From: a bacterium
GTDB taxonomy: Bacteria > Spirochaetota > Leptospiria > Leptospirales > Leptonemataceae
DNA: 64,000 nt
Direction: 5' to 3'
NCBI GenBank assembly: GCA_024742665.1
Contig: JANSYA010000001.1
Span: 570,425 to 634,424, forward strand
Made by a program: the position numbers and the translations under genes. Shown here in pieces: positions 1 to 64,000 of this stretch (the stretch's first letter is position 1; the number at the start of each line of letters is the position of its first letter). The notes under the pieces are model-generated. The model ran no database searches, had not been told where the DNA came from, and worked only from the letters and a program-made list of their open reading frames with translations.

Positions 1-23
1 GACAAGTATGTTGTCGAGATGAC

Positions 24-935
24 ATGCCTAATGTCGTTTGGTGGCGCCGGGGAGCCAGAGAAAAAACAGGAGAAATGAAAACAATGATTGAATGGATATT
101 AGTCAACGGTGAGGATTTGCAGTTCGCCGTATTCTTCGGCGCGCTGCTTGTGTTCGGGATGCTGGAAGCTCGCGCTCCGGCGCAGACATCGGCTCGAGTG
201 CAAACAGCGCGCCGGCTGCGCTGGACGCATAATTTTACTTTGACCGCTTTGAATATTGTGGCACTGGGAGCGCTGCCGCTTTCGGGATTGATTGCGGCGG
301 CTTACGCCGACTCCCGGAGCATCGGCCTCTTAAATGAATACGCGACGCCCGCCTGGCTTGCGCTGCTCGCGACTTTGCTCGCGCGGAGTTTTGTTTCGTA
401 TATCATTCATCTATGCAACCATCATATTCCGCTGCTGTGGCGCTTTCATCGCGTACATCATTCGGATCCGGTGCTGGATATTTCGACGACCGTACGATTT
501 CATCCTGCGGAGTTGGCCGTCTCGGCGCTGCCGGTGCTGGCGACGATCGTGGCTCTGGGGCTCCCGGCCTGGGCGCTGCTGGTCTACGAGATTCTCGATG
601 CAGGGGTAAATGTGTTTACGCATGCGAATGTGCGTTTGCCGGACCGGCTGAATCGATTACTATGTTATGTTTTTGTGACACCGGCCATGCATCGAGTCCA
701 TCATTCTTCACGAATGCTGGAAACGAATTCGAATTTCGGCGCGGTCTTTTCGTTCTGGGATCGCCTCTGTGGAACCTACGTGAGCCGAACGCCGTCTGAA
801 CTGGCAGAGCTGCCGATCGGCCTGGAGTACTGGGACGAAGACTGGCGTCAGAGTTTCTGGTGGCTGCTGGGATCTCCAGTCTGGACGCCGGTCGCGAAGT
901 CGGGTCCGCTCGTGGATCGGAAGGTTTCGCTGTGA
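24..935 (+). CDS. Fatty acid hydroxylase / sterol desaturase superfamily membrane protein
   Basis: 303-aa ORF with three histidine boxes typical of di-iron membrane hydroxylases/desaturases (HLCNHH, HRVHHSD, HRVHHSS) and several hydrophobic segments. True start may be the ATG near 78-84. Confidence 0.65.
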   Translation: MPNVVWWRRGAREKTGEMKTMIEWILVNGEDLQFAVFFGALLVFGMLEARAPAQTSARVQTARRLRWTHNFTLTALNIVALGALPLSGLIAAAYADSRSIGLLNEYATPAWLALLATLLARSFVSYIIHLCNHHIPLLWRFHRVHHSDPVLDISTTVRFHPAELAVSALPVLATIVALGLPAWALLVYEILDAGVNVFTHANVRLPDRLNRLLCYVFVTPAMHRVHHSSRMLETNSNFGAVFSFWDRLCGTYVSRTPSELAELPIGLEYWDEDWRQSFWWLLGSPVWTPVAKSGPLVDRKVSL

Positions 936-1280
936 GGTCTCGGAGGCTGCGCGATTCGGCGGCGCTGCGGCGCCTGCACGCCTGGCTTCTTCTCGGTGCG
1001 GGTGGCGAGTTCAGGCCGGAGCGTGCCGCCCGGATCGAAGGCAGGCGCCGCCGTCGTCGCCGGCATCGTCTCCGGCGGATGCTTGCACGGGCGTGGCGAC
1101 ACCGTATGCGTCAGCTCCGCGGCACGTGGACTTTGCCGCACTGAGCCGCTGATATCGTGAAGAAATCACCTGCGCGGAACCCTGAGAGGCAGTCCGTGTA
1201 GGTCGGGGAAGGCGTACTAAAAGGAGGTTAGATCCGCTTAAAGCAGTGGTTCTATTAGTGAAAATGATTTTTCTGGTAAA

Positions 1281-3746
1281 ATGCGCGGTCTTCTACAGAC
1301 ATGCGGCCGGAAGCTCAAGCGCATTGGCCTTGTGCTCGGGATCGCCTCGGCCGTCCTGCTGGCCTGCGCGAATTATTCAACGGAGCCGGGCTATCTGGGC
1401 TTTCTGCTCGCGGCCGGAGGCGACTCCGGGGCCGGCGGGGTTTCCGCAAATCCTGAATTTCAACTCTCCGTCAGCGTAACCGGGATTACAGGCGCGCCCA
1501 CCAATCTGATCGTCCAAAACAGCAACGGCGATACGCTGAGCTTCGGCGCGAACGGCGCTGCTACTTTTGCGACGGCGCTTGTTTCCGGCACGGCTTATTC
1601 GGTGACCATCGCCACTCTGCCCACCGGGCCGGCGCACGCCTGCTCTGTCAGCAGCGGCGTCGGTACGATGGCCGGGGACGTGACCGTAGCTGTGAGCTGT
1701 TCGACTTCCTCATTCGCCGTGCAGGCGGGTGTGAGTGGCCTGGTCGGTACGGTCGTGCTGCAAAACAACGCCGGCGACAATCTAACAGTCAGCGCGAACG
1801 GCACCGCGACGTTCGCGACGGCGCTTGCGGACCTGAGCGCGTACGCCGTGACGGTGCTCACGCAGCCGGCCACGCAAACCTGCGCTGTCAGCGGCGGCGA
1901 CAACGCGGACGGCACCGGTACGATCTCATCGATGAACGAAAGCGTCACCGTAACCTGCGTGACGAATACCTATACAGTGTCCGCCGCTGTGAGCGGTCTG
2001 GTCGGCACGATCGTACTGCAAAACAACGCCGGCGATAATTTAACGATTAACGCGAATGGCACCGCGACTTTCGCGACGCCGATCAACGACGCGACAAATT
2101 ACGCGGTCACGATTTTAACCCAGCCGGCGACGCAAACCTGCGCGGTCTCCGGCGGTGACAATGCGGATGGCACCGGCACAATTTCTTCGATGAACGAAAG
2201 CGTGACCGTGACCTGCGTTACGAATACTTATACGGTCACCGCCAACGTCTCGGGGCTGACCGGCACGCTGGTGCTGCGTAACAACGGCGGCGATAATCTC
2301 ACGGTCACCGCGAATGGCTCGCATGTTTTCGCGACCGCCATTAACGACGGCACCGGATATGCGGTGTCGGTATTTACGCAGCCGACCAACCATACCTGCG
2401 TCGTAACCGGCGGCGACAATGCGCTGGGCGCGGGCACGATCTCTTCGATGAACGAGAGCGTTACGGTCACCTGCGCGCAGACCGCGTTTGTGGTGTCGGC
2501 CACGGTGACGGGTCTGGTGGGCACGCTGGTCTTGCAAAATAACGGCGGCGACAATTTGACGATCACGGCCGACGGCTCGCATAGCTTCGCGACCACTCTC
2601 GCGAACGCCGCGACTTACGCCGTGACTGTATTGAGCAGACCTTCCGCTCAGGTTTGCACGGTTACCGGCGGCGACGACGCGGCGGGCGGCGGCACGATCT
2701 CCTCGATGAACGAGTCGGTGACGGTTACATGTGTGACCACCGCGCCTTCACCGCTCACGAATGTGCAGAGCGGCTCGATCACGATGAGCTCGGCCACGCA
2801 GAACGTGGCCGTAACGCCGGTGGTCATGAGCCGCTCGTTCGTCGTCTGTTATGTTCGTACAAGCGAATCATCCGCGTATTATCAACCGAGCTGTCAGCTC
2901 TCGGCCACGAACCAGGTGACCATTCAGTCGAATCAGGCGCTCGCAACCGCCGTTGTGCAGTGGTATCTGGTGGAATTTACATCGGGCGTGAGTGTACAGC
3001 GCGGTTCGACCACTCTCGCGGGCGGTTCCAGCACTTCGAACGTGACAATCGCGAGCTCGGCGGTCAATAAGTCTTTCGTTGTTTCGACGACGCGTATCAA
3101 CTTGAACAGTACCGGCGCCGATGAACAGCGCACCGTGCGTGCTCGGCTTACCTCCGCGACCAATCTGGAGCTTTCCCGTAACGAAAACACGAACGCCGTA
3201 GTCGTCGAGTGGCAGGTCGTCTATATGGATGCGGCCTTCGTGCAGTCCGGAATTTCGACGATCGCCGGGGGCAGCGGTTCGGCCACAGTCAGTCTGCCGA
3301 CGTCGGTTGATTTGAGCCGGACTTTCGTTCTCACGAATGTTCGGGTAGATGCTGCCAGCAATGGCGGCGATGACGACTACTTTGTCCGGGCCACTCTGTC
3401 CGGAACCAATACTCTGAACTTAAATCGCTTCGCCAGCGCGAGCGCATCGGTGGAGGTCGCGTATTTCGTGGTGGAGATGACCGACGGCAGCTCGGTCCAG
3501 GCGGGCGCCGTGACCACGCCCTTTAATACGACGACTACTATGAGCGCGACGCTCTCGCCGGCCATCGTGCTCAGCCGCTCCGTGCCATTCTTCGGCATCT
3601 CAGTTGGATCGGCCAGCACCCTGCACGTGGATTCGGGATCGTTTACGCCGAATTTCACCAGCACGACCGGACTGCAGTTTACGCGTGTATCGGCCCAGAG
3701 CGTTTCCGCCGCCACTTACTACTACGTGGTTCAGTTTACGCCGTGA
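1281..3746 (+). CDS. Large tandem-repeat lipoprotein (hypothetical surface protein)
   Basis: 821-aa ORF. N-terminus MRGLLQTCGRKLKRIGLVLGIASAVLLAC has a basic n-region, hydrophobic core and lipobox-like LLAC. Five ~86-aa tandem repeats with two conserved Cys each (…VLQNN.GDNLT..ANG..FAT…Y.VT.LTQP…TC.VSGGDN..G.GTISSMNESVTVTC) precede a ~330-aa Ser/Thr/Val-rich C-terminal domain. Confidence 0.75.
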   Translation: MRGLLQTCGRKLKRIGLVLGIASAVLLACANYSTEPGYLGFLLAAGGDSGAGGVSANPEFQLSVSVTGITGAPTNLIVQNSNGDTLSFGANGAATFATALVSGTAYSVTIATLPTGPAHACSVSSGVGTMAGDVTVAVSCSTSSFAVQAGVSGLVGTVVLQNNAGDNLTVSANGTATFATALADLSAYAVTVLTQPATQTCAVSGGDNADGTGTISSMNESVTVTCVTNTYTVSAAVSGLVGTIVLQNNAGDNLTINANGTATFATPINDATNYAVTILTQPATQTCAVSGGDNADGTGTISSMNESVTVTCVTNTYTVTANVSGLTGTLVLRNNGGDNLTVTANGSHVFATAINDGTGYAVSVFTQPTNHTCVVTGGDNALGAGTISSMNESVTVTCAQTAFVVSATVTGLVGTLVLQNNGGDNLTITADGSHSFATTLANAATYAVTVLSRPSAQVCTVTGGDDAAGGGTISSMNESVTVTCVTTAPSPLTNVQSGSITMSSATQNVAVTPVVMSRSFVVCYVRTSESSAYYQPSCQLSATNQVTIQSNQALATAVVQWYLVEFTSGVSVQRGSTTLAGGSSTSNVTIASSAVNKSFVVSTTRINLNSTGADEQRTVRARLTSATNLELSRNENTNAVVVEWQVVYMDAAFVQSGISTIAGGSGSATVSLPTSVDLSRTFVLTNVRVDAASNGGDDDYFVRATLSGTNTLNLNRFASASASVEVAYFVVEMTDGSSVQAGAVTTPFNTTTTMSATLSPAIVLSRSVPFFGISVGSASTLHVDSGSFTPNFTSTTGLQFTRVSAQSVSAATYYYVVQFTP
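1470..2760. repeat. Tandem 258-bp (86-codon) coding repeats, ~5 copies, inside the lipoprotein gene
   Basis: Repeat units recognisable at about 1473, 1731, 1989, 2247 and 2505 (each begins gtgag(t/c)gg(c/t)ctggtcgg(t/c)acg). Copies are 80-90% identical at the protein level. Confidence 0.8.
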
Positions 3747-3816
3747 GCGGCGCGCAGCGCTGCGAAATATATAGAGCGCGCAGCGCTGTGCGATGCGAAT
3801 TCTGCGACGCGCCGAA

Positions 3817-3868
3817 TCACGCCAGCGCTAAGACGCTCTGATTTACGCCAGCGCTAAGACACTGTCGA
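3817..3868. repeat. Tandem duplication of the gltX 3' terminus (two copies of acgccagcgctaagac(g/a)ct)
   Basis: Copy 1 at 3819-3838 and copy 2 at 3845-3864. Both encode …SVLALA-stop on the minus strand. Copy 2 is the actual gltX end; copy 1 lies just downstream. Confidence 0.6.
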
Positions 3869-5489
3869 TGCGCCGCGCGACGGCCTCGTAGCCGAGCAGA
3901 GCGAAGAGCGTGGGCAGTTCGAGGCCCTGCATCGTTCCCGTGACGGCGATGCGGATCGGCATGAACAGGCCGCGGCCTTTCGCGCCGGTCTGTTCGCCTG
4001 CGGCTTTCATTAAGGCGGAGTACTCTTCGGCCTCGGTCGGCTTCTTTTCCAGACACAGATCCCGGAAGGCGGTGACGGCCTGCTTCGCAAGATCGTCGCC
4101 GATTAGCGCGCGGGCTTCGTCGCTTTCGACTTCGATGCTTTCGCGAAAGAGTTCGCGCACATAGGCCGGGAATTCATCGAGAGTGTCGAGATAGACCTTT
4201 ACCGATTCGAAGGTCTGCTTGATCTTCGATTCATTTTCGCCCGAGTCGAGCAGCTTCTTGATCTGCGCATCTTTTTCCAGAAAGACCAGCAGCTCCGGCC
4301 ACAGACGTTCGATGGGCAGGTCGCGAATATATTTATTGTTCAGCCAGTTGAGTTTCGACTTCTTGTTGATGAATTTTTCGAGTTCCTGACGGCTCAGCTT
4401 CGTGGGATCGAAGTCTTCGGGTTCGGCCGCGTCGGCGCCTGCGTCGTTCTTTTCGTCCGGCTGCTTTTGTTGATTTTTTCCACCCTTGCCGCCTTTCGCG
4501 TTTTTGTTGTTGCCTTTATCTTTTCTGCCTTTGTCGATCAAAAAGAAATCGAACATGGCCGGCGCCTTCGAGCACTGCGCGACGTCGAATTTTTTCGCCA
4601 GATCGTCTCCGGGCATGTACTCCACGCCGTCTTTCGGATACCAGCCGAGCAAAGCCATGTAGTTCGATACCGCTTCCGGTAAATAGCCCAGTTCGCGGAA
4701 AAATAGAACGCTCGCCGCCCCGCGTCGTTTCGAGAGCTTCTTTTTGTCGGAGCCTACGATTTCGGAAATGTGGCTGTAGGCCGGCAGCGGAAGATCCAGC
4801 GCTTCGTGAATCAGAATCTGGCGGGGGGTATTCGAAAGATGGCCCACGCCGCGCACGACGTGATTGATTTTCATTTCGGCGTCGTCGATGACCACGGCGA
4901 AGTTGTACGACGGAAAGCCGTTGGATTTTACGATAATAAAATCGCCGATCAGCCGCGAATCGAATTTTACGCGGCCCTGCACGGCGTCCTCGACTACGAT
5001 CTCGCGCGATTCGACGCGAAAACGGATTGCGAATTGTTCGCCGGCCGCTTTGCGTTCGGCGACTTCCTCTTCCGAAAGTCCGCGGCACTTGCCGTCGTAG
5101 ACATGGGGCAATCCCAGGGCTTTGGATTTCTCCTGCTTCGCGCCCAGTTCGGCGTCGGTGCAAAAGCAGGGGTAGGCCTGCTTCGCTTTCACCAGGCGCT
5201 CGACGTAGCCGTTGTACGTGGTCAGGCGCTCCGACTGGCGATAGGGGGTATACGGACCGCCGGCCAGTACGCCTTCGTCTTCGTTGATGCCCAGCCACTT
5301 CATGGAATCGAGAATCAGCACTTCGCTTTCTGCGCTGGAACGTTCCTGGTCGGTGTCTTCGACGCGTACGATAAACTGCCCGCCGGTCGCCTTCGCGTAC
5401 AGGTAGTTGAACAGGGCGGTGCGGGCGCCGCCGATGTGGAGATAGCCCGTGGGGGACGGGGCGAATCGGGTACGAACGGGATCGGTCAT
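3843..5489 (-). CDS. gltX: Glutamate--tRNA ligase (GluRS)
   Basis: 548-aa ORF with class I aaRS HIGH motif (PTGYLHIGGARTALFNY) and KMSKS-type KLSKR. Full catalytic plus anticodon-binding length. Contains a ~45-aa Lys/Gly-rich then acidic insert. Confidence 0.9.
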   Translation of the reverse strand: MTDPVRTRFAPSPTGYLHIGGARTALFNYLYAKATGGQFIVRVEDTDQERSSAESEVLILDSMKWLGINEDEGVLAGGPYTPYRQSERLTTYNGYVERLVKAKQAYPCFCTDAELGAKQEKSKALGLPHVYDGKCRGLSEEEVAERKAAGEQFAIRFRVESREIVVEDAVQGRVKFDSRLIGDFIIVKSNGFPSYNFAVVIDDAEMKINHVVRGVGHLSNTPRQILIHEALDLPLPAYSHISEIVGSDKKKLSKRRGAASVLFFRELGYLPEAVSNYMALLGWYPKDGVEYMPGDDLAKKFDVAQCSKAPAMFDFFLIDKGRKDKGNNKNAKGGKGGKNQQKQPDEKNDAGADAAEPEDFDPTKLSRQELEKFINKKSKLNWLNNKYIRDLPIERLWPELLVFLEKDAQIKKLLDSGENESKIKQTFESVKVYLDTLDEFPAYVRELFRESIEVESDEARALIGDDLAKQAVTAFRDLCLEKKPTEAEEYSALMKAAGEQTGAKGRGLFMPIRIAVTGTMQGLELPTLFALLGYEAVARRIDSVLALA

Positions 5490-5594
5490 GATAGGTGCCA
5501 GTGCATGAGATGGACTGCCGGTGTAAATCGATTCTAGAGCGCGCAGCGCTCTAGTACGGCTCTGCCTCCGGCAGAGTTGCGAGCGCTTTGCGCT

Positions 5595-6080
5595 CTAGTA
5601 CAGCTTCTGCATCCAGCGGGTCAGGCCGGCTTTGAAAACCTGGAGCACTACGGTATAGCTGCCGTTTTCTTCGGGATGGACCAACACGACTTTGCCTTCG
5701 GCCTCGACGAGACGGCGAATCTCCTCGCGGCCGTAGTATCCGATGCGCGAAGAAATAACGCGTTCGCTTTGCATGAGTTCCGTCGCGCGCTGCTTGCCCG
5801 AGTCTTCCCCGAGAATGCGGGCTTCGTCCCGGTCGCCTGCCAGCACGGTGACGTGAACCTGGTAGCTGTTGCTGGAGATCAAACCCTCCCGGCGATAGTG
5901 AGCGGGTAAAGTCGAGTCCGTCGGCAGTCCGCCGCCGCCTTCCAGTTCTACGAAGGGCGGCCGATCGCTGCGGGAATCATTCGCCTGACCGCTCAGGCAC
6001 GCCGTGACATTCCCGATCACCAGCAGGCACAGGCAGGCCAGGCTCAGGTTGCGGATCTTTCTGATCTGTGCGGGCCCCAA
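5595..6080 (-). CDS. Hypothetical lipoprotein
   Basis: In-frame TTG at 6080 gives MGPAQIRKIRNLSLACLCLLVIGNVTAC, a signal peptide with lipobox-like VTAC. The ORF track extends the frame to 6272. No recognisable domain. Confidence 0.45.
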   Translation of the reverse strand: MGPAQIRKIRNLSLACLCLLVIGNVTACLSGQANDSRSDRPPFVELEGGGGLPTDSTLPAHYRREGLISSNSYQVHVTVLAGDRDEARILGEDSGKQRATELMQSERVISSRIGYYGREEIRRLVEAEGKVVLVHPEENGSYTVVLQVFKAGLTRWMQKLY

Positions 6081-6082
6081 CT

Positions 6083-6799
6083 TCAATATCCCGGCGTTTG
6101 CAGGAGCGGAGCCGTTGCGTCCCCGGGGGGGTTGGCTGGATTGTCTTCTGGCGACTCGCGTTGTATGCGCCACTGTCTCTGGTTCTCCGGTTGGAAGGTC
6201 AGGCGTACCGCACGGATTTCCGCCGGCAGATCCCGGTCGCCCGCGCTTTCGATGCGAAAGACGACCGAACAAGCGTCCCGGCTACGATTTTCCTGTAAAG
6301 CAATGAATCCCCGATTCAGCAGGGCGCGGAAATCGACTTCCGCTCGAATCAAATCCCGGGGCGTGAATGCAAAGGGATAGTCCCGATCGAAGGTCGCCGA
6401 CCCCAGCTCCAGTTCGGTGGGTTGATTCGAGATAAGATCCAGGCGGGTGTGCAGCATAACCCGCAGGCTGCGTTCACGGGCCACGCGTTCCGCGGCGCTC
6501 AGGCAGAGTCGGCGACCGCCCTCGGTGCCCCGGGAGGTTTCGTTTACGCCGGTCGATCCGATGGTTTGCAAAACGTGTTTTGAAAGAAAGCCTTCGTCCT
6601 GGAAATTGTAGGTGACGTGGCGTTTTTCCAGAAAGCGGGACGGCTGGCAGCCGGAGGCCGTCGTCGCTGTCATCGCGACCAAACAGACGAACGCGACGCG
6701 CGGAAGCACAGGACGAGACCCGGCGGCGGCTCGTCGATCGCGGTGTTGAGCGCTCGTCAGATTCTCTGCGGCGGCGGTCTCAAATTTCACGCGGAGCAT
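6083..6799 (-). CDS. Hypothetical lipoprotein
   Basis: 238-aa ORF with signal peptide …PRVAFVCLVAMTATTASGC (lipobox-like ASGC). The start may be internal. Sits tandem with the next lipoprotein between rumA-like and gltX. Confidence 0.45.
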   Translation of the reverse strand: MLRVKFETAAAENLTSAQHRDRRAAAGSRPVLPRVAFVCLVAMTATTASGCQPSRFLEKRHVTYNFQDEGFLSKHVLQTIGSTGVNETSRGTEGGRRLCLSAAERVARERSLRVMLHTRLDLISNQPTELELGSATFDRDYPFAFTPRDLIRAEVDFRALLNRGFIALQENRSRDACSVVFRIESAGDRDLPAEIRAVRLTFQPENQRQWRIQRESPEDNPANPPGDATAPLLQTPGY

Positions 6800-6816
6800 G
6801 CCGTCATATTGAGAGT

Positions 6817-8223
6817 TTAGCTTTCTCGCTCAAGAAGAATCAGCACTTCCAGGTGCGGCGTGCGCGGGAAAAAATCGAAGACTTCGACCGCCTGGGCAAC
6901 GTAGCCGCGCTCCAGGAATTTGCCCAGATCGCGGTTGAGAGTCGCGGGATTGCAGCTCGAGTACAGAATCGTGCCGACGCCGGCTTCGGCCAGCAGCGGG
7001 ATCTGCTTTTGATTCATGCCGGCCCGCGGGGGATTGATCAGGGCCAGGCCGGTACCGCGCGGCACCGGCACCGGCCGGCGATACAGGTCGGTGTTTTCGA
7101 AACGGCCTTCGTAGCCGCGGCGCTTGAAGTTGCCCCGGGCCGCCTTCAAGCCGGTCGGAGCATTATCGTAGCCCAGATAATCTCCAAGCAGATCGCGCAT
7201 ATTGCCGCCGAGCAGACCGCTGCCGCAGAAGAGTTCGAGCGTCGCCGGTCGAGCGCCGTCGCTTTCGGAATCTTTCGCGGCGGTCGGAGCGCCGCGGCTA
7301 TCGCGATCGCCAAGCATGCGCCGCGCGGCCTGCAGCCAATCGGAAAGTAAAAACTGATTCGCCTGGAAAAACGCGCCGCCCGGAATCGTCCAGGGCCGGC
7401 CGTCGACTTCGACGGGATCGTCCAGATCCAACTGCAATACGTGATGGCGCGGATTCGCCGAGCGCTTCGCCCGATCGTTGGCTTTCGTGTCGGCGCTGCC
7501 CGTCGTCGCGCTGGCGGCGCTTGCGCGTTCGTTCGGGCTTCCGTCGTCGCCCGTCGTCGCGGTTTCGTTCGCTGCGCTGTCGTCTTTTGCGCGAGCGTCA
7601 GAGTTTGCGTCGCTGGATGCGTTCGCTTCTGAGATCTCTTTTATTTCTTCAAGGATCGCCGCGTTCAAGTCGGGAGCGAGCTGGCGACAGCCCGCATCGC
7701 CGGGCAGTGGCACGATGCGATTGCTGTGCAGTTCGTAAAAGCCAGGCGGCGTGGTTTTCGTTTCACGATGCAGACGCGCCCGCGTGCGATAGCCGTTCGG
7801 CTCGCCGGAGTGCACCTGGAACTGATCGCGTTCGCGGGCGATGTCGATGCAGTTCTGCAAAGATTGAAACTCGGCGATCAGACGCAGCTTGAGTTCGACT
7901 TCGCTTTGATAATCGATGTGGCGAAACGAGCAGCCGCCGCAGCGGGGAAAGACCGCGCAGTCGGATTGCAATCGCTCCGGCGCCGGCTGCTCGACCTTTT
8001 CGACCAGTCCGAAGCAGTGGCGATTGTTCGAGCGGGTGACGCGGGCCTGCACGTCTTCGCCGGGCAGCGCGCCGTGTAAAAAGATGGGAAAGCCCTGTTT
8101 GTTTTCGCTTTCGGGACGGGGCGCGTCAAGATAGCCCAGGCAGAAACCCTGCTGGACCCACTTCTGCGCCCGGACGGACACAAGATCGCCGACTGCGGGG
8201 CCGGCGGATATTTCTTCGGACAT
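6817..8223 (-). CDS. rlmD: 23S rRNA (uracil-C5)-methyltransferase RlmD/RumA family (TRAM + Fe-S + SAM MTase)
   Basis: N-terminal TRAM-like region. Cys cluster FPRCGGCSFRH. MTase motifs LELFCGSGLLG and ILYSSCNPATL. A ~60-aa Ala/Ser/Asp-rich low-complexity insert is present. Confidence 0.75.
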   Translation of the reverse strand: MSEEISAGPAVGDLVSVRAQKWVQQGFCLGYLDAPRPESENKQGFPIFLHGALPGEDVQARVTRSNNRHCFGLVEKVEQPAPERLQSDCAVFPRCGGCSFRHIDYQSEVELKLRLIAEFQSLQNCIDIARERDQFQVHSGEPNGYRTRARLHRETKTTPPGFYELHSNRIVPLPGDAGCRQLAPDLNAAILEEIKEISEANASSDANSDARAKDDSAANETATTGDDGSPNERASAASATTGSADTKANDRAKRSANPRHHVLQLDLDDPVEVDGRPWTIPGGAFFQANQFLLSDWLQAARRMLGDRDSRGAPTAAKDSESDGARPATLELFCGSGLLGGNMRDLLGDYLGYDNAPTGLKAARGNFKRRGYEGRFENTDLYRRPVPVPRGTGLALINPPRAGMNQKQIPLLAEAGVGTILYSSCNPATLNRDLGKFLERGYVAQAVEVFDFFPRTPHLEVLILLERES

Positions 8224-8225
8224 GT

Positions 8226-8549
8226 TCAGGATTCCTGGAACAGGCGGGTCTGATCCGTGCTGTTCTCGTCGGCGTCGTCGTTTTCGACTTCCGATTCACC
8301 GCTGAGAATTGGTTTTTTCTCAAGCGATCCGTCGCTGCGGCGTTCCAGATACTCAAGCTTCTTTTCGGCGCGCGATAGCATCTCGGTGCAAATCTTGCGC
8401 AGCTCCATTCCCGATTCGTAGGCCTTGATCGATTCGTCCAGGCTCATGGCGCCGCTTTCGAGTTTGCGGGTGATCTCTTCGAGCTGTTCGATGGCCTCTT
8501 CGAAACCGATTTCGTTTTTGGAGGCGGAGTCTTTGGTTTTGCGGGGCAT
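8226..8549 (-). CDS. xseB: Exodeoxyribonuclease VII small subunit
   Basis: 107 aa; EAIEQLEEITRKLESGAMSLDESIKAYESGMELRKIC matches the XseB core. Acidic C-terminal tail. Confidence 0.8.
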   Translation of the reverse strand: MPRKTKDSASKNEIGFEEAIEQLEEITRKLESGAMSLDESIKAYESGMELRKICTEMLSRAEKKLEYLERRSDGSLEKKPILSGESEVENDDADENSTDQTRLFQES

Positions 8550-8871
8550 GGCTTTAGCGTGCGGTCGGCTGCCATCCCGTTATGGGGCGTCAGCGATGCG
8601 CTGCATCAAAGCATTGGCCGGGCGCTTGCGGTGACAAGTAAAATCCTGCGGTGCTACACCGGGGCGATTGCCGCCAGGCCGGGCAGCGTGCCGACACTCA
8701 GACGCGACTGTATGGAGTGCGCGGCGCAGTCGCCAGAATTCCCGGCGAGCGCATCAAAACGCGAATGCGGGTGTCGTTAATACTGGTGATATCTTCGACT
8801 GCTGGTGTGCGTACTTTTTTTGATGCTGCACCGCACATAGCGGCAAATTTTATTGAAGTCGAATCGAAGGG

Positions 8872-9348
8872 ATGCAATGTCTGGGCATTACTCCAGTTGC
8901 AGGCGGTAGCATCATGTTCGACCTCAGCCAGCTCAACGATGGGATTCTCGACAACGGGGTCCTTGATTTTTCAGTGCGTTCTTATACGGATAACCGGCTG
9001 GTTTTAGTCGGCAGTTTCGATCTGGCGTACTACCAGGATATTCAAATTGAATTCGGCGGCGTGAGCTTTTTGTCCGTGCCGACCGAATTCTCCGACGCGT
9101 CGTTTCGATGTTTGCGCCGGGAGGAGTGCGGCGAATTGCTCGACTCGTTCTCGGACTATATGCAAGAAGACGATCGTGTTTTCGCGGTGGATCTATCGCG
9201 GTTCTACGACGTGCAAACCCACTACATCGTGGCGAATTCGATTCAGTACGCCTTCGGGAAAGTCTACTATTATCGACGCGACAAGCTGGAACCAGGCGAA
9301 AGCATCGCGCCCTGGGTGCTGGCGTCGCAGCCGCCGGTCACGGGCTAA
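8872..9348 (+). CDS. Hypothetical protein
   Basis: 158-aa ORF with no recognisable motifs. Probable start at the internal Met of MFDLSQL, near 8914. Confidence 0.3.
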   Translation: MQCLGITPVAGGSIMFDLSQLNDGILDNGVLDFSVRSYTDNRLVLVGSFDLAYYQDIQIEFGGVSFLSVPTEFSDASFRCLRREECGELLDSFSDYMQEDDRVFAVDLSRFYDVQTHYIVANSIQYAFGKVYYYRRDKLEPGESIAPWVLASQPPVTG

Positions 9349-9349
9349 G

Positions 9350-10483
9350 TCAGGAACACAGACGCACCAGGTCGCCGAGTTGCTCCGGCGGCTTTTGATC
9401 GCGGCGGGCGAATATTTTTTCGCAGTCGCTGACGAAACGCTGCGCTTCGTAGCGATTCCCTGCCAATCCCCACGAAAGCGGCGGCAGATATTTTGCGGGG
9501 CTGCCGCCGAACACGTTCGACCCCGCGTCCAGTACAGTGCCGGTGTTGAGCATCGTTCCGATGGCGGTCTTTACGCAGTCGCCGATTAACGAACCGAATT
9601 TGATTGTATGAGTGTCGACGGGGTGCCCGTCGATTTGCAATCGAACGGGACCGTAGTTGTTCTTCAGATCGCTCGTCGTCGAAAGCGCGCCCAGATTCAC
9701 CCAGCGACCGAGCACGCTGTGCCCGACGAAACCTTCGTGGTGTTTGTTGCTGAAGGCGTCGAAGATGCTGTTTTCGATTTCGCCGCCCGCTCGAACCTGC
9801 GCTCCCAGAATACAGCCGCCGGTCAGTCTGGCATCGTCGATGCGCGCGTTGGGCCCGACGTACAGCGGACCTTCCAGATAGCTAAAGGGACTTATTTTCG
9901 CGCCCTGGTCGATGACAATCGGTCCGTTGCTGGTATCGAAGATCGAACCGGGCAACACCCGCGCGCTCTCGTGTACGAATAGTTGCAGCGGATCGCCGAC
10001 GATTTGCACGCCGCCGTTACGTAAATCTTTGCGTCGCATCAGCCGATTGGCTTCGACGTTCAGCCACCATTCCAGATCGGCCGTGAGGCGTTTCGGAATG
10101 CGATTGAGTAAATCCAGAACCGGCACATTCGCCGGGGTCAGCACGTCGATGAAACCGTTGATCGCCGGGAAGCGCCGCGGACTGTGCAGATCGAAAATCT
10201 GATCGAGATTTTCACCGAATTTTTCTTCGATTGTATCGACGCTCGGCCAGCCGTAACGATCGGCCAGGCTGCGATACGAATCCAGGCCTTCCACGCCTGC
10301 AAGCAAACGTTCGCGTTCCGGATCCGCGTGAAAATATACGAACTCTCGATCGGGATAGGTTAATCGGGCGCGTTCAAAGCTGCTGTAGATCCCGTCGCGA
10401 AAACTGAAGATCGAGCGAAAGCGCGAGAAGGGCAGCAGTTCCGGCAGATCGACTTCGAGAAATAAAACGGGCTTCATGGCCAT
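9350..10483 (-). CDS. Hexapeptide-repeat (left-handed beta-helix) transferase family protein
   Basis: 377 aa. The central and C-terminal region shows imperfect hexapeptide repeats (…IGDCVKTAIGTMLNTGTVLDAGSNVFGG…, …LGAQVRAGGEIENSIFD…). No nucleotidyltransferase G-x-G-T-R motif, so not GlmU. Lies 3' of glmS-nei on the same strand. Confidence 0.55.
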   Translation of the reverse strand: MAMKPVLFLEVDLPELLPFSRFRSIFSFRDGIYSSFERARLTYPDREFVYFHADPERERLLAGVEGLDSYRSLADRYGWPSVDTIEEKFGENLDQIFDLHSPRRFPAINGFIDVLTPANVPVLDLLNRIPKRLTADLEWWLNVEANRLMRRKDLRNGGVQIVGDPLQLFVHESARVLPGSIFDTSNGPIVIDQGAKISPFSYLEGPLYVGPNARIDDARLTGGCILGAQVRAGGEIENSIFDAFSNKHHEGFVGHSVLGRWVNLGALSTTSDLKNNYGPVRLQIDGHPVDTHTIKFGSLIGDCVKTAIGTMLNTGTVLDAGSNVFGGSPAKYLPPLSWGLAGNRYEAQRFVSDCEKIFARRDQKPPEQLGDLVRLCS

Positions 10484-10558
10484 AGACTGTGAGACTCAGG
10501 GAGTCGGCCGATGCGTCAATAGGTTTTGTCCGATCAGCCGGCCGCGCGCAGTCGCGCT

Positions 10559-11389
10559 CTATTCCGGCTGACAGCGCGGACAATAGTACAGCCGCCGCGA
10601 GGCCACGTCGATTTTTTGAATGCGCGCCCCGCACTCGTAGCAGGTCCGGCCTTCACGAGCGAATACCGCGTGGCGATAGGCGGATCTGGTCGCGCCTTCG
10701 GCCTTTAATCGCGCGACCCGCTCGGCTTCGTTCGTTACGCCCCGGGTGTTGTACGCGCGCCGCGAAATATCCAGGCTTAGCCGGGCGAGGGCTGCGATCT
10801 GCGTCTCGTCCAGATCGCGCGGGCGCCGTTTCGGATGCAGGCCCGCAAAAAATAGAATTTCGCTGCGTAGATAATTGCCCGGCCCCGCGAGAAAACTCTG
10901 ATCCAAATAGAGCGCGCCCAGACCCCGCCCGCGAAAGCGCTGGTCCAGCAGGCGGTCGCGAACCTGCTCCGGCCGCGTCTGCGCGTCGAGCACGTCGGGC
11001 CCCAGGCTGCGCAAAAACGGATGTTCCGCCAGCTCGTCGTCGTGCAGAACCGCGATATTCGAAGCGGAATAGAGCAGCGCCTGGCGATGATGATTTCGCA
11101 GGATCACCCGCAGATCGCGACCGGTCTTCGGTTCGCCGCTCTCTGTCTTGCGCACGAACCACTTGCCGTACAGCTGGTTGTGGCTGTAGATATTCCAACC
11201 GCCTTCGAATCGAATCAGCAGCGCTTTCGCGCGCGGCTCGACGGCATAGACGGTTTTGTTGCGCAGCTTTTTTTCGAAGGGTTTCAGCTCCTCGAACTTA
11301 AACCAGACTTCACGCACGGGTTCGTCTTTGTACGTCAGCGCGCGACGGATCTCGTCTGCGGCCTGCCGGATTTCCGGTCCTTCGGGCAT
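10559..11389 (-). CDS. nei: Endonuclease VIII (Fpg/Nei family DNA glycosylase/AP lyase)
   Basis: Begins MPEGPEIRQAADEI (Nei-type N-terminus with catalytic Pro2/Glu3). SHNQLYG, H2TH region and C-terminal zinc finger CYECGARIQ…YYCPRCQ are present. The ORF-track start at 11437 looks over-extended. Confidence 0.85.
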   Translation of the reverse strand: MPEGPEIRQAADEIRRALTYKDEPVREVWFKFEELKPFEKKLRNKTVYAVEPRAKALLIRFEGGWNIYSHNQLYGKWFVRKTESGEPKTGRDLRVILRNHHRQALLYSASNIAVLHDDELAEHPFLRSLGPDVLDAQTRPEQVRDRLLDQRFRGRGLGALYLDQSFLAGPGNYLRSEILFFAGLHPKRRPRDLDETQIAALARLSLDISRRAYNTRGVTNEAERVARLKAEGATRSAYRHAVFAREGRTCYECGARIQKIDVASRRLYYCPRCQPE

Positions 11390-11471
11390 ATCGAAAAGAT
11401 AGCCATCAAAGTCCCCGCCGCCCGCCGAAACGCGCACCAGTCTGGCCGCGATCCCGGCTATCCTCCGATCA

Positions 11472-13304
11472 TCACTCGACTGTAACGGACTTCGCCAGGT
11501 TGCGGGGCTGATCGGGTTCGCAGCCGCGTTCGACGGCGACGTAGTACGCCAGCAATTGTAGCGGCAGCACAGTCAGCAGCGGGCTGAGCAGTTCCGAACA
11601 TTTCGGAATCGGAAAGGCGTAGTCGGACATCGACTGAATCTTTTCGTCGCCCTCGGTGTAGATCGAAATGATCTTGGCTTTACGCGCGCGGACCTCTTCG
11701 ATATTCGAAAGCATCTTTTCGTAGATATCGCCCTGGGGCGCGATGCAGACCACGGGCACTTCGTCCGTAATCAAGGCGATCGGTCCGTGCTTGAATTCGC
11801 CGCCGGCATAACCGGATGCGTGGATATAAGAAATCTCTTTTAGTTTGAGAGCGCCTTCCAGCGCGGTCGGATGGTTCCAGGAGCGTCCCAGGAAAACGAA
11901 GTCTTTCGTTTCGCGGAAGTCCTTCGCCCATTCTTTAATGACGTCGGCGCGTTCCAGAACGTGTTCCATCATTTCGGGCAGGCGTCGAACTTCTTCGAAG
12001 AGCTCCTGGCGTTCCTCTTTGCCGGTCAGCCACTTGATGCCGCCCACAAAGGTGGCGTACAGCAGCAGATGAATCAATTGCGCCGTATAGGCTTTGGTCG
12101 AAGCTACGCCGATCTCCGGCCCGGCCATCAGGTTGATGAAGGCGTCGGACTCGCGGGCGATCGTGGACTCGGGATTGTTCACGAACGAAAGCACGCGCAA
12201 GAATTTCGCTTTGGCTTCGTAGATGCCGGCGATCGTATCGGCGGTTTCGCCCGATTGGGAAATGGCGATGACTTTCGTGTCGCCCTCGGCGACCGGATTG
12301 CGATAGCGAAACTCCGAAGATAGATCGACTTCGGTGGCGACTTTCGTGAATCGTTCCAGATACATTTTGCCGACCATCCCGGCGTGCCAGGATGTTCCCG
12401 CGCTGGTGATAATCAGGCGGCTCAGGCGAATCAGAAAATCGTTCGAGCCGGCCTTTTCCGGAAAGTTGAGTTTGCCGTTGTCGCCGATGCGATGCTGAAT
12501 GATGCGGCGGAGCATGCCGGGCTGCTCGAAGATCTCTTTGAGCATGAAGTGTTCGTAGCCGCCCTTGTCCAGGTCGGCCGCTTTCACTTCGATCTTCTTC
12601 AGATCGTGAGGAACCGCTTCGCGCTCTTCGTTAAATACATGCAGTTCGTCTTTGGTAATCCAACCCCATTGACCGTTTTCGAAAATATAGTGTTCCCGTG
12701 CGAGAGGCACGACGGCCGGAACATCGCTGGCCAGAAAAGATTCGCCTGCGCCTTTGCCGTAAATCAGAGGCGAGCCGTCGCGCGCAAAGAAAATTCGATC
12801 CGGATCGCCGTCGTGCAGGAGGGCGAAGGAATACCGTCCGGTCAGTCGTTTGATTGTATCGAAGACGGCGTCTTCGATGCTTTTGCCGTCGCGCAGGGCC
12901 TGCTCGACCAGGTGCGGAATCACTTCCGTATCGGTTTCGGAGTGAAAGACGTGGCCTTCGCGCATGAGCTCATGACGCAGCTCGTAATGATTTTCGATGA
13001 TGCCGTTGTGGACGACCGCGATACGTTTCTTTTCGTCGACGTGCGGGTGGGCGTTGGTGCGATTCGCTTCCCCGTGGGTCGCCCAGCGAGTGTGGCCGAT
13101 GCCCATGCGACCTTCGACCGGGTGGTCTCGAAGCATGGATTCGAGAGCCTTGATCTTGCCTTTTTCTTTGCGAATATGCAGCTCGCCCTTGTCGAGCACG
13201 GCGACCCCGGCCGAGTCGTAGCCCCGGTATTCCAGGCGCGTCAGCCCCACAAGTAGTACTGAATCCACAGATTTCGGGCCGATATAGCCTACAATCCCAC
13301 ACAT
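11472..13304 (-). CDS. glmS: Glutamine--fructose-6-phosphate aminotransferase
   Basis: 610 aa. N-terminal MCGIVGYIG (Ntn amidotransferase Cys2), two SIS domains, C-terminus …AKSVTVE. Confidence 0.95.
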   Translation of the reverse strand: MCGIVGYIGPKSVDSVLLVGLTRLEYRGYDSAGVAVLDKGELHIRKEKGKIKALESMLRDHPVEGRMGIGHTRWATHGEANRTNAHPHVDEKKRIAVVHNGIIENHYELRHELMREGHVFHSETDTEVIPHLVEQALRDGKSIEDAVFDTIKRLTGRYSFALLHDGDPDRIFFARDGSPLIYGKGAGESFLASDVPAVVPLAREHYIFENGQWGWITKDELHVFNEEREAVPHDLKKIEVKAADLDKGGYEHFMLKEIFEQPGMLRRIIQHRIGDNGKLNFPEKAGSNDFLIRLSRLIITSAGTSWHAGMVGKMYLERFTKVATEVDLSSEFRYRNPVAEGDTKVIAISQSGETADTIAGIYEAKAKFLRVLSFVNNPESTIARESDAFINLMAGPEIGVASTKAYTAQLIHLLLYATFVGGIKWLTGKEERQELFEEVRRLPEMMEHVLERADVIKEWAKDFRETKDFVFLGRSWNHPTALEGALKLKEISYIHASGYAGGEFKHGPIALITDEVPVVCIAPQGDIYEKMLSNIEEVRARKAKIISIYTEGDEKIQSMSDYAFPIPKCSELLSPLLTVLPLQLLAYYVAVERGCEPDQPRNLAKSVTVE

Positions 13305-13577
13305 ATGCTACCACGGATTTGCAATACAGGCTTTCCTTCAACAACGAAAGGTCTCGAAATTTCCTCCATAGATATTTAGTGTGGCGGAAACGATACAGTC
13401 CGAAATAAAAGACCTTCCGGGAATTCGTCGACCGATCGGCCTGAATTCATACAGCGATGAAATCCTGTCACGGTCGGCCGACTCAGATCTCAAAATAGGT
13501 AGTTCCTGAAGCGCCTCTTTGGTTCCTTGCATACAGGGCATACAGGAAGCGCTATCGCGACCGCCCCCATCGCCATC

Positions 13578-14738
13578 ATGTCAACTTTTATCGCCGCCAC
13601 AGCGACCGCTCTGCCTTCGCACTATTATTCTCAAGACGAGCTGATCGGCGCGTTTCGTGAGATGTGGGCCGGACGCCATTACAACCTGGATCGCCTCGAA
13701 CAATTTCACCGCAACGTTTTGGTCGGCGGTCGCCATCTGGCCCTGACGATTCCGGAGTATTCCGCCCTGAAAGGCTTCGAAGAATCGAATGCCGCCTGGA
13801 CCCGGGTGGCTTTAGAACTTGGCGAAACCGTCGTGCGGGATTTGCTGGAGACGGCGGGCGTCTCGGCCGGCGAAATTCACGAACTTATTTTTACGACGAT
13901 TACCGGTCTGGCGGTTCCTTCGATCGATGCGCGTTTAATGAATCGCATCGATTTTTCGCCGGCTTTGAAGCGGGTCCCGCTCTTCGGTCTGGGCTGTCTC
14001 GCGGGGGCGGCGGGCGTCGCGCGATTGCATGACTATCTCGAAGGCCATCCGACCGAGGCGGGCATTCTGCTTTCCGTCGAGCTGTGCTCTTTGACTTTGC
14101 AGCGCGACGATTTCTCGATTCCGAATATTATCTCAAGCGGTCTGTTCGGAGACGGCGCCGCGGCGATCCTGATGACCGGCAGCGAACATCCCCTGGCCCG
14201 ACGCGCAGCCCGGAGCGAGGCCGGCAACGCTGCGAATGCGAACGGCGATGGCGATGCGAATCAGATTGCCGGAGTGCCGGTCGCGCGTTTGCCCGGGGTC
14301 GTCGACTCGCGCTCGATCTTTTTCCCGGATTCGGAGCGGGTCATGGGCTGGGATTTCGTCGACACGGGTTTTAAGATCGTGCTGTCTTCGGACGTCGCGC
14401 CTTTCGCACGCGAACATTTGCGTCCCGGTCTGGAAGCGTTCTTGCGCGAACACGGACTTGAGATTGACGACATCGAAACCTGGGTGGCGCATCCCGGCGG
14501 GCCGAAAGTAATCGAAGGTATGGCCGAAGGTCTGGGGCTGGAAGCGGACGCCCTGGCGCTTTCGCTCGACAGTCTGACGCGAGTCGGCAATCTATCTTCA
14601 GCGTCGGTGCTCTTTGTATTGCGCGAAACTCTGAAAACGAAATCGCCGTCGCCGGGCAGCTACGGAATTTTGCTGGCGATGGGGCCGGCGTTTTGCGCGG
14701 AGGCGGTGCTTCTGCGCTGGCCAGGATCCGGCGCATAA
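13578..14738 (+). CDS. Type III polyketide synthase (chalcone/stilbene synthase superfamily)
   Basis: From the internal Met MSTFIAATATALPSHYYSQDEL. Thiolase-fold KAS-III/CHS-like with active-site Cys context FGLGCLAGAAG and a C-terminal GFGPG-like region. Carries a ~30-aa Ala/Asn/Asp-rich insert (RRAARSEAGNAANANGDGDANQ). Confidence 0.85.
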   Translation: MSTFIAATATALPSHYYSQDELIGAFREMWAGRHYNLDRLEQFHRNVLVGGRHLALTIPEYSALKGFEESNAAWTRVALELGETVVRDLLETAGVSAGEIHELIFTTITGLAVPSIDARLMNRIDFSPALKRVPLFGLGCLAGAAGVARLHDYLEGHPTEAGILLSVELCSLTLQRDDFSIPNIISSGLFGDGAAAILMTGSEHPLARRAARSEAGNAANANGDGDANQIAGVPVARLPGVVDSRSIFFPDSERVMGWDFVDTGFKIVLSSDVAPFAREHLRPGLEAFLREHGLEIDDIETWVAHPGGPKVIEGMAEGLGLEADALALSLDSLTRVGNLSSASVLFVLRETLKTKSPSPGSYGILLAMGPAFCAEAVLLRWPGSGA

Positions 14739-14791
14739 ACGATACGAGGCCGCGGCCCTGAGGATGGACCGCGCTGCCGTTCACGGATACA

Positions 14792-15406
14792 ATGTTTACG
14801 ACCACGCAATATATTTTTTTCGCGATCGTCGCGCTGATGATCGTGCAGCGTTTGCTGGAACTCCGGCATTCGAAAAAGAACGAAGCCGCGATGATCGCCC
14901 GGGGCGGGCGCGAACATTCGCCAGGCCACTTTCAGTTTATGAAGCTGGTCCATACGTTTTGGTTCGTCGCCATGATCGCCGAAGTCGCGCTGCTGGATCG
15001 CAGTCTGGATTCGAATTTAGATTGGACGATCGCGATTATCGCCCTTGCCGCGACGCTGATCGGCCAGCTCCTGCGTTACGCCGCGATTCGCACGCTTGGT
15101 CCGCGCTGGTCCGTGCGGATCATGACCGTGCCGAATTCGCCGGCTGTCTCCGGCGGCGTCTATCGTTATATCCGACATCCGAATTATCTGGGAGTCATTC
15201 TCGAAATCGCCGCCGTGCCTCTGATTCACGGCGCGTATATTACGGCGATTGTATTTACAATTCTGAATGCGATGGTGTTATGGATTCGTATCGGGGCCGA
15301 AGAGCGCGCTCTGAATCTGGAAAACGGCAGCGACTACGATCAGCGTCTGGCGGGCCGCTCACGTTTCGTCGGGCTTCAAAAATCCGGCTCGGACGGAGAC
15401 GGCTGA
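14792..15406 (+). CDS. Isoprenylcysteine carboxyl methyltransferase (ICMT)-family membrane methyltransferase (BpsB/SrsB-like)
   Basis: 204 aa, multi-TM. C-terminal motif YRYIRHPNYLGVILEIAAVPLIHGAY…EERAL is diagnostic for the ICMT/PEMT family. Immediately downstream of the type III PKS, as in the bpsAB/srsAB pairs. Confidence 0.75.
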   Translation: MFTTTQYIFFAIVALMIVQRLLELRHSKKNEAAMIARGGREHSPGHFQFMKLVHTFWFVAMIAEVALLDRSLDSNLDWTIAIIALAATLIGQLLRYAAIRTLGPRWSVRIMTVPNSPAVSGGVYRYIRHPNYLGVILEIAAVPLIHGAYITAIVFTILNAMVLWIRIGAEERALNLENGSDYDQRLAGRSRFVGLQKSGSDGDG

Positions 15407-15468
15407 AGCGCTGAGTTTCTATTCGCAATCGTAAATCGCTGAATAATAATCGCCAAATATCAAACATC

Positions 15469-15720
15469 ATGGATCGCAAAGAAATAGAACAGGCCGTGGC
15501 CGACGTGCTGCGAACGCACTGCAACGTTACAAAAGAGATTCGCGCCGAATCGCGCCTGGCGGAAGATCTCGGCCTGGATTCGGTTGGTCTGCTGACTATG
15601 GCCGTCGAAGTTGAGAATCATTTCCAGACGGTGCTGGGCGAAGAGCCGGAGCGCCCGCCGCGTACAGTCCATGCGGTCGTCGACCTGATCGAGCAGCGCC
15701 TAACGGAACGTAAGCTTTAA
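15469..15720 (+). CDS. Acyl carrier protein
   Basis: 83 aa; LAEDLGLDSVGLLTMAVEVENHF contains the DSx phosphopantetheine attachment Ser in a four-helix ACP-like context. Confidence 0.8.
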   Translation: MDRKEIEQAVADVLRTHCNVTKEIRAESRLAEDLGLDSVGLLTMAVEVENHFQTVLGEEPERPPRTVHAVVDLIEQRLTERKL

Positions 15721-15729
15721 TTTAAGCAA

Positions 15730-17517
15730 ATGGACGACCAGAAGAAAGCCACTCTCGACGAAATCGCAGACGGCGTGCAAACATTGCCGCAAGCGCTGCA
15801 GGCCGCCGGCTCCGAGGGCGATTGCGGAGTGCATTTTTTTTCGAGAAGCGGCACTGTGGAAAGCCACACGTACTCGGAACTCTATCGCGACTCGCGCAGT
15901 CTGGCGTCGGTGCTGATCGCGGACTATCATCTGCGCCCCGGCGATTCGGTCGCGCTGATCATGTCCACTTCGTACGATCTTGTGCGCGCGCTCTTCGCGG
16001 TGTTGATGGCGCGTGCGACCCCGACCTGTCTGCCGACGCCGCGCCTTGGCCGAATGGCGGACTATCAAGGGGCGACCGCTGCGATGCTTCAGGCCGCCGG
16101 TGCGAAGCTGGTCTTAACCGAAGCGAACTCCGTTAAGAATTTGACGAACATCGTCGCCGCGGTTTCGCCTGCGCCGGCCCTTGCGGCGGTTTCTGAAATT
16201 GTAGCGCCGGACGCTCCGGAAGCTGTGGCGGCTTCGGCGAGCGAAGACGAGGTGGCTCTCGCGGACGAGCTGGCTCTCGAAGACGAGCTGGCGCTCGAAG
16301 ACGAGCTGGCGCTAATTCAATTCTCGAGCGGCACGACCGTTGCGCCGAAACCCGTCGCCTTGACCCACAAAAATATTCTGAGCAATACGCGCTCGATTCT
16401 CGCGAGCTTTCCCGGGGACATTCGCGAGCAGAGTGGTTGCTCCTGGCTGCCTTTGCATCACGACATGGGATTGATCGGCGGACTCTTCGCGGCGGTCGTC
16501 GCCCGGGGCGACATGACTTTCTTGCGACCGGAAGATTTTATCGCGCGGCCGGGAGCCTGGCTGCGAGCTCTCAGTCAGAGCAAAGCTTCGATTTGTCCCG
16601 CTCCGAATTTCGCGCTTCAGATTTGCATCGATCGCGTGCGCGACGAAGAGCTTGCGGAACTGGATTTGAGTCACTGGAAGATCGCGCTGATCGGCGCGGA
16701 GACGGTGCGCGAACCGACCCTGCGCAGATTTTATGAACGCTTTGAGTCGACCGGTTTTCGCTACGAAAGTTTTACGCCGGTGTACGGTCTGGCCGAGGCG
16801 ACCCTGGCCGTGACTTTCAGCGACGTGGAGCGTGCGCCCTCTGGCGTGCGCGTCGATCGCGAGAGTCTGGGCCGGGGCGAAATCCATCTGGCGCATGACG
16901 ACGCGCACGGCGTCGACGTCGTGAGCGTGGGGCGGCCCTTAAGCGGCATTGATCTGGAGTTACGCGACGAAAGCGGCCACGTCCTCGGCGAAGATCGCGT
17001 GGGGCGGATTTTCGTGCGGGGCGATTGCGTCATGGCCGGCTACTTTCGCCGCCCGGACGCGACGGCCGCCGCCGTGCAGGACGGCTGGTTGAATACCGGC
17101 GATCTGGGTTTTATTCACCAGGATGAACTCTTTATCTACGGCCGCGAACGCGACATCATCATATTAAACGGCCGCAACCACGATCCCCAGACGATCGAAT
17201 TCGCCATCGACCAGGTGCCGGGTCTTGATCATGACCGAAGCGCGGCCGTGCCGATTGACGATCCCGATCGAGGCACCGAGAGCTTTGTGGTATTAGTCGA
17301 AAAAGAAAAGGGCCAGGCCCCCGGCGGTCTGGACGCGCTCGCCCAAACCGCGCGCGAAGCCATCATTGCGGAAACCGGTTTGCTGCCGGAGCTGGTAGCC
17401 GTGCTGGCCACCGGTCGTCTGCCGCGCACGACCAGCGGTAAAATCAAACGCGGCGCCGCGCGCAGCCAGTTTTTGGCCGGCGAGCTGGAGCTACTGGCGG
17501 AAAGCCGCCGCTCATGA
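15730..17517 (+). CDS. Fatty acyl-AMP ligase / long-chain acyl-CoA synthetase family (adenylate-forming enzyme)
   Basis: 595 aa. AMP-binding motif I FSSGTTVAPKPVALTHKNI; downstream A-domain motifs YGLAEAT and …TGDLGF…, C-terminal Lys. Contains an Asp/Glu/Ala/Leu-rich insert encoded by an 18-bp tandem DNA repeat. Confidence 0.8.
   Translation: MDDQKKATLDEIADGVQTLPQALQAAGSEGDCGVHFFSRSGTVESHTYSELYRDSRSLASVLIADYHLRPGDSVALIMSTSYDLVRALFAVLMARATPTCLPTPRLGRMADYQGATAAMLQAAGAKLVLTEANSVKNLTNIVAAVSPAPALAAVSEIVAPDAPEAVAASASEDEVALADELALEDELALEDELALIQFSSGTTVAPKPVALTHKNILSNTRSILASFPGDIREQSGCSWLPLHHDMGLIGGLFAAVVARGDMTFLRPEDFIARPGAWLRALSQSKASICPAPNFALQICIDRVRDEELAELDLSHWKIALIGAETVREPTLRRFYERFESTGFRYESFTPVYGLAEATLAVTFSDVERAPSGVRVDRESLGRGEIHLAHDDAHGVDVVSVGRPLSGIDLELRDESGHVLGEDRVGRIFVRGDCVMAGYFRRPDATAAAVQDGWLNTGDLGFIHQDELFIYGRERDIIILNGRNHDPQTIEFAIDQVPGLDHDRSAAVPIDDPDRGTESFVVLVEKEKGQAPGGLDALAQTAREAIIAETGLLPELVAVLATGRLPRTTSGKIKRGAARSQFLAGELELLAESRRS
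16244..16315. repeat. In-frame 18-bp tandem repeat (gacgagctggc(t/g)ctcgaa ×~3.5) encoding (D/E)ELAL(E/A) units in the FAAL gene
   Basis: Units at 16265-16282, 16283-16300 and a partial unit 16301-16315, plus a related degenerate unit 16244-16264. Protein reads ALADELALEDELALEDELALIQ. Confidence 0.8.
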
Positions 17518-18839
17518 GCGCGGCCCGTGAATACCAGGCTGTGATTGTCGGCGGCGGACCGGCCGGGCTTGCCGCGGGGATCGTGCTGGCTCGCAGCGGA
17601 ATTTCGACGCTGCTCTTAGAAAGGCGGACATTGCCCTACGCGAAAGTTTGCGGCGAAGGTCTGATGCCTGTGGGACTGCGGGCTCTGGAAAGTCTGGGGG
17701 TGGATCTTTCGCAATCGCCGAACGAAGTCGGCCTGCCCTTTCGGGGCATTCGATATCGCGACTGCGGAACCGGTCGCGCGGCGGAGGCGGATTTCGCCGA
17801 AGGTCCGGGGCGCGGTGTGCCTCGCAGAATTCTCGCGGCGCGTTTGCTCGCCGCCGCAAAACAGCATGAGCTGCTCGAAATTCGCGACGGCGTTTTGTGC
17901 GAAGCTTTGCGGCGCACAGCGGACGGCGCCTGGGAAATTCGAGCCGGCGAAAGCGTCTTTCGCGCGTCGCTTTTGATCGGCGCGGACGGCATTCATAGCT
18001 TCGCGCGCCGGGCCGCAAGGCTTGATCGAGATAGTGCGCGCAATGATCCGCGGCGCTGGGGCGCGCGCTGGCACTTTCCGATTGCGCCCTGGACCGACGG
18101 CTTCGTTGAAGTGCGTCTTCTGGCGCAGACGCCCGGAGTGGAATGTTATATTACGCCGGTCGGCGAACATGAAACCGGCGTGGCCTTTTTGTGGGACCGC
18201 CAGAGTTTTCGACCGGCCGGCGGCGATACTCTGCTTGCGTCTTTGCTGGCGATCTTTCCCGAAGTTGCCGCGCGAGTGCGGGATCTCACGCCGCTGAGCG
18301 ACGGCGGGGCGATCGGTCCGCTGCTGCATCGCACGCGGGCGGTGAGCGGGTCGGGCGTCGCTTTGATCGGCGATGCCGCGGGCTATCTGGACGCCGCGAC
18401 CGGCGAAGGCCTGAGTCTGGCCTTCGAGGCGGCGCTCGCTCTGGAGAACACGGTTGTGCCGGCGCTCGGTGCAGCGGCACGATCGAATGCTTCGAATGTG
18501 GCGAGTGGGGCGAATGAATCGGAGGCAGCGTCAAGCGCGGCTGCGGCTATCGGTGCGATGGCAACGGACGCTCGCGCCTGCAGACGACGCGAGCTGGATC
18601 GGGCCCTGCGGGCGTACTCCCGGGAGCACCGGCGCATTACCGCGAATTATTATCTGACGACGCGGCTGGTTTTGTGGCTCGGTCGCCGGCCGCGCTGGAT
18701 GCGTCGGGTTATCGCGGGATTGGGAGCGAGCCCGGCTTTCTTTCAGCGAGTGCTGTCGGTGAACATGGGCACGCGCGGCGTCTTTGCAGTAAGCCCTGGC
18801 GCCCTCTTAAGATTTCTTAAGGGATTAAGGGCGCATTAA
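17514..18839 (+). CDS. FAD-dependent oxidoreductase (geranylgeranyl-reductase / flavin monooxygenase family, SrsC-like)
   Basis: N-terminal Rossmann dinucleotide motif VIVGGGPAGLAAGIVLARSGISTLLLER. GD-type FAD motif LIGDAAGYLDAATGEGL. Start codon overlaps the FAAL stop (ATGA). Ala/Ser-rich low-complexity insert near the C-terminus. Confidence 0.75.
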   Translation: MSAAREYQAVIVGGGPAGLAAGIVLARSGISTLLLERRTLPYAKVCGEGLMPVGLRALESLGVDLSQSPNEVGLPFRGIRYRDCGTGRAAEADFAEGPGRGVPRRILAARLLAAAKQHELLEIRDGVLCEALRRTADGAWEIRAGESVFRASLLIGADGIHSFARRAARLDRDSARNDPRRWGARWHFPIAPWTDGFVEVRLLAQTPGVECYITPVGEHETGVAFLWDRQSFRPAGGDTLLASLLAIFPEVAARVRDLTPLSDGGAIGPLLHRTRAVSGSGVALIGDAAGYLDAATGEGLSLAFEAALALENTVVPALGAAARSNASNVASGANESEAASSAAAAIGAMATDARACRRRELDRALRAYSREHRRITANYYLTTRLVLWLGRRPRWMRRVIAGLGASPAFFQRVLSVNMGTRGVFAVSPGALLRFLKGLRAH

Positions 18840-18853
18840 GCGCGTCAGGCGCG

Positions 18854-19771
18854 TTAAGGAAATCTTGAATCGTATCGTTTGTTGATGCGATCCGCTTCGG
18901 CGCTCGTCCGATTCTCGGCGGTATCTGCGGCATCGCCGTCTTCGTCGGCCCTGTCAGGATCCTGATCCGATTTTTCGCCCGATTTTTGATGCGTTTTTTG
19001 ATATTCTTTTTGGTGCGCTCGCAGATCGACGATGATCTTTAGCATCACCCAGACGCCCGCCAGAGTCGTAATGGCCTGGCCCGGAAACATCTGCGAGAAA
19101 CCGACAAGAGCGAAGGCGCCCAGGATGATCGTCAGATGCATGAGGATGATGCGACCGTAGGGTTTTGCGAAGAGGTCCATCACGCCGGTGGCGTAGTATT
19201 CGCGGCCGCGGATAAAATGCACGAAAAACGAAACGCCGTGACTGCCGATCAGGCCGGCTACGCCGATGGCAATCGGACTGCCGATGATTTGCCTGAAACC
19301 GCACTCGCCCGCGGCGATGACTTCCGGACCGCAGCCCAGCAGATTGGAAAGTTTGTCCGCGCCGATGAGCTCGGCTGGATTGTTCGCGCCGCTTCCGACC
19401 GCGGCGGCGATTTCGGGCATGAAGGTCAGAAAGACCGCGTGCCCGGCCATGAAACCGCCGAAGTGGGCGCAGAAAAACGCGCCCAGGGGAATCATACCGA
19501 GGAGCGCGATTGGTTGAAAGGCACCGGTCTTGCTATGGGAAATCGCCATCGACATCGCGATCAGATTGATGACGCCGATGATCGCGCTTTCCGCCCAGTA
19601 GATCCAGAGGATCTCCATCACCGACCATTCGAAAAAAAGCACTCCGAGCAGCGGCAGCAGATTGCCGACGACTAAGGCCAGGCCGGTGATCTTCGGATTG
19701 CGGCTGCCGGCGGCCAGAAATGGAAAGGCGATGACCAGCAGACGAAAGAGCAGGTGCGTGGAACGGTTCAT
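18854..19771 (-). CDS. Polytopic integral membrane protein (hypothetical)
   Basis: 305 aa, about 8 predicted TM helices, acidic C-terminal tail. Convergent with the PKS cluster; no diagnostic motif. Confidence 0.45.
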   Translation of the reverse strand: MNRSTHLLFRLLVIAFPFLAAGSRNPKITGLALVVGNLLPLLGVLFFEWSVMEILWIYWAESAIIGVINLIAMSMAISHSKTGAFQPIALLGMIPLGAFFCAHFGGFMAGHAVFLTFMPEIAAAVGSGANNPAELIGADKLSNLLGCGPEVIAAGECGFRQIIGSPIAIGVAGLIGSHGVSFFVHFIRGREYYATGVMDLFAKPYGRIILMHLTIILGAFALVGFSQMFPGQAITTLAGVWVMLKIIVDLRAHQKEYQKTHQKSGEKSDQDPDRADEDGDAADTAENRTSAEADRINKRYDSRFP

Positions 19772-19813
19772 AGGAAAGTGTTACGGCCTGGCGTGCTTTG
19801 CCGCGCACGAAGC

Positions 19814-20680
19814 TTAGCGTTTCAGGTCCTTCAAAAAGTCGGCGAAGGCCGCTTCGTATCGTTTTTTGGAAACCAGAAAAGCGTCGTTGTGGCCGCCTTG
19901 AATTTCAAGTAAAGTTTTGCGTTTCGTACGGGCGGCCGCATGCAGCCGTTCGGCGTGAGCAAAGGGCACCAGGCGATCCTGTCGACCGTGAATGATCAGC
20001 ACGGGCAAATCCTCGCCGTTCACATCTTTCAGCGCGTGCGTGCGCAGTCGTTCCAGGCTTTCGAAGCGGTTGCGGGCTAATAGCGAAACCGGTAAGAACC
20101 AATAAACTTCGGCGCCGACGTCCACCGCGGAGGTAAAGGTGGATTCCAGAATCAGCGCCCGGGCCGGTCGTCGCGCGGCCAGATCGACGGCCATGGCCCC
20201 GCCCAGGGATCGTCCGAAATACAGCACGCGCTCCGCAGGAATCTTCAGAGTGTTCCGGAGATAGTCCAGGGCGGCATGGGCGTCGGCGTATAGACCGGCT
20301 TCGTCTGGAATCCCTGTGCTCTCGCCGTAGCCGCGATAGTCGTAGATGAATACCGAAATTCCCAGTTGGTGCAGCTGGCGCAAAGACCTCAGGTTGTGCG
20401 AAAGATTGCCCGCGTTTCCGTGGGAGTACAGCAGCACGAACGATGACGATTCGTCCGGGGATTCTTCCGCGGCCGGTAAGTACCAGGCGTGCAAGCGCTC
20501 GCCGGTCGGAGTCGGGACCCTGTGTTCCTGCACCGAAAGTCCGTAGTCGGCCGGCGCGTAGGCGTGCCGGCGAATCGGATGGTAGGTCAGTTGGTCCTGG
20601 ATTGAATAGACGTAGGCGTTGAGAGCGGCGTACGACAGGCCGATCGCCGCGAGCAAGGACAGGAGAATTTTTCGAAACAT
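19814..20680 (-). CDS. Secreted alpha/beta hydrolase (COG1073-like)
   Basis: Start at the Met of MFRKILLSLLAAIGLSYAA (signal peptide); the longer ORF would abut the asnS start. Motifs LLYSHGNAGN, nucleophile elbow GRSLGG, downstream catalytic D/H. Confidence 0.7.
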   Translation of the reverse strand: MFRKILLSLLAAIGLSYAALNAYVYSIQDQLTYHPIRRHAYAPADYGLSVQEHRVPTPTGERLHAWYLPAAEESPDESSSFVLLYSHGNAGNLSHNLRSLRQLHQLGISVFIYDYRGYGESTGIPDEAGLYADAHAALDYLRNTLKIPAERVLYFGRSLGGAMAVDLAARRPARALILESTFTSAVDVGAEVYWFLPVSLLARNRFESLERLRTHALKDVNGEDLPVLIIHGRQDRLVPFAHAERLHAAARTKRKTLLEIQGGHNDAFLVSKKRYEAAFADFLKDLKR

Positions 20681-20736
20681 ACAGGCGGCGCTTAAAAAAA
20701 CTTGTCTTCGCGCATGCTTGAAGCGCACCATCAATT

Positions 20737-22152
20737 ATGCAACGAATATTGATCCGCGACGTGCTCCAGCTCCCGGGAGACGACCGATCGATTCAGGTCG
20801 CCGGCTGGGTCCGGACCCGACGGGATTCCAGGGGCGGCTTTTCCTTTCTTGAAATCAACGACGGCTCGACGATCAAAAATATCCAGATCGTGGCGGAAGC
20901 TACGCTGGCGAACTATGAATCCGAGATTTTGACTGCGACCACCGGGGCGAGCGTTTTCGTTTCCGGAACGCTCAAAGCGTCCCCCGGCAAAGGCCAGTCG
21001 GTCGAGATTCACGCCGGGTCGGTGACGGTGCTGGGCGGCGCGGACGCTTCGTTTCCGATTCAAAAAAAGCGCCACAGCTTCGAATATCTACGCGAGATCG
21101 CGCATCTGCGTCCGCGCACGAATACCTTCGGCGCGGTCTTTCGCCTGCGCAACGCCATCAGCTTCGCGATCCACAAATTCTTTCAGGAAAACGGTTTCTA
21201 CTATATTCACACGCCGATCATTACCGGCAACGACGCCGAGGGCGCGGGCCAGCTCTTTCACGTTACGAATTTCGATTTGGATCAGGTGCCGAAGCGCGAT
21301 CAAGAGCCAGGTCGTGGCGGCGTCGCCTTCGAAAAAGACTTTTTCGGCGCTCCCGTGCATTTGACCGTCAGCGGCCAGCTGGAAGGCGAAGCCTACGCGA
21401 TGTCGCTTGGTCGGATTTATACTTTCGGTCCGACCTTTCGCGCAGAAAATTCGAATACTTCGCGGCACTTAGCGGAGTTCTGGATGGTCGAGCCGGAGAT
21501 GGCCTTCGCGACCCTCGAAGACGACGCGCAGTTGGCGGAAGATTTTTTACGCTACGTTTTTAAGTACGTGCTCGAACACAGCCGCGACGATCTGGAGTTT
21601 TTCAATCAGTGGATCGATAAATCCTGTCTGGCTCGTTTGGAAAGCCTGGCCGATAGTCCCTTCGAACGCATGAGTTACACCGAAGCCGTGACGATTCTGG
21701 AGCAGGCCGCGCAGACGAAGTCTAAGAAATTCGAATTCCCGGTCGCCTGGGGCCGCGATCTGCAGAGCGAGCACGAACGTTATCTATGCGAAGAGCACGT
21801 CGGCAAGCCGGTGATTTTAACGGATTATCCTAAAGAAATTAAAGCTTTCTATATGCGCCTCAACGATGATGACAAAACCGTGCGGGCCATGGACGTGTTG
21901 GTGCCCGGCGTCGGAGAGATCATCGGCGGCAGCGAACGTGAAGATCGTCTGGACGTGCTGGAAGCTCGAATGCGCGATCACGGACTGGAGCCGGACGCTT
22001 ATCAGTGGTATCTGGATTTACGCCGCTACGGTTCGACGCCCCATGCCGGTTTTGGCCTGGGCCTGGAACGGCTGGTGCAGTTTATTTCCGGAATGGAGAA
22101 TATTCGCGATGTTGTGCCTTTCCCGCGGACTCCCGGCAATGCCTCTTTTTAG
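20737..22152 (+). CDS. asnS: Asparagine--tRNA ligase
   Basis: 471 aa. N-terminal OB anticodon-binding region (…[24 protein letters not shown]…). Class II motifs [24 protein letters not shown] and [10 protein letters not shown], plus an asparaginyl-type C-terminus. Confidence 0.9.
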
Positions 22153-22249
22153 TTCATGCCCTGCCTATCTTGCACTCTCCGCCCGATCGGCCTTGCGTTT
22201 CAATTGCGGGTGAGCGAAAGGCTTCGAAAAGGTCGCGGGCGATGCCGAT

Positions 22250-22288
22250 TAAAAAGGCTGGTATCCAGCGCTTGCGGTGTGCTATAAT
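22250..22288 (+). promoter_or_regulatory. Sigma70-like promoter with extended -10 (TGcTATAAT) directly upstream of the PAS-GGDEF-EAL gene
   Basis: tgtgCTATAAT at 22278-22288. The -35 is poor. The predicted TSS is only a few nt before ATG 22303, implying a leaderless mRNA or a downstream start. Confidence 0.4.
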
Positions 22289-22302
22289 GCGGCCCGGCTT
22301 TC

Positions 22303-24906
22303 ATGCACTCGATCAATAATAGAAATTATCGGCCGCAGCCGCCTTCGCCTTCCGCGGCGGAGCGGCGGACTCTACCGCTCTGGCGGCGCCTGCATATTCA
22401 GTGGCGCGCCTGGTTTTCCAGCGTTGATCCGCGATACGAATCCGTGTATCTGGAGTGCATGCAAATCATTCGCGACGAGCCGCAGCTGCAATTGCAGTCG
22501 ATCTTTTTTGGAATCTACGATGAGCTGGAAAAGACCGGCGATGAAGAAGCGCTGCGCCAGTTCGCCGAGAGTGGACTGGAAGACGAATCCGGTCGGCGCT
22601 ATCGTTATTTTCACGCCGCCGTCGCCGTAAAAAACTTCTGGGAAGAATGGGGGGCCATGCGCCTTTCGGGCCGGCAGCATCTGGCCGACATTCGCGGCGA
22701 TCGTCCCGGCTCGATGGCTTACGATTATTTCTTTCGCGCGGGCCGCGACGGTTCCAGCAGCCCGTATCAGATCCAGGATCGCGCGGCGATGGCGGGCTAT
22801 GTTGTCAAAAGCATGCAGCTGGACGATTCAGCGTCCACGCGGGGCTGGGTGCGTCGTCTGGCGCTCCTCTTGTGCGGCAACAAACATCAGCGCCTGGCGC
22901 GCATGCTGCTATGGGTCAATCAGGCGCGAATTTTTCACACCGTCGACGTGCGCGATTCGGACCCGCGCGAAGAGCTCGAAGCCGACGCGCCGGTCCAGTC
23001 GAAGCGCATCGGTTTGATTATGTTTGTTTCGAAGCGGCGCGAGCTGCCGCCGGAGCTGATCGAGGCTGCGGCCTTTCGACTGCGCTGCACATTTTATGAT
23101 TCGCATTTGATTCGCTCAAGAGCGAAGCGGGCTCTGAAGATTCGCGATGAGATGTTTTTGAGTCTGGTCAGCACTATGCCGATCGGTCAAATCGTTCACG
23201 ATTCGCAGCAGGTCCTGTTCGCCAATCCAGCGGCGCTCAAGCTGCTGGGCGCGACGCGGATGGACGAAGTCGCGCGTCGGCCGCTGATGGAACTCGTCGA
23301 TCCGGAGTATCGCGAAAAAGTCTGGGAGCGCGTGCGACTGCTGCGAAACTCTCCGACCGGTACGAGTGTCGACTTGATGGACGAACGATTGACTCGTATC
23401 GACGGCACGCCGATCGACGTCGAGGTCATGGGGGTGCGCGTCGATTATTTCGGCACGGACGCCATTCAGATTATCTTTCGTGACATCAGCGATCGCAAGC
23501 GCATGGAGAACGAGCGCGAACGCCATCGCCTCTACGATTCTCTGACGGGCTTGCCGAACCGCTCGCTCTTTCTGGACCGCCTCGACCAGGCGATCTTGCG
23601 CGCGCAGACCGGGACGCCCGGCGCGGCGAATGCGGGCGCCGCCCGGGAGGAGGAGGATATCGACAGTCCCGCTTTTGGCGGCGAAGCGCCGGCGATTACC
23701 GGACAGGCGTACTCGGGACCGCTGATCGGCGTGCTCTATATAGACATCGATAATTTTCGACAGGTCAACGATCTCTTTCAGTTTCAGGCCGGCGATGAGT
23801 TGCTTTGCGAAATTACAGCGCGAATGGAGCAGTTCGTGCCGTCGGAGTTTACTTTCTCGCGGCTGACCGGCGACAAGTTCTGCGTTTTTCTGCCGCATAT
23901 CGAAGGAACGGAGCAGGCGGTCTTCTTCGCGGAAGGCATGCAGGATCTCTTTCGATTGAAACCCTTCGAAGTTCGCGGCGAGCAAATCCCGCTGACCTTC
24001 AGCGCGGGCATTTCATTTTATCCGATCGACGGCAGCACCGCTTCCGAGCTGCTCAGTCAGTGCGAGGTGGCTCTGGCTCGCGCGAAGCGCAACAAGAATC
24101 AGCTGCAGTTGTATAACCGGGCTATGAACGTGCGCACCGCGGCCCTTTTCGAATTGGAAAAGGATTTGCTGCGGGCGATGTCGGCCAACGAATTTCTGGT
24201 GTACTTTCAGCCTCAGGTCGATTCGCGGCTGGGGATCGTTCGCGGCGTGGAAGCTCTGATCCGCTGGAACCATCCCGAGCGGGGCATTGTCTCTCCGGGG
24301 GAGTTCATTGTAATCGCGGAAGAGCGCGGGCTGATTCTGGAAATCGGCGAGTGGATGCTCGAAGAATCTCTGGCGCAAATCCGGCGCTGCCATCTTGACG
24401 GCGCGCCCGATCTGGAACTGTCGGTGAATGTCACGCCGCGGCAGCTGGAACATCCGGAATTCGTGAATATGGTTCGGAGCCGCATTCGACGCACGGATGT
24501 AGATCCGGAGCTGTTGAAATTTGAAATCGTCGAGCGGGGCATTGTCGAAGAAAACGAGCGAGTGCGTCGCGCTATGAACGAGCTGGCCGGCATTGGCATT
24601 CGCTTTCACGTCGACGATTTCGGAACCGGCGGCGCGGCGATTACCTATCTGCGTAATTTCCCGATCGATACGATTAAGGTCGACAAGTCTTTCGTGCAGG
24701 ATCTCGAAAGACACGAAGGCCTGGTGCGCGGTCTGGTGGCCTTCGCGGAAAACCTGGGTTTACAAACAATCGTGGAAGGAGTCGAGACGCGCGAGCAGCT
24801 CGACTTTTTCGAAGCCCTTGGATGTCGTTATTACCAGGGTTTCTATTTCGCGCGACCGATGCCTTCGAGCGAGTGCAGCGACTTCATTAGAAACTTCAAG
24901 ATCTGA
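22303..24906 (+). CDS. Multidomain c-di-GMP signalling protein: unknown N-terminal domain, PAS, degenerate GGDEF, EAL phosphodiesterase
   Basis: PAS-like segment …IVHDSQQVLFANPAALKLLGAT…IIFRDISDRK. GGDEF fold with RLTGDKFCVF in place of RYGGEEF, i.e. a degenerate cyclase site. EAL domain with EALIRWNHPERG, DDFGTG and Q.G.YF. The N-terminal ~280 aa are unassigned. Confidence 0.85.
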   Translation: MHSINNRNYRPQPPSPSAAERRTLPLWRRLHIQWRAWFSSVDPRYESVYLECMQIIRDEPQLQLQSIFFGIYDELEKTGDEEALRQFAESGLEDESGRRYRYFHAAVAVKNFWEEWGAMRLSGRQHLADIRGDRPGSMAYDYFFRAGRDGSSSPYQIQDRAAMAGYVVKSMQLDDSASTRGWVRRLALLLCGNKHQRLARMLLWVNQARIFHTVDVRDSDPREELEADAPVQSKRIGLIMFVSKRRELPPELIEAAAFRLRCTFYDSHLIRSRAKRALKIRDEMFLSLVSTMPIGQIVHDSQQVLFANPAALKLLGATRMDEVARRPLMELVDPEYREKVWERVRLLRNSPTGTSVDLMDERLTRIDGTPIDVEVMGVRVDYFGTDAIQIIFRDISDRKRMENERERHRLYDSLTGLPNRSLFLDRLDQAILRAQTGTPGAANAGAAREEEDIDSPAFGGEAPAITGQAYSGPLIGVLYIDIDNFRQVNDLFQFQAGDELLCEITARMEQFVPSEFTFSRLTGDKFCVFLPHIEGTEQAVFFAEGMQDLFRLKPFEVRGEQIPLTFSAGISFYPIDGSTASELLSQCEVALARAKRNKNQLQLYNRAMNVRTAALFELEKDLLRAMSANEFLVYFQPQVDSRLGIVRGVEALIRWNHPERGIVSPGEFIVIAEERGLILEIGEWMLEESLAQIRRCHLDGAPDLELSVNVTPRQLEHPEFVNMVRSRIRRTDVDPELLKFEIVERGIVEENERVRRAMNELAGIGIRFHVDDFGTGGAAITYLRNFPIDTIKVDKSFVQDLERHEGLVRGLVAFAENLGLQTIVEGVETREQLDFFEALGCRYYQGFYFARPMPSSECSDFIRNFKI

Positions 24907-24980
24907 AGGGCTGAGGGACTCAAGTTCTGGGCGACCAGCGGCCTGGCCTTCACTTTATACGATCGCGGGGGAAATTCAGC

Positions 24981-26366
24981 TCAGCCGGGCAGGCGCCAGT
25001 GCCAGGCTTTCGGTCGCACGAAGCTGCGAATTCCTTCTTCCCCGAGAGTTACGCCGATGCCCGAATCGCCGCGGCCGGACCAGGGCAGGCGCGGGCTGAC
25101 GCGATCGCAGCAGTTCCAGTAGACGGTGCCGGAGTTGATCTTCGTTAAGATGCCGTGTGCGCGATCGGGATCTTTCGTGAAGACTCCCGCGGTCAGGCCG
25201 TAGGGCGTATCGTTCATCATGCGAATCGCTTCGCGATCGTCGCTCACGCGCTGGATGCCGATCACCGGGCCGAAGCTTTCTTCGCTCATGATTTTCATGT
25301 CGTGGCTGACGTCGGTGACGACCGTTGGTTCGAAATAATAGCCGCGGCGGTTCATGGTGTTGCCGCCGATTAAAATCTTGCCGCCCTTCGTGCGTGCGTC
25401 TTCCACCTGCTGCTTTAAGACCATCAGTTGTTCTTTGCGCGACAGCGGTCCGATGTAGGTGTTCTCGTCGAGAGGATCGCCGACCTGAAAACCGCGCACG
25501 GTTTCTACGAAGGCTTCAACGAATTGATCGTAGATTTTTTCATGCACGTACACGCGTTCGACCGCGCAGCAGCTCTGGCCGGTATTATAAAAAGCGCCGT
25601 CGGCCACCGCCGCCGCGGTCGTTGCCGGATCGACGTCGTCGCAAATATAGGCCGGGTCTTTGCCGCCGAGCTCCAGCTGCAATCGCGTAAATCTACGTGA
25701 GACGATGTCCGCGATTGCGCGCCCGGTGCGATAAGAACCGGTAAAAAACACGCCTCCGACCGGCCATTTCAACATTTCCTGTCCCGCGAAGGCGCCGCCG
25801 ATGATCGGAATAAAAATTTCATCGGGCAGGTCCGACTGGTACATCACTTCGGCGATCGACATTCCGGTTAAACATGCAAACTCTGAAGGTTTGTACAGTA
25901 CCGCGTTACCGGTCAGGATCGCCGGTACGAATACGTTCGATCCCACGAAATACGGATAATTCCAGGCGGAAATATTCGCGACGACTCCCAGGGGTTCGTA
26001 GGTGATGTGTTCGCCGGTGCGTCCGTCTTCAGCGGCCGCCGGCTCGACGGCCACGTCGTCCGCCAGCACGTCGCGGAAGTGATCGATGAAAAACTGCACG
26101 CGGGCCGTGGTTGCGAGAATTTCCGAGCGCGCCTGGCTGATCGGTTTGCCGGTCTCTTCGCTCTGGGTGCGGGCCAGCGTGTCGGCTTCGGCCGTCAGGG
26201 CGTCTTTGAAATTCGTCATGATCCGCGCTCGATCGTCGAGGGGGCGTTCCATCCATTCCAACTGCGCCGACATCGCGCGGTTGTACTTCTCGATAATGGA
26301 ACGGCTATCGTCGGTTTCGAGTTCCGTGATCAGCTCTTCAGTGGCGGGATTGACGACTTTCAGCAT
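24981..26366 (-). CDS. NAD(P)-dependent aldehyde dehydrogenase
   Basis: From the Met of MLKVVNPATEE. ALDH motifs LELGGKDPAYI and FYNTGQSCCAVERVYVHE (catalytic Cys). The ORF track extends the start into the upstream repeat via a GTG. Confidence 0.85.
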   Translation of the reverse strand: MLKVVNPATEELITELETDDSRSIIEKYNRAMSAQLEWMERPLDDRARIMTNFKDALTAEADTLARTQSEETGKPISQARSEILATTARVQFFIDHFRDVLADDVAVEPAAAEDGRTGEHITYEPLGVVANISAWNYPYFVGSNVFVPAILTGNAVLYKPSEFACLTGMSIAEVMYQSDLPDEIFIPIIGGAFAGQEMLKWPVGGVFFTGSYRTGRAIADIVSRRFTRLQLELGGKDPAYICDDVDPATTAAAVADGAFYNTGQSCCAVERVYVHEKIYDQFVEAFVETVRGFQVGDPLDENTYIGPLSRKEQLMVLKQQVEDARTKGGKILIGGNTMNRRGYYFEPTVVTDVSHDMKIMSEESFGPVIGIQRVSDDREAIRMMNDTPYGLTAGVFTKDPDRAHGILTKINSGTVYWNCCDRVSPRLPWSGRGDSGIGVTLGEEGIRSFVRPKAWHWRLPG

Positions 26367-26393
26367 ACGAATTCCAACTATTCTCAGGCGCGC

Positions 26394-26492
26394 GGCGCGC
26401 CACCTGATCAGCATCACTATTTAAGAGGCGAGTCACAGCGGTCCTGGGACCGCACGGCGCGCCGCCTGATCAGCATCACTATTTAAGAGGCG
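26394..26492. repeat. Two 37-bp direct repeats (one mismatch) flanking a 25-bp spacer containing a palindrome (gcggtcctgggaccgc)
   Basis: Copy 1 is 26394-26430, copy 2 is 26456-26492 (ggcgcgcc(a/g)cctgatcagcatcactatttaagaggcg). Copy 2 encodes the last residues and TAG stop of the upstream amidotransferase gene. Copy 1 sits just 5' of the ALDH start. Confidence 0.7.
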
Positions 26493-27375
26493 CGCCCTGA
26501 GCCGCGATCATTTTTTGCCGTTTCTGGCGACGCGCATCGGTTTCCGACAAGAACTCAATCATAAGCGCGTCAGCCGCGAGCAGGCCGTCGCCTGCCACCT
26601 GGAATTCCGGATGCCATTGCACGCCGACGACATAGGGCGTTTCGCCTGCGAAGTCCGCGTTCTTAAAGCCCGCGAGCTGAGCGACTTCCGACGGTCGGGT
26701 CAGGCGCACGGCTTCGATAATATCGTCTTCGGTGGACAGCGCTTCGACCGCGAGTCCAGCCCCGACAGACTTGATCGCCTGGTGGTGAATGGAAATGATT
26801 CGGCCGCCGCTGCGGGCTTCGCCGTAGTACTTACTGTAGAGCCTGGCAATGCCCGAGTCGTTTTCAAAAACGATGTCGTGTTGCAGCTGATCGTACTGTT
26901 CCCAGTCGCGATGAACTAAGGCTCCCGGAATTTGTTCGCCAATATCCTGGTAGAGGCTGCCGCCGAGGGCCACGTTGATGATCTGGTGTCCGCGACAGAT
27001 GCCGAGGACCGGTTTGCCGGCGCGCATGCAGGCTTCGATCAATTCGATTTCGTAGCGGTCGCGATAGAGGTCGCCGTTCCACTCCGGACGCAGGGCGCTT
27101 TCGCCGTAGCTTTCGGGACATACGTCGCTGCCGCCCTGCAGTAGCAGCCCGTCGATTTGTTCTAAGAGCAGTTCGGTGGATATGCCGCCGTGAGCCGCCG
27201 GGATCAGAATGGGCAGGGCGCCGTTCGCCATCAGCCATTGGAGCATCGACTCTTCGGCGTAGACCAGGCGTTTGCCTTTGAAAATCGGCCGGGTCGGATC
27301 GTGGTGAAAAAAGCAGGCCGAGACGCCGATGCGCAGCGGCTTTGCTCTGTCGTGGTTGAATTCAGTCGTCGACAT
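26479..27375 (-). CDS. Class I glutamine amidotransferase-like gamma-glutamyl hydrolase (PuuD / peptidase C26 family)
   Basis: 298 aa. Catalytic Cys context GICRGHQIINVALGG and His context VGVQWHPEF. C-terminal extension relative to PuuD. Confidence 0.75.
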   Translation of the reverse strand: MSTTEFNHDRAKPLRIGVSACFFHHDPTRPIFKGKRLVYAEESMLQWLMANGALPILIPAAHGGISTELLLEQIDGLLLQGGSDVCPESYGESALRPEWNGDLYRDRYEIELIEACMRAGKPVLGICRGHQIINVALGGSLYQDIGEQIPGALVHRDWEQYDQLQHDIVFENDSGIARLYSKYYGEARSGGRIISIHHQAIKSVGAGLAVEALSTEDDIIEAVRLTRPSEVAQLAGFKNADFAGETPYVVGVQWHPEFQVAGDGLLAADALMIEFLSETDARRQKRQKMIAAQGAPLK

Positions 27376-27393
27376 CTTGGGTTGGGTTTGAAA

Positions 27394-28581
27394 TTACGAT
27401 GCCAGCGCGGCTTCGTACATCTTACGAAAATCTTCGCTCGTAACTTCACGCGGGTTCAGGCTATGGCAGACGTCGAGCTCGGCGTACTTCACAAGCTCGT
27501 CCAGGTCTTCGTTCTTGACGCCTTCGCTTTTTAGTCCGGTCGGCATGCCGACGTCCGCTTTGAGCTGCACGAGCCAGTCGACGAAACCGGCCGGGCTCTC
27601 TTTCGGAGCGCGGACGACTCGCGCCATCTCGGTAAAAATCTTTTCTATTTCGGGACCGGCCTGCGTATTGAATTCCATCGCGTACGAAATCATAATGCCG
27701 TTCGCCAGGCCGTGATGCAGATCGTTTACGGTCGAAAGCGAGTGCGCGAGGCTGTGAGTCACGCCCAGACCCTTTTGAAAAGCTACTGAACCCATCATCG
27801 ATGCGTTCAGCAGCAGGCCGCGGGCGTGGATATGCTCCGGAGTCGGGCCGGTTTTCTCGTTGGCGAAGCGCACGCAGTCGCGCAGGCTCGCTGCCGCCAG
27901 ACGCATGCCTTCCATGGCCAGGCCGTCGCAAAAAGGCTGAAATCCCTTCGCCAGCCGCGCTTCAACGTTGTGAGTCAGCGCGTCCATGCCCGTCGATGCG
28001 GTGACCGCTGCGGGTAAACCCAGAGTCAATTCAGGATCGGCGAAGACCGCGACGGGTAGAATCGCGGGCGAAAAAATGATGCGCTTAAAATGCGTGTCGT
28101 CTTCGGCGATTACTGTGCTGCGGCCGACTTCGCTGCCCGTGCCGGCGGTCGTTGGCAGAGCGACCATCACCGGGATTTTTTCGGCCAGGATCGGGCGCGC
28201 GCCTTCGCGTTCGTCTTCGTAGTCGAAGAGCGTACCTTCGTGATCGACCATCACCGCGACGGCTTTCGCCACATCGATGGCCGCGCCGCCGCCGAGAGCG
28301 ATGATGCTGTCTGCGCCGTGCTCGCGATAGCTTTCGACGCCGGCGGTCACGTCGCTTTCGCAGGGATTGCCGGGGCGTCCGCCGTGCAGGCCGCACATCA
28401 GGCCGTCTTTATTCAGGTCCGCCTGGAATTCTTTGCAGAAGGGCAGGGCGGCGATGGTCGCGTCGGTGATGATGATCGGGCGGTCGACGCCGCGGGCTTT
28501 CATTTCGCGCGCGACCAGGTGCCGTGCCCCCGCTCCGAAAAAGATTTGAGTCGGAAAACTATAGCGATGGATTTCTTTCAT
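27394..28581 (-). CDS. Iron-containing (group III) alcohol dehydrogenase
   Basis: 395 aa. N-terminal GAG…RPIIITD. Fe-ADH signatures GGGAAIDVAKAVAV and the metal-binding His cluster (…THSLAHSLS…HHGLANG…). Confidence 0.85.
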   Translation of the reverse strand: MKEIHRYSFPTQIFFGAGARHLVAREMKARGVDRPIIITDATIAALPFCKEFQADLNKDGLMCGLHGGRPGNPCESDVTAGVESYREHGADSIIALGGGAAIDVAKAVAVMVDHEGTLFDYEDEREGARPILAEKIPVMVALPTTAGTGSEVGRSTVIAEDDTHFKRIIFSPAILPVAVFADPELTLGLPAAVTASTGMDALTHNVEARLAKGFQPFCDGLAMEGMRLAAASLRDCVRFANEKTGPTPEHIHARGLLLNASMMGSVAFQKGLGVTHSLAHSLSTVNDLHHGLANGIMISYAMEFNTQAGPEIEKIFTEMARVVRAPKESPAGFVDWLVQLKADVGMPTGLKSEGVKNEDLDELVKYAELDVCHSLNPREVTSEDFRKMYEAALAS

Positions 28582-28667
28582 AGTAAGTGTGGGGTCGCAG
28601 ACGATTTACGCTGCTGAGCTTTTATACTGCAAAGATCTGAATCTATCCGAACCTTCGGGTGCGCCTC

Positions 28668-30041
28668 TTAAATGATCTCGAAGTAGCGCTTGAGCTCCCA
28701 GTCGGTGACGACCTGACCGGCCTGCTTCCATTCCCAGAATCGGGTGGTCGTGAAGTGTTCGACGAATTCATCGCCGAAGAGCTCTTTCGCGATCGCGGAA
28801 TCCTGCATGAGCTGCGCCGAGTCTCGCAGATTGTTCGCCAGGCGCGGCGCGTCGGTGACTTCGTAGGCGTTGCCGGAAACCGGATCCGCTTTGAGCTCCA
28901 GTTTGTTTTCGATGCCGTACAGGCCCGCAGCCAGATACGCCGCGACCGCCAGATAGGGATTGATGTCGGCGCCGCCGATGCGGCCTTCGACGCGCGTGCT
29001 CTTTTGCGATCCGCGAATTACCCGTAACGACGCCGTGCGATTGTCGACGCCCCAGGTGACGGTGGTCGGGGCCCAGAAGCCTTCGACCAAACGTTTGTAG
29101 CTGTTTACGTTCGGCGCGAGCATCGGTAGAATCTGCGGCAGGCAGTGAATCAATCCGGCCATATACTGGCGAAAGACTTCGCTCATATTATGCGGATCGT
29201 TCGCGTCGTAGAAGGCGCTCGCGGTACCGTCGGCGTTCCACAGGCTCTGGTGTATATGGCCGCTCGATCCGGGCAGCTCGGTATTCCAGCGGGCCATAAA
29301 CGTGGGAATCACGCCGAAGCGGTAGCCGATTTCTTTCGCGGCGGTCTTAAACAACACTCCCCGATCCGCGGCTTCTAAGGCGTCGGCGACGTAAATGCCG
29401 GCTTCATAAACTCCCGGTCCGGTTTCGGTGTGCAGTCCTTCCAGGGGCACGCCGAATTCGCTCATCTCGTCCATCAGGGTTTTGAAATAGGGCTGACCAT
29501 AAGAACTGCGCAGGAGCGAATAGCCGAACATACCCGGCGTGAGCGACTGCAGATTGCGAAAGCCTTTATCGTTCAGGCTCTGGGGCGTTTCCTGAAAATT
29601 AAAAAACTCCAGCTCGATTCCGCACATCGCGCTGAAACCCATGTCGCGGCCTTTTTTGATCACGCGTTTGAGCAGCTGTCGCGGACAGACCGCCAGCCCC
29701 TGGCCGTCGGCGTCGCCGAAGTCGCCGAGAAAAAGCGGCGTGTGATCGTCCCAGGGAATGGTGCGATAGGTGCCTTCGTCGATGCGCGCTTCGGAATCGG
29801 GATAGCCCGTGTGCCAGCCGGTGAATTTGACGTGGTCGTAACATACGTCGGCCGAATCCCAGCCGAAGACCACGTTGCAAAATCCGAAGCCGCCGTCGAG
29901 GGCCGACAGGAATTTATCAACGTGGATGTACTTGCCGCGCATGATGCCGTCAATGTCGGTGATCGCGACTTTGATTTTCTGTGTGCCGGATTTTTTGATT
30001 TCGGTAATGAGTTGTTCGCGCGTGAGTTTGTGTGTGGCCAT
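28668..30041 (-). CDS. Glutamine synthetase family protein (gamma-glutamyl-amine ligase, PuuA-like)
   Basis: 457 aa. GS catalytic-domain motifs (…FGYSLLRSS…, HIHQSLW, NPYLAVAAYLAAGL). First gene of a same-strand operon with Fe-ADH, GATase-hydrolase and ALDH. Confidence 0.8.
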   Translation of the reverse strand: MATHKLTREQLITEIKKSGTQKIKVAITDIDGIMRGKYIHVDKFLSALDGGFGFCNVVFGWDSADVCYDHVKFTGWHTGYPDSEARIDEGTYRTIPWDDHTPLFLGDFGDADGQGLAVCPRQLLKRVIKKGRDMGFSAMCGIELEFFNFQETPQSLNDKGFRNLQSLTPGMFGYSLLRSSYGQPYFKTLMDEMSEFGVPLEGLHTETGPGVYEAGIYVADALEAADRGVLFKTAAKEIGYRFGVIPTFMARWNTELPGSSGHIHQSLWNADGTASAFYDANDPHNMSEVFRQYMAGLIHCLPQILPMLAPNVNSYKRLVEGFWAPTTVTWGVDNRTASLRVIRGSQKSTRVEGRIGGADINPYLAVAAYLAAGLYGIENKLELKADPVSGNAYEVTDAPRLANNLRDSAQLMQDSAIAKELFGDEFVEHFTTTRFWEWKQAGQVVTDWELKRYFEII

Positions 30042-30239
30042 GTGCTTCGCCTGTTAGAAAAATCTGATACTGGAAATTGAAAGAGCGGGATATGAAAATC
30101 GTCTGAATTAAGAGTCAGTGCGGCTCCAATGTGATTCACAGATTTTGGAAGCCGGACCGCGCGATGATTTAAGCCGCGCCAGACCCTGAGTCCCGAATTC
30201 CGGAGGATCTGACCATCTTTTTTTCGGATTCGGCCCGCT

Positions 30240-31091
30240 CTATTTCTGAACGATTCTGTCGTGGCTCCGAGCGAAGTCGTAAAATACGTCTCGGATTTTG
30301 TCGGGCTCGTCGGTCATCAGTCCGTCCGCGCCGCGCTCGAGCAGGCGACGGGCTTCGTCGGCGTCGTTCACCACCCAGTAATCCAATCGCAGCCTCGCGG
30401 CGTGAGCGCGTCGGATCAGACGGGGGCCGTCAAAGCGCACGCGCTGTCCGATCCACCGCCGCAGTCCGCGTCCGCCTTCGCCATGTAAGGGCAGCTGCAG
30501 CGCGTGGCCGGCGATGCTGCGGCGACGCAATAGAAATTCGGGATAGAAACGCAGACGCATGAGGTCCTGTACGGACACGCCGGTTTCGCCCGGATAGCCG
30601 AGGCGCCGCACGTGTCGGATGATCTCGGCGTCGAAGCTGTTTAAGACAACGCGGCCGACCGCGCCACAATCCTGAATCAGGTTGAGCACCTCGCGCACGA
30701 CGTCGATTTCGTGCTGCTTGATGTCGACGTTGATCACCGTTCTCGGAAAGGCGTTCAGCACCGTGCGAAAGAGCGGCGCCTGGTAGGCGCGATTCAGTTT
30801 GCCGAATAAAAATTTTTTGCCGACATTCCAGCTTTGAATTTCGGCGTAGCTGCATTCCGCTACGAGTTTATCGACGCCGGCCATGCGAAAGCCCGTCGCG
30901 TCGTGGTGTACGACGATCTGCCCGTCCGCCGTGCGATGCACATCCATCTCCAGGTGAGTGGCGCCGTCCTTGAGCGCTCGTTCGAAGGCCGGCATCGTAT
31001 TTTCCGGATGAATGCGATTCGCGCCGCGATGGGCATAGAGTCGAAGATCCGGCAGTTTCGTTTCGGAGTGTGGAGCGGGTGCGGGGTTCAT
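30240..31091 (-). CDS. Glycerophosphodiester phosphodiesterase (GDPD/UgpQ family)
   Basis: From the Met of MNPAPAP. GDPD motifs YAHRGANRIHPENTMPAFERA and LEMDVHRTADGQIVVHHD. The ORF-track start at 31271 adds ~60 non-conserved residues. Confidence 0.8.
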   Translation of the reverse strand: MNPAPAPHSETKLPDLRLYAHRGANRIHPENTMPAFERALKDGATHLEMDVHRTADGQIVVHHDATGFRMAGVDKLVAECSYAEIQSWNVGKKFLFGKLNRAYQAPLFRTVLNAFPRTVINVDIKQHEIDVVREVLNLIQDCGAVGRVVLNSFDAEIIRHVRRLGYPGETGVSVQDLMRLRFYPEFLLRRRSIAGHALQLPLHGEGGRGLRRWIGQRVRFDGPRLIRRAHAARLRLDYWVVNDADEARRLLERGADGLMTDEPDKIRDVFYDFARSHDRIVQK

Positions 31092-31343
31092 GCGCGCGTC
31101 ATCAGTTAGAATCATGCAGGACGTTAGAGTCACCGATCGGAAGCAATTTTTTCGGATCCCGCTCGCATCGCCATGAAAAAAACGACGGTTGGTGAAGATT
31201 TGTCGTTTTGCTTTCGTCGAATATCTGGTTTGGCCTTCCAGACCCCCCGCGACTGAATGAAGGCGTTGCACAGGATTGTCCGGGAATCCCGCGCGCGTAT
31301 TCGAATCAGCGTGTATATTTTCGATTTTTTGAGGGGTTGATTT

Positions 31344-32657
31344 ATGAGTACCACAGACAACGAGTATCGCGTGCAGAATTATGTACGGCGACGCAAAAAA
31401 CTGAGCGGTTTGATTTTCGAAACGGCGCTACCAAACGAATATCTTGTTCGCATGGGCACCGGAAAACCGCAGCCGATCCTGGGCGGCCGCAAGCTGCGCT
31501 TCTTCGGAATGCGGCGGTATCTACGAATTCCGGCATCGGTACAGACTTTAGAATTCGCGACCGACAACGCGAATATTCATTTCCAGGGATTGGGAATCGA
31601 AGGTTTCGCCGCCTGGCAGATCAATGCACAGAATCCGGTCCAGGCGCTCACGACGCTCGACCTCTTCGACGAAAACGATCCGATGGGTCGCACCAATCAC
31701 GAACTGCGCACGATTTGCGTGGAAGCAGTGCGCCACGTGATCGCCAATATGACCATCGAAGATGCGCATCGTAAGAAAGAGGAGATTGCGCGTGAGTTAA
31801 AGAAACAATTGCAGCAGGTTGAAAAAAACTGGGGCATCGTCTTTCACCAGGTCGGCATTCGCAGCGTGAAAGTGATGTCCACTTCCGTCTTTCACGACTT
31901 GCAGGCGAAGTATCGCAACGAGCTGCGGCTGGAGTCCGAACGCACGCAGGTGCAAACCGATCGCGAAATCGAGCAGGAAAAGAATCAGGTGCGCGAAGTC
32001 AGCGAGATGGAACGCCTGGCCACGGACCATAAGCTGGAAAGCGCCAGCCAGGAACAGTTGGCTAAGCGGCGGGAAGTGGCGATGAACGACGAGCAACGCT
32101 TTCAGATGACTGAGCTGCAGAATCATTCGGAGCTGGAAAAAAATCGCCTGCAAGAGGAGCAGAATCGCAAACTTCAGGAGCAGGTCAACAGTAGCGCTCT
32201 GCATCGCGAAGAGCTGGAAGGGGCCCGCGAAACGGCGGAACTCGAGCACGAAGTGGAACAGCGCCGGTTGGAACTCGAAGTCCAACGCAAGCGCGAACTG
32301 GAGCTGCAGCTGAAAGAACTGGAAGTGCGTAGCAAGGAAATGGAGGAGCGGATCATGGAGATCGACCTCAAGGCCGAACGCGTTCAGCGCGAAATCAGCC
32401 AGCACTACAGTCCGGAGTATCTACGCGCTCGCGCCATTGAAACTCTGCCGAAAGTCGCCGCGGAGATGAAAGTCGATCGCTATACCGTTTGGGATTCGGG
32501 CGGAGCCGGCGGAGCAAGTGTCTCCCCGCTGAGCCGTACGATTCAGGAAGTCGTTTCGATTCTGGGCGATAGCGAATTCGCGGGACTGTTTCAAACTGCG
32601 CTGGGTGCGAAACTCAAAGGCGGCGGCGAAAGCCCGGAGCCGTCCGGCAAAGATTGA
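31344..32657 (+). CDS. Flotillin-like SPFH/band-7 domain protein with long coiled-coil
   Basis: 437 aa. N-terminal SPFH-like fold region followed by a highly charged heptad region rich in E/R/K/Q/L (…ELEHEVEQRRLELEVQRKRELELQLKELEVRSKEMEER…), as in flotillins/YqiK. Confidence 0.55.
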   Translation: MSTTDNEYRVQNYVRRRKKLSGLIFETALPNEYLVRMGTGKPQPILGGRKLRFFGMRRYLRIPASVQTLEFATDNANIHFQGLGIEGFAAWQINAQNPVQALTTLDLFDENDPMGRTNHELRTICVEAVRHVIANMTIEDAHRKKEEIARELKKQLQQVEKNWGIVFHQVGIRSVKVMSTSVFHDLQAKYRNELRLESERTQVQTDREIEQEKNQVREVSEMERLATDHKLESASQEQLAKRREVAMNDEQRFQMTELQNHSELEKNRLQEEQNRKLQEQVNSSALHREELEGARETAELEHEVEQRRLELEVQRKRELELQLKELEVRSKEMEERIMEIDLKAERVQREISQHYSPEYLRARAIETLPKVAAEMKVDRYTVWDSGGAGGASVSPLSRTIQEVVSILGDSEFAGLFQTALGAKLKGGGESPEPSGKD

Positions 32658-32777
32658 AATCGCGATCTTGATTTGCATCGCGAGCGAATGGCCGCGTCGT
32701 CCTTTTGGGGCGGCGCGGTTTTTTTAGCCACGGATTCCACGAATGCCACGCCATCGGAGCAATCCGTGGCCGGGCCC

Positions 32778-33545
32778 TCAGTCTGAGCTTACCCGCATCG
32801 CCAGGGCGTAAAAGCGCGCAATTGGATAGATCGAAATCGCGCTGAAGATATGCCACAGAGCGTGACCCTGCCAGAGATGATCTTCGGGGTCGCACCAGTT
32901 GCGGCTGAAGTCGAGATAAGAGCAGTACGCGGCGAGTCCCATCAGGGCGAGCCCCGCCGACCACCAGAGATAGCGGCCGTCGCCGTTGGTTCCATAGAAT
33001 GCGTGATTGCGTCGCAATAAAAATACGACGGCTTCGCTGCCGAGAATCGCGACGATATTCCAGGTGACGATCGCCTGGATCGGGATATCCAGAGCGGGGA
33101 CATAAAACAACAGCCAGAAATTCAGCGCGATCAGGACGCCGTATAAAATCGTATGGCCGCGCACATTCGAAACGACGCCCAGTCGCCGCAGATTCCAGGC
33201 GATCAGCAGCGATGTATAAAAGAACATGCCGTAGAAATCGAAGAGCTGGCTGATATAATTATTCGTGGCGTGATAGATCAGCGAAAGCGCGCCCATCATA
33301 AAGACGACGATGCCGAGTTCGCGGAGCTGATAGCCCGGGCGGGAACCGCCGGAGCGATAGCGCCAGGCGACAATCACCGCCACAATCAAATAGGCGACAT
33401 TGCTGAAAGTATTCGCCGGTTCTTCGACGTGTCCGCAAAGGCGTTCTTCGCACCACTTAACGTTGGGCGGTCCGTAGGTTTCGCGGTACTCATCGTACGG
33501 ACATTGTTCGACGGGGAATTCACCAGACATGGACATGATCAGAGA
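32778..33545 (-). CDS. Alkaline ceramidase (ACER/CREST superfamily) homologue, 7-TM hydrolase
   Basis: Start at MSMSGEFP. N-terminal VKWCEERLCGHVEEPANTFSNVAYL matches the ACER DWCE…NT.SN motif. Multiple TM helices and C-terminal HALWHIFSA His pair. Confidence 0.55.
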   Translation of the reverse strand, partial: SLIMSMSGEFPVEQCPYDEYRETYGPPNVKWCEERLCGHVEEPANTFSNVAYLIVAVIVAWRYRSGGSRPGYQLRELGIVVFMMGALSLIYHATNNYISQLFDFYGMFFYTSLLIAWNLRRLGVVSNVRGHTILYGVLIALNFWLLFYVPALDIPIQAIVTWNIVAILGSEAVVFLLRRNHAFYGTNGDGRYLWWSAGLALMGLAAYCSYLDFSRNWCDPEDHLWQGHALWHIFSAISIYPIARFYALAMRVSSD

Positions 33546-33747
33546 CCATGCGAAGCGGAGCGCAAGTAGAATAATCGTTCCGATGGGACCGGGCGGACAG
33601 AGAAATCGCAATCGCCAGCGGCTGGCTATGCAGGAGCGCCAGCGGACGAAGCGCGCTTTTTCCGCACACAAAAAAGAGGAAGCCTTCCGACTTCCCCTTC
33701 TCGAAGATCAGCCGACGCAAGCATCGGCCATTCTTTTAATCTTAATC

Positions 33748-35019
33748 TTATTCCTGGCCGATTACGAAGGTCATGTTCGTCGTGGCGCTGCCGCCGATGT
33801 TGAGCATGATGCCGTTCTTCGAACCTTCCACCTGGTAGCCGCCGGCCTGGCCGGTAACCTGCTTGTGGATGTCGAGGGCCATGCGAACGCCGGAAGCGCC
33901 CACGGGGTGACCCGCGCCGATCAGACCGCCGCTCGGATTGATCGGCTTCTTACCGGTCCGGGCGATGGTGCCGTCTTCAATCGCCTGATGTTCTTCGCCC
34001 GGCTTCGTAATGCCGAAGGCGGAGATGGCGGCGTATTCGCTGGAAGTAAAGCAGTCGTGAGTTTCGATGACGTCCATCTGGTCGATGTCGAGACCGGCGC
34101 GATCGTACGCATCTTTTACAGCCTGGCGCGTCCAGGGCAGGATATAGTCGTTGCCTTTGGACTCAGCGACTTTGTTTACGAACTGCATCGGAGCGACGCG
34201 ATGGCCCCAGCCTTTGAGTACGGACATGCTTTCCAGTTTCTTGCCGGACTTTTTGGCGAACTCTTTCGCGTACTCGGGGCTCGCGATGACCATCAGCGCC
34301 GCGCCGTCGGTAACCTGCGAACAGTCGGTGATCGCCAGACGACCGCCGACGGCCATGTTGTAATCGCCGCCGCGGGTATTGGCGTGCTCTTTGTTCATGA
34401 ACCAGGAGCGCGTTTGCGCCCGCGGGTTGGTCTTCGCGTTGTCGTAATTAATCCGCGAGATTTCCGCGAAGCCTTCCATGATACGGTCTTCTTTGACGTG
34501 GCTGTTGCGCTCGACGATTACGTCGGCCAGCTTGCCGAATAATTTCGGAAACGGAAACTCAATGCCCTTCGCTTCTTTTTCGTAGTAGGCGGCCGTGCCC
34601 AGGAAATCGCCGCCGACCGCGGAGTTGACGGTCTTCATCACTTCGAGACCGACGATGATGCAGACGTCGTAGTCTCCAGCGCGGATTTTCGTACCGGCCG
34701 CGTCAAGTGCCACCGAACCAGAGGCGCAGGCCGCTTCGTAGCGTCCGCCCGGCACGCCGTAAAACGCGGGATGCACTTCGGTCAGGAAGGCGCCCAGGTG
34801 ACCCTGGTTCGCGTACTGCTCGGCGTCGAAATTGCCGACGAAAACGCCCACGCGGTTTTCTTTGTTCAAACGTTTGATTTCATCGTAGTCCAGGCCGACT
34901 GCCGCCAGGCCGTCTTCGACGATTTCGCGAAACATGGATACGAAGGTCTTGCCTTCTTTGGTCCAGTTGCGCTGGAAGTCGGTCTGAGCCCCGCCCAGAA
35001 TGTAAGGTTTGATACTCAT
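33748..35019 (-). CDS. Thiolase-like protein (SCP2-type / nonspecific lipid-transfer thiolase)
   Basis: 423 aa. Thiolase fold with active-site Cys context (…[16 protein letters not shown]…) and a C-terminal [15 protein letters not shown]-type Gly-rich loop. Confidence 0.7.
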
Positions 35020-35367
35020 AATTGCCTCTCCGATATTAGAACACGAAAACCAATCGAACCGCTGAAATCCCGCCGGCTCGATGTCGTTCGTCGCACTTGA
35101 TCACACTATATATAGATGAAAGTCCGCCGGATGCGTTACGAAAAGCGATCCAGTGCTCCATCCGATTTTGCGGGAGGTCAGAGTATATTCAGCGGGTTCT
35201 CCGGCAATCAAATTCTCCCGGGACCGCCGGGCCGAAGTCACGCCAACTGCCGATCAGAATTGCAGCAGCACTGAAAAAGGCGGGCCCGCGGCAGTTGAAA
35301 ACCGCCCCGGTGCCCGCCGCCGGAAGATTGTGTTCCGTAAATCAACAGATAGAATGATGCAAGCGCT

Positions 35368-36780
35368 GTGCCTCTGAGGGTCTGCCGGTATGGACGGATA
35401 TGCGGTCCATTCTGCGCCGGGGCCTGCCAGAGTGGCAGCGATGCGCCAATCCGTCGGAGTCGATCGGAGCCGGGTGTCGACTCTGGCAGACTTCCGCAGA
35501 TCCGTCAAGGCGCGGGCGTTCCAGGAATTGTTTTGACGTGCTCCCGGCGAGGGCGGGAATGCGTTGTGTTTCGTATTGCAAATTATGCGGCGCGGTATGC
35601 GGCGCGGCACTGGATTCCGGCGTTTGCGCTGTGTGGACTGACGATCGGCTGCGGGCAGATTGTCGGTTCGCTTACGGCCGAAGCCCGCGAGCCGATGAAA
35701 TTGCCCGTGGAATTTCGCGTGGCCGAATCCCACGCGAATCTATTCGCGCCCCTGGCCGGACGCCGTTCAATTCCCCGCAATAATCTGGACGCCGCCTTCG
35801 GCGCGATGCTGGAACACGGCGACGCCTACTGTGCGATGCTGTATCGCCAGCAGAAATTCGACCGGACCGCCGCCGCGAAGTTTATCGAAAGCGATCGTCT
35901 GGACGCCTTTCGCGCGTCGCATCGGTCCAGCTATGTCAGCAAGCTGATCGCGGGCTGCTTTAACTTTTTTATTATGAACGATATCCGGCCTTTCCTGGAT
36001 TTCGAATTGGCCCGGTCGCTCTATCCGGATTTTAGCTACGATTGCTATAGCGTTGGCTTCATGCAGCCCTATATCATGCACAATATCCTCGGCTGCGATA
36101 CTCTACAGATGCTCGACATCGACTGGCGCATTCACGCGGCCCACTGGCAGCTGCTGCGCATGTACGGCGAAGGCGCCTTCGGCGATCGCAAAGCGGCCCT
36201 CGCCGCGATCAAAAAATTGGAACTGGGGTGGATCGCGTTTTCCGGACCGCTCAAACGACGCAATGCCGTGGGGCTCGCGACTCTGTGTCGTCGCAATCAG
36301 GAATTGTGCCTGGACCATCTCGTGCGCTTCCAGGCCGGAGTCCGGCGGCTGGACGGCGTGCGTCTGGATCTCGCGGCCCTGCACGACGGCGAGTTTCGCA
36401 TAAGCGATTCATCTTCTCGTGGAGACGGCGAAAGCGCCGATTTGAAAATCGTTTATTTGAGCAACGCGATCGAAGGCGTGTATACGACGCGGGCCCAGTT
36501 CAATCTATTGCTTGCGCGGGTCGCCGGAAGTCTGCCGGAGAACGGCCGTGCGATTTATATCTATCACGCCGCGGGTACGCGCTCGCTTGGTTTCTATGAG
36601 CAGCGGCGCACCGATGACACTGTCGCCGGCTACGAAATCAAAACCGTGTGCAAGGACGAGTATCGCCGTCGCGACGCGAACAACGAACTGGAAAGCTATA
36701 CGACCCACTTCGAACGCATCAGCCCGACGAAACGCCCCGGATCGTGCCAGGCCGCCCTGCGTCGCGCGAAGCTGATTTAA
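35368..36780 (+). CDS. Hypothetical protein, possibly secreted/lipoprotein
   Basis: 470-aa ORF with no recognisable motifs. A possible signal peptide …RHWIPAFALCGLTIGC appears if translation starts at an upstream GTG. Start uncertain. Confidence 0.35.
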   Translation: MPLRVCRYGRICGPFCAGACQSGSDAPIRRSRSEPGVDSGRLPQIRQGAGVPGIVLTCSRRGRECVVFRIANYAARYAARHWIPAFALCGLTIGCGQIVGSLTAEAREPMKLPVEFRVAESHANLFAPLAGRRSIPRNNLDAAFGAMLEHGDAYCAMLYRQQKFDRTAAAKFIESDRLDAFRASHRSSYVSKLIAGCFNFFIMNDIRPFLDFELARSLYPDFSYDCYSVGFMQPYIMHNILGCDTLQMLDIDWRIHAAHWQLLRMYGEGAFGDRKAALAAIKKLELGWIAFSGPLKRRNAVGLATLCRRNQELCLDHLVRFQAGVRRLDGVRLDLAALHDGEFRISDSSSRGDGESADLKIVYLSNAIEGVYTTRAQFNLLLARVAGSLPENGRAIYIYHAAGTRSLGFYEQRRTDDTVAGYEIKTVCKDEYRRRDANNELESYTTHFERISPTKRPGSCQAALRRAKLI

Positions 36781-36880
36781 GTGATGCCGCGCGAAAGCGA
36801 TCCTGAAAACGGCGATCCCGTATTAAGCGAAATAGAATTCGGTGAAATAGAATTCGGCGAAAAAAATAGCCGGCGATGAA

Positions 36881-37654
36881 TCAGGAATGTCCGGCCCGGC
36901 TCAGGCTCAATAAAGTAGTCGAGCGCTCACGAATGCCTTCGATGTCGACATAGACCGGCACCCGGTACTCCGCCACAATGCTGATGTCCAGTCCGTCCGC
37001 GTTTTTATCGTTCGCCTGCGGTCGATGCGTTCTTCCCGGATCCGCCAGCAGGTTGCGCTGATTGAATGCCAGAGATCTGCGCACCAGTTGCAGCGCGTCG
37101 CTTGCGAATTGCTCTTCGTAAAAGACGTCGCCGGCGATTAAGACATCGAAGCCGTTTAAGAAATCATCGCTTAGTTTCAAGACGTCGCCGACCAGCCATT
37201 CGCACCGCGCCGCTACATCGTTCGCCTGCGCCGTGCGCTCCGCGAGCTTCGGCCCCATCGGATCCAGATCGATGCCCGTGACAGTCGCCCCGACTTTCGC
37301 CGCCGCGACCGCCGCCAGACCGCTGCCCGTCGCGACGTCCAGCGTCCGCAGACCGCGAAATTCATCGGGATGATCGAGAATATAACGGGCCAGGGCGCGG
37401 CTGCCCGGCCAGACAATGCCCCAGAAGGGTAGGGGCGTCATCGCGTCAGCCCGTTCGCAGCTCATCTTCCAGAGATCGTTTAAGCGGCGCGTATTATAGG
37501 CCTGGAGTTCGGGCGCCAGCAGATCGGGGGCGAGGGCCGCGAAGTCTCGCATATATTCCGCCAGGAAATCTTCGCACAGACTTTCGTCGAAGCGCGCGGT
37601 GTACCCGCGAGGCCCGCCGGTCGGTCCGTTTCGATTATTTCGGCGGCGCTTCAT
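36881..37654 (-). CDS. Class I SAM-dependent methyltransferase (Methyltransf_16 / METTL21-like)
   Basis: 257 aa; SAM motif I LRTLDVATGSGLAAVAAAKVGATVTGIDLD and an acidic post-I residue. No specific substrate is inferable. Confidence 0.65.
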   Translation of the reverse strand: MKRRRNNRNGPTGGPRGYTARFDESLCEDFLAEYMRDFAALAPDLLAPELQAYNTRRLNDLWKMSCERADAMTPLPFWGIVWPGSRALARYILDHPDEFRGLRTLDVATGSGLAAVAAAKVGATVTGIDLDPMGPKLAERTAQANDVAARCEWLVGDVLKLSDDFLNGFDVLIAGDVFYEEQFASDALQLVRRSLAFNQRNLLADPGRTHRPQANDKNADGLDISIVAEYRVPVYVDIEGIRERSTTLLSLSRAGHS

Positions 37655-37657
37655 CTT

Positions 37658-38209
37658 TCAGAGCAGGGCGCCGTATTCTTCGCGCAGAATTTTACGATGG
37701 CGTTTGTACTCCGGATCGAAGCGTTCTACAAGGGTCCAGAAATCCGGGCCGTGGCCCCGGTGATGGATATGAGCGAGTTCGTGCACGATTAAATAACGTG
37801 TTAATTCCGGCGGCAGCTGCGCCGCCCGCAGATTCAGCATAATGCGCCGCGTATGATGGGAGCAACTGCCCCAGCGCGTATTCGCCCGGCGCACCGTCAG
37901 CTTCCACAGAGGCATTCCCATCTCCTGCGTGATCGCTTCGAAGATCGGCGTGAGTTTGCGCAGGGCTGTGCGGCGATCCGGTTCCGGCGGTATTTCACGC
38001 GAGCCGCGGGCTTCGTTCAGTCGCAGGCGACGATTCACGAAGCGCCGGTGTTTGCGAATCAGGCCTTCGGCGAATTCCTGATTTTCGTTTTTTCGATCGC
38101 CGATGATGATTTCGACGCGGTTTTCTCTGGTGACGCCCAGGCGATAGCCGCCGCGAAATTTGCGATCGAAATGGATGATATAGTCGGGATACTCCGGCGC
38201 CGGATTCAT
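37658..38209 (-). CDS. YgjP-like (DUF45) zinc metallopeptidase / M48-WLM family
   Basis: 183 aa; C-terminal HEXXH LIVHELAHIHHRGHGPDFW typical of the YgjP/SprT-like family. 3-bp gap to the downstream methyltransferase. Confidence 0.7.
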   Translation of the reverse strand: MNPAPEYPDYIIHFDRKFRGGYRLGVTRENRVEIIIGDRKNENQEFAEGLIRKHRRFVNRRLRLNEARGSREIPPEPDRRTALRKLTPIFEAITQEMGMPLWKLTVRRANTRWGSCSHHTRRIMLNLRAAQLPPELTRYLIVHELAHIHHRGHGPDFWTLVERFDPEYKRHRKILREEYGALL

Positions 38210-38241
38210 TGCGGTTTGTTGCGAATTATCGCGAGGGCGAT

Positions 38242-39183
38242 TCAGGCGGGCTTGCGAATTTCGTAGCCGACCACCGGAAAGTGCACGATCACTTCGCCGG
38301 CGCGTTCATCGATGCGGCGCAGGGCGATTTCATTGCCGACCAGTTTTACCAGCTCGCCCTGCACGGGATCGAAGCCGTAATCGGTCGCGACGATTTCGAT
38401 CGTGTCCCCCGCTTTCCATTCGGGGTGTTCGACGAGGGCCTGATCCGGCGGAGGCGGCGGCGTTTTTTTCGCGAGTTCGACCGCGGCCGCGCTTTCGAGT
38501 TGATCGACAGGATCCTGGCGAAAGCCGTCGATGCGTTTGATCCATTCTTTCACGCGCGGATATTCGGCAAAAGGATCCTCTACGTTTGCGCGGTTTTGAA
38601 TGAACCACATGACGTGATGGGACGCGAAGTCCGCGATGCTCGGCGAAGGTCCGCAGATGTACGGACCCTCATGGCCCAGCTGAACCTCCAGCGGGCCGAT
38701 AAAAGAATCGAAGTGCGTCGGAGCGAGGTCCGGCGGCACATGAATGACGCGCGAATCCTGCATCATCTTCGTGCGGTCTTTTAACAGGCCGACCATCTCC
38801 CGGCGCGACATGCCTTCCGGAGCTCTCGCCGTCCCGCCGCCCTGGGGCTGGAACACGAGCATCGCGGCGATGCGAAACAGCGTCTGGTCCGCGAAGGCCG
38901 CGATCATGCGCGAAGCGCCGGCCACCGGAGCGGGATAGAGCGTCGGCTCCGGTTTCAAACGTTCCAGCACGTCGGCGATCAGATTCGTATCGCAATAGAT
39001 GTGCGCGCCGATTTGCAAGAGCGGCGCTTTGCGGTAGCCGCCGGTCAGCGCGAGCTGGTCCGGTTTGGGCAGAACCTGCGGTTGCAGCACGGAACGATAG
39101 GCGAGTCCTTTGAATCCCAGGATGGTGCGAATTTTTTCGGAGTAGGGCGAAGCTTCGTAGTGATGTAAAATCAGTTCGTTCAT
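38242..39183 (-). CDS. Glutathione S-transferase family protein
   Basis: 313 aa; N-terminal thioredoxin-like GST domain (MNELILHHYEASPYSEKIRTIL…), C-terminal helical domain. Confidence 0.6.
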   Translation of the reverse strand: MNELILHHYEASPYSEKIRTILGFKGLAYRSVLQPQVLPKPDQLALTGGYRKAPLLQIGAHIYCDTNLIADVLERLKPEPTLYPAPVAGASRMIAAFADQTLFRIAAMLVFQPQGGGTARAPEGMSRREMVGLLKDRTKMMQDSRVIHVPPDLAPTHFDSFIGPLEVQLGHEGPYICGPSPSIADFASHHVMWFIQNRANVEDPFAEYPRVKEWIKRIDGFRQDPVDQLESAAAVELAKKTPPPPPDQALVEHPEWKAGDTIEIVATDYGFDPVQGELVKLVGNEIALRRIDERAGEVIVHFPVVGYEIRKPA

Positions 39184-39251
39184 TCAAAGGCCTTATCGTG
39201 TTATAGTATAGTCGTGGAATTGGGCAGAATCTAAATGATCCCCGGGAGCCG

Positions 39252-40598
39252 TCATCCAGAATCTCGTAAAATTCCCCGGAGCGCCAGCAGGCCTGCGATC
39301 GGTCCCGGCGCGAGGACGACGAACAACCACGCCGGATTGCTGATCGTCGTCGCCCACCAGCCGAGCACTTCGATACTGACGATCGTTAAAGCAAAGCCGA
39401 TCGAATTGACGATAGTCAGAGCGGAACCCACCAGCTCGCGGGGAGCGGTCGCGGCGACGAGCGCGGAGAACTGAGGCGAGTCGCCGATGACGGTGAAGCC
39501 CCACAGCAGCATGCCGGCCAGAGCCAGGGGAAGCGGCACCACGTCCCAAAAGAGCAGCGGCGAAAGCAGGCACATTCCGCCGGAAATCGCCAGCTGCGAG
39601 AAAGCCACCCGGGCGCTGCCGATCCGCAGGGAAATATAGCCGCCGATCGCGCAGCCGAAAAAACCGATCGCGATTATCAGAAAACTCCACAGAGAGATAT
39701 TCGCATCGCCGACGCTGATGGCGTGTCCAGGCGCGCTTTTCGAAAAGAGCGCGGCCAAAAAGATCGGCGTAAAGGCCCAGAAGGCGTAGAGCTCCCACAT
39801 GTGGCCGAAATAACCGAGCGCCGCCCGGCGAAAGTCGCCGTCGCGAAAGATCGTGAAAATCGTCGGAGCGGAGCTCGTTAGTGCGGGCGTCGCACTAACT
39901 GAATGTGAAAATGGATTAGCTTGTGATATATTCTCCCTCGGCTGCTGATCTTCATATTCGCTTTTGTGCTCGCGTGCCGGCTCGCGCTTCTGTAAAAACG
40001 GGCCGTCGGGAACGAGTATATAGAGCGCGAAACCGCCCACGACCGCCAGCAGCGAAACCAGTCCCAGAATGATGCGGGCGCGCTCAGGACCGCCCGCCGC
40101 CGTTGCCTCAAGCAGCCCCGCCGATCCGAGAGCCTGCAGCAAATGCGGAAAGGCCGTGCCCAGCACGAGGGCGCCGACCAGCAGGCCGAGAGCGCTGCCC
40201 AGTCCGCGTTCGTACCAGCCGGCGGCGACCTTCATGCCCACCGGGTAGATGCCGGCCAGAAAGAACCCCGTGCAAAATCGCATGATCATCAGCGAAGCGA
40301 CGTCCCAGGCGACATAGGCCCCGGCCAGATTCGCCAGCGCTCCCGCGAGACTGGAGAGCAGAAACACCAGGCGGGGCGAGGCGCGATCGGCGACGGCGAA
40401 TAGAGCGAATACAAGCGTCCCGCAGATAAAACCGAGCTGCACCGCCTGGGTGATCCACTGGAGTTCCCTGGCGCCGCCCGCGCCGGCCAGTTGCAAATCT
40501 CCGAGCACCGCGTTGCCTGCGAACCAGAGCGAGGTGCCGGCGAACTGCGAAAATACAATCGCGGGCAGTAACATTGCGTGGCCGGGGCGCTGAGTCAT
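39252..40598 (-). CDS. MFS transporter
   Basis: 448 aa, about 12 TM segments; MFS-type loop motifs. A cytoplasmic central loop carries a charged insert. Confidence 0.75.
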   Translation of the reverse strand: MTQRPGHAMLLPAIVFSQFAGTSLWFAGNAVLGDLQLAGAGGARELQWITQAVQLGFICGTLVFALFAVADRASPRLVFLLSSLAGALANLAGAYVAWDVASLMIMRFCTGFFLAGIYPVGMKVAAGWYERGLGSALGLLVGALVLGTAFPHLLQALGSAGLLEATAAGGPERARIILGLVSLLAVVGGFALYILVPDGPFLQKREPAREHKSEYEDQQPRENISQANPFSHSVSATPALTSSAPTIFTIFRDGDFRRAALGYFGHMWELYAFWAFTPIFLAALFSKSAPGHAISVGDANISLWSFLIIAIGFFGCAIGGYISLRIGSARVAFSQLAISGGMCLLSPLLFWDVVPLPLALAGMLLWGFTVIGDSPQFSALVAATAPRELVGSALTIVNSIGFALTIVSIEVLGWWATTISNPAWLFVVLAPGPIAGLLALRGILRDSG

Positions 40599-40789
40599 TG
40601 CATGTTAAGAAACGGTTCGCCGCCAATGGTTACGATTTCGCGATGCGTCCCGAGAGCTCGTTTCGAATTAATCGATTGACGTACGGCGCGGCGCGGCGCC
40701 AGAATCGGCCCCGCGTTGTTCGATAAACGTCGCACTGGAACTGCGCTTTCGCTCAGCCTCAAGCTCCGGTCCGGGATAGAAGGATTCTC

Positions 40790-42157
40790 ATGATTCGCAA
40801 ATATTTCATCGCCGCACTGCTCTGTATTGCGATCGTCTGGAACGGTCCCGCTTTCGCCTGGAGCGAACACGCCCTGGGCGCCTATCCGGCCCTGGGGGCT
40901 CTGCCCGAGATCGCGGATGCCGGCGATATTCGAGTCGAACGCTTCGAAGACTTTTTGCGCGCCGAGCAGGCCGGGCTGGTGGAAGTGCTCAAAGAGCAGG
41001 AGCAGTGGGCCCGGGAAAATATGTCGGCTTACGCTCCGCTGCCGGCCGAGTTCGAATTCCAGGTCGGTCCGGATGGAGAGAGCGATGCGGATCTGCGCCA
41101 GCGCTTCTTGCAGGCCCTGCGCGTACATCCCGGCGTGCGTCTGGAATATTACGTACAGCTTTTGCCCGGACGCAAGTGCGTGAATCGTCCGCGGCTTTCG
41201 CACTTGAAAGTGAGCGTCTTCAGTGAAGCCAACAGCGGTTCATTGGCGCGTCTTCGTTTCTGCGCTCTGCGCCCGGGCGGCGCGGTCAGCCCGCTGGAAG
41301 TGGCGGCGACGGCGATCGACGAACCGGACTTCGGCCACGACATCAATCTCTGGGAAGACAGTCCCTCGGAGTTCGGACCGACTTTTAATTTCGGGAATCT
41401 ATCTTTCGGCGATCCCAAGCTGTACTATGCGACCCAGGCGCCCTTTCATATGGGCTTTTATCATGAGTCCTGGCTGTTGTACGCGGTGGCCGGTTTTATC
41501 AAGCGGACCTATCCCGACTATCGCACGCGGCTCTATGAGCGACTGGCGCGTTACGCTTTCGAAACGGGCCACGACTACTGGGGCTACCGTTTTATGGGCT
41601 GGGGCCTGCACTACGTCACCGATCTCACGCAGCCTTATCACGCGACCGTCGTCCCCGGACTGAGCACGGCCTATATGCTCTGGATCAATTTCATCGCCAC
41701 GATCGGCTTTACCGAAGCGAAAGACGATGCGATCCAGCTGGTCTCGAACCGGCACACGGCGCTCGAAGAATTTCAAATGCAGATGATGCATCGCGCGTAT
41801 CGCAAAGAGCTGGAGGACCCGGAAGCCGCGCCGAATCCGGTGATCGCCGCCGCGACGCGTACGGAGCTCGACGCCGCGACTCCGCCCTACGACGATGATT
41901 ATTTTCGCGACGTGCTCAGCGCCGAGTCGCACGCCCAGGCCGACATGATCGACGAAGCGCTCTCGGCGTACATGCCCCCCGAATTCGTGAACGATCCCGA
42001 CTATCGCTTTTCCGCGGGACAGCGCGGCGAAGTTTATAATGAAGTCGCGAAAAACCGCAAAGACGCGGTCGAAAAAATGAACAAGGCTTTGATTCAGCTC
42101 TTCGAAAGATTTGGCGTGCATTCCCGGGCGTACGCGCGCTCGATTCTTGCGCGCTGA
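40790..42157 (+). CDS. Secreted protein, Zn-dependent phospholipase C / S1-P1 nuclease superfamily-like
   Basis: Signal peptide MIRKYFIAALLCIAIVWNGPAFA, then mature N-terminus WSEHA (the W1…H pattern that ligands Zn in PLC/P1). Later His/Asp clusters: DEPDFGHD, FHMGFYHESW, HDYWGYRFMGWGLHYVTDLTQPYHA. Confidence 0.4.
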   Translation: MIRKYFIAALLCIAIVWNGPAFAWSEHALGAYPALGALPEIADAGDIRVERFEDFLRAEQAGLVEVLKEQEQWARENMSAYAPLPAEFEFQVGPDGESDADLRQRFLQALRVHPGVRLEYYVQLLPGRKCVNRPRLSHLKVSVFSEANSGSLARLRFCALRPGGAVSPLEVAATAIDEPDFGHDINLWEDSPSEFGPTFNFGNLSFGDPKLYYATQAPFHMGFYHESWLLYAVAGFIKRTYPDYRTRLYERLARYAFETGHDYWGYRFMGWGLHYVTDLTQPYHATVVPGLSTAYMLWINFIATIGFTEAKDDAIQLVSNRHTALEEFQMQMMHRAYRKELEDPEAAPNPVIAAATRTELDAATPPYDDDYFRDVLSAESHAQADMIDEALSAYMPPEFVNDPDYRFSAGQRGEVYNEVAKNRKDAVEKMNKALIQLFERFGVHSRAYARSILAR

Positions 42158-42265
42158 AATCGTATCGATATGAAATAGAGCGATAAAGCGATCGAACGCA
42201 CAGACAGGACGCCGCCAGCAACTCGCAGCGCGGAATCCGGGAGTGCGCACGTTACGCGAAAGGCC

Positions 42266-43924
42266 ATGACTTCCATCTTTCGAAAACTACGCGAAGCCGG
42301 CCGCGGATTCAAAGATCGCCTGCGCGGCGCCGGCAGCGGCGATTCTTCGGAGACGCCGGCCGCCGCCGAAACCACGGATCCATCGCGCGCCGCGAGCGCG
42401 CCGCCGATTCCGCCGCAAGATCTGGAGCGCATGCAGCAGCTCGGTCGCCTGCGGGTCATCGAACCCTTCGAAGGCTGGCAGCACTTAGAGGCGGTTCGTA
42501 AAACCATGACCTCGATTGAAAAGGGCGTGGACCGCGCTCTGGACTGGGGCCGCGGAGTGCGCGACAATCTTAAAGAGCGCGACTCAGTGCGCAAAGCGGG
42601 CGCCTGGATATCCCGGCAAACTTCGAGCGCGAGTGCGGACGGCGAAAATGAGAGCGAAGGCGGGCTCGGCCAGGCCGCCAGAAAGGCCGTCGCTCCAGCC
42701 CGGGATTTCGCTCAGCGAAGCTACCGCGACGCGGGGGAGTGGCTGCGAACCACGGGCCTGGAGAACGTGCAGGAAACTCTGGAGTATCTGCTCGCGCATG
42801 ATCCGGCGGCCTGGGTGCGCAAGCGGGCCGCGAAGATTCTGAATCGTCCCGAACTGAAATCCGTGCGCGATTCCGAAGCGGCCTTCGCCGCCATGCGCGA
42901 ACTATCGCCGGAGGAACGCGAGCAACTGGTCGACGAGCTGTATCCCTATGATTTGCCGGGCTTTGCGCCGTACATGAAAGCCGTGGATCTTACGGTCAAC
43001 GTGGGACTCGGAGCGGTGGTCGCGACGAATCTGCCCGGCACCGGTTCGCTCGTACATCTGATTAATATGATCAAAACGATCTTTAAGATCGCCCACCGTC
43101 TGCATATGATGTCGACGATTCACGGCGCCGCGATTCGCGACCCGAACGCCTTGTTTGTAGTCAGCGCGAAAATTCTACAGTCCCTCCAGGGCTGGGAGGC
43201 GGCGGCCGATCACCGTCCCCTGGATTCGGCGGTGCTCGACGAGCTGTACGCCGCGGCCGGCGACGACGAAGCCCGGGCCCTGCCGGCCCTGTTGGGCGCG
43301 TCGCTCAAAAAGGATTTGTATATCAGCGTGCCCGGAGTCGGAACTGTAGGCGTCGGCAAGATCAGCCTGGACGACGCGCGTCTCGATCACTATATCCGCG
43401 CCTTCGTCAACAGCCACTTCGATCGTCGCCGGCTGGACGCGAGCTACGGTCCCGAGCGCGTCGCGGGGCGGATCGCGGAATTCGCGGCCGTGTACGCCGC
43501 CTTTCGCCGCCGGGATTATTTTCCAGAGATGCGTCGCCGCCTGAAAGCCCGGGATGAGGCCGAACACCGCCGTCAGGAAGAGCAGGAAAATCAGAAACGC
43601 GAGCGGGAGCAGCAGCAAGCGGAAAAACAGACGGCGGCAGTGGCCGGAAAAATGAAGGCGGCAGCGAGTCGCCTGTTTCGCAATATATCCCGCGGCTACG
43701 CGGCGATCGCGAAAGACGAATACTTCGAAGAGCTATCGGAGACTCTGGATCAATACGCCCGGGAAGTCTACAATCGACGCGCGGCCCGGCTGGATGCCGA
43801 TGGTGCGAAGCCGGCCGGCGGGAATGATGCGCGAGCTTCGCTACAGGCGAATGCAACGGAAGCCCGCTGGCAGGAAGGCGACGTGCTGATCGAGCGCGAA
43901 GTCGACGGCATGCTTGCGGGATAA
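42266..43924 (+). CDS. EcsC-family-like protein with long charged N- and C-terminal extensions
   Basis: Central segment NVGLGAVVATNLPGTGSLVHLINMIKTIFKIAHRLHMM resembles the conserved EcsC core. The C-terminus is a charged coiled-coil (…RRQEEQENQKREREQQQAEKQ…). Confidence 0.4.
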   Translation: MTSIFRKLREAGRGFKDRLRGAGSGDSSETPAAAETTDPSRAASAPPIPPQDLERMQQLGRLRVIEPFEGWQHLEAVRKTMTSIEKGVDRALDWGRGVRDNLKERDSVRKAGAWISRQTSSASADGENESEGGLGQAARKAVAPARDFAQRSYRDAGEWLRTTGLENVQETLEYLLAHDPAAWVRKRAAKILNRPELKSVRDSEAAFAAMRELSPEEREQLVDELYPYDLPGFAPYMKAVDLTVNVGLGAVVATNLPGTGSLVHLINMIKTIFKIAHRLHMMSTIHGAAIRDPNALFVVSAKILQSLQGWEAAADHRPLDSAVLDELYAAAGDDEARALPALLGASLKKDLYISVPGVGTVGVGKISLDDARLDHYIRAFVNSHFDRRRLDASYGPERVAGRIAEFAAVYAAFRRRDYFPEMRRRLKARDEAEHRRQEEQENQKREREQQQAEKQTAAVAGKMKAAASRLFRNISRGYAAIAKDEYFEELSETLDQYAREVYNRRAARLDADGAKPAGGNDARASLQANATEARWQEGDVLIEREVDGMLAG

Positions 43925-44063
43925 AGGGAAAGTCAGGCTGTAGTCAGCAGCGTAATGCGTTTGCTGTACGCACCGTTCGAATCTCGCCGCCGTGGCCCGT
44001 AACGATCAAGCGCTTCGTCTTTCTTCGCTATCGCGAATTTTTCGCCTGCGCCCGGCGCGAAAC

Positions 44064-44306
44064 TCAGCTGCCGGCTTTCGCTACGTGTTCTTTGAACTGT
44101 CCGAGCAGCTCTTCGGTACCCGTGAACAGCAGTTCAATCTGATCTTTTTCGAGATCATAGATGACGGGCGTTTTCAGATAGCGAGTGAATTCTTCTTTGC
44201 CGAGATTCGCGGATTGATCGCGCAGAAAAGAATACCAGGTGGCCAGAATCACTTTCAAATGCGTGATTTCTTTTACGGGGAGAGAGATTGCTTTATCCTG
44301 TTCCAT
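44064..44306 (-). CDS. Small hypothetical protein (80 aa)
   Basis: Short ORF with a 4-bp gap to the upstream lipoprotein gene on the same strand. No motifs. Confidence 0.3.
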   Translation of the reverse strand: MEQDKAISLPVKEITHLKVILATWYSFLRDQSANLGKEEFTRYLKTPVIYDLEKDQIELLFTGTEELLGQFKEHVAKAGS

Positions 44307-44309
44307 ATC

Positions 44310-44795
44310 TTAATTGCCGCCAGTCCACCGATTCACCGGATTCAAATAGCAGCGAAACGCCTCGTAGTTACAGTTTGAAGAAAGGGCCACGCCGTTTCGC
44401 ACGTAGTCCGCACAGTTGTTCACGTCCGACAGACGATAGCCGCTTTTCGCATCAATATTAAAACTCAGCTGAATCAGAGGTTCGGCCAGCTCCCGGAATA
44501 GAATCTGGTTTCCCAGAAAATCCGGACTGCTCGAATTCGTCAGAGTGCCCCGTCGCTGGGAACAAATGATCGTACCCGCAATTACCGAATCGGCGATGAT
44601 ATCCGTCGCCTCGTCGCCGCCGATCACCCCGGCGATATAGAGCCCGTCCGTTCCACAGGCCGGCAGAGCGATCAACAAAAGCGTGAACAACACAGCCGCA
44701 AATCGAAGCCGGGCGCTGTCCGCACTGTCGTCGTCGATTTCAGACGCGAGCGCCGGGGCCCGGTCTTTGCTGTTGTTTCGCCAGAGAACCTTCAT
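44310..44795 (-). CDS. Hypothetical lipoprotein
   Basis: Signal peptide with lipobox (…FTLLLIALPACG). Start probably internal to the ORF. Confidence 0.4.
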   Translation of the reverse strand: MKVLWRNNSKDRAPALASEIDDDSADSARLRFAAVLFTLLLIALPACGTDGLYIAGVIGGDEATDIIADSVIAGTIICSQRRGTLTNSSSPDFLGNQILFRELAEPLIQLSFNIDAKSGYRLSDVNNCADYVRNGVALSSNCNYEAFRCYLNPVNRWTGGN

Positions 44796-44937
44796 ACCTT
44801 CTTGGACGGATTTCTCACCGCTGGTTCTTCAAAATACATGCTCGAAAAACTACTGTCACAGACTACACAGGGGACGGTATTTGTAAAATACAATTAAGCA
44901 GCCCCGGTCTTTCGGAGGCCGCGATTCCCGGCGGCGA

Positions 44938-45957
44938 TCAAAAATGATAGCCGACCGAAAACTGCCACTCGACCACGCCGGCCGGAAATTCGACCGGATT
45001 CTTCAGCACAGAAGCCTGGACCAGCCCGAGATTCGGTTCAAACACCGTCTGGGGCGCGACAAATGTATTTACGCTGGAAAGCGGGGTGATGCTGCCGTCG
45101 CGCAAATACCAGAACTCGCCGTCGCCGCCGTTGATCGTCCCGTTCCATTGCCCCAGATAGGTGTAGGTCGCGCGCAGGCCCGTGCGCAGGAATATCGATT
45201 CCGTGATATAGCGCCGCAATCCCAGCTCCAGCCTGGCGATGGTGCCCTGGTTCGAGATCTGGTTGATATTGTACGGCAAAAACTGGTTCGGCGAAAGCAG
45301 CTGGCCTTCCCCGCGCCAGCGCGCCGTTGGAACCAGGCCGAAACCGAATCCGCCTTCCCACTGCCACCGGCGCAGGGGCCGAAAGAAATCCATCTCGCCT
45401 ATATAGTGATAGGTGAACATGAAGTACGGAATATCGAAAGTAAAGCTCAGGTTGGTCAGGGCCAGGTCGCTGCGAAACTCCGTCAGCTGCTGCTCGGGCA
45501 CGACGAACTGTCCGATCGTAATGCCGAAGTATGAGGTCTCATCGTCGAAGATGCCCAGGCGCACGAAGGCTTCGACGGAATGGAAGTCCGAAAAGTCGTC
45601 GGTCTGCACCGTATTCAAAACATTGGGCGCGACCGAGGTGCGAAATTTACGCATGCCGCGCGTCAGACGATCTTCCGAGCGCTGGCCGGCCGCGACAGTC
45701 GCGCCGAGTTCGACCGGAATCGCGGACAGGGCTGCGGGCAGGGTCAGCAGGATCAGTCCGCCGGCCAGGAGCGATGTAAATAATACGGCGGCTGAATTCG
45801 ACCGGCTCCGATTGTGGCCGGCCGTCGAATGCGATTCCGGGGCAGCGCGAAAGCGACCCCGCGATTTTAATTGACAGGCCCCCGAGCAGCCACTTGCATT
45901 CTGTCCGGTTTTATATGAACGAACTGCTCTATTTTCCCGAATCTCTCGTGCTCGCAT
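44938..45957 (-). CDS. Putative outer-membrane beta-barrel protein
   Basis: Signal peptide AAVLFTSLLAGGLILLTLPAALSA; the true start is probably near 45800 rather than 45957. Alternating amphipathic strands. C-terminus …EWQFSVGYHF ends in Phe as in OMP beta-barrels. Confidence 0.45.
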   Translation of the reverse strand: MRAREIRENRAVRSYKTGQNASGCSGACQLKSRGRFRAAPESHSTAGHNRSRSNSAAVLFTSLLAGGLILLTLPAALSAIPVELGATVAAGQRSEDRLTRGMRKFRTSVAPNVLNTVQTDDFSDFHSVEAFVRLGIFDDETSYFGITIGQFVVPEQQLTEFRSDLALTNLSFTFDIPYFMFTYHYIGEMDFFRPLRRWQWEGGFGFGLVPTARWRGEGQLLSPNQFLPYNINQISNQGTIARLELGLRRYITESIFLRTGLRATYTYLGQWNGTINGGDGEFWYLRDGSITPLSSVNTFVAPQTVFEPNLGLVQASVLKNPVEFPAGVVEWQFSVGYHF

Positions 45958-48056
45958 TTCTGCTTCTGGTATTGCTGAGCGGGGTCTACCTGACCATCAA
46001 ATTCTTGCCCATTTTGCCGCTGGGATTTCTGTTCAAGTTCCCTTTAGTGGCGAAATCCCTGGTCGGTAATCTGGATCCCGGCCCCGCCGGCATGCGTCTG
46101 TCGCCGGGACGGGCGTGGGTTCTGGGATCGGCCTACGATTCGATCGTCGGCGCGGGGCTCGGCGCGGTCTTCGCTCACGCTGTGGCCGGACCCGGGGCGC
46201 TGGTCTGGATCATCGTCGTGAGCGCGCTGGTGGGATCGGTGACCTTCGCCATCGCGACAGTGGCGCGCACGGTCGCGGCGGGCGGAGTGACGCTGCAGCT
46301 GTACTATGCGTTAAGCGGCATTGCGATTCCGTTGGTCGTGCTGGTGTTGGTATCGCAGAAGCTCGCCTTCGCGTACGCCTTTCTGGGCGTCGGCTTGATT
46401 TTCTGGATCGGCCGCGGCGGCATTCCCCGGGCCGGGATATTCGCGCGCTATTCGTATGTGATCGCGGTGATAGCCCTGCTGGCCGGAGCGGTGCAGCTGG
46501 CTCTGGGCGTCGGCTTCGCGGTGCCGATCGCCATGAACCCGGCTGAGATCGCCCTGTTGGCGGTGCCCTCCGGGATGCCGGAGTTCTTTCGCATGGTTAC
46601 GGCGACGGGCGTCTTTTTTATTCTGAGCGGCGCGGGTTCGCTGCGCGTGCTGAGCTACGCGACTTTGAATGCGGCACCGGTTTCGCCCCTGGCATCTGCC
46701 CGGGTGGGGCTGGCCTTCGTTTTCGGGCCGCTGATTTCGGCGCTGATTGCCGTGGCGGTTTTCGCCGCCCTGGCTACCGGAGACGCGGTCGCGATTCTCT
46801 CGCGCCCGGAAGACTACTGGCTGCTGTGGACCGGCGTGATCGTCCTGAGTCTGTGCGGCCTGGTCGGTGCATACATGGGATCTGAAATCGGCGCGGAGTC
46901 GGAAGTGCGTCACGGCATCGCCGCCGCGCAGGATTCCGCCTACGGCTATCGTTTTACGAACCGGGGCCGCCTGCGGGCGATTCTGTGGAGCGCGGGCGCT
47001 TTCGTATGGCTGGGCGCTCTGTACCTGGGCGACGAAACGTCGGTGCTGCCGGCCTTAGTCCTGCCTCTGACGATCTACGTCACAATTGGTCTCGGAGCGG
47101 CAGCCGCCATCGCCGCGATTTTGTACGCCTATTTTCGTGCGAACTTCGCGACCCGGGCCCTGCGGGAGATCAAAAACGATCCGGACTGGCGGCCGCAGTT
47201 CGGCCGCGATTTACAGCTGCTGCTCTTTCATCTGCTGCCGACGAATCTGGTCAGCCGTCTCTTCGGCCACATCGCAGAGCTGAAACTTCCGAAGGCTCTG
47301 CTGCACCCATTGCTGCGCTGGTACGCGAAGACCTTTCGCGTGAATCTGGACGAGGCGGGCAAGCCCCTCGAAGAGTACGAAAGCCTGAATCTCTTTTTTA
47401 CCCGGGAGCTGAAGCCCGGACTGCGGCCCATTGACGGGCGCAAAGCCGGCGTGGTTTCCCCCGTCGACGGCGTGCTTTCGCGCTTCGGTCCGATCGAAAA
47501 CGGCACGTTGATCCAGGCGAAGGGCCTCGACTATCGATTGGAGGATCTGCTGGCGGGTTCCGAATTCGTCTCTCAATTTGAGGGCGGGCACTATGCGGTG
47601 ATCTATCTGAGCCCGCGGGACTACCATCGCATTCACTCTCAGCTTGGCGGCACGATTCTCGGCTACGACTATGTTCCCGGGCGACTGTTCCCGGTGAATC
47701 TGCTGGCGGTGAACGGCATTCGCGATCTCTTTCCGAAGAACGAACGCCTGACCACGTACATTCAAAACGAAGACGGCCTCACGGCGCTGGTCAAAGTCGG
47801 CGCCACGAACGTCGGCAAGATTACAGTCGTTTACGATTCCGCCGTCCAGGCCAACCGCTGGTTTCGTCAGGGCGCGCTGCATCGCTATCGCGATCACGAG
47901 CGGGTCAGCGTGGAGCGGGGCGGCGAACTCGCGCGCTTTGAAATGGGTTCGACGGTCGTGCTGCTCTTCGAACGCGGGCGCTTTCAATTCAGCGACCGCG
48001 TGCATGAAGATATGACCGTGCAGCTCGGGGAGTGGATCGGAACGATGCGGGGTTGA
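45894..48056 (+). CDS. psd: Fusion protein: N-terminal polytopic membrane domain (~430 aa, unassigned) + phosphatidylserine decarboxylase proenzyme
   Basis: C-terminal ~290 aa align with Psd: …RWYAKTFRVNLDEA…, YLSPRDYHRIHS, VNGIRDLFPKNERL and the self-cleavage site FEMGSTVVLLFE (GST motif). The N-terminal region is Ala/Gly/Leu/Val-rich with about 10 TM helices, and there is no stop between the two parts. Confidence 0.8.
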   Translation: MHSVRFYMNELLYFPESLVLAFLLLVLLSGVYLTIKFLPILPLGFLFKFPLVAKSLVGNLDPGPAGMRLSPGRAWVLGSAYDSIVGAGLGAVFAHAVAGPGALVWIIVVSALVGSVTFAIATVARTVAAGGVTLQLYYALSGIAIPLVVLVLVSQKLAFAYAFLGVGLIFWIGRGGIPRAGIFARYSYVIAVIALLAGAVQLALGVGFAVPIAMNPAEIALLAVPSGMPEFFRMVTATGVFFILSGAGSLRVLSYATLNAAPVSPLASARVGLAFVFGPLISALIAVAVFAALATGDAVAILSRPEDYWLLWTGVIVLSLCGLVGAYMGSEIGAESEVRHGIAAAQDSAYGYRFTNRGRLRAILWSAGAFVWLGALYLGDETSVLPALVLPLTIYVTIGLGAAAAIAAILYAYFRANFATRALREIKNDPDWRPQFGRDLQLLLFHLLPTNLVSRLFGHIAELKLPKALLHPLLRWYAKTFRVNLDEAGKPLEEYESLNLFFTRELKPGLRPIDGRKAGVVSPVDGVLSRFGPIENGTLIQAKGLDYRLEDLLAGSEFVSQFEGGHYAVIYLSPRDYHRIHSQLGGTILGYDYVPGRLFPVNLLAVNGIRDLFPKNERLTTYIQNEDGLTALVKVGATNVGKITVVYDSAVQANRWFRQGALHRYRDHERVSVERGGELARFEMGSTVVLLFERGRFQFSDRVHEDMTVQLGEWIGTMRG

Positions 48057-48150
48057 GAGCGAGAACCCGGTACCTGCGCTTTTGCTGTGATCAGTGAAGG
48101 CGCCGGCCCCGGTACCTGCGCGAAGCGCCGCGCGCGCTTTCGATATGCAT

Positions 48151-48182
48151 AAAAAAACCCGACACGTTAGCGCCGGGTTTTT
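48151..48182. terminator. Candidate bidirectional rho-independent terminator (A-run, short GC hairpin, T-run)
   Basis: aaaaaaacccgacacgttagcgccgggttttt sits between the convergent psd-fusion and 5S rRNA genes. The stem is imperfect. Confidence 0.4.
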
Positions 48183-48221
48183 GATGTCTCTTTTCAGAGA
48201 ATTTTAGTAACTATAAGTGCT

Positions 48222-48340
<119 letters not shown>

Positions 48341-48347
48341 AGGACAG

Positions 48348-48374
48348 TCAATACCAGGTGGGCCTGGAGGTCAA
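48348..48374 (-). promoter_or_regulatory. Candidate sigma70 promoter for the stand-alone 5S rRNA gene
   Basis: On the minus strand: TTGACC (plus 48369-48374), 15-16 nt spacer, TATTGA(c) (plus 48348-48353). The predicted TSS coincides with the mature 5S 5' end. Confidence 0.3.
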
Positions 48375-48419
48375 CTACAAACGGGTTATGAGCAGCAAAA
48401 AATACCCCTGAACTGAAAA

Positions 48420-48484
48420 AAAATTTCCGGGTATTTTGGGGCGATCTTGGCGGCGGGGATGGCTGCCAAATACCCGGAAATTTT
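48420..48484. promoter_or_regulatory. Near-perfect 18-bp inverted repeat (aaaatttccgggtattt(t)gg) with 27-bp spacer upstream of 5S rRNA
   Basis: Left arm 48420-48439, right arm 48466-48484. Lies 80-145 nt upstream of the 5S 5' end. Overlaps a dubious 104-aa ORF (48447-48761). Confidence 0.5.
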
Positions 48485-48808
48485 CTTTCAGGCGCCGGCC
48501 ATGCAGGCCATGGTGCTCGCAGCGCTGCCGCTATTCATAGTGAAGCTGGAGCAAGTCGTCCTGCTTCTGCGAATGGACCGGCCCCGCGAAGCTCGCGTAA
48601 GTAATTTTTTTAATTCAGCAAATCGATACAACGCGGACGCCGCCCGGCGAATGCTCGGCGCCGGCTTCATGCTGATGACTTATAACTCAGACGTCTGGCG
48701 CGATTCCGCTCCTGAAAATACTCCCGCGATTGCATCGCGCTCCCGGGAAACTCTTGCGTGAAAACGAAGGATTCGACTTGATTGGGCATCTGAACTGTCG
48801 GCGAGTAA

Positions 48809-50068
48809 ATGAAAGGCGATAAAAAAAAGAGCGAAGTGTCCACGGTCCTGAAGTGGTTCTGTTCTGAAGGCTGTACTCTGGCTTCGCCGATGGATATGCT
48901 GAACGGTCTGATCCAGGAATTGAATCGTGACGGTTTTGAGATTCGACGTTCGCATATTTTCATCCGAACGATCCATCCGCAGATCACGGTCGAAGCCTAT
49001 CGATGGTATCGCGAAAGCCACGTTACGGCTCACGTCTTAAGAAAATATCAGTACGAAAGTTTGTGTCAGAAATATCCCGGCGGTCAGGTCATCCGGGATC
49101 TCATGTCGCACGGAGTGCTGGAGAGCGAGGGCTTTCTGAATAGCCCCGTCTGTCGGGTCGCGATGACCGGCGAAGAGTTTCGCAAACGAATCCGCCCCGG
49201 CGATGAAGGATCCGATTTTCCGATCTTCAAGCAGTTGATCGCGGACGGAGTGACCGACTATCTCGTTCTGCCGATGTCCTTCAGTCTGGGAGTATTCAAC
49301 GCGATTTTTTGGGATACAGACAAAGCCGACGGCTTTGCTCGTTCGGAAATCAATGTGTTGCGCGCATTGATGCCTATGTTGACGAAATATTTTGAAGCGC
49401 ATCTGGAACGACAGACCGGCAGGGTTTTGCTGGCCGCGTACTTAGGGCAGCGCACCAGCCAGAAGGTGCTGGAAGGCAGGATCAAACGAGGCGACTCGGA
49501 AGAGATCGAAGCCGCAATCTGGTTCTCGGATCTCCGGGTTTTTTCGAATCTATCGAACAGCTATGAAGCCCCGGAGATCATAGAGTGGCTGAATAAATAC
49601 TTCGAGATTGGGGCCGACGCGGTGGAAGCGAATAAGGGCGAAGTGCTGAAATTCGTCGGCGACGCGGTGCTCGCAATCTTCCCGATATCAAAAGGCAGCT
49701 CCCGCGAAACCGTATGCGAAGCGGTGCTGCAATCGGTCAGCCTGACGCACGATGCCATGGCGCGCTGGAATCGTGCGCGGGTACAAGAGCAGCGGCCGGA
49801 GCTTCGTCACGGCGTCGGTTTGAATATTGGATTGATTCAGTATGGAAATATCGGAGCATCGCGGCGGCTGGATTTCACCGCGATCGGTTCGGCTGTGAAC
49901 CTTGCTTCACGAATCGAAGGTATGTGCGCCTCTCTCGGGCGACAGACACTGGTCTCTGAAGAGTTCGCGTCGTTTTGCGCCTGCGATTTGGATTTCGCGG
50001 GCGAGCATACGATCAAAGGTTTTGCGGAGCCGCAAAAGATTTATACTGTGGCGAATTCACACTCTTGA
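48809..50068 (+). CDS. Class III adenylate/guanylate cyclase with N-terminal sensor-like domain
   Basis: C-terminal CHD domain motifs FSDLRVFS, KFVGDAVLAIFP, GVGLNIGLIQYGNIG, AIGSAVNLASRIEG. The N-terminal ~200 aa are unassigned. Confidence 0.75.
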   Translation: MKGDKKKSEVSTVLKWFCSEGCTLASPMDMLNGLIQELNRDGFEIRRSHIFIRTIHPQITVEAYRWYRESHVTAHVLRKYQYESLCQKYPGGQVIRDLMSHGVLESEGFLNSPVCRVAMTGEEFRKRIRPGDEGSDFPIFKQLIADGVTDYLVLPMSFSLGVFNAIFWDTDKADGFARSEINVLRALMPMLTKYFEAHLERQTGRVLLAAYLGQRTSQKVLEGRIKRGDSEEIEAAIWFSDLRVFSNLSNSYEAPEIIEWLNKYFEIGADAVEANKGEVLKFVGDAVLAIFPISKGSSRETVCEAVLQSVSLTHDAMARWNRARVQEQRPELRHGVGLNIGLIQYGNIGASRRLDFTAIGSAVNLASRIEGMCASLGRQTLVSEEFASFCACDLDFAGEHTIKGFAEPQKIYTVANSHS

Positions 50069-50171
50069 GTTGCGTTCGCCGAACACGAAAGGCCTGAGCT
50101 AAGTCGAAGCCATAAGTAAAGCCGTACTCACAGGTCGCGCAAGGGCGGCGAACTCGTCGAATCGGGTGAGA

Positions 50172-51416
50172 TCAGAACTGGTTCCAATAACCCGCCCGAC
50201 TTACCGCGTCACAGAAGCGACCCTGCGCGCCAGTAGCGATCTTCAACACGAGCGGACTATTCGAAGGAATGCCGTAGATGAAACCGTTCGCCGCAAGCAC
50301 GCCGTCGTTCCATTCAAAGGCTCCCGCGCCGACGCCGTTGATTCGCTCGAAATTTTCCGTATCGGGATCGATAATCAAAACGTCTCCGGCCGTGTTCGGT
50401 ATCCCGTAGATGCGACCGTCGGATCCGAGCACGCCTCCCTGATAGCCGCCCGTCGTAACGCTGAAGGTGCTGGTCGTGTCTGTGAACGGATCGATGACAA
50501 GCACGCTGGTTTCTGAGAGCGGCATGCCGTAGATTTTTCCGTTCGGCGCCAGCACGCCGCCGGTCCACTTGCTGGTCCCCGCGCCGGGGGAGGCCAGGGT
50601 GTAGGTCGTATTGGCGACCGGATCGATTACGAGAATGGTCGCGGCGTCGCGCGGGATGGCGTAGATCTTTCCATTCGGCGCGAGCACTCCGCTCCAGTAG
50701 TCGTCGGGCGTGGCGCCGACGTGGGGAATCGTCGCGACCGTATTCGTCGCCGGATCGATCACGAGCACCGACGTCGTCGCGTTGTCGTTCGGGATCCCGT
50801 AGATCTTGCCGTTCGGCGCGAGCACGCCGCCCTTCCAATCCGAGGTGCCCGTTCCCGGGGCGACGATCGTCGTCGTAGCGTTGGTCGCCGGATCGAAAAC
50901 AAGCACGCCGGGCTCCGACCACGGAACGCCGTAGATCTTGCCGTTCAAGCCGACCGCGCCGCCGATAAAATCGTTTGCGCCGCTGCCCGGGGAAGGGATC
51001 AACCCGGTCGCGTCGTTGTTTGGATCGATGAGCAGAATATTCGCCTGGTCAAAAGGGAAGCCGTAGATCAGGCCCTGGGGACTCAGAACGCCGCCGTACC
51101 ATTTGTCGGTGCCGGCCGCCGGCGCCGCGAAGGTCGAGGCCGACGCCGGGCCGGTGCGTCCGAGTGCGGCCTGCGTTCGTAAATGATTCTCGACGAGGGG
51201 CCAGAACGCCGGCTGGATCAGCTGCTCCCGCGAGAGCAGACAGGGATCCGGCGCGTAGAGCGCGAAGGCCAGGGCCGGGTTGCACAGGCCGTCGCGCGAG
51301 TCGCATTCAAGCGACAGCAGATTGTCGCAGGACGGGCCCGCCAGTAGCGCAAGGCCAAGGCCAAGGGCGAGCGGCGTCAGGCGGCCAGGAAATTTTCGCA
51401 GGGATAAATCCAGCAT
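50172..51416 (-). CDS. Secreted beta-propeller-like repeat protein (hypothetical)
   Basis: Start at MLDLSL… with signal peptide (LALGLGLALLAGPSC). Seven or eight ~45-aa repeats with core W.GGVLAPNGKIYGIP and …VLVIDP.TNT. The ORF-track N-terminus beyond 51416 is probably not translated. Confidence 0.5.
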   Translation of the reverse strand: MLDLSLRKFPGRLTPLALGLGLALLAGPSCDNLLSLECDSRDGLCNPALAFALYAPDPCLLSREQLIQPAFWPLVENHLRTQAALGRTGPASASTFAAPAAGTDKWYGGVLSPQGLIYGFPFDQANILLIDPNNDATGLIPSPGSGANDFIGGAVGLNGKIYGVPWSEPGVLVFDPATNATTTIVAPGTGTSDWKGGVLAPNGKIYGIPNDNATTSVLVIDPATNTVATIPHVGATPDDYWSGVLAPNGKIYAIPRDAATILVIDPVANTTYTLASPGAGTSKWTGGVLAPNGKIYGMPLSETSVLVIDPFTDTTSTFSVTTGGYQGGVLGSDGRIYGIPNTAGDVLIIDPDTENFERINGVGAGAFEWNDGVLAANGFIYGIPSNSPLVLKIATGAQGRFCDAVSRAGYWNQF

Positions 51417-51893
51417 ACGGCGAATCAATATTGGAGCAAATTTCCCGGGCAATCCCCCGCCCCCGTGGGTGGTTAAATTGGCGGGGGCAACCCCGTACCA
51501 GGCGGCAGCCAGTCGGTTGAGCGCGAAGCGCGCCACGATCATAGCACAAAAAAGATTTAGCGGCAAGCGAAAAGCGTCACACCCGCATGCTATGATATGA
51601 TCGGGGAAACGCGCGTTCCTGCTGCCTGGTTTTATGTCGTGGCGGGTTATGGCCGGATTTCAAGAATCAGATTCGGATCAGTCGCAAATTGTTTTTCTGA
51701 ATTTCGATGAATTGTGTTCAGCAGCAGGGAGACCGCCGGCATGCGGTTGAGCTCGCAGAGGCGATCGAAGATTTGCGCGCGCGGGCGGACATCGAATGTC
51801 GACCGGAAAGCCGCTTACTCTGGAGATGCGCACCATACGATCTGCTTCTCCCGGTATTCCCCGGCAATAACGTCATCGGTTCTGGTCGCGACG

Positions 51894-52706
51894 CTACGCG
51901 GTTTCATCGCTGCGATCTTTCCCAAAGCATTGCTGATACATCCGCCGATAGTGTTCTCGATCCCCGCGGAATTCAAGGCGACGATCTTGAGAGGCGCAAA
52001 ACCGAATAAAGGGATCAAACTCGGCTCGCGTCCACGCCGGAAGTTCCAGTTTGTGATGCATGTCGAAAACGCACATTTCGAATGATTCCACCCATTGCTC
52101 TGCGTGTTCGCGAGGACTCAGGTTCTTCTGCGGGCGGCCGATCAAATCGATCCATTCGCCGCGGAAAAAATCGGCCGGCGGCGCTAAGTCCATATGAACG
52201 GAGTAGAACAGAGCCCCCGTGATCTTATCCAGCAGGTCGAGGGATTGCGACAGTTCGTTCCAGTAGTCATCAAATTTCGCGGATCGCAACCAGAGCATTT
52301 CCGATAAACACCGGCTGGAAAGCACTGGATCCTGATTCCGGTATACCGATTCGTATGCGTCTTCCAGGTAAGGCGCATTCTCTCGTTTCGAAAATTTACC
52401 GAAATTATAGACCGTGGCCGCTCGAACGGATAAGTTCGGATAGTCCAGCTTCGCCGCCATTGCGTCGAAGAAACCGGCGAGGCGCAGGTATCGATCGTAT
52501 CGCTCCAGGTCGCTGTTCGTCAGATCGGAACCGATCGCAATATCCCGCGCGAAGGTAATCGTGAAATTGTAGAATTCTGGATCGGTCGTCGATGCGGCCA
52601 GCCGGGTCAGTTCGGCGGCCAGTGCGTCCGCGCCGTAGTAATCGAAGACCTGCTTGAAACTCAAGTCGAAAGTATAATCCCGGATCAGTTTTTCAATGCT
52701 TTGCAC
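51894..52706 (-). CDS. Hypothetical protein
   Basis: 270-aa ORF, helical and Asp/Tyr/Phe-rich. No diagnostic motif. Confidence 0.3.
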   Translation of the reverse strand: MQSIEKLIRDYTFDLSFKQVFDYYGADALAAELTRLAASTTDPEFYNFTITFARDIAIGSDLTNSDLERYDRYLRLAGFFDAMAAKLDYPNLSVRAATVYNFGKFSKRENAPYLEDAYESVYRNQDPVLSSRCLSEMLWLRSAKFDDYWNELSQSLDLLDKITGALFYSVHMDLAPPADFFRGEWIDLIGRPQKNLSPREHAEQWVESFEMCVFDMHHKLELPAWTRAEFDPFIRFCASQDRRLEFRGDREHYRRMYQQCFGKDRSDETA

Positions 52707-52758
52707 GCGAACCTCAATGAGCCTTTGCTGAAGTATCGCCTCGCCGCGGCGCGCCCAC

Positions 52759-53238
52759 TCAGGCGTCTAAGTTGCGTTTGCCGTACACGAAGCGCCAGAG
52801 ATTCGCGAGCAGGCCGCGGCTGTTTTCTTCGCCGATGCGTTCGAGCAGGCGAGCCTGCGCCTGTTCCCAGAGGGGCAGCGCCCTTTGCAAAACGCCGTGA
52901 CCGAGAGAAGTAATGCGCACTGTCCGCTGGCGTTTGTCGTCGGCGGCGTGCGAATACGAAATCCACTCTTCTTTTTCGAGGGGTTTGAGATTTCGCGTGA
53001 GCGTCGTGCGATCCATCACCAGCAGTTCGGCCAGGCGCGTGATCGGCAGGTCTTCGTGGCGGGCGACCGTCGCCAGAATATGAAACTGAGTCGAGCGCAG
53101 TCCGGTCGGTTCGAGAATCGTATCGTAGTGTTTGGTCACCATGCGCGTGGCCTTGCGCATATTAAAACCCACGCAGGTGACTCCGACGCGTTTTAGCCGC
53201 CGGCGATAGACCTGATCTTCTCCAGTAAATAGGTTCAT
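52759..53238 (-). CDS. MarR-family transcriptional regulator
   Basis: Start at MNLFTGE. Winged-HTH region LRSTQFHILATVARHEDLPITRLAELLVMDRTTLTRNLKPLEKEEWI. The upstream-extended ORF (to 53334) is probably not translated. Confidence 0.75.
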   Translation of the reverse strand: MNLFTGEDQVYRRRLKRVGVTCVGFNMRKATRMVTKHYDTILEPTGLRSTQFHILATVARHEDLPITRLAELLVMDRTTLTRNLKPLEKEEWISYSHAADDKRQRTVRITSLGHGVLQRALPLWEQAQARLLERIGEENSRGLLANLWRFVYGKRNLDA

Positions 53239-53343
53239 TGTTTCATTATCCGCGGCGGGTCGCGCAACGCGGAGTGACGCCGGCCTCCACACGCGTCCGT
53301 CCTGGACGAGTGTGGAGGCTGCCGGACCCTCCATGGCCCGGCA

Positions 53344-53467
53344 ACGGCATCACCCCGCGCTCCGCTCCGCTGAGCCGCGAATGATTCAATGGCTCAGCGG
53401 CGTAGACGGCATCATCCCGCACCGCGCTTCGCTGAACCACGAATAATTCAACAGTTCGTGGAGTGTG
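53344..53467. repeat. Two tandem ~62-bp repeats, each containing its own short inverted repeat, upstream of marR-like gene
   Basis: Copy 1 (53344-53405): acggcatcaccccgcgc…gctgagccgcgaatgattcaatggctcagc. Copy 2 (53406-53467): acggcatcatcccgcac…ccacgaataattcaacagttcgtgg. Internal IRs are gctgagcc/ggctcagc and ccacgaa/ttcgtgg. Confidence 0.6.
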
Positions 53468-53481
53468 ATAAAAATAGGACG

Positions 53482-53518
53482 AAAAAAACGCGGCGTCGCA
53501 TCTGTTTGCGACGCCGCG
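53482..53518 (-). terminator. Rho-independent terminator downstream of the fadA-like thiolase
   Basis: Perfect 12-bp stem cgcggcgtcgca / tgcgacgccgcg with a 6-nt loop. On the minus strand it is followed by a run of 7 T (plus-strand aaaaaaa at 53482-53488). Confidence 0.8.
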
Positions 53519-53588
53519 GGGGGTTCATATTAGTTCGACAGCGCCGCCGGCATTTCTGCGGACGGCGCTTCCGTTCGAAAGCAGCCGA

Positions 53589-54812
53589 TCAGTTCTTCAA
53601 CTGCATGTTCTCGATTACGGTAGCGATGCCCATGCCGCCGCCGATGCACAGAGTCACCAGACCGTAACGTTTGTTCTGACGGATCAGTTCTTCGGTCAGG
53701 GTGCCGAGCAGAATCGCGCCGGTGCCGCCCAGGGGATGGCCGAGAGCGATCGCGCCGCCGTTGACGTTGATCTTTTCGTCCGGAATATTAAAGTTCTTCT
53801 GAACATACAGAACGACAGCCGCGAAGGCTTCGTTGATTTCCCACAGGTCGATGTCGTCGGCTTTCAGGCCGGCTTTTTCGAGCGCGATTTCAGAAGCTTT
53901 GACCGGGCCGGTCAGCATGATGGTCGGCTCGCTGCCTACAGTACCGATCGATACGATGCGGGACTTCGGCGTAAGATTGTTGGCCTTCGCCGCCGCGTCG
54001 TTGCCGATCAGGACGGTCGCCGCGCCGTCGACTACGCCCGAAGCGTTGCCGAGAGTGTGCACGTGATTGATCGCTTTGAGGTCCGGGTAGGTTTTCAGTG
54101 CGACCGCATCGAGCTCTTTTTCGCCGATGGTCTTGAAGACCGGGCCCAGCTTGGCGAGAAAATCGTAATTCGATTCAATGCGCGGGTGCTCGTCGTCGGT
54201 TACGACTCCGCCTTTGCCGTCGGGCACGCCGACGATCTGATCTTTGAAGATCCCGGCTTTGATGGCTTTGTCGGCTTTTTCCTGGGAGGCGACGGCGAAG
54301 CGGTCGACCTGCTCGCGGGTGAAACCTTCGCGAGTCGCGATCAGGTCAGCGGAAATGCCCTGGGGCACCAGGTTGTAGTGCTCGGCGATGACCGGGTTGC
54401 CGATGCTCATGTCGAGACCGGAGATATCGTCACCCATTTTCACGCGGGACATGGACTCCACGCCGCCCGCGACGACCAGATCCTGCATACCGGAAGCGAC
54501 CGCGCCGACCGCGTTGTTGATGGCCTGGAGGCCGGAACCACAGAAGCGGTTTACGGTGTAGCCGGGAACGTTTTCGGGCCAATCAGCGGCCATTACAGAG
54601 TAACGCGCGATACATGCGCCCTGTTCGCTGACCTGGGAAACACAGCCCAGAATCACATCCTCGACTTTCTCGGGGTTCAGCTTATTGCGCTCCGCGAGCG
54701 CTTTCAGGGTAAATCCCGCCAGATTCTGGGGGTGTTCGTGGGCGATATTGCCTCGTTTCTTGCCTTTGCCGCGGGGAGTGCGGACTGCATCAAATACATA
54801 TACGTTTTCCAT
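53589..54812 (-). CDS. fadA: Acetyl-CoA C-acyltransferase (3-ketoacyl-CoA thiolase)
   Basis: 407 aa. [17 protein letters not shown]-terminus, active-site Cys [12 protein letters not shown]-terminal CIGGGMGIA. Strong SD (GGAGGaaataATG). Confidence 0.9.
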
Positions 54813-54855
54813 TATTTCCTCCGGTTCCTTTCGGTATTCTTCTTTTCCAAAGCGC

Positions 54856-54890
54856 GTGTATATGCACGCTTTTTATATGTGCATATACAC
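54856..54890. promoter_or_regulatory. Perfect 12-bp inverted repeat gtgtatatgcac-N11-gtgcatatacac in the thiolase 5' region (operator-like)
   Basis: Located 45-80 bp upstream of the fadA-like start. An AT-rich TATAT core lies within a GC-rich genome. Confidence 0.5.
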
Positions 54891-55236
54891 GGAAGTGGCC
54901 TGAGATTGCCAGCAAAAAATTCAGGAATGAGAAGATTCGATGTCGAAGGGATTCCAGGCGCGACGAACAGAGCGGCGCTGGATTATGTCGCATTGGCCCG
55001 GCAACTGCGTGAACTGCGGTCACAGCATGGCACCCGGGTCGGGAAAATCAGAGCCCGCCAGCGTCCGGGCCGAAGTGCGATATCATTGCAAAACGCCAAT
55101 CCGCATCCGTAGCAGCCCGGCCGGGCTGCGCAGGTCCGCGCCTGCGTGGACTCCCGAAAGCTGTAGCAAAATCAGACCTCAGAGAATTCTAAACAGGAAT
55201 CCGGGTCTGTGATGACCGTGACCGGGGGCGCGCCGC

Positions 55237-55455
55237 TTAGATAATGCCGCCGCCGATCATCAGGCGCAGGCCGCCGATGACGATCACCACGACGCAGATA
55301 ATCAGGCCGGTCTTCTTTTCGGCCAGCGCGCCGATAATTGCGCCGATGCCCGCCACGAAGAGGGCGCCCCAGTTGAGCCAGCCCAGCAGCGGAATAAAAC
55401 CGGGGAACATGAATACGGCGGCCAGCAGGCCCATGATGATCGAAATAACGTTCAT
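55237..55455 (-). CDS. Small hydrophobic membrane protein (72 aa, 2 TM)
   Basis: Gly/Ile/Leu-rich ORF with two predicted TM helices. Function unknown. Confidence 0.35.
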   Translation of the reverse strand: MNVISIIMGLLAAVFMFPGFIPLLGWLNWGALFVAGIGAIIGALAEKKTGLIICVVVIVIGGLRLMIGGGII

Positions 55456-55514
55456 GAAACGAAGATAAGCGCGGGCGGGTCCGTCTGCAACTGCCTTTTG
55501 TAAGTGTGGCGGCT

Positions 55515-55940
55515 TTACTGCTGCTGGTTTTGTTGAACTTGTTCGCTCTGTTCGACGTCGCCGGATTGCCGTTCGAGGGGCGGCTGTTCGTTCCCGGGCC
55601 GGGCGGCCTGATATCCGTCGCCGTCGCGGTCGCTATGGCCGAGATCGCGTTCCGGATCGATGCGATCGCGGACTAACTGTTTCAAATGTTTCAGCTCCGG
55701 AAAGCCGCCCGCCGCTTTGCGCGAGTAGATCAGTTCGCCGTCCAGTCGCACGTCGAAGGTGCCGCCCGTTCCGGGGACTAAAGCCACTTCCGCGAGTTCT
55801 GTGGGAAAGGTCGTCAACAATTCCTGGGCGGTCCAGCCGGCGCGCAGGAGCCAGCGACACATCGTGCAATACTCGATTTCAACGCGCGGCGAGCGGCGGT
55901 CGGAATTGGGAGCGGAACTTTCGTGCGGCGTTTCATTCAT
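55515..55940 (-). CDS. Rdx-family (SelW/SelT-like) thioredoxin-fold protein, Cys form
   Basis: 141 aa; VEIEYCTMCRWLLRAGW is the Rdx CxxC/CxxU redox motif (Cys in both positions, no in-frame TGA). Unusual Gln-rich C-terminal tail. Confidence 0.55.
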   Translation of the reverse strand: MNETPHESSAPNSDRRSPRVEIEYCTMCRWLLRAGWTAQELLTTFPTELAEVALVPGTGGTFDVRLDGELIYSRKAAGGFPELKHLKQLVRDRIDPERDLGHSDRDGDGYQAARPGNEQPPLERQSGDVEQSEQVQQNQQQ

Positions 55941-55976
55941 GGAGTGGGACTCAGGCTAAGTTAGATTGCGTGCATA

Positions 55977-57269
55977 TTAGAGAGATTGGCCGCCGCCGTT
56001 CGTATAAGAGTCCAGGCGCTGAAAACTTTCGCGAATCGCGTTCACGAAGGCGCCGCGGCCGAGAATAAAAGACGTAACATGCCCCATGTCGATCCAGTGG
56101 AGCTGCGAGCCCGGACGCAGATTGTGAGTGATCGCCGTCGAGTACGCGGGAATATAGGCGTCGCGACGACCGCCGACGATTACGCAGGTTTCCGGAGCCG
56201 GCGGCGGAGCGAGATGCCGCAGATCGGAAGCGTCGAGCACGTGGCCCAGGAGTTCGCGGGCGCTGTAGCGATCGGCGAAGGGATTGGTGCGTTCGAGGGT
56301 CTGCCAGTCGCAGCAGCTGCTGAGAATGCCTTCGGTATACACCGGCGAAGCGGAGTGCGATGGAATGCAGGCCGCCACCGCCAGGGGCTCCGGATGTCTT
56401 GCGCTGACTGCCAGGGCCATATAGCCGCCCATGCTCACGCCGGTAACGCCCAGGCGGCGAAAGCCCATTGTATGAAAGTATCGTAGCAATGCGAGGGCTT
56501 CGTCCTGAGCGGCGCGCGACATCTGCAGCAGCTCCTGGACCGTCGCGGAGTTGCTGCTATCGCGGCCGGGCATGCGGCGGCTGCCGTAAAAGGGATTTTC
56601 TAAGATCGCCGAAGCGATGCCGAGCTTGCTCAGCGGTTCGGCGAGGGCCATGCGCCGCCGTGCGAAACCCTCGTCGCCGGTGGCGGCGAAGTGCAAAACG
56701 AGCGGCGGATTTTCGACCTTTTTCGAAAGGGGCGGGAGGATCAGCTGGATTCGCGCTTCCTGAATCGGCTCCGGCAGAGTATGCACGATGCGTTCGTTTT
56801 TTGAGCGGGCGCCGCGATTCGATCCTCCGCCTCGTGGGCTCCACTCATAGCGGAAAGGGCTCTGGAATCGGCCGATTTGATGCGAGGGGCGGTCGGCGGC
56901 CGGCGTCGGCTCCGAGGACCAATCGATTTCGATCGACGGCACTTTTGCGGCCGGTCCGTGGTTCAGGCGGAGGGGGTCGGTCGACAGGATGTGTTCCAGC
57001 AGTTGGGGGTCGCCCCACCCATGGGAAAAAAAGGGCTTTCGGTTGGCCAGGGAGACGTAGAGTTTATCTATCGTGCGCACGTTAAGTGCAGCACTGTGCG
57101 GTATCGATTTTTCTTCAATTAAATCACGCCTTTCACGGATTTCTATTTTTCTACGGATAATCAGCCGGCCAGGAGCCCCGATGTTTTTTCGCGCAAAGCA
57201 GGAAGTATATGACGATTTGAGCAATCCGGATTCGCCCGAGAACAAAGAAATCCTGGCGACCTGGCGCAT
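55977..57269 (-). CDS. Alpha/beta hydrolase fold protein
   Basis: Nucleophile elbow GVSMGG in the context LGVTGVSMGGYMALAVSARHPE. The start is probably internal, since the long ORF overlaps the divergent kinase gene. Confidence 0.5.
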   Translation of the reverse strand: MRQVARISLFSGESGLLKSSYTSCFARKNIGAPGRLIIRRKIEIRERRDLIEEKSIPHSAALNVRTIDKLYVSLANRKPFFSHGWGDPQLLEHILSTDPLRLNHGPAAKVPSIEIDWSSEPTPAADRPSHQIGRFQSPFRYEWSPRGGGSNRGARSKNERIVHTLPEPIQEARIQLILPPLSKKVENPPLVLHFAATGDEGFARRRMALAEPLSKLGIASAILENPFYGSRRMPGRDSSNSATVQELLQMSRAAQDEALALLRYFHTMGFRRLGVTGVSMGGYMALAVSARHPEPLAVAACIPSHSASPVYTEGILSSCCDWQTLERTNPFADRYSARELLGHVLDASDLRHLAPPPAPETCVIVGGRRDAYIPAYSTAITHNLRPGSQLHWIDMGHVTSFILGRGAFVNAIRESFQRLDSYTNGGGQSL

Positions 57270-58473
57270 CGCACTGGCGGTCGGCCTGCTGGGGACCGTC
57301 GCAGGATTGCCCTCGGATCTGGAGAATATTCCGGAGCAGTATCACGCCGTGGCGTACGCCGTGCGCGGAACGCACCTGGTCTGTATTGTGGCTTTGCTGC
57401 TGATCGCCTGGATGCGCCCGCTGATCGTACTGAGAAATCATTCGAGTATCGCGGTGATCATCATCGGTTCGGTGTACGTTTACCTGACCTGGCTCGACGC
57501 GACTTCCGGCAATATTACGGGGTCCGGCTATCATCGTAGTTTGATTATGCCAAGCATCGCGCTGATGGTCTTTCGCCGCATGCGCCTCTGGATTCAAACC
57601 GGCGCGCTGGTCTTCGCGGTTGTGTACTACGGCGTGGTCATTAGTTATACATACGATCTTTCGCTTTTCGGCGAAAGCGAAGCCGAAAGAAAATTTCAGG
57701 ATATTTTAATGGATCTGACTCAGATTCATTTGATTTTGCTGCTGGTCTTTCGTCGCTACCGTACTTATCAGTATGAAGAGCTACGGCTGCGCGATCTGCT
57801 GAACCGCGCGAACGATGCGAAATCGGAAGTGATCGCCAAAGTCAATCATGAGTTGCACGTGCCCTTGCTTGGCATTCTGGCGAATCTGGACAGCCTGGAA
57901 CAAAAGATCGGCGACACGAACGAAACCGCGCGCGCGCGTCGGATTATTGATCGCACCCACAATTATTGTGTGTATCAAAAGACTCTAATCCATAATATGA
58001 TCTACGCTTCGGCCGCGGAAGGTCACGATCCCTTTTTTATCGATCGGGAAGATTCCGCCGGCTTGCGCGAGTGCTACGGTCGCTCGACGGATCTTGTGCG
58101 CGATATTCACGACGGAGAAATTCATACGGAAGAATTGCCAGACGTATTCGTCGCCTGTCAGAACGAAATTTTGATGATCGTGCTGGTCAATATTCTTTCG
58201 AACTGCGCCGAACATTCCAGTAATGTGCGAGTCTCCTGGGGTACGGAGGGCGGTCTCGTTGAAATGAAAACCGAAAACGATCTGGTTACGCCTCTGGACC
58301 TGGATGGGATCTTCGATAAGTGGACGACGACTCGCCAGGATAAAACCAAGCCGATCCTCGGCCTGGGATTGAATATCGCGCGCGATTTGATCCAGAAGAT
58401 CGGCGGCGACATTCAAGTTCGACAGGACGGACAGGTATTCTATCTTAATATGCGGCTGCCGATTTTGGCCTGA
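57181..58473 (+). CDS. Membrane sensor histidine kinase
   Basis: From MFFRAKQEV. About 6 TM helices, coiled linker, H-box VNHELHVPLLGIL, N-box NILSNCAEHS, G-boxes GLGLNIARDLIQKIGGDI. Confidence 0.8.
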   Translation: MFFRAKQEVYDDLSNPDSPENKEILATWRIALAVGLLGTVAGLPSDLENIPEQYHAVAYAVRGTHLVCIVALLLIAWMRPLIVLRNHSSIAVIIIGSVYVYLTWLDATSGNITGSGYHRSLIMPSIALMVFRRMRLWIQTGALVFAVVYYGVVISYTYDLSLFGESEAERKFQDILMDLTQIHLILLLVFRRYRTYQYEELRLRDLLNRANDAKSEVIAKVNHELHVPLLGILANLDSLEQKIGDTNETARARRIIDRTHNYCVYQKTLIHNMIYASAAEGHDPFFIDREDSAGLRECYGRSTDLVRDIHDGEIHTEELPDVFVACQNEILMIVLVNILSNCAEHSSNVRVSWGTEGGLVEMKTENDLVTPLDLDGIFDKWTTTRQDKTKPILGLGLNIARDLIQKIGGDIQVRQDGQVFYLNMRLPILA

Positions 58474-59123
58474 ATGTACGGCAGTCCATAGTGAATATCC
58501 AGGTCGATGATTGCGACTTGAGTCTGACCGATATAATCGCGAGTGCTGCCGAGAGGCGTCGTTTCGATTTGTAAAAAGCGATTCAGATAGGCATTGATTT
58601 GATCGTCGCTTTCGAGCAGCGCGATGCGTCCATTGTGAGGGGCGACCGCGCGAAAGAGATGCTTTACGATAGTCCGCATGATTTCGATTCCCACGCGCCA
58701 GCTATAGTTCTGCGCGACCAGGAATTCCGTGTCGACGCACATCTGGCTTACATGCCAGACGGACTCCGCCGGGACTCCCCGTTGATGGGCTATGACCGCC
58801 GGGTCGATGTGGAAAATCTTTTCGGTCGCCAGGCGCATATCCGGGCTCCACTGAGCCGCCCGCATCGCGCCCACAATGCGGCCTCCGGGAATGCGCGCTG
58901 CGATAAAAAAGCCGGTCGTCGCCAGGCTTTGCTCTTCTGAGAGCATAGTGCGATAATCCGCTTCCGACGGCCGCCATTGCTGCCGTTTGCCGATGCGTTT
59001 GACAAAATGGTTGAATACGAAATTCGTAAAGGATTCGATAGAATCTTTCCCGATTTGCAGATATTCTACGCCCTGACGTGCTTCGATGACGCGGTTCGCG
59101 GGGGGTGTGGGCAATGGGTACAT
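58440..59123 (-). CDS. Putative GNAT-fold N-acyltransferase (acyl-amino-acid synthase / OlsB / LuxI-like), tentative
   Basis: 227 aa. Pattern FVFNHFVKRIGKRQQW…EADYRTML…FFIAAR.PGGRIVGAMR resembles the VF…W / E.D.yD / hydrophobic-R core of acyl-ACP-dependent N-acyl synthases. Weak evidence. Confidence 0.3.
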   Translation of the reverse strand: MYPLPTPPANRVIEARQGVEYLQIGKDSIESFTNFVFNHFVKRIGKRQQWRPSEADYRTMLSEEQSLATTGFFIAARIPGGRIVGAMRAAQWSPDMRLATEKIFHIDPAVIAHQRGVPAESVWHVSQMCVDTEFLVAQNYSWRVGIEIMRTIVKHLFRAVAPHNGRIALLESDDQINAYLNRFLQIETTPLGSTRDYIGQTQVAIIDLDIHYGLPYIQAKIGSRILR

Positions 59124-59193
59124 TTTCGCATTCCTTCAGAGAAAAATTGGTTTTCGATTAATTGACTGACAGGAAACCTTTGTTAAGATTAGC

Positions 59194-59865
59194 TTGAGTG
59201 GAATTATGACGACGCAGCGGCCGTACAGAGTATATCTGATCGATGACGAAGTGATTGTGCGCGCCTGGCTGAAGGAGCGGATCGCCGAGGCGGAGGATCT
59301 GGAGTGTATCGGGGAAGCGCGAAACGGTCTCCATGCCCGGAACTTTCTGGAAGAATTTGATGGGGAAATCGATCTGGTCGTACTCGATCTGGCTATGCCC
59401 GAACGAGACGGTTTCGCCGTGCTCGAAGATTTGAGCCGTCTGCAGCCGCGAGCGCGAGTGCTGATTTATACGCAGCACCGGGATCCGGAATACGTTCGGC
59501 GAAGTAAAAAGTACGCTCATGGTTATATGCTCAAAGATGAGCCGGTCTCGCGGATCATGCCGGTCCTGAGGGATTTAATTCAGGGCGAAGCTTATTTTTC
59601 GCCCGGCGTCGCGGTGGCGCGCGAAGCTTCGCGTTCCGACCAGGTCGTTACGGATTTTCGTATGAAGCTCACGAAGCTTACGCCCAGCGAACGCGAAGTC
59701 GTGCTGTGCGCCGCTCGCGGGATGACCAGTCGAGACGCTGGAAAGTATTTGAATAAAAGCCATCGGACGGTAGAAGAGCAGCTGCGAAAGATTTACAAGA
59801 AGCTCGACGTTAATAATAAGGCCGAGCTGGCGCAGTTCGCGGTGCGTTCCGACCTGATCCAATAG
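59194..59865 (+). CDS. Response regulator, NarL/FixJ (LuxR-type HTH) family
   Basis: REC domain (LIDDEVIVRAWL…, phospho-acceptor context DLVVLDLAMPERDG). C-terminal LuxR HTH LTPSEREVVLCAARGMTSRDAGKYLNKSHRTVEEQLRKIYKKLDV. Confidence 0.85.
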   Translation: MSGIMTTQRPYRVYLIDDEVIVRAWLKERIAEAEDLECIGEARNGLHARNFLEEFDGEIDLVVLDLAMPERDGFAVLEDLSRLQPRARVLIYTQHRDPEYVRRSKKYAHGYMLKDEPVSRIMPVLRDLIQGEAYFSPGVAVAREASRSDQVVTDFRMKLTKLTPSEREVVLCAARGMTSRDAGKYLNKSHRTVEEQLRKIYKKLDVNNKAELAQFAVRSDLIQ

Positions 59866-60133
59866 ATTTTTTAATATCGGACAATAGATTTTTTCGGGCG
59901 CAAGTTAGCGGATTGCAAATTTTATAGATTATTGTAGTCCTTTAGTATTAGATCGGGGTCGATTCGGAAAATAATTCTGCTCACGTGTAGAGGCGTGCAT
60001 TTCGCGCAGTCGGAGTCGCGGCGGAACCGGCCGCATTTCGGGAATTGTTCTCGCGGTCCCGCGAATTTTTCGCGAACCTCCAGATCCCGGCCGGCGTCAT
60101 AATTGGACGCAGTCTGAAAATTTCAGGAAGAAT

Positions 60134-60652
60134 ATGAACATGCTGAATCATTTGAACGCTCAAAAAACGGAAGCTGTGAATTCGCCTTTCGCGCTCTCGC
60201 TCCCCGTCATATCCGGGATCAGACGCCTCCGGTCGCTCGGTCTGGCGACTCTCGCGATTTGCGCTTTCGTACTGTACGCTTCCGCCGGCGCCGGCGAAAT
60301 CAAAGCCGCCGCCGCTCCCGACGAAGAGAAAGAACTCACCGAAGCCGAAAAAATCGAGCTGTTGATTACGCGGGTCGCGAATTCAGGCGGAGTATTCGTG
60401 CGCAACGGCAGCGAACATTCCGCATCGGCCGCCGCCGCTCATATGCGGATGAAATACTCGCGGGCCGGGGGTTTGATCAAAACCGCTCGGAATTTTATTC
60501 AGCACATCGCGACGAAGTCGTCGATTACCGGCCGGCCCTATCTGATTCGATTTCCCGACGGTCGCGAATACAAATCCGCCGAATGGTTGCAGGCGCGCCT
60601 GGCGGAAATCGAGAGCGCGACCGCCGAAGAGTGCTGTTCGCTCAAACGCTGA
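60134..60652 (+). CDS. Secreted hypothetical protein (DUF5329-like)
   Basis: Signal peptide …LATLAICAFVLYASAGAG. Mature part has the LI.RV.NSGGVFVRNGSEHS…AHMRMKY…FIQHIATKSSITGRPYLIRFPDG…SAEWL pattern I associate with DUF5329. Moderate-low confidence. Confidence 0.35.
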   Translation: MNMLNHLNAQKTEAVNSPFALSLPVISGIRRLRSLGLATLAICAFVLYASAGAGEIKAAAAPDEEKELTEAEKIELLITRVANSGGVFVRNGSEHSASAAAAHMRMKYSRAGGLIKTARNFIQHIATKSSITGRPYLIRFPDGREYKSAEWLQARLAEIESATAEECCSLKR

Positions 60653-61253
60653 GAGCTTCGATATCGTTCGTGTTTTCGCCGTCCGGCGTGGAGGCGGCCC
60701 CGGCGTCAGCATCGGGCGGATTGAATTTCTGCATGGTCAGCACGAGATAGACGCGTCCGAGATATTTACGTTCACGACGATCGCGCAGAAAGAAAATCAT
60801 AATGTACTGCCGATAAATATTCGAGTCGATCGGAATCATCTTGTGATTCAGACTCTCCGGCGGAGTCAGCTCGACGTTGAAGCCGCCGTCCTGTAACTCG
60901 AATACGATATTCGAGGCCATCTGGTTGCTGAACTCTAAAATCACGGAGTCGGCCATGCCCTTCAGATTGGGATCGATCTGGTAGCGTTCCGCGATGCGCG
61001 GCAGCAGCTTCAGTTTCGTATAGCCGTCCATGCAGAAATAGATCTGGCCGTTTACGTCGCCTTCGAAGCCGATGCGCGAACAGCTTTCATAGCAAAGCCC
61101 TTCGTTCTTGGAAGGCCCGTAGGCTTCTTTGTCCGCGCTCAGAAACAGGTTCTCCTTAAAGAAGTCGGAGCAGACCCGATTGAGCGTCAGAATGATCTTT
61201 TCGTCGAGTAAGGGATCCATTTGAGTCGCGCGCGAATTAGTCCCGATTCGCAA
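60642..61253 (-). CDS. Hypothetical protein
   Basis: 203-aa ORF with no diagnostic motif. Overlaps its neighbours by a few codons on both sides. Confidence 0.3.
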   Translation of the reverse strand: MRIGTNSRATQMDPLLDEKIILTLNRVCSDFFKENLFLSADKEAYGPSKNEGLCYESCSRIGFEGDVNGQIYFCMDGYTKLKLLPRIAERYQIDPNLKGMADSVILEFSNQMASNIVFELQDGGFNVELTPPESLNHKMIPIDSNIYRQYIMIFFLRDRRERKYLGRVYLVLTMQKFNPPDADAGAASTPDGENTNDIEALSV

Positions 61254-63399
61254 ATTGACGGAAGACGACGGCGCCGCTCTGCACCGAGTCGTACTGGCGC
61301 AGGCGGTTGAGTCCGGTCTTCTCGCTTTGCTCTAAAGCCGTGCCGGCCTGGCGAAACCATTCGTAGGCCGAGGCGGGGCCCGCGCCGTCGTCGTTTAGCA
61401 GGGCGCAGCCCGCGTTGACGTCGACGGCTTCCTGCTCGCGCACGAATTCCAGAAATTCTCCCAGCCGGCGTTCCAGTTCTTCCAGCGGCAGCTCCGGTCC
61501 CAGGGCCGCGAAAACGTCGGCGGCGACGCGATACAAACGAAAGGGCGCGGCGAAAAAGGATCGCAGGCCCAGGCCGAAGAGGCGTCCGCTGTCGGGATTG
61601 CTGCGGCCGCGAAAGCGCAATAATATGAGCATGCGTCCGTTTTTAATTTCACGTTTCAGCGAGTATTCGTGCAGCAGATCGCGGTGAAAGCTGAGGCCGT
61701 TGCTTAAAGTACTTTCCGGATCACTTACGGCTTCTTCGAATACGCGCGCCTGGAACAGGCTTTCGCCGAATTTTCGAATCTCATACCAGGCCGCGCTGAG
61801 CGTTTCGGCGTTGTACATCGGCCGGTCCGATTTCATGCAGATCAATCCGAGAACTCCGGGCGTGCCCTGCGGTGCCTGACGACAGGGCACCGGAAAATAA
61901 ATTTCCCGGCCTTCTTCCATGACGACGTAGCGGCCGTCTTCCAGCTGCTTGACCAGGTGGTGCGCGGCCGGTTCCGAGCCGAGAGCGGCGCCGGAAATAA
62001 AAACGCTGCCGCTGCGGCGCAGGGTCGGATGAAAGCGCCCGCGCCGATTTCTTAAATACAGCGTCGCGGTTGCATGTGTCGCCAGGTCGGTCACCGCGGT
62101 CAAAAATCCCCGGGCAAAACTTTCGATATCCGCGATCTGTTCCGGATAACCCTGCTGCTCGTGAAAGCGATAATAACGAAAATCGAAAAGCGAGCTTTGA
62201 TTGTCGAAGCCGCGGCCCGCGCCCTTCGCTGCCGGCCAGAAGTCCAGATCTTCCGCCTGAATCTTCTGGCGTAGCGGTTGCATTACCGACTGAAAGCCCG
62301 GCAGGTTCCAGCGCTCCTGTTCGAATTCGTAGCGCGTCGCGTCGCGTTCCCCGGCTTCGGCCTCAAGGGCCGCGATCTTTTTGCGCAGGCTTTGTTCTTC
62401 GTGCGCATTTAGCGGAGCCTGGAAAACAAAATTCGCGGGATCGGAAAGAATCTGGAAGCGGCGTTCCCCCGCCGGTGAAAGCGACGGCGCGGGTTCCGTG
62501 GATTTTTCGACTCCCCCGGAAAAGTCGGATTCGTCGATGGCTTCCGACGGACTCTGGTGGAGCGCGTCTGCGGTTGTTTCGTCGTAGAGTTCCGCATCGT
62601 GTGATGCTTGCTCGTCGTCGTTCATTGACAGAGGACGATTCGGGTCCGGCCAGGTTTCGTCGGTGAATACAAGCCGTCGCGGACGCGATTTGTTTCGGGC
62701 GCGGCGCGCCAGAGGTTCCCGCAGGCTGAGCAAGACCATCGCCAGTCCCGCGATGATCGCCGCGCCGGCAATGTACGGAGCGGCCGCGTCGAAGCGCAAG
62801 TACGCCAGCCGCGATACGGAGTGGGGCACGCCGAAAAGATTGGAGAAGCGTCGCCCGCCCACATAGATCTGTTCATACGCGATCGTAATCGCGACTTCTT
62901 CGATTAGCTCCGGCCCTTTGAGGATTTGTACGGGAAAGGTTTTATAATAATAGCGGCCGAAGCTGCCCAATTCGGGCGCGCGGGCTCCGGCTTCGGCCAT
63001 CTCCCTGGCGATGATCGCTTCGCGCGCGACTCGATCTTCCAGTTCCTGAACGTTGCCGAAAGTGATGCGGCCCGCGTCGTACGAACGATGAATCGAAACG
63101 CCGCCCCGGGATTCAATGCGCAGATAAGCCAGCTCGTACTTATCCATCAGGGCCTGGCCGGCGGAGTACAGCCGACCGGCGTTGTTCTGGTAGTCCTGGA
63201 AGCTCTTACGAACGTCCATCAGCAGGCGGTCCGTCGGCGGATGGCGGTCCGCGGCGGGGCTGATGGGGAGATAGTTGGAGAGTGCGAGGCCCGGCGTGCC
63301 GTACATCGCCATCGCCCCGAATAGCACCAGCGCGCAGCCGCCGGCCAGGCCGGTGGCTATCAGAGCTGTGCGCAGTCGTTTGCGTGTGCCTGTCTTCAC
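61237..63399 (-). CDS. Membrane-anchored hypothetical signalling protein (two TM segments; C-terminal degenerate GGDEF-like region?)
   Basis: 720 aa. N-terminal TM, periplasmic-like ~200 aa, second TM, acidic linker, then a C-terminal ~350 aa in which …MLILLRFRGRSN… occupies the position of a GGDEF motif. Weak. Confidence 0.35.
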   Translation of the reverse strand: MKTGTRKRLRTALIATGLAGGCALVLFGAMAMYGTPGLALSNYLPISPAADRHPPTDRLLMDVRKSFQDYQNNAGRLYSAGQALMDKYELAYLRIESRGGVSIHRSYDAGRITFGNVQELEDRVAREAIIAREMAEAGARAPELGSFGRYYYKTFPVQILKGPELIEEVAITIAYEQIYVGGRRFSNLFGVPHSVSRLAYLRFDAAAPYIAGAAIIAGLAMVLLSLREPLARRARNKSRPRRLVFTDETWPDPNRPLSMNDDEQASHDAELYDETTADALHQSPSEAIDESDFSGGVEKSTEPAPSLSPAGERRFQILSDPANFVFQAPLNAHEEQSLRKKIAALEAEAGERDATRYEFEQERWNLPGFQSVMQPLRQKIQAEDLDFWPAAKGAGRGFDNQSSLFDFRYYRFHEQQGYPEQIADIESFARGFLTAVTDLATHATATLYLRNRRGRFHPTLRRSGSVFISGAALGSEPAAHHLVKQLEDGRYVVMEEGREIYFPVPCRQAPQGTPGVLGLICMKSDRPMYNAETLSAAWYEIRKFGESLFQARVFEEAVSDPESTLSNGLSFHRDLLHEYSLKREIKNGRMLILLRFRGRSNPDSGRLFGLGLRSFFAAPFRLYRVAADVFAALGPELPLEELERRLGEFLEFVREQEAVDVNAGCALLNDDGAGPASAYEWFRQAGTALEQSEKTGLNRLRQYDSVQSGAVVFRQFANRD

Positions 63400-63490
63400 T
63401 CGACTATTAACGGTCGAGAAAGCTTCACGCGGCAGAATTTTTTTTGGACGCCGGCGGAGCGCCCCGGCCCGAATTGTTTTCGAATCGAGC

Positions 63491-64000
63491 TTATTGCTTT
63501 TTCTTGTTCATCGCGTCGAGCAGCTGCTGTCCGAAGCTGGACGTGCCGCTGGCGATGTCGTCTTTTTGCGATTCCATGTATTCTTCGTACTCGGCGCGGC
63601 TGTCTGCCTCGGCCACTTTCGAATAGGACAGGGAGATGCGCTCGCGCTCGCGATCGATGCGGGCGACCATGACCCGAATTTCCTGACCGCGTTCGAAGGC
63701 CGATTCGATGCGCTGGCCGCGCGGAACGCCGCTTTCGGACATGGGAATCAGGCCCGTGAAGTTGTCGGTCAAACGCACGAAGGCGCCGAAGTCTTTCAGG
63801 CTTTCAATGGTGCCCGCGACGATTTCGCCTTCGCGGAAGGGCAGCTCGCCCTGCCAGGGGTTTTGCAGCATCGCGCGGCGCGAAAGCGTAATGCGATCTT
63901 CTTTCCAGTCGATGGCGATTACTTTCACGCGCACGCTTTCGCCGGTCTTAACCACCTGCGAGGGATGGTTAACGCGGGTGAAGTCGAGTTCTGAAATCGG
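63491..64000 (-). CDS. rpsA: 30S ribosomal protein S1, C-terminal part (5' end lies beyond window)
   Basis: S1-domain repeats: …FTRVNHPSQVVKTGESVRVKVIAIDWKEDRITLS… and GEIVAGTIESLKDFGAFVRL. The reading frame stays open to the window edge. Confidence 0.7.
   Translation of the reverse strand, partial: PISELDFTRVNHPSQVVKTGESVRVKVIAIDWKEDRITLSRRAMLQNPWQGELPFREGEIVAGTIESLKDFGAFVRLTDNFTGLIPMSESGVPRGQRIESAFERGQEIRVMVARIDRERERISLSYSKVAEADSRAEYEEYMESQKDDIASGTSSFGQQLLDAMNKKKQ

Follow-up and report, generated by a model that had tools for sequence, protein, structure and literature searches.

The DNA analysed here, referred to below as the window, is a 64,000-nucleotide stretch from a Leptospirales bacterium. 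A single uninterrupted open reading frame (ORF) occupies positions 45894..48056 of its forward strand, which gives 720 aa in the ORF list of the window when counted from the in-frame TTG at 45894. This TTG is an alternative start, and the probable start is the ATG at 45915, from which the coding sequence of the fusion proenzyme covers 45915..48056 (+), that is, 713 aa plus the stop codon. The ATG is also the start in the NCBI annotation of an identical protein of 713 aa (P0001), whose start Met is shared by the orthologues P0002-P0004. In the current pipeline annotation, the protein is called only ‘archaetidylserine decarboxylase’. Two antisense ORFs, 46311-46913 and 47211-48005, overlap the gene and are regarded as shadows of the GC-rich coding strand. 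The neighbouring genes in the window encode MFS, adenylate cyclase, MarR and thiolase proteins as well as unknowns, none of which is lipid-related. A scan for promoters and terminators gave nothing above the shuffled expectation.

According to the initial annotation, a phosphatidylserine decarboxylase (Psd) and a large polytopic front domain are read here in one frame, and indeed there is neither a stop nor a frame change between the two halves. Could the long ORF be an artefact, then, in which an error of sequencing or assembly near 47150-47250 merged two adjacent genes? The window does come from a metagenome-assembled genome, and one relative assembly (L003) has a 1-nt indel in this gene. 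However, that indel sits within the Psd core, away from the junction, and the junction sequence is conserved between fusions. The same fused ORF is present in three other independent assemblies (707-723 aa, with N-domain identities of 62-79%), so that four close-family assemblies keep the frame, and it is also present in a syntenic 6.3-Mb genome; therefore, an error at 47150-47250, which had been raised as a possible cause, is excluded. In addition, the ORF is continuous in P0011 and in some 100 clusters from Leptospirales, among them cultured Leptospira with complete genomes. The artefact, to which we assign next to no probability, can be regarded as already refuted by the conserved fused frame.

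The C-terminal half had been read as a canonical Psd with its self-cleavage motif, which agrees with the family searches. Residues ~436-713 (713-aa numbering) match PF02666 with an E value of 3.7e-57 (193.6 bits, cut-off 22), TIGR00163 is passed with 205.9 bits (cut-off 111.75), and the FEMGST motif is present. The module begins with three amphipathic helices (47199..47333 (+), residues 429-473), which the AF2 model places at 429-440, 443-455, and 460-473 and which are equivalent to H1-H3 of E. coli Psd, whose phmmer alignment to this stretch begins at E. coli residue 7. In E. coli, H1-H3 mediate membrane association and contact the membrane and acyl chains, and the enzyme is monotopic, with three amphipathic helices and no single TM segment (PMC7952604); the single N-terminal anchor that had been supposed for bacterial Psd does not apply there. 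The catalytic core follows at 47334..48053 (+) (residues 474-713; PF02666, TIGR00163, and E. coli PSD matches), with E values against E. coli PSD of 2e-39 by sequence (7CNW) and 1.7e-9 by fold (7CNX). Asp518 (47466..47468 (+)) corresponds to D90 in the E. coli autocleavage set, VSPVDG being aligned to VMPADG, and Asp569-Tyr570-His571 (47619..47627 (+)) provides the equivalents of D142 and H144, YLSPRDYHRIH being aligned to YLSPRDYHRVH; the roles of D90 and D142-H144 in autocleavage and catalysis have been described for E. coli (PMC7952604). The predicted self-cleavage site, Gly678-Ser679 (47946..47951 (+)), lies in the FEMGST motif at 47937-47957, which aligns to E. coli G253-S254. All of these residues (D518, D569, H571, and G678-S679) are invariant in 47 fusions. 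Ser679 would become the pyruvoyl group, and the resulting beta and alpha chains would have 678 and 35 aa, respectively. With its amphipathic helices, D/D-H-S residues and G-S site, the region of residues ~429-713 is, as judged from the sequence, a complete type-I Psd, an enzyme that many pathogenic bacteria cannot do without (PMC7952604). Regex searches of the window found no second Psd motif (G-S-T) besides that of psd itself, and no pssA motif of either the CDP-alcohol phosphatidyltransferase or the HKD type; the former had already been noted as missing from the N-terminal domain, and it is missing from the whole window as well.

The ~425 residues before the Psd are strongly hydrophobic. They comprise an 11-TM domain (45915..47177 (+), residues 1-421), delimited by hhalign, Foldseek and AF2, and a short linker from TM11 to the Psd module (47178..47198 (+), residues 422-428), which is cytoplasmic according to the AF2 secondary structure. 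The initial annotation could not assign this domain, and direct searches fare no better: for residues 1-430, Pfam and NCBIfam yielded no useful match, PF01235 and TIGR00835 of the alanine/glycine:cation symporter (AGCS) family gave none at E <= 1, and a profile search of the PDB found nothing. The sole direct family match for these residues was a chance lipoprotein hit (E 0.84). However, the domain is not beyond assignment, since intermediates, hhalign and Foldseek identify it as a very divergent AGCS domain (TC 2.A.25). An exhaustive hmmsearch of 1.84e9 proteins with the N-domain profile returned only seven matches, all of them Psd fusions. Six of these belong to other clusters than that of the window protein, and in them PF01235 is found with E values down to 2.5e-40. 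One PF01235-bearing Psd fusion matches the symporter structure AgcS 6CSE with an E value of 2.3e-25. The hhalign comparison of the window family with recognisable AGCS-Psd fusions and AgcS gave a probability of 99.2% and E 6.6e-20 over 404 columns, that is, the full length. Common descent with AGCS is supported both by this profile-profile match and by the PF01235-bearing intermediates.

The structural comparison points in the same direction. In a Foldseek search, the AF2 model found AgcS 6CSE (E 1.1e-4, TM 0.62), with other LeuT/APC transporters ranking behind it. The model has a pLDDT of 74 and 11 TM helices, with TM7 broken at 239-242; its fold is partly inherited from an alignment dominated by recognisable AGCS fusions, and the pLDDT was 32 with the four-sequence family alignment, so the final helix boundaries are those of the 47-sequence run. 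Of the earlier estimate of ~10 TM helices, the polytopic character stands while the number is replaced by 11. Residues 1-~421 are therefore an 11-TM LeuT-fold domain descended from an AGCS symporter. For the orientation, the model built with the AGCS-rich alignment is consistent with an N-out/C-in LeuT fold, and the N-domain has 16 K+R inside against 2 outside. AgcS itself is N-out and C-in (bioRxiv 10.1101/293811). It is thus predicted that the N-terminus lies outside and the C-terminus in the cytoplasm.

The fusion is not peculiar to this genome, as might have been supposed from the initial annotation, and is spread across Leptospirales, including Leptospira species genus-wide and pathogens too. 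Some NCBI copies are already labelled accordingly, such as ‘sodium:alanine symporter family/phosphatidylserine decarboxylase’ in L. interrogans (P0068) and ‘bifunctional phosphatidylserine decarboxylase and sodium/alanine symporter’ in L. ryugenii (P0091). The number found depends on the query, with six proteins for an alignment of ten fusions and about 100 Leptospirales clusters for a single Leptospira sequence; among named relatives, Leptospirales MAGs come closest. In the compared fusions, the AGCS domain is N-terminal to the Psd in one polypeptide, and the junction RD(L/F)xLLL..LP.N..S is common to them. Divergent upstream proteins of 80 aa and 339 aa adjoin psd in the fused loci that have an upstream flank, including those of cultured Leptospira, and these shared genes mark the loci as orthologous. 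Among the three guesses made for the N-domain, a fused upstream gene comes closest, for the domain derives from an AGCS gene fused to psd, and the fusion appears to descend from an event early in Leptospirales. The expectation that the domain might be a separate gene in relatives is not borne out, since no related genome has it adjacent: within 6 kb of psd in about 50 unfused loci, no AGCS gene was found, and in L031, the syntenic relative with a short Psd, this enzyme has 289 aa and lacks the N-domain. Based on the synteny and pairwise identities, the N-domain was probably lost secondarily in L031; the bootstrapped NJ tree of the Psd domain is poorly resolved (bootstrap 27%) and gives only 19-29% support for any placement of L031.

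The TIGR00835 scores (cut-off 272.65 bits) form a decay series, from P0103 (347.9), which has an almost canonical AGCS ligand site, through L. interrogans (210.8) and P0105 (76), to P0011 and the window protein, neither of which has any match. TM2 (46104..46187 (+), residues 64-91), the equivalent of AgcS TM2 and LeuT TM1, is the most conserved N-domain segment, and here Y74-D75-S76 and A80 replace A74-T75-I76 and N80 of AgcS. The broken helix TM7a/TM7b (46575..46673 (+), residues 221-238 and 243-253, from AF2 DSSP and residue mapping), with its GAGS hinge, is the equivalent of the unwound AgcS TM7 but has L instead of S274 and G instead of E276. In the window family, the Na+ ligands N80/S274/D308 of AgcS are A80/L237/S275, with high alignment confidence for the N80 and S274 columns and moderate confidence for D308. 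The substrate and gate residues Q170/E276/T366/W370 are P139/G239/G315/A319, with low to moderate confidence, the TM4, TM8, and TM9 residues being mapped on low-confidence columns (hhalign confidence 2-5). The TM4-TM5 region is also shorter by about 40 residues. On this mapping, every AgcS Na+ and amino-acid ligand residue has been lost in the window lineage.

Nevertheless, the N-domain is still under purifying selection, at a dN/dS of 0.17 compared with 0.09 in the Psd. Among four family members, 93% of the positions are invariant in TM2, 78% in the Psd core, 73% in TM7b, and 70% in TM4, figures that are thin because the divergent subclade has only 4-6 sequences. Within the N-domain, it is mainly the LeuT-fold core helices that are conserved, and their invariant polar residues are Y74, D75, S76, H88, Q128, Y130, Y131, S238, R244, N252, S323, E324, and E328; of these, Asp75 lies where TM2 is unwound and is kept throughout the divergent subclade. 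A still-functional central site would fit this pattern better than an inert anchor.

Then, is the N-domain an active transporter or ligand receptor of new specificity, coupled to or regulating the attached Psd? The purifying selection and the core-helix conservation with its invariant polar residues are in favour, as are the retained broken TM7 and glycine-rich TM2. The gain of an Asp in the unwound TM2 together with the loss of the carboxylate- and Na+-binding residues would suit a carboxylate-free amine, e.g., ethanolamine, although serine could also be the ligand. Monoamine transporters have an Asp in TM1, which Asp75 recalls. Moreover, fusions of the Leptospira type keep E276, W370, and S274 and have Glu for D308. 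The site of P0103 is almost canonical; therefore, the ancestor was probably bifunctional. However, the window family retains none of the 7 mapped AgcS ligand and gate residues, its TM4-TM5 region has become shorter, the syntenic relative dropped the domain, and the sequence names no ligand. Psd neither consumes nor yields a soluble amino acid or amine, and therefore the coupling has no obvious metabolic logic. On balance, we consider a working transporter or receptor unlikely. More specifically, the eroded domain may bind an amine head group (ethanolamine, or the serine/ethanolamine moiety of PS/PE) in a remodelled central pocket and couple PE synthesis to head-group sensing or to lipid translocation; the pocket may consist of the acquired Asp75, Y74/S76/H88, Q128/Y130/Y131, and S323/E324/E328, the carboxylate and Na+ ligands having been lost. 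We regard this proposal as a speculative one with a small chance of being right.

The initial annotation had also suggested a flippase-like partner or a substrate channel, and nothing was found in support of either. We know of no LeuT-fold or AGCS protein that moves lipids, which speaks against a domain that delivers the PS head group or lets PE/PS cross the bilayer as a flippase, scramblase or channel; furthermore, L031 manages without the N-domain, and the early fusions, such as P0103, resemble ordinary amino-acid carriers. The idea draws on the permanent fusion to a lipid-modifying enzyme, conserved across an order, and on a core that is still conserved after the residues for a small-molecule ligand were lost. 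PE flipping in bacteria requires dedicated proteins, e.g., the DedA protein PetA (PMC10193950). All in all, lipid handling by the domain is very unlikely.

Alternatively, the substrate of the Psd-like half might not be PS but a soluble amino acid that the transporter half brings in, as in systems that pair a transporter with a decarboxylase. The partner family does consist of amino-acid carriers, and the Psd-fold PsiD, an L-tryptophan decarboxylase, is among the PDB matches. However, the PsiD match is weak (E 6e-5, E. coli Psd reaching 2e-39), the Psd equivalog cut-off is passed, and the window protein has had its transporter site destroyed. The three amphipathic helices for membrane and acyl chains are kept, and E. 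coli Psd is inactive on serine or phosphoserine (PMC7952604). Nor is there a second psd locus among the best 80 matches in the fusion-bearing genomes. The chance that PS is not the substrate seems slight indeed.

Probably, then, the protein is the Psd proenzyme of this Leptospirales bacterium in its order-typical fused form, with the Psd anchored at the cytoplasmic face by an ex-transporter. The N-domain would insert with its N-terminus outside; TM11 would end in the cytoplasm, and therefore the Psd module would lie on the cytoplasmic leaflet. There, the proenzyme would cleave itself at G678/S679, and the cleaved Psd would convert PS to PE. The ex-transporter would no longer carry alanine or glycine with Na+. 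Instead, it would keep the Psd beta chain permanently fixed in the membrane, as an integral anchor or scaffold whose central pocket may have been remodelled.

According to reports, PE is a major lipid of the leptospiral membrane, and the Psd of Leptospirales is welded to a whole amino-acid transporter. Our literature searches found no paper discussing the fusion or explaining why it exists, and no experimental study of the Leptospira or window form. The AGCS-Psd fusion is already known to databases, and what is new here is the strongly eroded form that family HMMs do not recognise, a clean example of a pseudo-transporter missed by them. From the canonical P0103 through the partly altered Leptospira proteins and the window protein, a still-conserved but unrecognisable ex-carrier, to L031, where the domain is absent, the decay series provides a comparison set for testing a role beyond anchoring of the transporter half of leptospiral Psd. 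No established concept is altered by the result; if true, head-group binding or translocation would extend the LeuT fold to a new function and provide a bacterial Psd with a built-in partner.

Compared with known systems, the window protein is closest to the Leptospira fusions, which have the same domain order, junction and divergent upstream neighbours and a length of 713-751 aa. The Psd halves are 46-47% identical, and homology between the N-domains spans their whole length (the hhalign probability of 99.2%). However, the Leptospira N-domains match PF01235 (E 1e-48) and TIGR00835 (about 210 bits), retain the about 40 residues around TM4-TM5, and keep S274, E276, W370, and the D308 position as Glu, all of which the window protein has lost. 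AgcS, the Na+/alanine symporter of Methanococcus maripaludis (6CSE/6CSF), shares with the window N-domain 11 TM helices, the LeuT fold, broken core helices and the N-out/C-in topology, at a Foldseek TM of 0.62 over about 475 columns and about 18% identity. Unlike AgcS, the window protein has its Na+ ligands (N80, S274, D308) and substrate/gate residues (Q170, E276, T366, W370) replaced, and an enzyme is covalently attached behind the transporter domain. E. coli Psd (7CNW, 6L06) has the same catalytic fold, D90/D142-H144-S254 equivalents, G-S motif and amphipathic helices. However, it is a monotopic protein of 322 aa with 0 TM, whereas the beta chain of the window protein would bear 11 TM helices first. 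Mitochondrial Psd1 has a single TM anchor without transporter ancestry and faces the intermembrane space. In yeast and mammals it resembles the window protein in that an N-terminal integral segment keeps the Psd in the membrane; Psd1 has been described as an integral protein of the inner membrane (PMC13425903). The window protein, by contrast, has an entire ex-transporter as its anchor, and a cytoplasmic location is predicted for its enzyme part.

The psd gene of the window is a single ORF (45894..48056, + strand), counted as 720 aa from a TTG codon in the ORF listing of the window. The NCBI record of the identical protein, 'MAG: archaetidylserine decarboxylase [bacterium]' on a 1.69-Mb contig, starts at the ATG at 45915 and has 713 aa; the numbering of the 713-aa form is used throughout. 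As the initial annotation had proposed, a canonical phosphatidylserine decarboxylase (Psd) lies behind an unassigned N-terminal region, and the first ~430 residues have no match in Pfam, NCBIfam or PDB profile searches. Could such a long ORF be an assembly artefact? This origin of the fusion, whose probability we regard as negligible, was ruled out by the same frame in independent assemblies: the frame is also continuous in three other clusters, the close family P0002-P0004 (707-723 aa, N-domains 62-79% identical), as well as at a syntenic locus on a 6.3-Mb contig. At one locus of a Leptospirales MAG (L003, CBDEUV010000002, 6001-8168), the psd match spans 2168 nt, a length not divisible by 3, and at codon 628, within the Psd core, the ORF is broken. 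Since the same-species locus L001 is intact, the most likely cause is an error of 1 nt in the assembly of the MAG.

The C-terminal part matches PF02666 (E 3.7e-57), TIGR00163 (205.9 bits against a cut-off of 111.75) and E. coli Psd (7CNW, 6L06; E 2e-39). In the sequence alignment, D518 corresponds to D90 of the E. coli enzyme, D569 and H571 to D142 and H144, and the cleavage site G678-S679, within FEMGST at 47937-47957, to G253-S254. Judged by its sequence, the protein is therefore a type-I Psd with all the sequence-level defining features, and it is extremely improbable that it belongs to a system for decarboxylating soluble amino acids.

What, then, is the N-terminal domain? A profile of the four N-domains of the close family was searched exhaustively (hmmsearch type) against 1.84 billion representative proteins, and only 7 proteins were found. 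The six beyond the window's own cluster (576-748 aa, matched over residues 1-117 only) are all Psd fusions, whose N-domains contain PF01235, the sodium:alanine symporter family, with E values from 1e-10 to 2.5e-40. Profile-profile comparison of the window family with 27 fusion N-domains plus AgcS, the Na+/alanine symporter of Methanococcus maripaludis (PDB 6CSE), gave 99.2% probability and E 6.6e-20 over 404 columns (residues 1-433). An AF2 model based on a 47-sequence alignment (pLDDT 74, pTM 0.60; a four-sequence alignment gave pLDDT 32) displays 11 TM helices, with TM7 broken (221-238 and 243-253), followed by three amphipathic helices and the Psd beta core. In Foldseek searches against PDB, the C-terminal half retrieved E. 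coli PSD (E 1.7e-9), and the N-terminal half retrieved AgcS (E 1.1e-4, probability 1.00, TM 0.62 normalised to AgcS); AdiC, BasC, CodB and other LeuT/APC-fold carriers came next. The fold evidence partly depends on the sequence evidence, because recognisable AGCS (alanine/glycine:cation symporter) domains dominate the alignment. Taken together, we are highly confident of both domain identities, an AGCS-derived N-domain and a Psd. The N-domain is thus assigned although standard annotation misses it.

The fusion N-domains form a decay series. With a cut-off of 272.65 bits for TIGR00835 (agcS), the fusion P0103 of a Spirochaetia MAG (777 aa) scores 347.9 bits, the L. interrogans fusion 210.8 bits and the fusion P0105 76 bits. 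With PF01235, the E values are 3e-56 for the psd locus L028, 1.8e-48 for L. ilyithenensis and 4e-4 for the locus L010, and the fusion P0011 and the window protein match neither model. The functional residues of AgcS were mapped onto the fusions after its residues 17-420 had been rebuilt from the HMMER alignment, in which all published residue numbers fit. Among the Na+ ligands, N80 is Ser or Ala in the 27 Leptospira-type fusions and A80 in the window family; S274 is kept in 19 of the 27 and replaced by L237 in the window family; D308 is Glu in 23 and S275, respectively. Q170, which binds the substrate carboxylate, has become Pro in the Leptospira type and P139 in the window family, and E276, which binds the substrate amine, is kept in 25/27 and is G239 in the window family. 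As for the gate, T366 (binding pocket and extracellular gate) is Ser in 21/27 and G315 in the window family, and W370 is kept in all 27 and is A319 in the window family. In TM2 and TM7a the alignment behind this mapping is of high confidence; in TM4, TM8 and TM9 its confidence is low to moderate. In addition, ~40 residues around TM4-TM5 are missing from the window family. P0103 keeps Q170, S274, E276, D308, T366 and W370, with N80 replaced by Ser; by score and residues its N-domain is a bona fide AGCS carrier, and this form of the fusion is probably ancestral. The N-domain of the window protein is an AGCS descendant, yet it fails the AGCS HMMs and has none of the AGCS Na+ and substrate residues. 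The label 'sodium:alanine symporter' would be wrong for it.

The transporter site has been stripped from this lineage with the fold conserved. Compared with its L001 orthologue, the window gene has a dN/dS (Nei-Gojobori) of 0.17 in the N-domain and 0.09 in the Psd half; the domain is therefore not drifting. Among the four family members, conservation is highest in the helices of the LeuT core: 93% of TM2 is invariant, compared with 78% of the Psd core, and the values for TM1, TM7b and TM4 are 80%, 73% and 70%. The invariant polar residues comprise Y74, D75, S76, H88, Q128, Y130, Y131, S238, R244, N252, S323, E324 and E328. Asp75 (codon 46137-46139), where TM2 is unwound, is common to the window family, P0011 and L010; the position is T75 in AgcS and Ser in Leptospira-type fusions. 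This Asp is reminiscent of the one in TM1 of monoamine transporters. The main rival to an anchor role, which we consider unlikely, is that this core, remodelled but conserved and polar, works as a site for a different ligand; that the N-domain handles lipid is far less probable still.

GTDB species representatives were scanned and the Psd ORF was extended upstream at each of the best 80 loci. Among these, ORFs of 712-815 aa occur in Leptospirales genomes, among them many from cultured Leptospira, MAGs of Leptospiraceae and Leptonemataceae, and 'Spirochaetia' MAGs. In all other phyla, and in some further MAGs of Spirochaetota and Leptospirales, the ORF is 275-313 aa, with a few apparent upstream extensions. 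The L. ilyithenensis protein as query retrieved 96 clusters, nearly all PF01235 + PF02666, which cover saprophytic, intermediate and pathogenic Leptospira, including L. interrogans, L. noguchii, L. weilii, L. kirschneri, L. fainei and L. wolffii. The closest named relatives of the window protein are from Leptospirales MAGs.

Two genes without Pfam family are divergent from psd, encoding an 80-aa protein (44064-44306, -) and an OMP-like protein of ~270-340 aa (44938-45957, -). In fused loci of Leptospirales, those of cultured Leptospira included, both genes keep their synteny with psd, and the 80-aa protein is 45-91% identical. The overlap of the latter ORF with the psd start is due solely to its upstream extension (the L001 gene call is 273 aa). 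Three further large ORFs without Pfam family are located at 40790-42157 (+, 455 aa), 42266-43924 (+, 552 aa) and 61237-63399 (-, 720 aa); the 552-aa ORF is kept beside psd in L001 and another psd locus, L004, and a 455-aa gene is at the corresponding position in L001. Downstream, a convergent 5S rRNA gene (48223-48339, -; Rfam RF00001, 91.9 bits) lies 167 nt from the psd stop, the sole Rfam match in the 64-kb window, with no 16S or 23S. A lone 5S beside psd fits the scattered rRNA genes of Leptospirales and the unlinked ones of Leptospira. The next gene (48809-50068, +) encodes a class III adenylate/guanylate cyclase (PF00211, E 5e-12) whose N-terminal ~230 aa are unassigned; the gene is syntenic solely in the close relatives L001 and L003.

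The end point of the decay series is probable loss of the domain. Unlike the dN/dS and conservation results, the following locus speaks against a continuing function of the domain: an uncultured Leptospiraceae MAG (L031, CAZPFB010000035, 5968-6837) has an unfused 289-aa Psd with no domain remnant, ~150 bp of intergenic DNA in place of the transporter domain, and upstream the same two divergent genes as at fused loci, including those of cultured Leptospira. Identity to the window is higher for L031 than for Leptospira, both in the 80-aa neighbour (67% vs. 48%) and in Psd (51% vs. 46-47%); therefore, deletion of the N-domain is the parsimonious reading, and secondary loss is probable from these comparisons, whereas the Psd-domain NJ tree gives any placement of L031 a bootstrap of just 19-29%. 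No AGCS gene was found within 6 kb of psd at any of about 50 unfused loci. L032, a candidate second unfused exception, was rejected as a fusion ended by the contig end.

Overall, we consider it likely that the window protein is the organism's Psd proenzyme on an ex-transporter anchor. AgcS has 11 TM helices, a periplasmic N-terminus and a cytoplasmic C-terminus (bioRxiv 10.1101/293811), and under this topology 16 Lys+Arg of the window protein fall in cytoplasmic loops, compared with 2 on the outer side. The AGCS-derived domain would thus insert N-out, C-in, and under this predicted topology the Psd module, on the cytoplasmic face, would hold its three amphipathic helices and catalytic core, after a 7-residue linker, at the cytoplasmic leaflet; bacterial Psd works at this face (PMC7952604). 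The proenzyme would cleave itself at G678/S679, leaving a polytopic beta chain of 678 aa and a pyruvoyl alpha chain of 35 aa; like the E. coli enzyme (PMC7952604), it would convert PS to PE. Because the means by which AgcS binds Na+ and alanine are missing from the membrane domain, it probably serves as a permanent anchor or scaffold and not as a carrier.

We found no paper discussing an AGCS-Psd fusion in the published literature searched. The architecture is already known to databases, since some NCBI records name it, such as 'sodium:alanine symporter family/phosphatidylserine decarboxylase' in L. interrogans and 'bifunctional phosphatidylserine decarboxylase and sodium/alanine symporter' in Leptospira ryugenii. 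As a whole, the window protein belongs to this database-annotated AGCS-Psd fusion of Leptospirales.
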